Positions 1 through 64,000 of a stretch of DNA of 64,000 nt are shown in pieces. The stretch covers positions 19,458,506 to 19,522,505 of the forward strand of contig JAUZTB010000057.1 in assembly GCA_034780895.1 (NCBI GenBank), read 5' to 3'. The stretch is from Rhynchobatus australiae (taxonomy: Eukaryota). Position numbers and translations under genes: made by a program. The first letter of the stretch is position 1. Every line of letters starts with the position of its first letter. Below the pieces are notes generated by a model. That model was not told where the DNA came from and made no database searches. It saw nothing but the letters and a program-made list of their open reading frames with translations.

Positions 1-620
1 GGAGGTGTTGAGTCCCAGGTCTCGGAGTTTGGTGATGAGTTTGCTTGGAATTATAGTATTGAAGGCTGAGCTGTAGTCAAACAATAGTCTAATGTCGGTA
101 TCTTTACTGTCCAGATGCTCCAGAGATGAGTCTAGGGCCAGGGAGATAGCGTCCATTGTAGTGGGCCGATATTATCTGGGAGGCTGGAGTTGATGCGTGC
201 CTTGACCATGACCAGCCTCTCAAAGCACTTCATGATGGTTGACGTCAGAGCTACTGGTTGGTGGTCATTAAGGCATATTACCTTATTTTTCTTAGGTACC
301 AAGATGATAGTGGTGGTCTTAAAACAAGTGGGAACCTCAGATTGAAGCAGGGAGGGGTTAAATGTCTGCAAATACCCCGCCAGCTGATCAGCACAAAATC
401 TGAGTACAGCCAGGGACACCATCTGGGCCAGATGCTTTCCTCGGGTTCACTGATCCTCGACGGTGACAATGGGTTCAGTTGCATTGGAGGCTGTCAGGGT
501 TGGGTGGTGACAATCCACTCCCCTTCTGTTCAAAATGCACATAGAATGCATAAAGCTCATTGGGAATGGTTGTGCTGTTGTTAACTATGCTACCCAACTT
601 TGTTTTGTAGCCCATTATAG
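1..620 (-). mobile_element. Rex/Babar-like LINE, degenerate ORF2 fragment
   Basis: PTCFKTTTIILVPKK...LNDHQPVALTSTIMKCFERLV in ORF 132-422. Confidence 0.8.
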
Positions 621-666
621 CATGTAAGCCCTGCCACAACTGACAGCTAGTCTGGGATAAAGCCAT

Positions 667-1262
667 AATGAGGTAGATGATGAGGTCAAGAGTGCATCTT
701 ATCATACCAGGAGACCATTAAACAGTCTTATAACAATGGGATAGAAGCTGTCCTTGAGCCTGGTGGTAAGTGCTTTCAGGTTTTTGAATCTTCTGCCTGA
801 TGGGGGGTGGGATCTTTGATTATGTTGGCTGCTTCACCTGGCAGTGAGAAGTAGAGTCTCATGGAGGGGAGGCTGGTTTCTGTGATGTGCTGAGCTGTGT
901 CCACAACTCTCTGCAGTTTCTTGAGGTCACAGGCAGAACAGTTGCTACACCAAGCTGTGATATATCTGGATAGATGCTTTCTACAGTGCATCTACAAAAA
1001 TTGGTGAGAGTCAAAGGGGCATGCCAAATTTCTTTAGCCTTCTGAGGAAGTGGAGGTGTTGGTACGCTTTCTTGGCCAGGACAGGCTATTTTGGTGATGT
1101 TTACTCCAATAAACTTGAAGCTCTCAACCCCAGTGCTACTGATGTAAACAGGAGTTTGTGTGCCCCCCCCTTTCCTGAAGTCAATGACCAGCTCTTTTGT
1201 TTTGTTGACACTGAGGGGAAGGTTGTTGTCATGACTCCTTGCCACTAGGCTCTCTATCTCTT
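667..1262 (-). mobile_element. Rex/Babar-like LINE 3' fragment with internal deletions
   Basis: NKTKELVIDFRK; ITAWCSNCSACDLKKLQRVVDTAQHITETSLPS; same 3' tail recurs at 62727-62975. Confidence 0.8.
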
Positions 1263-1572
1263 TAATTAAGAATAGGTCCCCATCAATAATATCTACATTC
1301 AAATAGATATATTTTAAAATGTTTAAATTCACAATTATGCATCTCCTCTAGTAACATAAAATTTCCTTTCTTCCCCCTATGTTCTCTTCAATATTCTGAA
1401 AGGATAGTTCTGTTTCATACTTCCAAACAAACCAAAACAGTCATCCAGTTGTCCTTGTATGCTTAGTCTGGAATATTAACTGTAAATGTTTGTCATAAGT
1501 GGTGATTTATATACTGTCAAATTTGATCAGCCATGATTCAACATAGTTGGTTGGACTTGTAACACCTAATAC

Positions 1573-2400
1573 TAGGGATGCCATCTCCCTGGCCCTACAC
1601 TCAGCTCTGGAGTATCTGGACAGTAAAGACACCTACGTTAGACTATTCTTTATTGACTACATCTCTGCCTTCAATACAATAATCCCAAGCAAGCTTGTCA
1701 CCAGACTCCGAGACCTGGGACTCAACACCTCCCTCTGTAACTGAATCCTTGACTTTCTAACAACAGACCGCAATCAGTGAGGATAGGCAGCAATACCTCC
1801 GGCACAATTATTTTCAACACTGGTGCCCCACAAGGCTGCATCCTCAGCCCTCTACCCTACTCCCTATATACTTACGACTGTGTGGCCAGATTCTGCGCTA
1901 ACTCCATCTGACAAGTTTGCAAATGTTACTACCATTTCTTTCTTGAGGTCACGGGCAGAACAGTTGCTACACCAAGCTGTGATATATCTGGATAGATGCT
2001 TTCTACAGTGCATCTACAAAAATTGGTGGGAGTCAAAGGGGCATGCCAAATTTCTTTAGCCTTCTGAGGAAGTGGAGGTGTTGGTGCACCATTGTAGGCT
2101 GTATCTCAAACAGCAAAGAGTCAGAGTACAGGAAGGAGATAGAGAGCTTAGTGGAATGGTGTTATGACAACAACCTTGCCCTCAATATCAACAAAACAAA
2201 AGAGCTGGTTACTGACTTCAGGAAAGAGGGAAGTGTACATGCTCCCNNNNNNNNNNNNNNNNNNNNNNNNNNNNNNNNNNNNNNNNNNNNNNNNNNNNNN
2301 NNNNNNNNNNNNNNNNNNNNNNNNNNNNNNNNNNNNNNNNNNNNNNCAAGCTTTTCACTGTACCTCGGTACAAGTGACAATAATAAACCAATACCAATAC
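1573..2400 (+). mobile_element. Rex/Babar-like LINE reverse transcriptase fragment plus 3' tail
   Basis: [37 protein letters not shown]; NNLALNINKTKELVTDFRK; tail ending ATACCAATAC. Confidence 0.85.
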
Positions 2401-4019
2401 CCTGATATATTTAAGACAAAGAACAAGTTAATTCAGATAAACATTTGTTTTATTATAATTGTATTTTTTAATTAGTGTCAGTTTGCTGCTGATGAGTAAC
2501 CTTATAAATTGCTGAATCTGAATCTCTAGAACCATTTGCTTGTTATTTGGCATTCGAAAGTCAATCTGTTGAACTTTAAAAGAAAAGTCAACGGCTTTTA
2601 AATGGCATCCTTGCACCAAAGAGAACAAGCTCTAAGGAGCTGTAAATGAGCACATTTAGCATAAACACTCAAAGATAATTCATTCATTCTAGAATCATGA
2701 ACTGTTTTGTGGGCAAAGTTAACAATGTACACAATGTTTTTTTGAAAGAAGCAAAGCTTATTATGGGAATTTAAATTGCACTGAAATAAATTTGCACTTG
2801 AATCTTGCAGTTTTTTTACAATGATTCTGGCTCAAAAATTCAAAAGGAGCAGTGCAACTAAGAGGAAACTCCAGACAAATTTTGAAATGTATATGATGTG
2901 GATGTAGTTGATCTATAATAATTTTTCTCAGAATACATATCACATTTTCTGCCAAGGTGACTTCTATGGATTAAACCAACTATCAGTGTTTTGAACATTT
3001 GAAAATGGCTTTGGTAATATGTTTCTCACATTTGAATGCAATTGGCATGACCAATACCATATACACAACATTGTAGAACTGATGTACTTTAAGTCAGAAT
3101 AGGGAGTTGTATCCTCTTGTAAACCCTGAAACAGCAGTCCATGTATGAAACCAATTATCTGTATAAAGCTGATTTGAATTCCCCTACTACTGGTGCTGTG
3201 ATGCAACTCGAGGTCTTGAATTCTGATTCACAAGTTCTGACAAATACTTGAACTATAGGAGTAGTTTGGATACAGGATTTTTTTTAATCAAATTTATGTT
3301 GCTAATTGATCTTGCATTTGTAGGAATACGTGCCAGCCTTTGACTGTGAATGTAATTTGGATATTATGCAGTAGTAACTGTGTTTAACAAGATTGCCAAT
3401 AAAGTTTCCTTTTGCTGGTATAACTTTTTTTAAAAAGAAACAAATCCCTTTTGAGATTTTCTTGCTACAACACTGAATGGTTGAGGCAAATGAAATCCAA
3501 AAATGTCAAATTAGCTTTGAGCCAAAGCCTTTGCTCATCTCACAGTTGTCAATCTGACAAGTGATTTAAATTGTTCTAATCTATAAAATAGGTTTGATAG
3601 GTTGATCAGAAATTAATGGCATTAACTGTTATGATTTTAATACATTCACTTTTCAGGATGTGGATATCACAGAGAACAGCATTAATTACTGATTCCTAAT
3701 TCCCCTTTGAAGGTTGTGGTGAACCACCTTGAACTCCTGCAGTTCCACAGTACTGTTGGGTAGGGATTTCCAAGATTTAGATCTAGCCACAATAAAAGGA
3801 TGGAGATTTTTCACCAAGTCAGGGTGGTGTGCACCTTGAAGGGGAACCTGCATCAGGGTTCCTATCAATCTGCTGCCTTTGCCCTTTTTGATGATCATGA
3901 AGTTTGTGGCTTCTTTTGGAGTAGCCTGTTCTGTCTTCTTGTACACTTCTGATAGAGGGACTATCAAGCATCAGTCTCAAACACAGTTGTCCACCGTGAT
4001 TCACTATCATCTTTCATCT

Positions 4020-5135
4020 GCTATGTAACAGCATACAAGGCCATGATCTTAAACAGACACATTCTCAATGCAGACTAGTTTCAAGCAAGGCTGGAAATAT
4101 TGTCCAAATGCTTTTGTCAATCTTTCTCCCTTCAATGTTTGCACCTCCCTTCCACCAAGCTTCCCAGCAGAGTGGAGCTAATCTACAAGATGAATGGAAA
4201 ACTGTTCAATCTACGTTGCACTGAACCAGAACCAAAGTCAACCCAATCTCAGTCACTGAGCTGCAGCATGCAGATACCATTTGCATATGCTCCAAGTCAT
4301 CACTGACTCCTTTACTGAAGCACTTGAGAGAATGGACCTTACACTTAACATCCACAAAATGAAGGTCCCAAATCAATCACCCACTGCAGAATTTCACCCT
4401 CTGAATGTAGCATTTCAGGATAAGACCATTTCTTCTCAGGAGCCACTGCCCAATGAAGGCAGGCAGTGATGATGAAATTCACAATCAACTTTAGTGGACA
4501 TCTAAGGAAAAGCATATTCAAAAATCAGGGTGTTAAACCTGACACAAAGCTTATGGTCTACCAGGCCGCAATGTTCTCTGTCTTCTTGTACATTTCTGAG
4601 ACATGGACTACCTATGCAGGGACTTTAAAGCACTTGAAATGTATAATCAATAATGTTTCTGTAAAATCTTCTGGCAGGATAAGGGGCCCAATGTCAGCTT
4701 CTACTCCCACGCCAACATTGCCACTACTGAAGCACTAATTACACTCAGCTCCAGTGGTCAATGTAAAGCATTCACATACCTGAAACCAGACCTCTAAACA
4801 GATAATCTATTCATAGGAAGATAGACAGAGGAAACAATTCAAGGAAGCTCTCAAAACCTCCTTGAAAAATTGTAATTTCCCCTTTGACCTGTGGGAAACC
4901 ATGGGCCATTCCATTCAAAGTGAAGAAGCTTTCCAGATGGCATTGAGAATCTCGCATCCGCAGTAGAATACACAGGAGCCCAGTGTAAACAGTGGAGAGA
5001 ATGCACCACTTCTCAAACTACCCATGCAACCAACCCATCAAACTCCACTTGCCCCATCAATGGCAGAATCTGCATGACCCACATTGAGTTAATCAGCCAC
5101 CTCAGAATGCACAGAACCAGAGTGGAAACTTGACT
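4020..5135 (+). mobile_element. Degenerate RTE-clade LINE 3' half
   Basis: VELIYKMNGKLFNLR, LTLNIHKMKV, TKLMVYQAAMFSVFLYISETWTTY and a remnant C-terminal ISHLRMH zinc-finger-like motif. Confidence 0.7.
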
Positions 5136-5149
5136 GCCTGTGAAGAAGG

Positions 5150-5690
5150 AGAAACACTTCTCCAGACAAGTGAATGATATTCCATCGTGCTCCTGAATTG
5201 TGCCTTCTGGATGGACAAAAGGCTTTGGGGTGCCAAGTGGGTACTAACCACAGGATATCCAACCACTGGTCTGGTCTTGTGGCCACGATACTCATGTGGC
5301 CAGTTCAACTGACTTTCTGGTTAATGTTGAAGGTCAGGAACCTGCTGATAGTAATGCCATTTAATTTCAAAGATAGGTGATTAGACTCTCTCCAGTTGGA
5401 GAGAATCATTGCTTGGCCCTTTTGTGGTACAAATGTTACTTATCACTCATCAGCCCTTGCCCAAATGTTGTCTGAAGTCTTGCAGTATGCATTCATGAGC
5501 TGCTTTATTTCCTGGGAGTTGTGAATGGAATTGAATGTTGTACAATTCAGCCCCAATTCTGACTTTATGATGAAAGGAATATCATTGATGATGCAGCTGA
5601 AGATGATAGAGCCTAGGACACAGCCCCGAGGAACTCCTGCAGATGGGATGATTGCCCTCTGCCAACCTCAGCCATCTTCCTATGGGCAAG
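5150..5690 (-). mobile_element. Degenerate LINE RT fragment; related 3' pieces at about 3690-3940, 26230-26455 and 57430-57900
   Basis: QSLLSIQKAQFRSTMEYHSLVW resembles the LINE YKAQVRSVMEYSPLAW motif. Confidence 0.6.
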
Positions 5691-5799
5691 CCTAAGATGA
5701 GCAACAAAAGCAACTCTGGCGGCAATTTGAAATGACAACAAAAGAAGGACTTCAGAGTTTGGAAGTTTGTTCTGACAATGAGGAACTAACATTGTATAG

Positions 5800-6200
5800 T
5801 ACCTATGCTATAAACAATAGCAGCAACAAACAGACAGGCTTTCAAATAAAGGTGCCAATTGACAACCAGAACATCGACATAGGAATTGACACCGCTGCAT
5901 TCTGATTGATAATGAGTCAAGATAATGAGGCAAATTCAGCCAGGTACTGCTGACAGAAAGAACTGAAAACCTCCAGTACCAGGTTTTGCAGATATTCTGG
6001 CAAATGGAGTGCACAGTACCACAAGTAGAAAGCAAGTGCAGCTCCCCATCATTATAGCACGCTATAAATACAGGTCGACTTTGATCGGGAAGGAGTGGCT
6101 GAGACAACTCAAGCCAAATTGGAAGACAGTTTTCAAAGCTGGCACTTCAGAGTTCCACCTTAACACATCGGTTGAAGGTATTAATAAGTTAAAAGACTTC
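5800..6200 (+). mobile_element. Ty3/Gypsy LTR-retrotransposon protease remnant
   Basis: IDTAA (degenerate DTGA) near 5885 and LPIIIARYKYRSTLIGKEWLRQLKPNW. Confidence 0.55.
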
Positions 6201-6204
6201 CTCA

Positions 6205-6590
6205 CTGAATATAATGGGCAACAACAGACACATTATGGAACTCAGCAGATCAGGCAGCATGTGTGGAGGGAAACGGACAGTTGACATTTCAGGTCGGCAT
6301 CCTTCATCTGGACTGAAAGAGTAAAGGGGAGATAGCCAGTATTAAGAGATGAGGGGAAGTGATGGGTATTGGTATATTATTGTCACTTGTATCGAGGTAC
6401 AGTGCAAAACATGTCTTGTATACCGATCAATTCATTACACAGTGCAGTTACATTGGATTAGTACAGAGCGCATTGAGGTCGTACAGAGTGCATCGATGTA
6501 ATACAGGTAAAAACAATAACAGTAGAGTAGCGTCACAGCTACAGAGCTGTGCAGTGTACAGGGCAAGAGCTGGCAAGCAAAAGCTGGTTC
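6205..6590. repeat. Abundant interspersed repeat (GGAACTCAGCAG-TCAGGCAGCATC family) followed by an antisense Rex-like LINE tail
   Basis: Related copies at about 8400, 21085/21350, 23780, 43600-43760 and 44140-44310. Confidence 0.6.
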
Positions 6591-6801
6591 CTTGCTAACT
6601 CTTGCCCAACTTATGATAAGCCAATATATTTAACACGTATTCTGAAGGCATTCCAACAACTTAGGTCTAAGCTTGCCTTGGTTTACAATTCATTTTGTTA
6701 ATTTTTTTCTGTGCTTACACCTATTGCTGTGCTTACATTGATGATGTTGGCCGGAAAGCCGTGGAACCACATTCTCGAACAGTGTCTTCAGGCTGCAGTA
6801 A

Positions 6802-25197
<18,396 letters not shown>

Positions 25198-26454
25198 AAG
25201 GACAATGCCATGGACAATTTTTAATCCAGATAAACTTCTTTGATCCTGATGAAATGGTTGTTGACTCCAGTNNNNNNNNNNNNNNNNNNNNNNNNNNNNN
25301 NNNNNNNNNNNNNNNNNNNNNNNNNNNNNNNNNNNNNNNNNNNNNNNNNNNNNNNNNNNNNNNNNNNNNNNACATTTGGAAATGAGATTATTTCAGCTGA
25401 GGAGACTGAAATGAGCAAAACCTGTCATGCAGCAAACAAATTTCTTGTGGCCTATATTGCCTCTTGTGAGTGCTTGAGCTGGTTTGATGGTGGAATTTTG
25501 TGTTAACTGCTCTATACTGGGTGGAACTGTCTCTTTTGAAAATGGTATCAAAGTTGGCATTAACCTGTCTCTCTGTATAGGTTGACCATTCATGCTACTA
25601 GTAGATTAAATTTGCATCCATTTGAGTTTCTTCCTAAAATTTGAAGCACTGGTGTGCAATGCATGGCACAGCATAGGAGATGCACATACACCTTTGGTGA
25701 ATTGCATTACTGTAACTCTTCATCCCTGGCAATGTGCTGTATTTTATTGGTATCCAAAATCCCTTTACAACAGGAGTTATCCCATAGAAGTTCATTAACT
25801 ACTTTTGTATTTTGTGCTTCCCTACATACAAAACTCAAGAATTTCAAGAAACAAATTTCTTTTGTTATTGCACTGAGTACTTTGAAACTGAAGTGCTGTT
25901 TGCAATGATGTGGGAAATATGGTGCCGATGGAGCAGATACTACCATTTAAAGGGATTTCATTTGTGATGGTGTTGTGAATATCATGCAAAAAGCTTTAAA
26001 GTTTTTATTCTGGTTGAAATTTCATCTTGGCTCCTGTTATATTTCTTCAGTTTAGAAACTTCTATTGCCCTATGGTTAAATTCTTGAAGCATTTTTCAAT
26101 ACATACTGCTGCTTTTCCAAATCTTGAATAATTTCAATATTTCCCCTTTTTGTATTCTTTCTAAATCTGAAAGAGTTCCTGTGCTTGTTTTGTGATATGA
26201 AAGTTTAATGCTAGAATTATTACACCATCTGTACTAGTGGTTGCAATACCTCCCATCAACAAAATGCACTGTCTGGGTTACACTGACAGCATTACCTAAA
26301 GCCACAACTGCCACCACCTAGCAGGACAAGAGCAGTAGGCACAGTGGAACACAACCTTCATGTTTCCCTCCAGGTTGCACACCATCCTGATTTGGAAATG
26401 TATCATTGGTCCTTCTTCATAACTGGGTCAAAATCTTGGCAATCCCACCCCAAC

Positions 26455-27720
26455 AAGCCAGCATGGATTCATGAAGGGAAGATCCTGCCTGACCAACCTA
26501 TTGGAGTTTAAGGAAATCTCAAGTAGGATGGATAAGGGAGAGGCTGTGGATGTTGTGTATTTGGATTTTCAAAAGGCCGTCAAGGGGCTGTACAAGAGGC
26601 TGCTTAATAAGATGGGAGCTCCTGGAATTANNNNNNNNNNNNNNNNNNNNNNNNNNNNNNNNNNNNNNNNNNNNNNNNNNNNNNNNNNNNNNNNNNNNNN
26701 NNNNNNNNNNNNNNNNNNNNNNNNNNNNNNNNNNNNNNNNNNNNNNNNNNNNNNNNNNNNNNNNNNNNNNNNNNNNNNNNNNNNNNNNNNNNNNNNNNNN
26801 NNNNNNNNNNNGTTTTGTGGCTAAGTTTGCAGATGACACCAAGATACGTGGAGGAGTAGGGAGCACTAAAGAAACAAGAAAGTTGCAGAGAGACTTGGAT
26901 AGTTTAGGAGAATGGGCAAAGAAATGGCAGATGAGATTCAATGCTGAGAAATGTGCGGTTGTACACTTTGGAAAAAGAAATAAATGGGCAGATTATTATT
27001 TAGATGGGGAGAAAATTCAAAGTACAGAAGTGCAAAGGGACTTGGGGGTCCTCGTGCAGGATCCCTGAAAGGTTAACCACCAGTAAGAAAAGCGAATGCT
27101 ATGCTGGCATTCATTTTGAGAGGTATAATGTATAAAAGTAAGGAAGTGTTGATGAGGCTCTATGGGGCACTGGTGAGGCCTCATTTGGAATACTATGTTC
27201 AGTTTTGGACCCTTATCTTAGAAAGGATGTACTGATGTTGGAGAGGGTTCAGAGAAGCTTTACGAGGATGATTCCTGGAATGAAAGGGCTTACTTATGAT
27301 GAGTGTTTGTTGGCTCTTGGACTGTACTCACTGGAGTACAGAAGAATGAGAGGGGACTTCATAGAAACAGTTAGAATGTTGAAAGGACTGGACAGAGTAG
27401 ATGTGGCTAAGCTGTTTCCCATGGTGGGTGAGTCCAGGATCAGAGGGCACAGTCTTAGAATTAGAGGTTACCCACTTAGAACAGAAGTGAGAAATTTTAT
27501 TTAGCCAGAGGGTCATGAATTTATGGAATTCGTTGCCACATACAGGTGTGGAGGCCCGATCATTTGGGGTGTTTGAGGAGATTGATCGGTATCTAATTAG
27601 TCGAAGGATATGGGGAAAAGTCTGGGAATTGTGGCTAGGTGGGAACAGTTTAGCATAGTGAGGTAGTGCAGCAGACGCGATGGGCCGAATGGCCTACTTC
27701 TGCTCCTTTTTTGTCTTGTG
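26455..27720 (+). mobile_element. CR1 LINE, RT to 3' end, with frameshifts
   Basis: QHGFMKGRSCLTNLLEF, YLDFQKA, KFADDTK, LERVQRSFTRMIPGMKGL; 3' GGGCCGAATGGCCTACTTCTGCTCCT. Confidence 0.92.
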
Positions 27721-29439
27721 ATCTGGTGAACAACACTCGAGTTCCTTTTGACAAAAGGCCTGCAGCAGTTCCAGACAGCAGCTGCTCGGGACAATTGGAG
27801 GTGAGCAGCAACTACTGCCTGAATCCTGAGAACTTAATTTTTTTAAAAAAATCATTACCATGCTGTTTTTACTATATTTTTAATTTAATACCTAAATCAA
27901 ATATTTGAAAATATCCAAGATAAGCCTGTAACTCCTGATCTCTCTTCCCTGGATATCTCAGATTTCAAGGGTTCATATCCTTCCTGAAAATGGTGTCTGG
28001 TCTTTAGCATGATGCATGAGCCATTAGCCATCCTTCATTACCCTGGGGAATCACATTGCTGTGGGACCTCCATTCACAAGTAGCAGTCCAACTATTTTCA
28101 TCATTAGTTTCTGGTGCCAGCTTCCAACTGACCAGATTTATGAATACAACCTTGCAATTTTAATATTTGACCTCCTGACCTGGTCCAATACAGTAGCAAG
28201 TAGGCTACTCTATTTCTTTTAAAGAATTGTACATAAGTTGATCTAAGCTAGTTGGGCCATAATTATGAAGGGGGAGGCTGACTATAACCTAACATAATCA
28301 AAAGACAGTCAATGTTTGTTTTATTATTTTAAGTGCTTAATAAGAGATCATTTATCCCACAAAATTAGTTTACCAACAGCCGAATTAAAACAGACTGACC
28401 TACGATTTTCTGGCTTATCAGTTGAGCACTAATATATTGCAGACTGCTGTGAGTCATTTATGGTGGTGATCAGCAATAAGTGTAATATTTATTGTTTTGG
28501 GGTATGGCTTACCTTTTCATTGAATTTTGGATAACTGTAGTCTGCATCTCTCTCTCTGTTACTTTTCTGTACCATAATGGAACTTTAACACAAGTCCTTG
28601 TGATTTATTTGTCTTGAATAACTTGTACCATTTCTTTGAATTATAAATGATCCTACAATACTAATATGTGCCACTACTAAACAGTCATGCACTTATTTAG
28701 TATCTTTACTGCTGCCTTATTTGTCATTATAGGCCTTGCTATTTCACAGCCCTTGATTATTCTCCTCTTTTTAAAAAAAAAAGAAACAAACTACAAAACA
28801 GAAGTTGGTCACACTTTGGGACTTTATTTTATCTTGATACAAATTTCTAAATTGTGTAGTTTGTGGTAAAAAATCACCATAGTAACATCTTGTATTCATT
28901 ACATTGTATGTTTAAAATGCAAGTCATCCCAAAAAGTTCCACAGGGATCATTATGAAACAGTCTAGCAATGACCAAATTCAGGAAATTAGAATGGTGACT
29001 AAAAGTGAAGTCAGAGATGGATTTAATGGAATCGCTTGTACGAGAGTGGTCCATAGAGTTGTGGGAAGAGAAGATAGAGCTTAGGGTCTGAGCTTCTGAA
29101 AAAGGAACTTCCAGTGGTGGGGTGATTTAGGTTTGGGGTATGCAGGAGGAGTGCAGCGATCAGACAGCTACAGGTGATTTTGCCATAAGGATGTACATTT
29201 GGATACGGGTAGCAAAGTTTTGGTTGAGTGCACATTTAGTGGGCTTGAGATGGGGTGCTGGCCATAGCAACTCCGGAATAGTGGAGTCTTAAAATAATTG
29301 AGTTGTGCAATTGAATTTAACAGCACATGAGCTGAGGTGGTTGTTAAAGTGGTGAAATGGGTAGTCTTGGTGATGGAGAGGATATGCGGTCAGAAAAAAA
29401 CACGGACCACACATGAACAATCATAGTTCATCTAAAGTG

Positions 29440-30600
29440 ACTACTCAAGAAAAGGGGGAGAGAGAAAATTGGGAACTACAGGCCAGTCGACTCATTCACA
29501 GTAATTGGAGAATATTCTGGAATCCATGATGCAGCAAGTGGTAACAGGACACCGAGAAAATGGTGCGATTTGTTGACTAATTTTGTTTAAGGATGAAAGC
29601 AGCCGGGTAGATAACGGGGAAACAATGGATGTAGTTTTGATTTTCAACATCATTCAGTAAAGTGTCTTCAAATGCAGTGCTGACCTTTAGTGTGAGAGGA
29701 AGGGAGACTGGCTGGAGTTGTGTACGGTACTGAGACCTCACTTGGAGGAGTATTTCTAGTTATGTTCTCCATGCCTATGGAAGGGTATGAGTTGCTGAGA
29801 GGTGATGTAATGTAGACTCATGGATTGGGTATGAGGAATGAGCAGCTTATCCTTTGAAAAGTGGTTCAATAAAACAACGGTAGTGAGATTGCCTTTGGGA
29901 AGTGATCTCTGTGAAACAACCATTTGAAAGGAATTGATTCACGTGGAGAAGCTATTTCCCCGGCTGGGCTTGGCCTCAATGCTGGGGATGACCAGTTTGG
30001 ACCGAGATAAAGAAATCTATTTCCTCAGCGTTTTGAATCTTCGGAATGTTCTACCCCAGAAGGTTGTGGGTGCATGTTCGTATTCAAAGCTGAAATCAGT
30101 CGCTGAGGGAATTGTGTGGTTCTGGGGATTGAGCAAGAACCTGGAATTGTCCAGGATCAGCCGTTGTAGTAAACAGTGGGGCAGCTGNNNNNNNNNNNNN
30201 NNNNNGGGGTGGTGCGATTGTTTATGTTCTTAAACTCTTCTGTGCCACACAATGTGATTGCTCACAATGGCTGATGGCGGGGCCGGGGTTACTATAAAGT
30301 ATGGAAGAAGGTTGGTTAAATGACAGGAATCAACAAGTAGGAATAAATAGATGAATTCCAGTGGGCAGGAAGCTACAAGTGTTATACCAGAAGGATCTCT
30401 GCTGGGGCCTCGGCAACTTAGAATCGACATTAATGACTTGCATAAAGGGAAGTGTGATGTATCCACGGCAAGACAAAAGTTGTCTGGAAAACCATGAACA
30501 GTATGGGAGAAAAGAGTGATGGATCGGACGTTAAAACCAAAGAAACCCTGAAATTGCTTTAAATGCTGGTCTGGAGCACTCTTCCCATAAGGGAGGTGGC
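29440..30600 (+). mobile_element. Highly decayed CR1 fragments
   Basis: GNYRPV-like sequence at about 29472 and scattered CR1 RT/3' remnants. Confidence 0.55.
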
Positions 30601-30799
30601 GAGGCTACCCCTCACCACATTAACAAAAAAGTGTCTGGCTATGCAACTGAGATAATGTAATAAGGCTGCTGACTGAGACCTGTGTGGGCTGAAAGGACCC
30701 TCTCTCTGCACCTGAAATGTCGTGATCATAAATATTACCCCTTGTATTATTATCTTGCATGAGCATTGGTAAGAGTTCAAAGTACAATTGGACCCTAAG

Positions 30800-33700
30800 A
30801 CCTTGGAGAGAATGTGATTTGTTCTGTCAACCCGGCTAATTTCTGCTGTATCCGGGTTAGGAGGAGATTTCCTCAGTTGTTGAGCGGGTGCCAAAGGAAG
30901 TAAATCGCCCCACTTCACCACCTATCAAATAAATAACGGAGCTTGATTTACTCGTGTATATTGAGACTGAGAGAGCGGTATTGGGGATCCATGTCCGTTA
31001 ATCCAAATGGGGGAACTCGCCCAGAGATGAAGGTGAAGGTCTGGGAAGTAACGGGGGTTGGAGGAGACAGACAGATGTCCGGCAAGTCCTCAGCAAAATT
31101 CCAAAGTGAGGTGGGAGCTGGTGGGAGGGCACCATGGTCGGGTGATTTCATGGGTCATCAGTGGTAATTAATTTGTTCAGTTATCTGGGCAATTCCGTAA
31201 TACGCACTTTCTTTCTGCCTTTTTATGCCACAGAAAACATAACTTGTTTTTACTAAACAGCAAGAGAGCAGTAAGCTTCGAGTGGACTTTGTCTCCAGAG
31301 AAGCAATTACGGCTAATAGCTTTCCTGATCAGCTCGTTAATGGCCTGTTTCCTCTGAAGACAGCAGAGGAGCAGGCAATGATTTGATAGCAAGAAATCCT
31401 GATTGGATTAGAGGCCCATTTGCTCCTGGTTGGTGGGGGATAATGTGCCTGTTGCCAGAGCAGTTTGATCCAGGATTGATGAAATAGCAATTCGTGCCTG
31501 ACTTTTGTGTTCGCTTGTTTTTTTCTCCAAGTTTTCCCTTGTACACAAATAACCGAGAGCTCCCGCGCCACGCACACTGATAATTGGTCATCGATGAGGA
31601 ACCATTTGTCTTGGTTAATAGTGAATCCGCTAGTTCTGAATATTCGAACCACGTTGCAAACTCACTGTCTGAGAATAAACCAGTAATGTATTCTACAGTT
31701 GCAATAAATACGACCAAACCCACACATGTGCCAATTTCGAAATTTACTGTCAGCGATTGCGGAAAAATGACTATTCGAGAGAACACTACAAGCCATTCTG
31801 TACATGTTTTAAAACACAATGTGCAGCCGTTTTACTAACTAAATTAATTTGATCCTATCGTCTACTTTCTGCCCAGAATTGACAGTGTCATGTCCTGGAC
31901 GGGCCTGGATCTGGGGCAGTTCTGCGTTCTTTACACGCCCCGAATAACCATAACGCAAACATCCTTTGTCACCACACAACAGGCGCTTCCAATAATGTGT
32001 TCATTATTAATCTTCCCCTTTGACCTGAGCACTTCCAGCGTTTTCTGTTGTATTTCCCTTTTTGATTTTATTTGAGGTGGCAGTGGAAAATCTGATAAAC
32101 AGGCACTTGCACTGAGGAATAATTGCAGAATAGTTTGCACAACCTGTGCTCTCTGTATTTGGGTGCTTTTCCCCGTTGTTTCCAAAGAGCTTGAGGTTTC
32201 TGTGGCGTAGAGTTACTTTAAGGCCCACGGCCACACCTATTCCACCAGCTGTGCACGAACAACAGGGTGAATGTCGGCTCGTCATCTGACAGGCGAGGCA
32301 GTGTTTGTCTTTGGAGCTGGACACCCTTATTTGTACCATTTGAATGTATTGAATATTCGAACAGTAATAGAAGTACAAATGATCTCAACAAAGCCTGAAA
32401 TTAGTAGAGGTGGAAAGTAAATTNNNNNNNNNNNNNNNNNNNNNNNNNNNNNNNNNNNNNNNNNNNNNNNNNNNNNNNNNNNNNNNNNNNNNNNNNNNNN
32501 NNNNNNNNNNNNNNNNNNNNNNNGGAGCTTTTCGTCTGGGGGAAACATTAAAACAATTTCCTCGGGAGGCACCGAGAAGGGTAAGGACCTCTTAGCCTGA
32601 AGTAGCGGAGAGGCAGCCGGATCCGGCGATTTATAAAGTTTTGCCTTTAGTTCCCAATAATTTAGAAGGTGCAACAGAAAATTATATATCTGTGTATTTA
32701 CGTGGACGTCAGGTAATTTATTTTAAAAATTTCATAGACAGCAGCCGGGGCCTTGAATGAATTCCTCAGTAACTGAGAGTCTGGTACTAAACTGCAGGTC
32801 CACACCGGAGAAAGCAATGCGGTAGACGAGAGAAAAGTGACTGTGTGGTGAACTAAGATGGTCATCTCGACATTATCAAAACACGGCAATGTGGGGAACA
32901 AGTTATAGTTGAGCCGAAGTAAATCGAGCGGCTTTAGGGACATGTTATAAATGGATACTGACGAGAAACTCAACTTTGTCAAAACCTTTATACCAACACC
33001 TGGAAATTAGCAGAAAGCATACTGTCTGTCAAAGAACTCAAAACATTTTTATAGTATTTTTTCCAGAAAATTAAAATAGTTACAGCTACTCACAGGCTAT
33101 GCTCTAAAATAGTAAGATGCTTAATTTGAACGCGCCCTTTCTCAATGATATTGGAGTGTCCACTTTACTTTGACTCCAATTTCTCATATTCGTTTAATCG
33201 TTTGTTTGTGAATTGCAAGACGGTGATGTATAAACACCTGGTGTCACCCCTTCATCTCTACCATCCCATCGAGGAGACTACAATGTATCCTCAAAAGGTA
33301 TTGATGAAAGCCGCTGTAAATTAGACCCTTGTGTCGCACAATAATTTCTGCCGTTGGTACTGCGGCATTGCTCTATAATTATACAGCTCGAAACTAAAAG
33401 ATCGAGATTAAAGCCCAGAGCTGAATTGAAAGTCCATGTGAAGGAAGCCTCCACGGTATTAAATATTTATGTTAAAACATCCCGCACCATTTAGAAACAA
33501 TTGACTGTGACTGTGATGTTAATGTGCATCCAGGAAAGAAAGAATTGCGCGCAGTCTTCTCGTCTCGTCATTAAACTAAAGTCGGTTTGAATGTGACTGG
33601 GGCGATCTCGTTAGTTTAAGTATCGTGTGGTTTTCTAGTTTTTAAAAAGTGAAGATCTGAGGTTTTAAATGAACCAGATGAGATAAGGTGACGTTGCCTT

Positions 33701-35100
33701 CAGTAATAACACAGGCAACATGTAGTGGTAAGGTTATTTCACCTCGCGTTACTTTCTGGGTTTTCTCCGTACAGAGGGGTGACCGACTGTAGCTGGGAGA
33801 GACGTGTGCTGGTGGAGCCTGTCTTCCCTCGAGTAACCCACATCCCTTTTCTCGAGGTCTACTCCCAAGCATGGTTGGCAGAAAGGAGCGGGCAGAGCCG
33901 TTCGCTGTCCACTACCTGCGGGTGCTGAAAGAACTCCTCACCTTCGTCCTCTTCAGTTACACGGTTTTACTGGGAGCGTTGGTGATAGCTGGATGGACAA
34001 CTTACTTACTGGTCGTTAAGTGACCTGCATCTTGTCCATCAGAGAGGAGAAATGCTTGGAATGAGATATATGCAAAGCTTTTAACAAATGAGAAACTCCG
34101 CGTAGTGTCTGCGAAATAGAAGATGTGTTTGTTGTGTCCTCGGATCACGTAATGTAACCAGGACCAACCCGTGCGAGTATGTAGTTATCCACATGGCAAA
34201 TCTATTCAAATATATCTTCATTTCGCTATCGTATCAATTATTGTACACATTATGTTCACATCAGGTATGTAATCTTGAATAAAGAAAAATATCCAGAATC
34301 AGCATATGGCTCTCCGAGTTGACGTTTACTTATAAGGATCGTTGCACATTTAAAAATAAAGAGAAAGGAGATGGGATCGGTGCCCAGGTCACAGATTTTA
34401 ACACAGGAAATGGGGAAAGAAAATTGTCGGGCAAGAACATTTAATAAAAATCAAGTATAGTTCAGTGCCCAAAACATCAAGGCGAAAGAATGAAAAAAAT
34501 ATGGATTCTGGAAACAGGTTTAACACAAAAGTGACGCCTGCAAGAGGCTAATTACTGAAAATAAACTCCAAAATAACTGTTGAAAATTCGTTTGAAATAT
34601 TTAAGTTTTCTTAAAATTCGTATTTGCTCATTAAACTTTTAAAATCAATCCAGTGTATCCACTGCCGTCAGATTAATTACTAGCGTTTTCTCTTAAGTGG
34701 TGGACCTTCATGGCAGAATATAGGGACTTGGTTGTGGATTTTCAATAATAAACCCAGCAAGTCGTGCAGTGGGTTGAAATTTATCTTTTAACGAAAAATA
34801 GGAGGGTGCAGACTTTAGTGTCCCGTTTTTATGATTAAAATGGGAGAACCAGGCATCTCTTGCTTTATGTGGAAGCACAATTCTTATCTATGCAGCCACA
34901 GGCAGAGGATTGCCCGCCGTCACTTCCCTTCCTCCCTCCACACTATTACATCTGGTGCCTTCCCCACAAGCACAACTCGCCTTGGATCCCACTGTTTTTT
35001 TTTAATCCATATGGCGCCCCAGCATTTCATCTGAAAACATTGCATTACTTTCAATGTGTGTACTCATGACACCCATTTCCACCTCAGCACCGTCTTTCTT
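30800..35100. promoter_or_regulatory. CpG-retaining, repeat-poor domain, probable promoter/regulatory region of the microprotein gene
   Basis: By eye, CG dinucleotides are much more frequent than in neighbouring DNA despite moderate GC; TATAAA 32632-32637; donor-like sites at 32581 (GTAAGG) and 32713 (GTAATT); boundaries approximate. Confidence 0.55.
33871..34023 (+). CDS. Candidate 50-aa single-pass/tail-anchored membrane microprotein (family not recognised)
   Basis: MVGRKERAEPFAVHYLRVLKELLTFVLFSYTVLLGALVIAGWTTYLLVVK*; Kozak AGCATGG; first ATG after the acceptor ttttctccgtacag| (exon starts 33775); in-frame stop upstream at 33790; AATAAA at 34278 and 34355. Confidence 0.65.
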   Translation: MVGRKERAEPFAVHYLRVLKELLTFVLFSYTVLLGALVIAGWTTYLLVVK

Positions 35101-37239
35101 AATCCTCCTGGTGTCACTGAATTGCCAGACCTCTTGTCTGACACTCAGTACTGGATGAGAGGTGAAGCTGCTATTTTTGATGTTTTCACTAAAAGTTCTG
35201 TTCGCTCGTCATCAACTTCAATCCACTAAGGCTGAACCAGACACTTCACATCCCTTGGTGATCCTAAAATAATATTTACGCTACCACTGAGGTCTATTCC
35301 CACCCCTTCACTACTTCGGCTTACTAATTGCTTTGTTGGCTCTGTACAGATACAGTCCAATGCAGTTAAGTCACTGTCATATAGTGTAACAATGAAAATA
35401 CTTTTTAACAGTAACAGTACTTTTTTTACAATGTAACGGCAAAGTATTTTCATTTTTGGAAAGTTGTCTAACAAGCTTACAGATTTTACACAATAATTCA
35501 TTTTTAAGTAAAGATGAACCACTTACATTTTTTTAAGTTGTTACCTTATTCTGTATTATCTTTTATTTGCAACATTTAGGGATATTTTATTACATAAATG
35601 GCAGATTTGGATTTTATTTTGCAAAGTACATCTGTCACACAAAGGTTATAAAGGTTAGTGGCTTTTGGTGATGCTAGATTCGCTTTAGCTTCTAGCATTT
35701 GTGGGTGTTTCTGTTGTTTGCTTGCAAATGGAAAGGTATTTGCTTAGATAGTCCCTCTTCCTTGTATGTATCTTACCTGCCCCATGCTCTGGGTTTGAGC
35801 TTTAAAACCTGTGTAGTTTCTCTGCACTGCTTCATGGGTGAAATTCAATCAGTGTAAGTCAAAGTTGCCAAACACTCGATAATAGACCAGAAACAAGAGG
35901 TCAGGTTTCAAAAAATTTCTATTTTATCCTCATTGATATCATTTTGCAGACTGCTTCACAGCATTACAGTCTATTCTGGCTCAGGGTAAAGCCTCCTATC
36001 CAACCACTTTGGAGAATTTTAGTAGGAAGGAATCCAAAATTTCTTCTGTGGGCCAGGGAAGTTTTCTCTCTCCGCAGGTGCCGCAGATGCTGCTTGTCCT
36101 GTTCTTTGGGTAACTGCCTAACTGGTGGATAAATCTTAAATCAGAATACCAAGATGTGTGGGAACATTGAAATAAACTTCAAATGAGGCTCCTGGACATT
36201 CTGAGTTTTACAGACTATCTGGGCTACAAGGGAAAGTCATCATATGTGCTCTCATGACTTTGGCTAAACACTAATGGAACAGGTAGCATTAAAGCAAACC
36301 TGGGATGGGATTCTTCAGCTAAAGTGCACTGAGAGTATGACATCAGCACTTATTGAGTATAATAATTGACAAAGATAATAACCTGCTTACAGTAAACAGC
36401 AACTCAGCATAAAAATCTATAGAACNNNNNNNNNNNNNNNNNNNNNNNNNNNNNNNNNNNNNNNNNNNNNNNNNNNNNNNNNNNNNNNNNNNNNNNNNNN
36501 NNNNNNNNNNNNNNNNNNNNNNNNNNNNNNNNNNNNNNNNNNNNNNNNNNNNNNNNNNNNNNNNNNNNNNNNNNNNNNNNNNNNNNNNNNNNNNNNNNNN
36601 NNNNNNNNNNNNNNNNNNNNNNNNNNNNNNNNNNNNNNNNNNNNNNNNNNNNNNNNNNNNNNNNNNNNNNNNNNNNNNNNNNNNNNNNNNNNNNNNNNNN
36701 NNNNNNNNNNNNNNNNNNNNNNNNNNNNNNNNNNNNNNNNNNNNNNNNNNNNNNNNNNNNNNNNNNNNNNNNNNNNNNNNNNNNNNNNNNNNNNNNNNNN
36801 NNNNNNNNNNNNNNNNNNNNNNNNNNNNNNNNNNNNNNNNNNNNNNNNNNNNNNNNNNNNNNNNNNNNNNNNNNNNNNNNNNNNNNNNNNNNNNNNNNNN
36901 NNNNNNNNNNNNNNNNNNNNNNNNNNNNNNNNNNNNNNNNNNNNNNNNNNNNNNNNNNNNNNNNNNNNNNNNNNNNNNNNNNNNNNNNNNNNNNNNNNNN
37001 NNNNNNNNNNNNNNNNNNNNNNNNNNNNNNNNNNNNNNNNNNNNNNNNNNNNNNNNNNNNNNNNNNNNNNNNNNNNNNNNNNNNNNNNNNNNNNNNNNNN
37101 NNNNNNNNNNNNNNNNNNNNNNNNNNNNNNNNNNNNNNNNNNNNNNNNNNNNNNNNNNNNNNNNNNNNNNNNNNNNNNNNNNNNNNNNNNNNNNNNNNNN
37201 NNNNNNNNNNNNNNNNNNNNNNNNNNNNNNNNNNNNNNN

Positions 37240-37420
37240 GGAGTTTGTACATTCTCCCGTGTCTGCGTGGGTTTCCTCTGGGTGCTCCAGTTTCCTCCCA
37301 CATTCTAAAGACATACTGGTAGGTTAATTTGGGGTTTAAAATGGGCGGAGTGGACTCATTGGGCTGGAAGGTCCTATTACCATGCTGTAAAAAAAATTTT
37401 TAAAAATTTTTTTTAAATAG
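37240..37420 (+). mobile_element. V-SINE-like element, 5' end in gap
   Basis: GGAGTTTGTACATTCTCCCGTGTCTGCGTGGGTTTCCTCTGGGTGCTCCAGTTTCCTCCCACA. Confidence 0.75.
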
Positions 37421-37824
37421 CCATCCATGTTTTAAAAACACTAGATAACCTGTCCCCACAACTGCCTCAGAAACTAATTCTCCTAATTCTTTGTTCTATT
37501 CTAGCCCATCATATACTTTTGAATCTTATTGGTCCACTTGCAGTAACATACACTTCAGTCACTGTATTCCAGGACAAGGCAACTCACTTTTATTCTCACT
37601 GCCTTCAAAACCTTCTCAGGTAATTTCTTCAACTTTCACTTGTTTTGACCGCCCCTCACTTTTCTGCTACTCGATGGTTCCAATCGTCTTGAGAAACATT
37701 TTGGGATATTTCCCAATAGAAATGGTGCTTTCAGTGCAAATCCATCCTCTCCGGTAAATACAAAGCTAGTTTTGAGTCAAAATGTGTTTGTTGTCATTTT
37801 GGTTTCCTTTGGGGACTCTTCATT

Positions 37825-38345
37825 TAGAGTCACAGAGTAAAAGAGTTGTACAACATAGAAACAGGTCCTGTGGCCCTCCGCATCAATGCCGACATCACGC
37901 CTGTCAACACTAATCCCACATGCCTGCATTAATCCATATTCCTCTATATCTTGCCCACTCAAGTACCTGTCCAGATGCCTCTTAAATGTTGTTACTGTTC
38001 CTGCCTCCTGTTCCTCAAAACCATATTCTCCAGCAGCTCATTCCAGATACCAACTACCGTGTGGAGAGAACCACCCTGCAGATCCCATTTAAACTGCCTC
38101 CCTATCACCTTAAACCTATTTTCGATGCCCTGCTGTGGGAAACAGACACTGGCCATCTACCCTATCTATGCCTCTCTTATATACTTCTGCCATGTCACTT
38201 CTCAGCCTCCTTTGCTACAGGGAAAACAGACCAAGTAACTTATTCCTTATTCCTCAAGCCCTTCAATCCAGGCAACATCATGGTGAATCTTTTCTGCACC
38301 CTCCTCAGTGTGTTCACGACCTTACTGAAGTGTAGAACTCCACAC
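37825..38345 (-). mobile_element. CR1 LINE 3' fragment
   Basis: LRRVQKRFTMMLPGLKGL; CR1 3' UTR. Confidence 0.8.
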
Positions 38346-38639
38346 ATTTGTGTTATTCCGATTTTTGCTACCTTAGCTTGAGCTGAGATTGTTGGAATTC
38401 CCACAGCCTCCATCGAACTAATCCTCAATCCATCCATTTTTACTTCTTTCTCACTGACTAATGAGCAGCAGAAATTAAAAATTTATTACTTATAAGAAGT
38501 CATGTATAGAAGTCAGCCTAAACTGAAATTCCAACCTGTTCTCTAGTCTAATACAATGTATTAGCATTAAATATCTGTAGAAAGTTTACACAACTTTAGA
38601 CAAACAGCTGAACTTCAAAATGATGTTCAACATACAATG

Positions 38640-40995
38640 GATTTCCCTTTTAGCAACAGAAGTGTGACTACACTAGTGGGATTATTCTATGAGTCACCAG
38701 CTAGTGGGAAGGATATTGGGGAGCAAATTTGCAGGGAAAATGCTGAGGTGTACAAAAGACATAGAGCAGAGGGCGTCACAGTAGCTCAGCAGGTAGTGCT
38801 GATGGCTCTAGAGCAGGAAGATGGAGCATTTGACATGCCAGGCTGATTTTAGAAACTTCAGAGGGGGATTAAAAGAGGAAATAGGAGAGACAGAGTGGGA
38901 GCATGAGGAAAGGCTGCAGCAACAATAAAGTGGATCCTAAGATATTCCCAGGCATGTGGACAGGAAAAGGGCTGTAAGAGGAGAGGTGAGGTCAATGAGA
39001 GACCAGAAGGGAAATTTACTCATGGAGACCGAGGGCACAGTTGGGGCTGTGCCTTCAGCAGGTGGAAGTTGAAGAGGCCCTGGCCTGATTATGGTCTTCC
39101 AAACAACTGTAGATCCAGGGCTGGTGCCCAAGGACCTGAAATGTTGTAAAAATGAATGTGGTGCTAAATCCTTGATGATGACTAAAAGTTCTAAACAACA
39201 ATCAGAGGCGGAATTAGCACTTGGAGAGTGTGGGTCACTTAGAGAAAGCCTGCATGGATTTTTAAAGGAAAATTGCTTCTAATTAATGAAAAAGCTTTTT
39301 GATGAAGTAATGGAGGCTGAGGGATATAAGGGCCTGTCGCACTTGGATAGAAAATTGGCTAGATTGGCTTTAAGTTCCTGGGTGTCAACATCTCCGAGGA
39401 TCTGTCCTGGGCCCAACACATTGATGCAATCGTGAAGAAGGCAAACCAGGAACCAAAGAATATTGCAAATCTCTTTAGATATCTGATGGAGAGCATTCTG
39501 ACTGGTTGCATCACAGCCTGGTATGGAGGCTCCAATGCAGCGGATCACAAGAGGCTGCAGAGGGTTGTAGACTCAGCAGTTCCATCAAAGGCACAAACCC
39601 CCTCCCCCCCCCTCCACCATCGAGGACATCTTCAAGAGATAGTGCTTCAAGAAGCCGGCATCCATCATTAAGGACCCTCACCATCCGGGACATGCCTTAT
39701 TCTCGTTCCTATTATTGAGGAGGAGGTACAGGAGCCTGAAGATCCACAGTCAACATTTCAGGAACAGCTTCTTCTGCTTTGCCATCAGATTTCTGAATGA
39801 TCCATGAACCCATGAACACAACCTTGTTATTCCTTTTTTTTCACTATTTATTTATTTTGTAATTTATAGTTTTTATATCTTTGCACTGTACTGCTGCCAC
39901 AAAACAACAAATTTCATGTCACATAAGATAATGATGATAAACCTGGTTCTGACAGATAACAGGTCACAGAAAGCAATGGCAAAAAGTGGTTTCAGACTGG
40001 AGGGAAGTATATATCTGAGTTCTGGAGGGACTGATACTAGGATTACTGTTTTCCTTNNNNNNNNNNNNNNNNNNNNNNNNNNNNNNNNNNNNNNNNNNNN
40101 NNNNNNNNNNNNNNNNNNNNNNNNNNNNNNNNNNNNNNNNNNNNNNNNNNNNNNNNNNNNNNNNNNNNNNNNNNNNNNNNNNNNNNNNNNNNNNNNNNNN
40201 NNNNNNNNNNNNNNNNNNNNNNNNNNNNNNNNNNNNNNNNNNNNNNNNNNNNNNNNNNNNNNNNNNNNGAGAGGTAGTGTAATCTAAAGACTACAATTCT
40301 ACAAGGGAGCAAGACCAGAGAGATATGGGTTATATGTGACTAGTTCATTGAAAATGGCAGGGAAGTTTTGAGAAAGTGGTTCAAAAAGAAGAGGGGATTT
40401 TGGGCTGTATAAATAAATACAAAGAGCACAAGAGCAAGGAAGTCATGGCGAGCAGATGTGAAACACCGGTTTGGCCATAACTGGAGTATTGTGTCCAGTT
40501 TGGGGATTTAAACTTCAGAAAAGATGTAAAGACTTTGGAGAGGGTGTGGAAGAGATTTTCCAGAAAGGTTCCAGGATTATGTGGGTTGACTGGAGAAGCT
40601 GGGATTGTTCTCCTTGGAAATGGCAAGTTTGAGAGGGGACCTTATAGAGATATTTGAAATCATGAAGGGTGTAGGCAGAGTAGATGGAAAAGAATTACTC
40701 TCTTTATGAGGAGGTCACGAACGAGGAGATAGAGAATGAAAGTGATTGACAAAAGAGCCAAAAGTAACCCATGGTAAGTCTTTTTACACTGTGAATGGTC
40801 AGGGTGTGGAATGCATAGCCAGGGCTAGCAGTGGAGACAGATGCAATTGTAGTGAGCAAAGGGAAGCTGGATACATATCTGAAAGGGAAGAAGTTGCAGG
40901 GCTGTGTGGAAGACAGCAGATTGGAACCAGTTGAATTTCTCCTGCATGGGGCTAGTACAGACTCAATGGGCTGATTGGCACCCTTTTGCAGTGTA
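38640..40995 (+). mobile_element. Decayed CR1 LINE interrupted by a Rex-like insertion
   Basis: QHGFLK-like motif near 39250, WIENWL at about 39345 continuing after 39950, LEYCVQF and LERV motifs near 40480-40550. Confidence 0.7.
39375..39950 (+). mobile_element. Rex/Babar-like LINE 3' fragment
   Basis: FLGVNISEDLSW; ESILTGCITAWYGGSNAADHKRLQRVVDSA. Confidence 0.85.
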
Positions 40996-43900
40996 ACTGT
41001 TCAGTGACTCTGTTATGACCTCACACAGAAGTAAGGTAGAAGATTTATTAGCAATAAAATGAAAGAACCGCTGCTCTGGTGTGTCCCTTGTAGAAATCCC
41101 AGCAGGGTAACTGGGACCTGCAAAAATGATCTCTCGAGGGTTACCAAGGAAGATGAAAGCAGACAAGTGCAACAATCTCCTCTCCCTTCCTGAACTTGTC
41201 TGCACAAAGTCAGTGAGGAGGAAGTAACAGTCCTGATTAAAGGACAAACCACAGGAGAAAGAGAAGAGTGTCTGCTGGATGGCCCTTGTTTGCCTGGAAT
41301 CAGTATATTGTAGCTGCACTTCTGTGGTTCTCATTGGTATCTGATGTAAGTTTACCTGCAATTTGGAACCAATGTTCAGTGGTTCTGTGTTCCACAAGCA
41401 TAGCATATTCTTAGGCTTAAATAAATAATCTTCTTCTGTTTGTTTCTGTACTCTGTCATCATCTGTAATTTGAAACTCAGTCTAATTCAAATTTACTCAA
41501 TTGGACACTGTGCAATTGTGAGCTCCACAACAGAACTCTTACTCCAGATTTTTTGCCTGTGGGTGTTAGAGTGGGAGGGACATTAACATAAAATGCTTTC
41601 ACAAAAAGGATAATCTATTTGCCATTATAGCTAAATGTATTTTTTAAAATTCCAAACAGCAACAAAGATCAGAAAAGAAGTATTCTGTTCAACTGCTATT
41701 AGCTTGTAGCTTGCTACTTCAAGTATTAAGGGGAGTTTTGGACAGCAAGATTAGCAATTCCGAGACTGGCCATTTCTTTAAGATCCCTGTCTGAGGAATG
41801 GGCATCATTTTATTGTATTACAGGGTGGCAGTGAACTGAGGAGTTTGCAACCTTCTTAGCAATTTTAGATATCAAAATTTAGATATTTTCTCACTGGAAA
41901 TGACCCATCAGCCCATGTGAATGCCCTCAGCCTGATACTGCTCAAATTCATGGGTAAAAGGGACAGATTTGGCACCACCAGGTTCCCTATCCTGCAGCAA
42001 ACACGTTCAGGATTACAGAGAAATTCCTTTAGCATTAAAAGGTCGTATTTTGACTGTTAATTATTCTTTATTGCTACATTGGATTAAAAAATAAATTTAG
42101 ACAGCATGGCAAATGGATTATTTCTTGCACGAAAAGGTTTTTTTTAAAATTTCCTTCCTGCTCATACGCACACAGTCAAACCTGAAGTGAGAGTTATGTT
42201 GCTGCTGATAGGCATTTGGAGAAGACAGCATGAAGCCCTCATAAAACAGGTCAAGTGACTGCAGCTCCCTGTCACATTTACCTCTGGCAGCAAGCCGGGC
42301 AGGACCGGTAGGAGTTCAAGGGGAGGCTGGCATTTTGCCAGTGCTGCCACCAAATTGGTTGACAGAGAGAAGGGAGGACATGGGAGGGGCTGTAGCCCCA
42401 TGTCAGAATTGTTCAGTGAAACCAGGGGGATGCAGGAACAGCTGAACCCTAGATCACAATACGAAAAGAAGCCCGGATTTCCAGGACCCAATCTCCAAAC
42501 TTTAGGCTATGCTGGTTTTTAATTCAGGTTTGTAAATTTAGCTTAACCAGCTACTTAACTTCTGAAAAGCAGATTGGATTCTACCACTGATAATTAGGAT
42601 CCTGACGTTTCCATCTGTCCTACCACTGCTGCTTAGTGTTCTGCTTCTGTGATAAGACTTCTGTGTTAATTATTAATTTAAAAAATTGTGCTGAATATTC
42701 TCAGTCCTATTAGCTGCAAAGTGTAGACTTGAACAAGCCTGTTCACGTCTTGCTCATCGGGGGAGTCAGTCTTTTGAATTTCAGGTCTACTCACGGTGTT
42801 TCCAGACAGCATTATCAATTAGCACATAATCAACAAGAGTCGCCACAGGTTAAGGGAGAAAGTTAGAATATAAAGAGCAGCATGCTTCTGAAAAATCAAA
42901 CAATTAAAGCAACTATGATTAATTTTTTGTGTTCATTTTCCATCTTTCTTTTGATTTCTAATTCTTTTTTATTGGACCTTGTTTTTCTGTGCCCATTTAT
43001 CCAAATCTTGATGGAAGGTCCCTCCTCTCTCACTGTGAAGTGTCCCTGCTCATCTCTGCTCCAACATTTAGCTATGGATACCAAGGTACAATGTTTTAAA
43101 CAGGTCTGTGATAGGAGCGGGTCCGCTGGGTTGGAATTTAGAGTAGTCCCACTTCTACCTGGATTCCATCTCAATTATGTCAAACAAGAGGCCAGTGGTG
43201 GGAAGCGGAGCATTGCAGGTCTTGCCCTCTCTGTCAGACACACACCCGGTGACATCACCATCGCCATTTCTGCTCTTACTTAAATTGAAACTTTGGTACG
43301 ACCTATGACCACCATTGAACAATCACAGTACAACGTGTTACTTTAGTGCTTCTCTGTTTATTTAAAGGGGGCAGGGCGCTGAAATGAGAAGACCTGTCTG
43401 AGCAGCTTCCCAAAATGATAGCAGGTTGGTTCGGACATCTGACAAGAGTGCACATGGACTAACAGCGAGTGCTTTCGCCAGCATTTAGCTGCTGAGATAC
43501 TCATGGGATAGGTGCCTTAGTGTGACACCACTGCTAGCTTTTGTGTTATTCAGTTTCTCTCGGTCTCCAACTTATTCCAGACGTTTCCTTGGTTCCCTCT
43601 CCCCAATCTAAAATACGTTCAGTTTCTAACTTTGCCCAGTTCTGATGAAAGGTCATCCACCTGAAGTGTGCATTCTCTTTTTCCCTCTCCACAGATGCTG
43701 CCTGACCTGCTGTGTGTTTCCAGAATTGTTTTGTTTTAATTTCCGATTTTCAGCAGCTGCAGGATTTGCTTGTCAGCCACTACGGCAATGCCTGGCGTGG
43801 GCGAGTTGGGGACCTTGTGGCAGGAGCCAAAGTTATGCCCACAGACACCACCCGCGGGGAGTTTTTGGTATCCAAATCCTGGATCTCTCTGGTGAACAGT

Positions 43901-44859
43901 NNNNNNNNNNNNNNNNNNNNNNNNNNNNNNNNNNNNNNNNNNNNNNNNNNNNNNNNNNNNNNNNNNNNNNNNNNNNNNNNNNNNNNNNNNNNNNNNNNNN
44001 NNNNNNNNNNNNNNNNNNNNNNNNNNNNNNNNNNNNNNNNNNNNNNNNNNNNNNNNNNNNNNNNNNNCACCGCCACATCGCACAATCTGCGGCTCAGCAC
44101 TAGCGTGGCAACCCAGACATTGAGTTAACAAAGCAGACACACGAAAGTGCAGATGCTGGAATGTGGAGCGACCATCAGTCTGCTGGAGAAACTCAGCGCT
44201 CGAGTGGCATCTGTGGGAAGAAAGGAATTGTCAAGTTTTGGGGTCGAAATCGGGACATTATTGATTTAACAAAGACTTGCTGAATATTTCCAGCATTTTC
44301 TGTTTTTATTTTATTTTAAAATGATGGTTTGCATTCCCAACAGGACTTTCATTGCCAACTCTGAGCCATCGACACAGAACAGAAAAACGGTAACGGTCTT
44401 AACACCAATCCCTCGGGATGGCTGCTGTTCACCATCCTCCAGTCTAAATCAGCTGGTCACAGACCCCCCGTTGCCCGCTCCTCAGCAACTTCACAGCCCC
44501 GCTATCAGTGTCCCATTAATGCCACGTACTTCAACCACGCCGATAAACCTGCTCAGTGGGACCTTTTGAAAAGCCCAAGTTCACCACATCGATCACCTTT
44601 CACTCTTCCAAACTCCACCGAGTGCAGACCTTCCCTCGCAGGATGAAGCCTCCACACTGGGACTGCCCCCAGTGAACTGTCTCTGAGCTACATCTCTCCT
44701 CGGCTAAAGGGACTGACAGTGGAATAAAACAAGTCACTGCCAGGAAACGACTGCGACTTCCAACACAATACACATTGCAAAGTGAACACAAAGTGTTTGG
44801 CTGTAAAACGGCATTACGTGTGGGCATTAAAAACCAGGCAACATTAAAGGAAAGGCCCG

Positions 44860-45034
44860 ACCGGTGCCCGGAACAGTGGGGGGTGGGGGGGTGTCGACCG
44901 CGGGGACCTCGGGCACCTCCCGCTGGTTGAAAGCGGCCGGGCAGTTCCCGCAGCGCTGACGTCACCCATTGGATCACGTGACGTCGTTTACCCTTCCGAC
45001 GTGGTGACGTGACGGTGCTTGGAACGTTGATACA
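44860..45034 (+). promoter_or_regulatory. DIABLO CpG-island promoter with CRE, CCAAT, E-box and E2F-like sites
   Basis: TTCCCGC 44945-44951; TGACGTCA 44957-44964; ATTGG 44968-44972; TCACGTGAC 44974-44982; further TGACGT near 45005. Confidence 0.75.
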
Positions 45035-45084
45035 ATGGCTGCGCTGTTCTATAGGTGGATGCGTCCGTGTAGCCGTTTGACGAG
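45035..45084 (+). CDS. DIABLO: DIABLO coding exon 1
   Basis: ACAATGG; [16 protein letters not shown](R)|gtaacg; 50 nt. Confidence 0.88.
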
Positions 45085-48000
45085 GTAACGTCCCCATTTC
45101 CAACGTGTGAGCGGCGGGGCTGCCGGGGTCTCCCCCAACCCCGGGGCTCTTCCTCCACCGCCCCTGGGGCTCTTCCTCCACCGCCCCCGGGCAGTCACGG
45201 TCCCACTGCTGCCGACTCTCACCCACGTCTATTTTGTCTTTTTGAAGGTCCTTCTCCTTGGTGTTGTCCCAGCGCAGGGTCCCCGCTGGAAGGTGGCAGA
45301 AGGTGGCACTGGGGCTGGGAGCGACGCTGGCCGCTGTTCCTATTTCACAGGTACACCACAGCCTTTCCGAAGTTGTTACGTCGTGTTAAATGTCCTTGCT
45401 CCTACAGGTAGTTCGGACCGTGAGTATTAGCTAATGTCGAAGAAGTAAAACCAGTATGTGCAGCCTGAGAGCAACAATTAATGTTCTTGTATAATATTGA
45501 CACTTAAAATCGAACGTTTCAAATGCTTTCGGCCTATTCTGCGAGGTGCCATTGGATAATTTGGATCAATCCTGTTGGTAGGATGTTGCGACATGATCCA
45601 TTTTAGGAAGTCTGGCCAAGGAAGCAATATGCAAAGACGTGAAAAGCAGAACTCCCGAAAGGAATGGGAACAGAAGTAGGCTGCAACACCCCGAGAGCCT
45701 GTTGTAACACTCAGTAGCGTATGTTGTATCTTTAGTGATAAAACTTTCCGTGCAGTTGTGTCTGAGATGACTTCCTCCTTCCAGAACCATGGTTTCCCCT
45801 CTACCATTGACAGAGCCCTTGGCTACACCTCATTTATTTCGCACACCTCGGCCTTTGCCTATCTTGAACAGAGCAAGGACAGAGTTCCCCCTGTCCCCCG
45901 TACTACCAGACCATCCTTTACATTCAATAGGTCGTCCTTTGCAGGTTCTCCCACTGTCAACAAGATTCCATCATTAGACACCTCTTCCCCTCCCTTCTCC
46001 TTTCAGCATTCCAGAGGGACCATTCCCTTTGCATCTGGTCTGTTCCTCAATCTGCACCGAACACTCCCTTTCTTCAGGTACTTTCCCATGCAACACCTGT
46101 CCATTTACCACTTCCCTCCCCATCATCCAGGGACCCAACACCTTCCAGGTAAAGCAGTGATACCCTTGCACTTCTCCCACCTAGTGTATTACATTCTGGG
46201 CCTTCAATGTAGTCTCCTCTACATTTGAGAAACTGACTGCAGATTGGGTGACCGTTTTGTGGAACATACATTCATTTTGCACAGTGACCCTGAACTTTCT
46301 GTTGGCTGCTACTTTACTTGTTCCACTCCCATTCTTGCCTTTTATAAAAAGGCCCAAAGTAAGCTTGAGGAACAGCACATCTGTACAGAATTTTACACTT
46401 TCAGTAACTTGTTTTCTCAGTATCAGNNNNNNNNNNNNNNNNNNNNNNNNNNNNNNNNNNNNNNNNNNNNNNNNNNNNNNNNNNNNNNNNNNTTCCATTC
46501 AGGCAGTCTGACCTTTCGTTCATTACCCATGGCTCTGCATTTTGCAGCTTTTACATTCTTTTGTGCTTTTTCTCTCTAACAGATCCCAATTCATAGTTTT
46601 TATATTCTTTTGTTCATGTTCTCTGTCTTTATTAGCCTATCAACTGTCCCTAACTGGCACAGAATAGGAGACAAGGCCTGGGGAAGATCAGGCATGGTTA
46701 TATTGAATGGTGGGCCATGCTTGAGGGGCCAACTGACCAATTTTTATATTATTTTGTACTCCTGTAACTGGGTGAATTCCTTAATAGCTTATCTCCATGG
46801 TAACTATGTCAAAATCCTCTTTTTTTTCTTCATTAGTTTGGTTGTATCAGATTTAGGATTTACACTGCCCTCCTTAAACAAGGTATTGATCCAGCAGGAA
46901 TTTATCATGTATGACCATTCTGCAAGGGTAAAAATCAGGACTTCACTAAAAGCACTTCATTTCACATTAACCAAACCTTTTAAAGTGCTTTTCCTAGTTT
47001 TTGGTCGAAGGAATCTTTGTACTTGACTAGTAAAGATACCAGTTGACTTATTTTTAAAAATATACCTATCTGTTTTCAGATGTTATCCAGAGTCACATTA
47101 CATGTAACTTATCCATTCTGGGCTTAGCAGATTTTGTCAGCAAGATGCATATAAGCATTAGAAGGCTAACGTTGCTTACAGGTGGTGAATATTTTTTTCC
47201 ACATGTATAAATATTCTTGCTGCATTGACATTTTTCTTTCCAAACAACAAAGTTATTTTAAAAAAAAAACCCTTCCAGATCTCTCCACATGTCTATTGAC
47301 ATATCTCACTGAGTTTTAAAATATTTTCCAGTAGCATGGTATTTAAATTCATTAATGTGTTTGTGATTGGTAAATCTGCTAAAACTCCTACTATCTTGTT
47401 AATAGATTAAATTTAAGTTTTCGGTCATATTTAAAAACAAGTGACTTGTTCAAATGATTTAATTAAATGAAACTGTTCAACTGAAATATGATTCGGTGCA
47501 CTTGCTTGGGTGTGCTAACTAACAAAATGCTGCTGCTGCTGCAGCTTCCAAATGGAAGGAGTCATATCTAAAAAAAAAATTGTGTATTTTCCTCCGTAGC
47601 ACCAACCTACATCTCTCAATCATGAAGATTTAATCAAACGTGCTATTTCATTGGTTACGGATGGTGCCAATACCTTTCTGTCACAAACTACTTTTGCACT
47701 AATTGATACTTTGACAGAATATACGAAGGTACGTGAAGCAGAATTGCTTTTTTTTTTGGCTAAATATTTGGTAAAAATTGTAAAGTTACAATGCATATAA
47801 CTTTCTCCTCCCTCAGCAGTTATCATCGCACTGCTTCCTTCACTTGCTCAGCCAGAGCAGTGGCACTTCATGGTACCTTAAANNNNNNNNNNNNNNNNNN
47901 NNNNNNNNNNNNNNNNNNNNNNNNNNNNNNNNNNNNNNNNNNNNNNNNNNNNNNNNNNNNNNNNNNNNNNNNNNNNNNNNNNNNNNNNNNNNNNNNNNNN

Positions 48001-50548
48001 NNNNNNNNNNNNNNNNNNNNNNNNNNNNNNNNNNNNNNNNNNNNNNNNNNNNNNNNNNNNNNNNNNNNNNNNNTGTATGTAACTCAAGAAAATATAATGA
48101 AAATTCCATTATTTCCATTAAGAGTAACATTATTCTTTAGAGAATTGTGATGATTAATTTAAGTGTTCAAAACATAACTAAATTGCTGTTAGATTAAGGT
48201 GCAGATTAAGGAAACATGCATTTAATGTCTGCTTTTTAAAGAAATAAGTTTTGTATGTTCTAGGCAGTCTACACCCTGATCTCCCTTCAACAGAGGTATA
48301 ATGGCTTAACTGGCCAGCTAAGTGAAAAGGAGGAAGATGCCATTTGGCAAGTCATCATTGAAGCTCGTGTAAAGGTATTTTTCAAAGCCTCCTCTCAGAT
48401 TTGTCTGTTTAGAAGTCACCGTGGGCAGAGAACGTTTCCCTGTTTCAGCTCTCCACCATCAGTAACCAAAGGCCTCCTTGTACAACAATCTACTCCAAGG
48501 CAAACCTTCTCTATTCTGCCACAATATGACCCTTTGGAGTTCTGTTCAAGGTTAGAAACATTACTTTACCAGTCATTCCATTACCCACAATAGCCAGAGG
48601 AAATATGCAATTAAGGCATTTTTGAGATTGGAGCAAAATTGGGTCAACTCACTGTTCTTTTGTGTAGGTCAGTGATGCCAGTGAAGTGAGGGCATTCTGC
48701 TCTCTTATAATGAAGCCCACCATGAGCTTGAAGAACTCCTCTTCCATCTGGGCACAGTGTAGCCTTCCAGGTGCTATGGAATTGTACAGCCTGGTTTCTT
48801 TGTCAGAATTGGCCACTTCTGTAGTAAGTTGTCCATCAGTGACATTAGCTGCGTTTCTCTCTTCATAAGCACAGCCTGGCGTGCTGAACATAATCAACAG
48901 CCCTGCGTTTTACTTAATATGGAGGCCATTCATTCTATTGAGTCCTTGCAGACTCCCAGCACAGCAATATTACCAGTCATTTCCCCCTGTTCTTGCTTCC
49001 CTGTAGGCCTGCAACTTGTCCCCATCAACTCTCCTTTGTTCTTTCGCCACTTACCTACACCAGGGGCGAGTTTACAGTAGCCTACCTAGCAGCACGTCGT
49101 TGGGCTGTGGAAGGAAATGAATGAACAAGGGTAAAATTACAACAGACTGCTGCCCTTTGCAAAACCACCTTATTAGTGTCAATGTATATACTTTGTATTA
49201 TTTTCAGATAAGTTGCTTGTGATGTGTAACAGTTGTCTTTTGTTGGGTAATTGCAGATGAAAGAGAAGCAGGAGAAATATCTCAGTTTTGAGACCAAGTG
49301 GATGACTGCAGTCCACCTGTGTGAAATGGCAGCAGAGGCTGCATATCAAACAGGTATGTGTGGGTTGGAGATGCAGTTACTTAGTTTAGATGTGTAATAT
49401 TTAGTGAGAATTCAAAGAATGTGTCATTTTACCATCTGATTACATGAAACAATAATTTTTAAATGTTACCTTCCAATTTGCCTTGCAGTGTAAATAGCTG
49501 GACTGTGTAAAATTAAATATAACATTGCTAAAGAATTTCCATATTTCTTTATGACATGGAATAAAGCCATTTCAGCTAATTAAGTCTACACAGAGTAATC
49601 CAATTCCACACTAAGTTTCCCAGTAAAGCAATGTTCGCCACATTCCCATCAACTCACTCCAGATTCTGGGAGCAAAACTGGGTCAACCCACCCTTATTTT
49701 GTGTAGGTCAGGTATGCCAGTGAAGAATGGGAAAGGGAGAGAAGTCATCTGACTAACTTGATGCCAATTTCTAATGTATCAGCTTGAAAATTCCAACACC
49801 AGAAGAGGCCTTACAGTTCCAGTGTGAGGTTTTGTATGGTTAAGAACAGGTATTCTGTTGATTGGTGAGGTTTAGTTATTTTGGGGTAAATTTGTGAACC
49901 TGTGCCATGTTGGAAGTGAGTTAAACATAAATCTGGATGATCTTGTTCTGTGGACCCCTGTCAGTTAGACGCAGGGTTGTATATCCAGCCTTGTTTCTCT
50001 CTGGGACCCTTGCAATAGTTTAAAAAGATTTGTTGGGGTTAAAAAAGCCCATATGCTGCCACCTTCACAGATAATTTTGTTCCTGCCACTTCCAGACCTG
50101 TTCCCATAACAGTAAATTTAATCAGTGTTTTCAATTCAGTCTGAACTCGGCTAATCTCTATTCCATTCACCAACATCATCTCTGTAGCCTTTGATATCCT
50201 TGCCCATTACTGGAACTTGGTCCTAAATTATAATCGACCCACAGCCTTTTGAGTGAGAGTTTCCATGAATCTTTGGGCCAAGTGCGTTCTAAATAACCTA
50301 CCTGTAATATTCTTTCCCCAGGTGCTGACCCGACCTCTGTGTCTGTGCACACACATGTGCAGGTGGCACAAAGTCAGGTGGATGAAGTAAAACAACTGGC
50401 CCTGAAAGCTGAGGCTAAGTTGGCTGAAGTTCAGGTGGAAGAAATTCGTCTCAAGGGGAAAGAGGCTTCAGTTAAAGGCACGCAGCAGACTGCTCTACAG
50501 CCAACGCACGAAGAGGAAATACCTGAACAGTATCTGCGGGAAGACTAG
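45035..50548 (+). CDS. DIABLO: Diablo/Smac, mitochondrial IAP-binding protein; 6 coding exons, 238 aa precursor
   Basis: Exons 45035-45084, 45248-45350, 47600-47728, 48264-48374, 49257-49353, 50322-50548 total 717 nt in one frame, all GT-AG; Arg-rich presequence, AVPI motif, C-terminal YLRED. Confidence 0.95.
45248..45350 (+). CDS. DIABLO: DIABLO exon 2 containing the IAP-binding motif
   Basis: tttgaag|[34 protein letters not shown]|gtacac; 103 nt. Confidence 0.92.
45740..46426 (+). mobile_element. Penelope-like element remnant (GIY-YIG endonuclease region) in DIABLO intron 2
   Basis: [21 protein letters not shown]; [28 protein letters not shown]; KLEEQH. Confidence 0.75.
47600..47728 (+). 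CDS. DIABLO: DIABLO exon 3
   Basis: ccgtag|[43 protein letters not shown]|gtacgt; 129 nt. Confidence 0.95.
48264..48374 (+). CDS. DIABLO: DIABLO exon 4
   Basis: ttctag|[37 protein letters not shown]|gtattt; 111 nt. Confidence 0.95.
49257..49353 (+). CDS. DIABLO: DIABLO exon 5
   Basis: ttgcag|[32 protein letters not shown](G)|gtatgt; 97 nt. Confidence 0.95.
50322..50548 (+). CDS. DIABLO: DIABLO last coding exon
   Basis: ccccag|..[40 protein letters not shown]...EQYLRED*. Confidence 0.95.
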
Positions 50549-50914
50549 TCTACATAAATAATTAATTCACAACCCTATAGCGTCGAGTGGACTGTGGATG
50601 TATAGGCTTAACTGGACTGCAGACATTTGTAAATTATATCAATAATTTTGTAATTGGTAATTTTTGTAGAAACTTTAAGAATTACTCTAAGTCCTCTCAA
50701 ACTACTCACAAATAGAGTTTCTTATAGTAATGATTCTTGCTCTTTCTTTCAAAAAATGCTGTTTGAAGGAGTGAAGGTGCTTCACTCATCGCAGTGGCCC
50801 CCAGATAACATTGAAACAGTTTATTCTGTTCAACAAAATGTTGGGCAAGATAGAAAGACCAGTCCCATCCTTGAATCTGTTTTCTGACTTTATTTCAATT
50901 GTCCTTTTGGTAAA

Positions 50915-51240
50915 TTGGTTTATTATTGTCACTTGTACTGAGGTACAGTGGAAAAACTTGTCTTGCATACTGTTCATACAGATGAATTCATTACANNNNN
51001 NNNNNNNNNNNNNNNNNNNNNNNNNNNNNNNNNNNNNNNNNNNNNNNNNNNNNNNNNNNNNNNNNNNNNNNNNNNNNNNNNNNNNNNNNNNNNNNGGAAA
51101 AACTTGTCTTGCATACTGTTCATACAGATGAATTCATTACACAGTGCATTGAGATGGGACAAGGGAAAACAGTAACAGAATGCAGAATAAACTGTTACAA
51201 TTACAGAGAAGTGCAATGCAGGTAGACAATAGGGTAATAG
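50915..51240 (-). mobile_element. Rex-like LINE 3' tail
   Basis: Reverse complement of the tail at 62727-62975. Confidence 0.75.
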
Positions 51241-51299
51241 TGAGTAGATTGAGAAGTCAAGAGACCCTGTGTGTTCTGGAGGGGTATTTAAAGAGGAAA

Positions 51300-52930
51300 T
51301 AAGTACATTTTTGAAAGATTGAAGAAGTGAGGGCTTTGGGGAACTGGCAGAGCAGAGGAGATGAAGTCTGGGACAGATCAGCAATGATTGTATTGAGAGG
51401 AAATTCATCCTTGTCTCTGTTTAAAGTGGTGACTCCTTTTTCTGAAACTTCACCACCTCGTTCCAGATCCCTCACAGAAGGAAACATTCTCCCTGCATCT
51501 GCCCTGACAAATTGTGTTAGAATCCTGTGCTTCAATGTGATGCTTTTTGTTTTTCAATGAGAGATCATTGATCTTCCCTTATAACCCAGGAATCAACCTC
51601 ATGAACAAGAACATAAATGTGAGAAATTTTGTGTTTGTTCCATCATTTGTTCTGGTCACGGCTGGTATTTTAGTATAGTGCCACTTTCCCGAATGCTTTA
51701 ATTCTCTTTAATATCCAAAAATCTTTCATTCTCTGTCTTGAATATACTCAGTGACTGAGGTTCTCCTACTGTCTTGCATAAAGAGTTCCAAAGATTCATT
51801 CCCCACTGGGTGAAGAAATTTCTTTTTGTCTCTGCCCGAAAGGACCTATTAGTTATTTTGTGACTGTGATCCCTGGTGTTAGATGCAGCCAAGGGAAGCA
51901 TGATCCTTGTATCTACCTTTTCAAGTCCCATTAGAATTTTGAATGTTTTAATGAGATTACTTCATTCTTTTAAACTAAAAACTTTGTTTAACCTCTCTGG
52001 CACCACATCCCTGAAGTCAATGTGGTGGACCTTGATTGCACAACATTTATTGCAAATATATCCTTCCTTGGATGGAGGACTAGACCCTCACATAATGTTC
52101 CAGATCCACTCTCACCAGGGCCTTGTATAATTTCTGGATAGAGCTCTTTACTCTTTTACTCATCCTCTTGCAGTAAGAGCTATCAAATTGTTTGCCTTCC
52201 TGTTTGCTGTTTGTACTTGGATGTTAACTTTGTGAACAAAGACACCTTTCAGTGATTTTTTAAAAAGTTCTGCTCTTTTGTTTGTCCCTATAAAAGTGTG
52301 GGATCTTTCATATTTCCATGTTCTATTCCATCTGTCCTGTCCTCACCCATTCACTCAACCTGCTTAAATCCCACTGAAGCCTCTGTGCATCCTTTACATG
52401 ACCCATACTGGAACTTGACTTCATCCGTTTGAATCTTCTCTGAGCTGCCTCTAACGGATGCATCATTGTTTACAATAGGTGGCCAAAGCTATCTGTAGTA
52501 CGCTAAGTCTAAGTACACAGATAGCAAAGCTTCCCTACTCTTATACTCCTTTAAGGCCAACATTGTTTTGGTCTTCCTAATTGCTGCATGCAAGCTTGTT
52601 TCAGGGGGTGGGGGTGGTATTAGAGCCCCTCGCCTCCCCACATACAGCAGCATCCTATAGTATCTCCATTTAAATATTTGTCTTTTCTACCACCTAAGAT
52701 GGACAACCTCTTATTTTGCACTTATTTTCCATCTGCTGAATTTTTGCCTGTTCAGTTAACCTATCAATGACCCTTTACTCCATCTGCTAGCCTACATATT
52801 TTGTAAGTTCTTCAGAGTCATCCACCTTACCTTTGGACCCTGCATCTGAGTTATAAGTTGTGAAGAACTTGTATCTGCATATAAGTTGTGAAGAACTGAG
52901 GCCCCAGTACTGATCCATGTGGCACCCCTT
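51300..52930 (-). mobile_element. Cluster of decayed CR1 fragments
   Basis: GLEKVDTRIMLPL...RNFFTQWGMNLWNSL and further CR1 RT remnants. Confidence 0.7.
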
Positions 52931-55900
52931 TAGTTGCAGCATGAAGCAAGTTCTAAAATATTTGTTCAGAATCTTTCCATTTCCTTATTTTGCATTATTA
53001 ATTCCCCAGTCTCATACTCAAGGACACCTTGGCTACTTTCTACCTTTTGTATATCATTGTAAAAGCTCTTTCTGTCAGTTTTTGTATTTCTTGCTAGTTT
53101 ACTCTCCTGCTTTGTTTTCTCCCTCATTTTTAGTCATCCTTTGGTGGTTCCTAAGATTTCTTTTCAAATATTATCTCTTGCCACTAATGCTAATGATGCT
53201 GCTTCTCACACAGCTAGGTCTATCACACACCAGCTGTGGAATATATTTATTTTTAGTGAAACTGTTTGAATGACGAGTATGAATATCATCTTAATAGGTG
53301 ATAATTTCTGTAATAGGATAACCCAGCACAATTTGGGGGGACATCCTCCACTACGTAGTGGTTACAGCAAAATGTAGCTCTGCATTCACTTGCACTGTGT
53401 TCAAGACTTGATTAACAACATTAATTGGATACGCAGCCTGGTTCAGTGACTGCTGAATGTTGCAAATGCACGTCACTGATGTCATTTAACAAGAAGAAAT
53501 AAATGTTACTTTTTTAGTAATAATTTGTATTTATAAGGCATCTTTCAATATAGTATATTGTGCAAGAATTGGCAGGATGGAGGAGGGTACAGCATTGGGG
53601 AGGGAGGGATTTTAAAACGAAGCATTGCATGAATGGAATGGTGTGGAATGAACAGTGGGATTTTGGAAAACCTCACGTTTATGGAGAGAAGAGTGAGGGG
53701 TGTCAGCCTGGAATGCTTTGGATGGACAAATCTAGAAGTAACAGAGGGATGGATGAGCGATTCAGCAGCAAGTGGGTTGAGGTAGAGAAGGAGATAGGTG
53801 GTATAGAAGTGAAGTAAGAAATCTTGGTGATGATGGTNNNNNNNNNNNNNNNNNNNNNNNNNNNNNNNNNNNNNNNNNNNNNNNNNNNNNNNNNNNNNNN
53901 NNNNNNNNNNNNNNNNNNNNNNNNNNNNNNNNNNNNNNNNNNNNNNNNNNNNNNNNNNNNNNNNNNNNNNNNNNNNNNNNNNNNNNNNNNNNNNNNNNNN
54001 NNNNNNNNNNNNNNNNNNNNNNNNNNNNNNNNNNNNNNNNNNNNNNNNNNNNNNNNNNNNNNNNNNNNNNNNNNNNNNNNNNNNNNNNNNNNNNNNNNNN
54101 NNNNNNNNNNNNNNNNNNNNNNNNNNNNNNNNNNNNNNNNNNNNNNNNNNNNNNNNNNNNNNNNNNNNNNNNNNNNNNNNNNNNNNNNNNNNNNNNNNNN
54201 NNNNNNNNNNNNNNNNNNNNNNNNNNNNNNNNNNNNNNNNNNNNNNNNNNNNNNNNNNNNNNNNNNNNNNNNNNNNNNNNNNNNNNNNNNNNNNNNNNNN
54301 NNNNNNNNNNNNNNNNNNNNNNNNNNNNNNNNNNNNNNNNNNNNNNNNNNNNNNNNNNNNNNNNNNNNNNNNNNNNNNNNNNNNNNNNNNNNNNNNNNNN
54401 NNNNNNNNNNNNNNNNNNNNNNNNNNNNNNNNNNNNNNNNNNNNNNNNNNNNNNNNNNNNNNNNNNNNNNNNNNNNNNNNNNNNNNNNNNNNNNNNNNNN
54501 NNNNNNNNNNNNNNNNNNNNNNNNNNNNNNNNNNNNNNNNNNNNNNNNNNNNNNNNNNNNNNNNNNNNNNNNNNNNNNNNNNNNNNNNNNNNNNNNNNNN
54601 NNNNNNNNNNNNNNNNNNNNNNNNNNNNNNNNNNNGAGGCTGGGGTTGGGACCAAAGTTTAATTTGGGAAAAATGTGACATCATGGTTGGAATGAGTTTA
54701 AGAGGATGAAATCTAATGGTTAGATTGATTCTAGATCTTCCCTTCTTAATGTTTTAGAAAGTTATTAATATAACTGAAGGAATATGGGGGTAAAAGTTCC
54801 CACATATTGTCCAAAATATGTATTTAAGCAATAAATGTCAATTCATGAACAACCCTGTGATTGTTTGACCCTAAAATTCTCAGCTAGAATCTTCGTGGAA
54901 AAAATCCAATGGAATTACTGAATAGAGTGTGGGTAAATAACCCATCAATAATTCCTAAAACGAAAGAGTGGAAAATAAATGAACTGCAAGTGATAATTTC
55001 TTAGATCTGAAGAAAACAAGCTTTTGCCTGCATCTCTGACCTCTCAGGTTGTCAAGGGTGCTTGTATAACTGCATTATTGGACACTGAGCATTAAGTCTC
55101 ACAATATTGGTCAAAACAACACTCCAGTCCATTCTTATAGGTTAAAAGCCCAATCAAAGTGGAGGCACTATAGAGCAACTTCCTGGGAATATTTGATAAG
55201 TTAACTGAACCAAAATAAGGTAAAATACAACCAGCAAGAAATATATTTTAAAAAAATCAATCAGCCAGTTAATCATATCTTAAATTATTTTGTTGGAAAC
55301 AGCTTCTTTGGTAAAGTACTAAGACAGCATGTCCTGTTAACTGAAGAATTTAGGAACATCCAGCAATTAAAACCAAAGTAAACGGAAAGACATTTGTCAA
55401 CTCATATTTAATTTCAGAAAATGAAGAATGTTTTATTTTACTTTAAATACAAATCAATGTAGTCTTCAGGTGAATGAGTTCCAAGGGGAAGATCTCTATT
55501 TCACAAGGCCCCAAAGTGACTTACAGCCAGTGAAGTCCCTCTGAAGCACAGACACTTTTCAGTATAGGAAGTGCTGCAACCAACACACAAAATCCTGAAG
55601 CAATGNNNNNNNNNNNNNNNNNNNNNNNNNNNNNNNNNNNNNNNNNNNNNNNNNNNNNNNNNNNNNNNNNNNNNNNNNNNNNNNNNNNNNNNNNNNNNNN
55701 NNNNNNNNNNNNNNNNNNNNNNNNNNNNNNNNNNNNNNNNNNNNNNNNNNNNNNNNNNNNNNNNNNNNNNNNNNNNNNNNNNNNNNNNNNNNNNNNNNNN
55801 NNNNNNNNNNNNNNNNNNNNNNNNNNNNNNNNNNNNNNNNNNNNNNNNNNNNNNNNNNNNNNNNNNNNNNNNNNNNNNNNNNNNNNNNNNNNNNNNNNNN

Positions 55901-56894
55901 NNNNNNNNNNNNNNNNNNNNNNNNNNNNNNNNNNNNNNNNNNNNNNNNNNNNNNNNNNNNNNNNNNNNNNNNNNNNNNNNNNNNNNNNNNNNNNNNNNNN
56001 NNNNNNNNNNNNNNNNNNNNNNNNNNNNNNNNNNNNNNNNNNNNNNNNNNNNNNNNNNNNNNNNNNNNNNNNNNNNNNNNNNNNNNNNNNNNNNNNNNNN
56101 NNNNNNNNNNNNNNNNNNNNNNNNNNNNNNNNNNNNNNNNNNNNNNNNNNNNNNNNNNNNNNNNNNNNNNNNNNNNNNNNNNNNNNNNNNNNNNNNNNNN
56201 NNNNNNNNNNNNNNNNNNNNNNNNNNNNNNNNNNNNNNNNNNNNNNNNNNNNNNNNNNNNNNNNNNNNNNNNNNNNNNNNNNNNNNNNNNNNNNNNNNNN
56301 NNNNNNNNNNNNNNNNNNNNNNNNNNNNNNNNNNNNNNNNNNNNNNNNNNNNNNNNNNNNNNNNNNNNNNNNNNNNNNNNNNNNNNNNNNNNNNNNNNNN
56401 NNNNNNNNNNNNNNNNNNNNNNNNNNNNNNNNNNNNNNNNNNNNNNNNNNNNNNNNNNNNNNNNNNNNNNNTGTCCACTGTTTTCATCTTTCTCTTCGTG
56501 CCCCTCATACACACTTTTTCGTGGGTTACTTATTCTTCTCCAATTCTTTCTCAGCCTTTTCCTCATTGTATGTCTGGCCTCCCAATGGCTAAACATCTTT
56601 GTGATTTGCAGGATCCTGCACTGAATTTTGTCTTTGCTAAATGCCAGTGTTATCTGAGATGATGGACATCAAATAAGGACAGTCTAATCGAAACATAATG
56701 TCTAGCTCAGAGGAAACTAATGATCAGGGTGTTGGCGGTGGTGATGTAATGGGGTTTGTGGGAGGGATGGGTAATAAAATCTGGGTTGGTGATTTGATTG
56801 AATGAATGGAGGTGACCTGTACTGATGTGAGGATGCAATCATCAGGAGAGGTATGGATTAGAATCAGCTATTCCATACTTAACAGGTCGAGTGT

Positions 56895-57235
56895 TTATAG
56901 AACTAAGAACAGTACAGCATGGGAACAGGCCCTTCAGCCTGCGATGTCTGTGCTGAACATGATGCAAAATTAAACAAAATCTCTTCTGCCTGCACATGAT
57001 CCATGTCCCTCCATTCCCTGTCTGCTTGTGCACCTATCGCGTCTGCTTCCACCTTTACCCCGGCAGCCCATTCCAGGCACCTGCCACTCTCTGTTTAAAA
57101 AAACTTGCCCCACACATCTCCCTTAAACTTTCCTCTTCTCACATTAAAAGCATGTCCTCTGGTGTTTGCAATTTCTACCCTGGGAAAAAGATTCTGACTG
57201 TCTACCCTGTCTATGCTCCTCATAATTTTATAAAT
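56895..57235 (-). mobile_element. CR1 LINE 3' fragment
   Basis: Closely resembles 12830-13130. Confidence 0.8.
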
Positions 57236-58433
57236 CAGTTTGTCAGCATTCGTTGTTAACTCTCACACTTGAAGACTTTCTTACCAAAGTGAAGTTGGAC
57301 ACAATTTGTACAAGTATGGTTCTGTGAGACGGTTAGTAGCTTCAAAAGAAAATTGGAGGAGAAAATCAAAGGAGTGGAATGACCTAAATATGGTGGTGTG
57401 TGAGCAGGTCAGAGGCTGGGTATTCCCTAGTGAATTCCCTCAAGAATTCCTTTTGACTCCTCAAAGTCTTTACACTTTGGGCACAAAGCAAGAGAGTGGT
57501 GCAATATTCTCCATTTGCCTGGCTGAGTGCTGATTCACCAATACTCCAGAAGNNNNACACCTTCCAGAACAAGGTAACCCACTTGGTTGTCACCCCATTC
57601 ACCACCATTCACTTCAACAACCACTAGCACACCATGGCTGCAGTATATACCAGTTACCAGCACCTCACAAACCTGTGACTTCTAATACCTGGAAGGACAG
57701 GCAGACCAGCAACTCCCAGTCCACAAGCCATTCTGACATGGAAATGTACAGCCATTGTGCCACCAGCCTTGGGTCTGAGGCGTGAAACTCCCTCCCCATC
57801 AATACTACAAGAGTACCTTCACAACACCAATCGTAGTAGTCCATCTTCCCAAGGGCACTTGGGATGGGCAATAAATTCAGGCCTTGTTAGCAAGATCAAT
57901 GGCCCATAAATGAATAAGAAAGAAAAGCAGAATAAAACATAGTGGAAGCCAGTGTCTACTGGTGCTCTAATGTTCTCTTCACCTGGGAAGTGATAAAACA
58001 CATGCAATTATTTTAAAGGAAGTTGTAAATGCAATTGACTGTTGAAACTGCACTTGAAATATTTGTTCCCAATGCTATTCCTATTTAAGGTTGCTCTGAC
58101 GTATCTCACTGAATTTCCAAAGTTTTTCCACAGAAATAGCTTAGAGTGCTAAACCTTAGAACAACAGATTGAGTTACAGCAATTCCATTGTCACAAAATG
58201 CATAAAATGTGGGAATTGAGCCCATATTATGCCACTCTCTTCTGTTATTCTTGTCCTTAAATGTTACCATCAGTGCTTTATAAAACAAATTTTATGAAAG
58301 CATCTTATTGACTTTCACTTTCTTAGTACCCTGNNNNNNNNNNNNNNNNNNNNNNNNNNNNNNNNNNNNNNNNNNNNNNNNNNNNNNNNNNNNNNNNNNN
58401 NNNNNNNNNNNNNNNNNNNNNNNNNNNNNNNNN

Positions 58434-58592
58434 AGGGACATTTAAGAGACTCTTAGATAGACACATGAATGATAGACAAATGGGGAGTTATTCGGGAGGG
58501 AAGGGTTAGTTAGATCTTAGAGCAGGATAAAATGTTGGCACAGCATTGTGGGCCGAAGGGCCTGTACTGCATTGTGTGTTCTACGTTCTATA
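58434..58592 (+). mobile_element. CR1 3' end
   Basis: GGGCCGAAGGGCCTGTACTG followed by TGTTCTA-type tail. Confidence 0.75.
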
Positions 58593-59134
58593 CCACTTGC
58601 GTTGCTCCTTTAGCTATTGGGAATGAGATGAGTGGAGTCCTGAGTCCATCAGACCAGGTACCCTAACACCTGGGAAATGTGATCACCCAGAGGGGAACCC
58701 AACACCACGTTTAAACAGCCACACCATTTTCCTTTCACTGTGTCCTTGGAACATAAAGGGTAGTTAGGAAAAAAAATAAATGATAGAGATGAGTGAGGCT
58801 GCAGCTTAATCTCTTTGTTAACTACTCTGACTCTAGAACATTTGCATTTAAGTAACTTTAGACTTTGTGATAATATACAGGAACCAAACTGAGTGAACTT
58901 TGGGGAATTTTACATCCAGCAGCAAGCACGGGCTGACGTGTCACCTCAAACAGTCACCCTGCGCAGCACTTATCATCATGAGTGTGATCCCACGATGGGA
59001 GCCATACAGTGGTATGAGGACTGTCCGCCAACAGATTTATAAAGCGTAGCCAAATTTTGATTGGTGTTTCAATGGTTTCCTGGTCCCTTGCAACCACTCC
59101 AGGCTTCTCAAGTTCAAATTCATTGGTGCTCTTC

Positions 59135-60205
59135 TCACTGTATCTTTGCACAATTATATTTTGTGTCAGTCACTAAACTCCACATAATCCACATTTCTGC
59201 TGGGTTCAGTTTGTGCACCACAATGAGATCTTTATATAAACATGGATGGAATGCAAATGCATTAGGTACACCAAGTGTATTGAAGCCAATATGTGAGGTG
59301 AGCCTTATCCCCAATTGTAACAGACACATCCCAACAAACACATCATCTATTGGGAAAAGGTCTATTTTGGCTGCTACTTCATACAGACGTAACACAGTTT
59401 TCCTTGACATTATATAACCACCACCTCCAGCATAGGGGGGATATGTTTTATGTTTGTACATGATTTCAGGGATAAAATACTTAATTTTCTTATTCCTTTT
59501 CGGTTTTGCATTGTAAATGACATGCCCAGCCAAAAGGTCCTGATTTGGATCAAGATCCTTGAGATATTCCAACACGTTCATGGTGTTCACAAAAACATCA
59601 TCATCTCCCTTTAAAACAAATTTTGCTGAGTGACAGTCTGTGGCAAACCATTGGAGTAAGTGAATCTCCTTCAATGTCAAGTTGAAAAAGCTGTCCTGGA
59701 AGTCCCATTGAAGGATGTCACCAAACCGCCTGGTTTCATATGCCAACAACTGCTGCAGTGGCTGACCTCGGAAGTCCTTAGTATTGCCCAAAAGAAACAC
59801 CAGTTTGATTTCAACTCCATTCATAAATCCTGCTTTTCCCCAGGTATTTCGAATTGTGATTCGTCTGTCTATGTTGGAAGCTATGGACTTAATAGCTAAT
59901 AGAAGAAACAAGTCTTCAGTGCATTCCTTTGGTTTCAGCAAAGTTTGGAAAGTCCTGCAGTGTTTATATTCCAAGAAGTTCTGGTATACCTTGGGTAGCT
60001 TTGCAGATTGGTTGAAGTATGCTTTATTTGGTAAGCACGGGCTTGTCTCAGTCACATTATTAGTAACTTTAGGAACCAAAGCGCGATGTTTTCTTTCATT
60101 ATCCTTGTCAATTGCTGGTGTTTTACTTTGCCACTTGAAAACCAACAAAACAACTGATGCAGTCAAAGCAATGTATAGTGTTTTCCTTTTTTTCTTTAAA
60201 ATCAT
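59135..60205 (-). CDS. B3GNT4: Beta-1,3-N-acetylglucosaminyltransferase (GT31), type II membrane protein, 356 aa from the first in-frame ATG
   Basis: MILKKKRK plus TM segment; [44 protein letters not shown] (DxD), [27 protein letters not shown]; acceptor cctaccttgcag| puts exon start at 60229. Symbol rests on position tail-to-tail with DIABLO as in human. Confidence 0.85.
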
Positions 60206-60799
60206 TCTGAAAGGACATAGGATCGCACTCTGCAAGGTAGGAAAAGGACACAGAATGATAATGAGAATGAGAATGCTCTCTTATATGTATCAAGAATCTT
60301 AAGTTTCTACGGATGCTTTCCCTTGGGGCTGAAGAATTTTTATACATCACAGATTAATACATTGAATTAAAGTAGTTTATCTTACGTGTATCCTTCAAAA
60401 TATCCTGTCATATTAATGTATGTGCAGCTTTGCAATGACTTAAACATTTCCCACTTCCTTTTCATTTTATGCAAGCATTGCCACAGCAGTGTTAAATCTG
60501 TATTGCAATGTTTGATGATTGTTTTGACAAATGGATTTATGATTCTCCTTTTAGCTTTGGCCAGTGATTGATGAACCTGCTCTGGGTCTCAGATCCTGTA
60601 CAGACCCTACATTTTCCAGCATGCATCTCACACACTGCCGGAGTTCAAGGGCCAATCACTGATGTGGAGAGATTCCGACAAATTATTTTCACAATACTTT
60701 AAAAGGAATGAATTTTCTTCTGAAATACCATCTCAATGGCAAACCATCTAAAATTTAAATATAGGTACAATTATAGTAACAAGAACTAAAACTAATTTA

Positions 60800-61010
60800 G
60801 ACTCAGAGTCACACAGCACAGAAACAGGCCCTTTGGCCCACTGTGTATGTGCTGATCATCGAGCATTAATTTCATTCTCCCCACATTCCCATCAGCTACC
60901 CCCAGACTCTACCACTCACCTATATACTAGGGGCAATTTACAGTGGCCAATGAACCTACCGACTTGCATGTCTTTGAAAGGAAAGCGGAGCACATGGGGA
61001 AAACCCAGTG
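60800..61010 (-). mobile_element. SINE/CR1-tail related element
   Basis: ACAGGCCCTTTGGCCCA and GGAAAGCGGAGCAC (reverse of the V-SINE core). Confidence 0.6.
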
Positions 61011-62726
61011 GGGTAGCACTGCTTGGGAGCACTAGGACAGGCACCAAGAGAATTCACTAAGTTACTCAGCTGACGTTCGAAGCAAGTGTGCTCTCTCAGG
61101 TGGTTATTTCAAAGACAAGTTGTGGAATTCTCCCCTACGTTTAACCTGCAGTCAACATCACCAAAACAGATTATTTGGTCAATGTCATATAATTGCTTTA
61201 GGACTTGCGGTGCACAATACGGCTACTGCACTTCCTGCATTAGATCCTTCAAATTATTTGGCTGTAAAGAGGTTTGGGGTATCCCAAGACTGTGACGAGC
61301 ACAATACAAATATTTCTTTTTAGTCTTTATGTCATTGATAGTAAGAATTAGAATGTGAAGAGTTAATCAATTACTTCAAATAGGTTCCGAATCAGCAAAA
61401 TGACAGCAAGTGGATAAGCCGGACTAGTTTTATGCAGCTAATTTTGTACATACTACTAGCTGGCTGAACTTGTTTTCAAAATAGCCTTTCAAAATTAATT
61501 CCAATTAATACTAAAAAACAAGAATTCTCAGCACTGCCACCTATAAAAATACACTATAATTAATAATAATAGAAATCCAGGATTTTGTAAAAGTTATTGA
61601 AAGAATTAGTTATGCTCAAATAATGCATTAAAATATAAGAAACAGGAGCAGTATAGGCGATTACACACCCTCAAGCTTGCCTGGCACTCAAAGATTGTGG
61701 CTGATCTGATCTTGCCTGTTCCTCATAAGCCTGGACTTCCCCATAGGCCAAAAAAATTCAGTGTGACATTCTAAAGGTCTATCCCAGCCTTGAATATGTT
61801 CAATAACTCAGGCTCCACTGCTGTCTAGGGGAGAGAGTTCCAAAGGTTCACTGCCCTCTGAGAGAAGAAATTCTTTCTTATCTCCATATTAAATGTGAAA
61901 CCTCTAATTCCAAATGAAAGCTTCATGGTGCATTGTATTTATTTAATAGGGTACCCAAGAGATGGTGATGAGTTAGCATTAAAGGTGGTATTGAAGACTC
62001 TATCAAAAATAACTTCAAGAATATTTGTCAATATATTTGTTAGTGATCTCATTTTGTGATGTCATATATAAAATTAATGATGTTATGCTTCTTAGAAGTT
62101 CTAGCAAATGGATCATGAAGTAGATGGGTGCTTTGATTGTACCTATTTTTCTACCAATGTTTGGGTGAAAACATTATTCTTCAATACATTTCTAAACAAT
62201 TAAATCCTGACGGCAAGATAAATATAAAGTGTGTCGTTATCTCCCACAAGAATGATTCAAAGGAAATTGTGCCTCTCAATTTTCCAATTCTTAAAGTAAA
62301 GCTAAATTTATTAAACTTCCCTTGGCCAGCTGCTCTTGGTTTATTTGCAAGGTTGACTCTCCAGAAAGATGGAGCTCAGTCTGAATTCTTCCAATGCCCA
62401 ATTCAATCTTTCTTCATTTCAGGATGAATTAAAAACAATACCATCAATACCATGTCTGTAGTGAAAAACAGGGTACTAATCCATGTTGCCTCAGACAGCT
62501 GTTAGGCAAAATTTTAGCACTGGAGACCGGCTGTATTTTGAGGTCAATCTCCCTTCTGTTTACTGATTGTCTTAAGTTCAAAAGTGTGGCCTAATTCAAT
62601 TCAGTTCTAATAAAAGCATTGCTCTCCCAAATGTTGAAGTTTATGAAAATCTCCTGGGCTATCCAGATACAGCAATCCCTGAGACTGACACCAAAATGTT
62701 TTTTGGGAAATGGGATCTTCTGGGAT

Positions 62727-62975
62727 CCTAGTATGATAAGACAGACCATTGACCTTACAATCTACCTTGTTATGGCCTTGCACCTTATTGTCTACCTGCA
62801 CTGCACTTTCTCTACAACTGCAACACTTTATTCTGCTTTCTGTTATTGTTTTCCCTTGGACTACCTCAATGCTCTATTGTAAGGAAGTGATCTGTATGGA
62901 TGGCATGCAAAACAAAGTTTTTCACTGTACATTGGTACATGTGACAATAATAAAACCAATTTACTAATTTACCAA
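62727..62975 (+). mobile_element. Rex-like LINE 3' UTR
   Basis: Same sequence as the tails at 667-720, 2350-2400, 6365-6580 and 50915-51240. Confidence 0.75.
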
Positions 62976-63299
62976 TCTATGAAATGTAAAGAAAATGAAC
63001 CTTTTGGAAGGAGGTCTCAGAGTGGCCACAGTATCCCACTGTGTAGGCTCCCAGAAAGACCATAAAAATCAAAGCATTTAGATATTAAGGGATATGGGGG
63101 TTAGTGCAGGAAAATGATGATAAGATAAAAAAAAGATCAGCCATGATCTTTTACTTTTGTTGAACTTGACAATAGACGGTTTCATTCAATCCATTGGACT
63201 GTCTTATTTCAATGTTTGATTTAAAACCTACAAAGAATGTCTAGACATTTTACAACATTAAAAGTGTTTTCAGTGTAAGGTGCTGGTCTTTTGTTTGTG

Positions 63300-64000
63300 T
63301 GACCCTCTCTTTAGCTTTTTAACTGTGTGTCCAATAAAACTTCTTAATTTTCAGGATCAAATTCCATTGCTACTTTTCTGCTCAACTGAACCATCTATAA
63401 CATCCTGAAGCTGAAAGCATTCTACCTTACAGTCAAATGCATGAACAATTTTTGTACCACCTGCAAATGTCTTTATCAGGCCCCCTATATTTAAGTTTTA
63501 ATCATTAACATCCACAACAAAAAGCAAGGCACCATGTAATGTGCCTTGTGTAACTCAACTGGTAATAGGCTTCTGGAGACAAAAACACCCATTGACCATT
63601 ACCCTCTGCCTCCTGCCACTGAACCAATTTGGGGCCCACTCACCCTTGGGTCCCTCACACCCTTAGTCTAATTGTCATGTGGAACATTGTCAAAGATGGA
63701 TTGCTGAACTCCATGTAGGCAACATCAAATGCACTTCCTTCCTTCACTCTCCTTGATACCTCTTCAACAAGTTTAATCAAGGTTGTAAGACATGACCTTT
63801 CTTTCATAAGTCCATGGTGATCCATGCATAAAACTGTGCCTTTCTGAAAGAAGGTTTATACTGTCTCTCTCACCATTGATTCCAATAATTTGTCCACCAC
63901 AGAATTTAAACTAACTCACCTATAATTACTGAATTAATTCCTTCCTCTGTTTTTAAACAACAACAAACATTGTCTGTCCTCCAATTGTCCAGCACCACTC
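63300..64000 (-). mobile_element. Decayed CR1 RT fragment
   Basis: Reverse strand carries remnants of NYR, HGLMKERSCL and RVMVNGCF CR1 motifs. Confidence 0.6.

What the first reader, a model, noticed from the sequence alone, without database searches (positions are those of the whole stretch)
33775..34360. Hidden spliced gene for a 50-aa membrane microprotein between VPS33A and DIABLO
Seen: the ORF 33871-34023 (MVGRKERAEPFAVHYLRVLKELLTFVLFSYTVLLGALVIAGWTTYLLVVK*) is below the ORF-track cutoff but has every mark of a real terminal coding exon. It has a strong polypyrimidine/AG acceptor at 33774, no ATG in the 96 nt before it, an optimal Kozak context (A at -3, G at +4), an in-frame stop upstream (so it is not the tail of a longer protein) and AATAAA at 34278 and 34355. 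The peptide has a charged N-terminus, a ~28-residue uncharged hydrophobic stretch and one terminal Lys, i.e. a tail-anchored layout. Knowledge: this size and layout matches membrane micropeptides such as sarcolipin, phospholamban and myoregulin. I know of no protein-coding gene between human VPS33A and DIABLO and cannot name the family. Inference: an unannotated or poorly characterised microprotein, perhaps lost in mammals. The likeness to SERCA regulins is architectural only.
Basis: partly seen in the sequence, partly recalled or inferred. Interest (0 to 1): 0.85.

Follow-up and report, generated by a model that had tools for sequence, protein, structure and literature searches.

The report
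Ancient vertebrate membrane microprotein, hidden twin
This short reading frame is a real gene, the cartilaginous-fish version of an annotated but unstudied 44-residue human protein; it is predicted to be one membrane helix that likely works as a small partner of a larger membrane protein in nerve and adrenal cells, and the same genome holds a second, unrecorded copy that likely dates from an early vertebrate genome duplication.

Summary
The ORF (33871-34023, 50 aa) is real but neither unannotated nor lost in mammals. It is the orthologue (61% identical) of human LOC128125816 / ENSG00000284934 and mouse Gm49027, listed in the Mudge 2019 supplement as an uncharacterised 44-aa CDS in a DIABLO 5' UTR exon, expressed in neuroblastoma (human) and in neurons and adrenal (mouse). 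Relatives run from sharks to mammals; dN/dS against a bird is 0.14/1.70; 20 of 40 core positions are at least 97% invariant. It fails the sequence tests for sarcolipin and phospholamban, both of which lie elsewhere in this genome. Three additions that I did not find in print: (1) an intact 48-aa paralogue on a CLIP2/BCL7-bearing contig, likely an ohnologue; (2) a non-coding element 2.4 kb upstream, conserved in a fish and a bird, with a paired-homeodomain (P3-like, PHOX2-type) site that fits the reported expression; (3) the peptide persists where DIABLO is 11 kb away or apparently not the neighbour, so it likely acts in trans, not as a DIABLO uORF. Partner and function are untested; splicing here is not shown.

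The parts
33871..34023 (+). Coding sequence of the 50-aa microprotein, orthologue of human LOC128125816 / ENSG00000284934; whole CDS in one exon
33901..33933 (+). Codons 11-21: amphipathic helix before the membrane segment (hydrophobic moment up to 0.66 here, 0.81 in a teleost); L16 and E21 near-invariant
33934..33990 (+). Codons 22-40: predicted membrane-spanning core (best 19-residue Kyte-Doolittle mean 2.38); small residues S29, A36, A40 on one helix face
33991..34023 (+). Codons 41-50 and stop: likely interface and short tail; position 41 takes Arg in 36 of 184 rows and Glu in the paralogue; W42, T44, Y45, K50 near-invariant, stop position fixed
33750..33774 (+). Candidate splice acceptor (12 of 16 pyrimidines, CAG|A); comparable acceptors precede the ORF in the bird locus and the paralogue; use not shown by RNA
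33775..33870 (+). Untranslated 5' part of the exon: no ATG, in-frame TAG at 33790
34262..34270 (+). Strong candidate splice donor (GT at 34265) that could carry the exon on towards DIABLO; untested
34278..34360 (+). Two AATAAA hexamers (34278, 34355), candidate poly(A) signals; three more to 34752
31299..31472 (.). Conserved non-coding element (71.6% over 183 columns to a teleost locus, E 3e-11; also in a bird locus), single copy in the genome; likely enhancer or promoter of the microprotein gene
31400..31410 (.). P3-like paired-homeodomain dimer site inside the element: strict TAAT-NNN-ATTA in the bird, one half-site TGAT here and in the teleost; a second AT-rich site at 31379
31250..34500 (.). 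CpG-rich stretch (observed/expected mostly 0.6-1.0, against mostly under 0.45 on either side) covering element and exon; candidate first-exon donors at 32581 and 32713
24931..25197 (+). Frame holding the last coding exon of VPS33A (upstream neighbour; same order in teleost locus L004)
45035..45084 (+). Likely first coding exon of DIABLO, in its own CpG island, 11.0 kb after the microprotein stop; later DIABLO exons to 50548 match PF09057

Best explanation
The frame is a real single-exon gene under purifying selection, the orthologue of human LOC128125816, and its product is predicted to be one membrane helix that likely acts in trans as a small accessory subunit packing against a larger membrane protein, likely in neurons and adrenal-type cells. 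Shown: the ORF, its orthology, its selection, its synteny, the paralogue's sequence, the upstream conserved element. Inferred anatomy: residues 11-21 form an amphipathic helix lying at the cytosolic membrane face, 22-40 cross the bilayer, W42/Y45 sit at the far interface and a short tail ends at a fixed Lys. Inferred action: it has no catalytic or soluble domain, yet positions on all sides of the helix are fixed over about 450 million years (date recalled), far more than a plain anchor needs; a small-residue face (S29, A36, A40; A, G, A in the paralogue) and polar or aromatic residues inside the membrane (Y30, T31, W42) would make the contact. Inferred expression: paired-like homeodomain dimers such as PHOX2A/B would bind the upstream element and switch the gene on in neuronal and sympathoadrenal cells. 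The gene is likely older than the jawed-vertebrate genome duplication; its place in the DIABLO 5' UTR of birds and mammals is likely a matter of neighbourhood, not of mechanism. The partner is unknown.
For: Orthology: human P0173 = NP_001401927.1, mouse Gm49027, 61% and 59% identical; same CDS in PMC6886504 supplement. Synteny: VPS33A upstream in teleost locus L004; fused gene models join the peptide to VPS33A (pangolin, cobra) or DIABLO (bamboo shark, penguin, echidna, rhino, camel). Selection: dN 0.14, dS 1.70 to bird; dN 0.26, dS saturated to teleost. Invariance: 20 of 40 columns at least 97% over 186 distinct rows taken from 219 of 225 stored proteins; 188 of 193 motif-selected proteins end exactly at K50. 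Shape: one helix 11-49, pLDDT 83.5; hydropathy peak 22-40. Trans action: DIABLO is 11 kb away with its own CpG island here; models in Perca and Nerophis fuse the peptide to a PP2A B55 subunit and in Coregonus to a GOLD-domain protein, which points to other downstream neighbours; DIABLO is single-copy in this genome while the paralogue lies on another contig. Expression: neuroblastoma-limited CAGE in human, embryo and neonate neurons and adrenal in mouse (PMC6886504 supplement); P3-like site aligned in three lineages; P3 sites are in over 85% of PHOX2B peaks in neuroblastoma lines (PMC13530268, passage).
Against: No partner, location or topology was tested; the accessory-subunit step rests on conservation alone. 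Many of the 186 rows are close kin (mammals, birds), which inflates invariance. The same PMC6886504 row says mouse RNA-seq finds transcription in most experiments, lists no sorfs.org support and leaves the peptide-support cell empty. The P3-like pattern was set after seeing the alignment; only the bird site is a strict P3, and the relaxed pattern occurs 6 times in 59 kb of window; PROP1, ALX4, ARX and others bind the same site. The element could serve VPS33A or DIABLO. The teleost neighbour argument rests on three gene-prediction fusions, not on read loci. The paralogue differs in most tail residues (W42 kept; T43-K50 mostly changed) and sits on a long branch.
Confidence: 0.55

Rival explanations
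1. It works like a regulin: it binds the M2/M6/M9 groove of SERCA (or of another P-type pump) in neurons and tunes calcium uptake.
For: Same size and layout as phospholamban and DWORF: amphipathic helix, then a C-terminal membrane helix (PMC8396278 passages). A conserved charged residue (E21, K/R20) lies at the start of the membrane helix, where regulins place a polar residue (Asn34, Lys27, Asp47 in that review). Regulins are diverse in sequence, so a failed profile match does not exclude the function.
Against: No Pfam family at E up to 10 for 24 of 24 members or for 3 further proteins. Genome searches with PF05366 and PF04272 find true sarcolipin and phospholamban elsewhere and do not list this locus. 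Those two score 5.6 and -0.6 bits on the family profile; profile-profile probability 0.2% (only two regulin sequences). No Asn in the membrane segment.
Confidence: 0.1
2. It is chiefly a conserved upstream ORF whose nascent peptide controls translation of DIABLO on a shared mRNA.
For: Annotated as co-transcribed with DIABLO in human, mouse and chicken. The stop position is fixed. A strong donor at 34265 could join the exon to DIABLO here too.
Against: DIABLO has its own strong downstream start site with general expression and its own CpG island 11 kb away here. The peptide is as conserved in teleosts whose gene models point to other downstream genes. The paralogue has no DIABLO near it. No donor scoring 8 or more follows the stop in 1.2 kb of the bird locus or 0.9 kb of the teleost locus.
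Confidence: 0.1
3. It is a mitochondrial membrane microprotein, functionally tied to DIABLO or to a respiratory complex, like other 5' UTR microproteins (MIEF1, MKKS).
For: Moderately hydrophobic helix with a basic residue at the C-end (Lys50, plus Arg41 in many fishes), a pattern that can target tail-anchored proteins to mitochondria (recalled). PMC6886504 notes that the MKKS 5' UTR CDS makes a mitochondrial protein.
Against: Acidic residues in the N-terminus and an invariant Glu21 do not fit a presequence (rule recalled). Respiratory subunits are usually expressed broadly, not in a neuroblastoma-limited way. Linkage to DIABLO is not constant.
Confidence: 0.13
4. It acts alone, as a homo-oligomer that forms a small pore or shapes membranes or vesicles.
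For: All-round conservation and a small-xxx-small motif (A36-A40; G-A in the paralogue) also fit self-packing; polar S29, Y30, T31 could line a bundle.
Against: S29, Y30 and T31 point to three different sides of an ideal helix (20, 120, 220 degrees), not to one pore-lining stripe; S29 is Ala in the paralogue.
Confidence: 0.1
5. The frame is a chance ORF or a pseudogene.
For: Single marks (acceptor, AATAAA) are common in the window.
Against: Homologues to E 1e-25 across jawed vertebrates, intact frame, dN/dS under 0.1.
Confidence: 0.01

Closest known systems
Human LOC128125816 / ENSG00000284934 (NP_001401927.1, UniProt A0A2R8Y4M2), mouse Gm49027
   Same: 61% and 59% identical, colinear to the stop; one coding exon; between VPS33A and DIABLO; no function assigned.
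   Different: Six residues longer at the N-end; 11 kb from the DIABLO start against about 370 bp in human (human figure from the coordinates, taking the nearby PhyloCSF region as DIABLO exon 1); own AATAAA cluster; has a paralogue in this genome, none seen elsewhere. PMC6886504 gave conservation to birds with a syntenic fish ORF; catshark and other predictions already sit in databases unnamed.
SERCA regulins (phospholamban PF04272, sarcolipin PF05366, myoregulin, DWORF, endoregulin, another-regulin)
   Same: 30-70 residue proteins with one C-terminal membrane helix; amphipathic N-terminal helix as in phospholamban and DWORF.
   Different: No sequence or profile likeness to sarcolipin or phospholamban; no Asn in the helix; longer hydrophobic run (28 residues); reported expression neuronal and adrenal, not muscle. 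Myoregulin, DWORF, endoregulin and another-regulin were not compared directly, only through the Pfam scan.
Conserved 5' UTR microprotein genes on bicistronic vertebrate mRNAs (MIEF1, MKKS, RAB34, ALDOA cases named in PMC6886504)
   Same: In mammals and birds the CDS lies in a 5' UTR exon of another gene and shows protein-level selection.
   Different: Here the CDS stands far from DIABLO with its own CpG-rich region and upstream conserved element, and the link to DIABLO seems not to hold in some teleosts.

Membership tests
LOC128125816 / Gm49027 orthologous group | Sequence likeness over the whole core, colinear to the stop | tested here: met
   61% to human, no gaps in the core
LOC128125816 / Gm49027 orthologous group | Position between VPS33A and DIABLO on the same strand | tested here: met
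   fused models in other vertebrates
LOC128125816 / Gm49027 orthologous group | Closer to the named members than any other locus of the genome | tested here: met
   only two loci in G000; of 228 blastp hits none but one 18.9-bit bacterial tie is as close to the paralogue
LOC128125816 / Gm49027 orthologous group | Co-transcription with DIABLO (as annotated in human, mouse, chicken) | tested here: inconclusive
   both a strong donor (34265) and AATAAA signals follow the stop; no transcript to decide
SERCA regulins | Tail-anchored layout: one membrane helix at the C-end | tested here: met
   definition from PMC8396278 passages
SERCA regulins | Sequence match to sarcolipin or phospholamban | tested here: not met
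SERCA regulins | Polar residue at the place of phospholamban Asn34 | tested here: inconclusive
   no Asn; K/R20 or E21 could fill the place but no alignment is supported
SERCA regulins | Binding to SERCA and change of its calcium affinity or turnover | not testable with these tools
   needs co-reconstitution or FRET
SERCA regulins | Fold likeness beyond a plain helix | tested here: inconclusive
   a single helix gives only generic matches, best Z 5.3
Ohnologue pair from vertebrate genome duplication | Homology of the two loci | tested here: met
   29.9 bits on the family profile against shuffle maxima 13.5 (2000) and 12.3 (1999); rough genome-wide E 0.002; 16 of 38 residues identical without gaps, stop in the same register
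Ohnologue pair from vertebrate genome duplication | Both copies lie in paralogous segments | tested here: met
   C57: CLIP-type CAP-Gly exon 0.13 Mb and BCL7 0.21 Mb from the gene; C66: its closest paralogue (54% over 188 aa) 0.76 Mb and BCL7 3.6 Mb from the second copy. Two marker families only; VPS33A, DIABLO and B3GNT have no match within 200 kb of the second copy
Ohnologue pair from vertebrate genome duplication | Duplication dated by a tree with an outgroup | tested here: inconclusive
   paralogue falls outside all 15 orthologues but on a very long branch; no jawless or invertebrate outgroup found
PHOX2 / paired-like homeodomain target element | TAAT-NNN-ATTA (P3) site | tested here: inconclusive
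   strict in the bird, one mismatch here and in the teleost, aligned in all three; definition PMC13530268
PHOX2 / paired-like homeodomain target element | Factor bound in vivo, element drives expression | not testable with these tools
   needs ChIP data or a reporter

The most novel reading that the evidence does not exclude
A two-member family of membrane microproteins arose before the jawed-vertebrate genome duplication; one copy is a direct PHOX2-type homeodomain target in sympathoadrenal and other neurons through an enhancer kept since sharks, was later drawn into the DIABLO 5' UTR of amniotes, and is an unrecognised subunit or regulator of a neuronal membrane complex and a lineage-restricted membrane protein of neuroblastoma; the other copy survives unannotated in cartilaginous fish.
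Probability: 0.25. Interest if true: 0.72.

Novelty: new member of a known kind. Interest (0 to 1): 0.45.

Why it matters
It still matters moderately: a human protein with 61% identity to a cartilaginous fish has no functional paper that my searches could find, and it is easily hidden because its human id is mapped to SMAC/DIABLO in expression tables. This locus supplies what the human locus cannot: evidence that the peptide stands apart from DIABLO, a paralogue that marks which residues matter (L16, E21, L23, F25, L27, Y30, T31, L33, L37, A40, W42), and a candidate enhancer that would explain the neuroblastoma and adrenal expression. Together these turn an ignored entry into a testable candidate for a new small subunit of a neuronal membrane complex.

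Tried and rejected
RNA: no RNA holder listed for the stretch; laying four runs on 30300-36300 gave contigs only, no joint at 33775; the one run guessed to be RNA gave four scraps, none on the ORF: no evidence either way; its difference table showed 40 of 462 rows and was not used. Homodimer prediction: no answer, scores 0.10 and 0.08 against a mark of 0.32; not evidence. Fold searches: Foldseek 0 matches; VIA wide search only generic helices, best Z 5.3. PDB sequence search with the profile: 0. ESM Atlas: best 0.85 and 0.78, unnamed clusters, leads only. Real fusion protein with DIABLO or VPS33A: rejected; the five DIABLO-fused models join at four different places, the GT at the Lys-stop junction scores 2.1 here and is absent in the bird, and the in-frame TAG at 33790 blocks a VPS33A fusion in the ORF frame. 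Extra upstream coding exon: 91 N-terminal extensions against 25201-33870 gave only the out-of-frame acceptor match and one 8-residue hit at E 0.035. The frames at 31341-31487 and 31584-31838 are not genes on this evidence: the first overlaps the conserved element, whose alignment has gaps that break frame. REST/RE1 site: 4 matches against 3.7 expected, none near the gene. Orthologues of the paralogue: none among 36 hits in 1.84 billion representatives, none in viral contigs; neither window protein nor paralogue is in the collection as an exact sequence. In one search the zero entropy at Y30, T31, A36, L37 came from my selecting motif; one search repeated it by profile. Brain microprotein atlas PMC13577902: no hit for this gene in the supplements searched; 7 of 19 files were not searched. 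Earlier findings of the scan: none on this locus.

Full report
Observation. The window shows the ORF 33871-34023 as quoted, with AG at 33773-74, no ATG in the 96 nt before the start, A at -3, G at +4, an in-frame TAG at 33790 and AATAAA at 34278 and 34355. Alone these marks are common: acceptors of this pyrimidine content occur 1.6 per kb and AATAAA 0.93 per kb (scored with recalled textbook frequencies).

Identity. The first search gave 16 homologues among 16 candidates, led by a catshark protein (82%) and an unnamed 88% protein, several named 'uncharacterized LOC128125816 homolog'. From these I infer that the window is from a cartilaginous fish. A profile gave 140 proteins among 8000 candidates scored, 120 listed; every named one is a jawed vertebrate: sharks, teleosts, amphibians, reptiles, birds, monotremes, placentals, marsupials too. 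The human member is NP_001401927.1 / A0A2R8Y4M2, 44 aa, the mouse member Gm49027, 61% and 59% identical. The human sequence is letter for letter the CDS in the supplement of PMC6886504 (Mudge et al. 2019; I saw main-text passages, one row of file 3 and part 4 of file 4, with the comment cell cut): ENSG00000284934, 'uncharacterised protein', in a 5' UTR exon of DIABLO, co-transcribed with it in human, mouse and chicken, while DIABLO has its own strong downstream start; human CAGE limited to neuroblastoma; mouse CAGE in embryo and neonate, above all neurons and adrenal, though mouse RNA-seq finds it in most experiments; a syntenic fish ORF without transcript evidence. So the gene is annotated and not lost in mammals. 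Ten library searches found no paper on its function: 0 papers for LOC128125816, for five further ids and for six more ids or peptide words, one table row where the id is labelled SMAC, and nothing relevant in the listings. Subscription journals are mostly not covered.

Selection and anatomy. Two loci came from the metagenome collection (2 of 146 pattern matches): L003, a bird by its sequence, and L004, a spiny-rayed fish by its sequence, with VPS33A exons upstream on the same strand. Over 40 core codons the window differs from the bird at 11, 3 and 19 first, second and third positions (dN 0.14, dS 1.70) and from the fish with dN 0.26 and saturated dS. Over 186 distinct rows (219 of 225 stored proteins passed the profile) 20 of 40 columns are at least 97% constant; many rows are close kin. 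188 of 193 motif-selected proteins end at K50. AlphaFold2 gives one helix, residues 11-49, pLDDT 83.5. Hydropathy peaks at 22-40; residues 11-21 are amphipathic. Position 41 is Arg in 36 of 184 rows and Glu in the paralogue, so the buried part likely ends near A40 with W42 and Y45 at the interface. S29, A36 and A40 fall at 20, 0 and 40 degrees on a helical wheel, one small-residue face; Y30, T31, G35 and W42 are fixed on other sides. A plain anchor would not need this; I infer helix-to-helix contact with a partner.

A second copy. The genome search listed a weak second hit (E 0.53). Read out, it is an intact 48-codon ORF with a 15-of-16 pyrimidine acceptor 56 nt before an in-frame ATG in good context, colinear with the family and stopping in the same register. 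It scores 29.9 bits on the family profile against maxima of 13.5 and 12.3 in 2000 and 1999 shuffles; scaled to the genome E is about 0.002. The two loci are each other's only hits; 16 of 38 residues are identical and third positions differ most (17/13/25). The gene's contig C57 has a CLIP-type CAP-Gly exon and BCL7 within 0.13 and 0.21 Mb; the second copy's contig C66 has the closest paralogue of that exon (54% over 188 aa) at 0.76 Mb and another BCL7 at 3.6 Mb; the names CLIP1 and CLIP2 are recalled. This fits an ohnologue pair, on two marker families. Against over-reading: no VPS33A, DIABLO or B3GNT match lies within the 200 kb read, no AATAAA or ATTAAA lies within about 800 nt after its stop, its branch is very long, no expression is shown, and no orthologue of it appeared among 36 hits in 1.84 billion representatives. 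No jawless or invertebrate member was named in any list.

Upstream element. Window 31299-31472 matches the fish locus at 71.6% over 183 columns (E 3e-11) and aligns with the bird locus too; it is single-copy and lies at the start of a CpG-rich stretch that runs over the exon. In it an 11-base site reads as strict TAAT-NNN-ATTA in the bird and with one TGAT half-site here and in the fish. PMC13530268 (abstract and passages) defines this P3 site for paired-like homeodomain dimers, ranks PHOX2B among the most cooperative binders and reports P3 sites in over 85% of PHOX2B peaks in neuroblastoma lines. That fits the expression reported for the human and mouse gene. The pattern was chosen after seeing the alignment; its relaxed form occurs 6 times in 59 kb of window and once in each other locus, there at the aligned place; other factors bind the same site (PMC10584192, one table passage). 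Which gene the element serves is inferred from position only.

Link to DIABLO. In human the CDS ends about 370 bp from a PhyloCSF region that I take as DIABLO exon 1; here the gap is 11,012 bases and DIABLO has its own CpG island. A strong donor at 34265 sits 13 nt before the first AATAAA, so the exon may be terminal, internal or both; the bird and fish loci show no donor of score 8 or more after the stop. Among 25 longer hits, fused gene models tie the peptide to DIABLO in five species and VPS33A in two, but to a PP2A B55 subunit in two fishes and a GOLD-domain protein in a whitefish. I read the fusions as prediction artefacts that reveal neighbours. With the paralogue lying far from the single DIABLO, the peptide seems to be kept regardless of DIABLO, which favours action in trans.

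Comparison with regulins. The layout matches (PMC8396278, passages), the sequence does not: no Pfam family for 24 of 24 members or three more proteins; this genome's own sarcolipin and phospholamban lie on other contigs and score 5.6 and -0.6 bits on the family profile; profile-profile probability 0.2%. It is not filed as a regulin; working like one stays a rival at about 0.1.

Verdict. Real gene and orthology about 0.97. Trans-acting accessory membrane helix in neuronal and adrenal cells 0.55; mitochondrial microprotein 0.13; regulin-like, DIABLO uORF and homo-oligomer about 0.1 each. The paralogue is a true homologue at about 0.9 and a functional ohnologue at about 0.65. Novelty: new member of a known but unstudied family, with a paralogue and an upstream element that I did not find described. 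Interest 0.45.

Noticed in passing
L002:1495-1641 minus (G000:C66:30281480-30281626): Intact 48-aa paralogue of the microprotein with its own acceptor and start context, on a contig that carries CLIP- and BCL7-type paralogues; not in the protein collection.
   Followed up: yes
window 31299-31472; L004:2643-2820; L003:2700-2845: Non-coding element conserved in cartilaginous fish, teleost and bird, with a P3-like homeodomain site and further AT-rich homeodomain-like words.
   Followed up: partly
window 34265: Strong splice donor 13 nt before the first AATAAA: possible choice between ending the transcript and splicing on to DIABLO.
   Followed up: partly
P0131, P0136, P0152, P0156, P0161 and L004:3838-4043: Spiny-rayed fishes and cods carry Arg in place of Gly41 and often a 15-25 residue longer N-terminus; all teleost rows seen carry Lys or Arg at position 24.
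   Followed up: partly
window 44960-45030: Several TGACGTCA/TGACGT-like words (CRE-like, motif recalled) just before the DIABLO start codon, inside its CpG island.
   Followed up: no
L005:1501-1596 and L008:1501-1665: This genome's own sarcolipin (31 aa) and phospholamban (53 aa) genes, on contigs C11 and C2.
   Followed up: partly
L036 (G000:C66:29773284-29773394, minus): A second, 85% identical copy of one CLIP-type CAP-Gly exon 215 kb from the first on the opposite strand, with an unlike 5' flank; stray duplicate or assembly artefact.
   Followed up: no
window 26400-27700, 37900-38500, 39300-39800, 45500-46300: Frames with the look of broken LINE reverse-transcriptase fragments between the genes (judged by eye).
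   Followed up: no
P0207, P0211, P0213-P0215, P0218, P0220-P0222, P0224: Public gene models wrongly fuse this peptide to VPS33A, DIABLO, a PP2A B subunit or a GOLD-domain protein, which hides the gene and corrupts those entries.
   Followed up: yes
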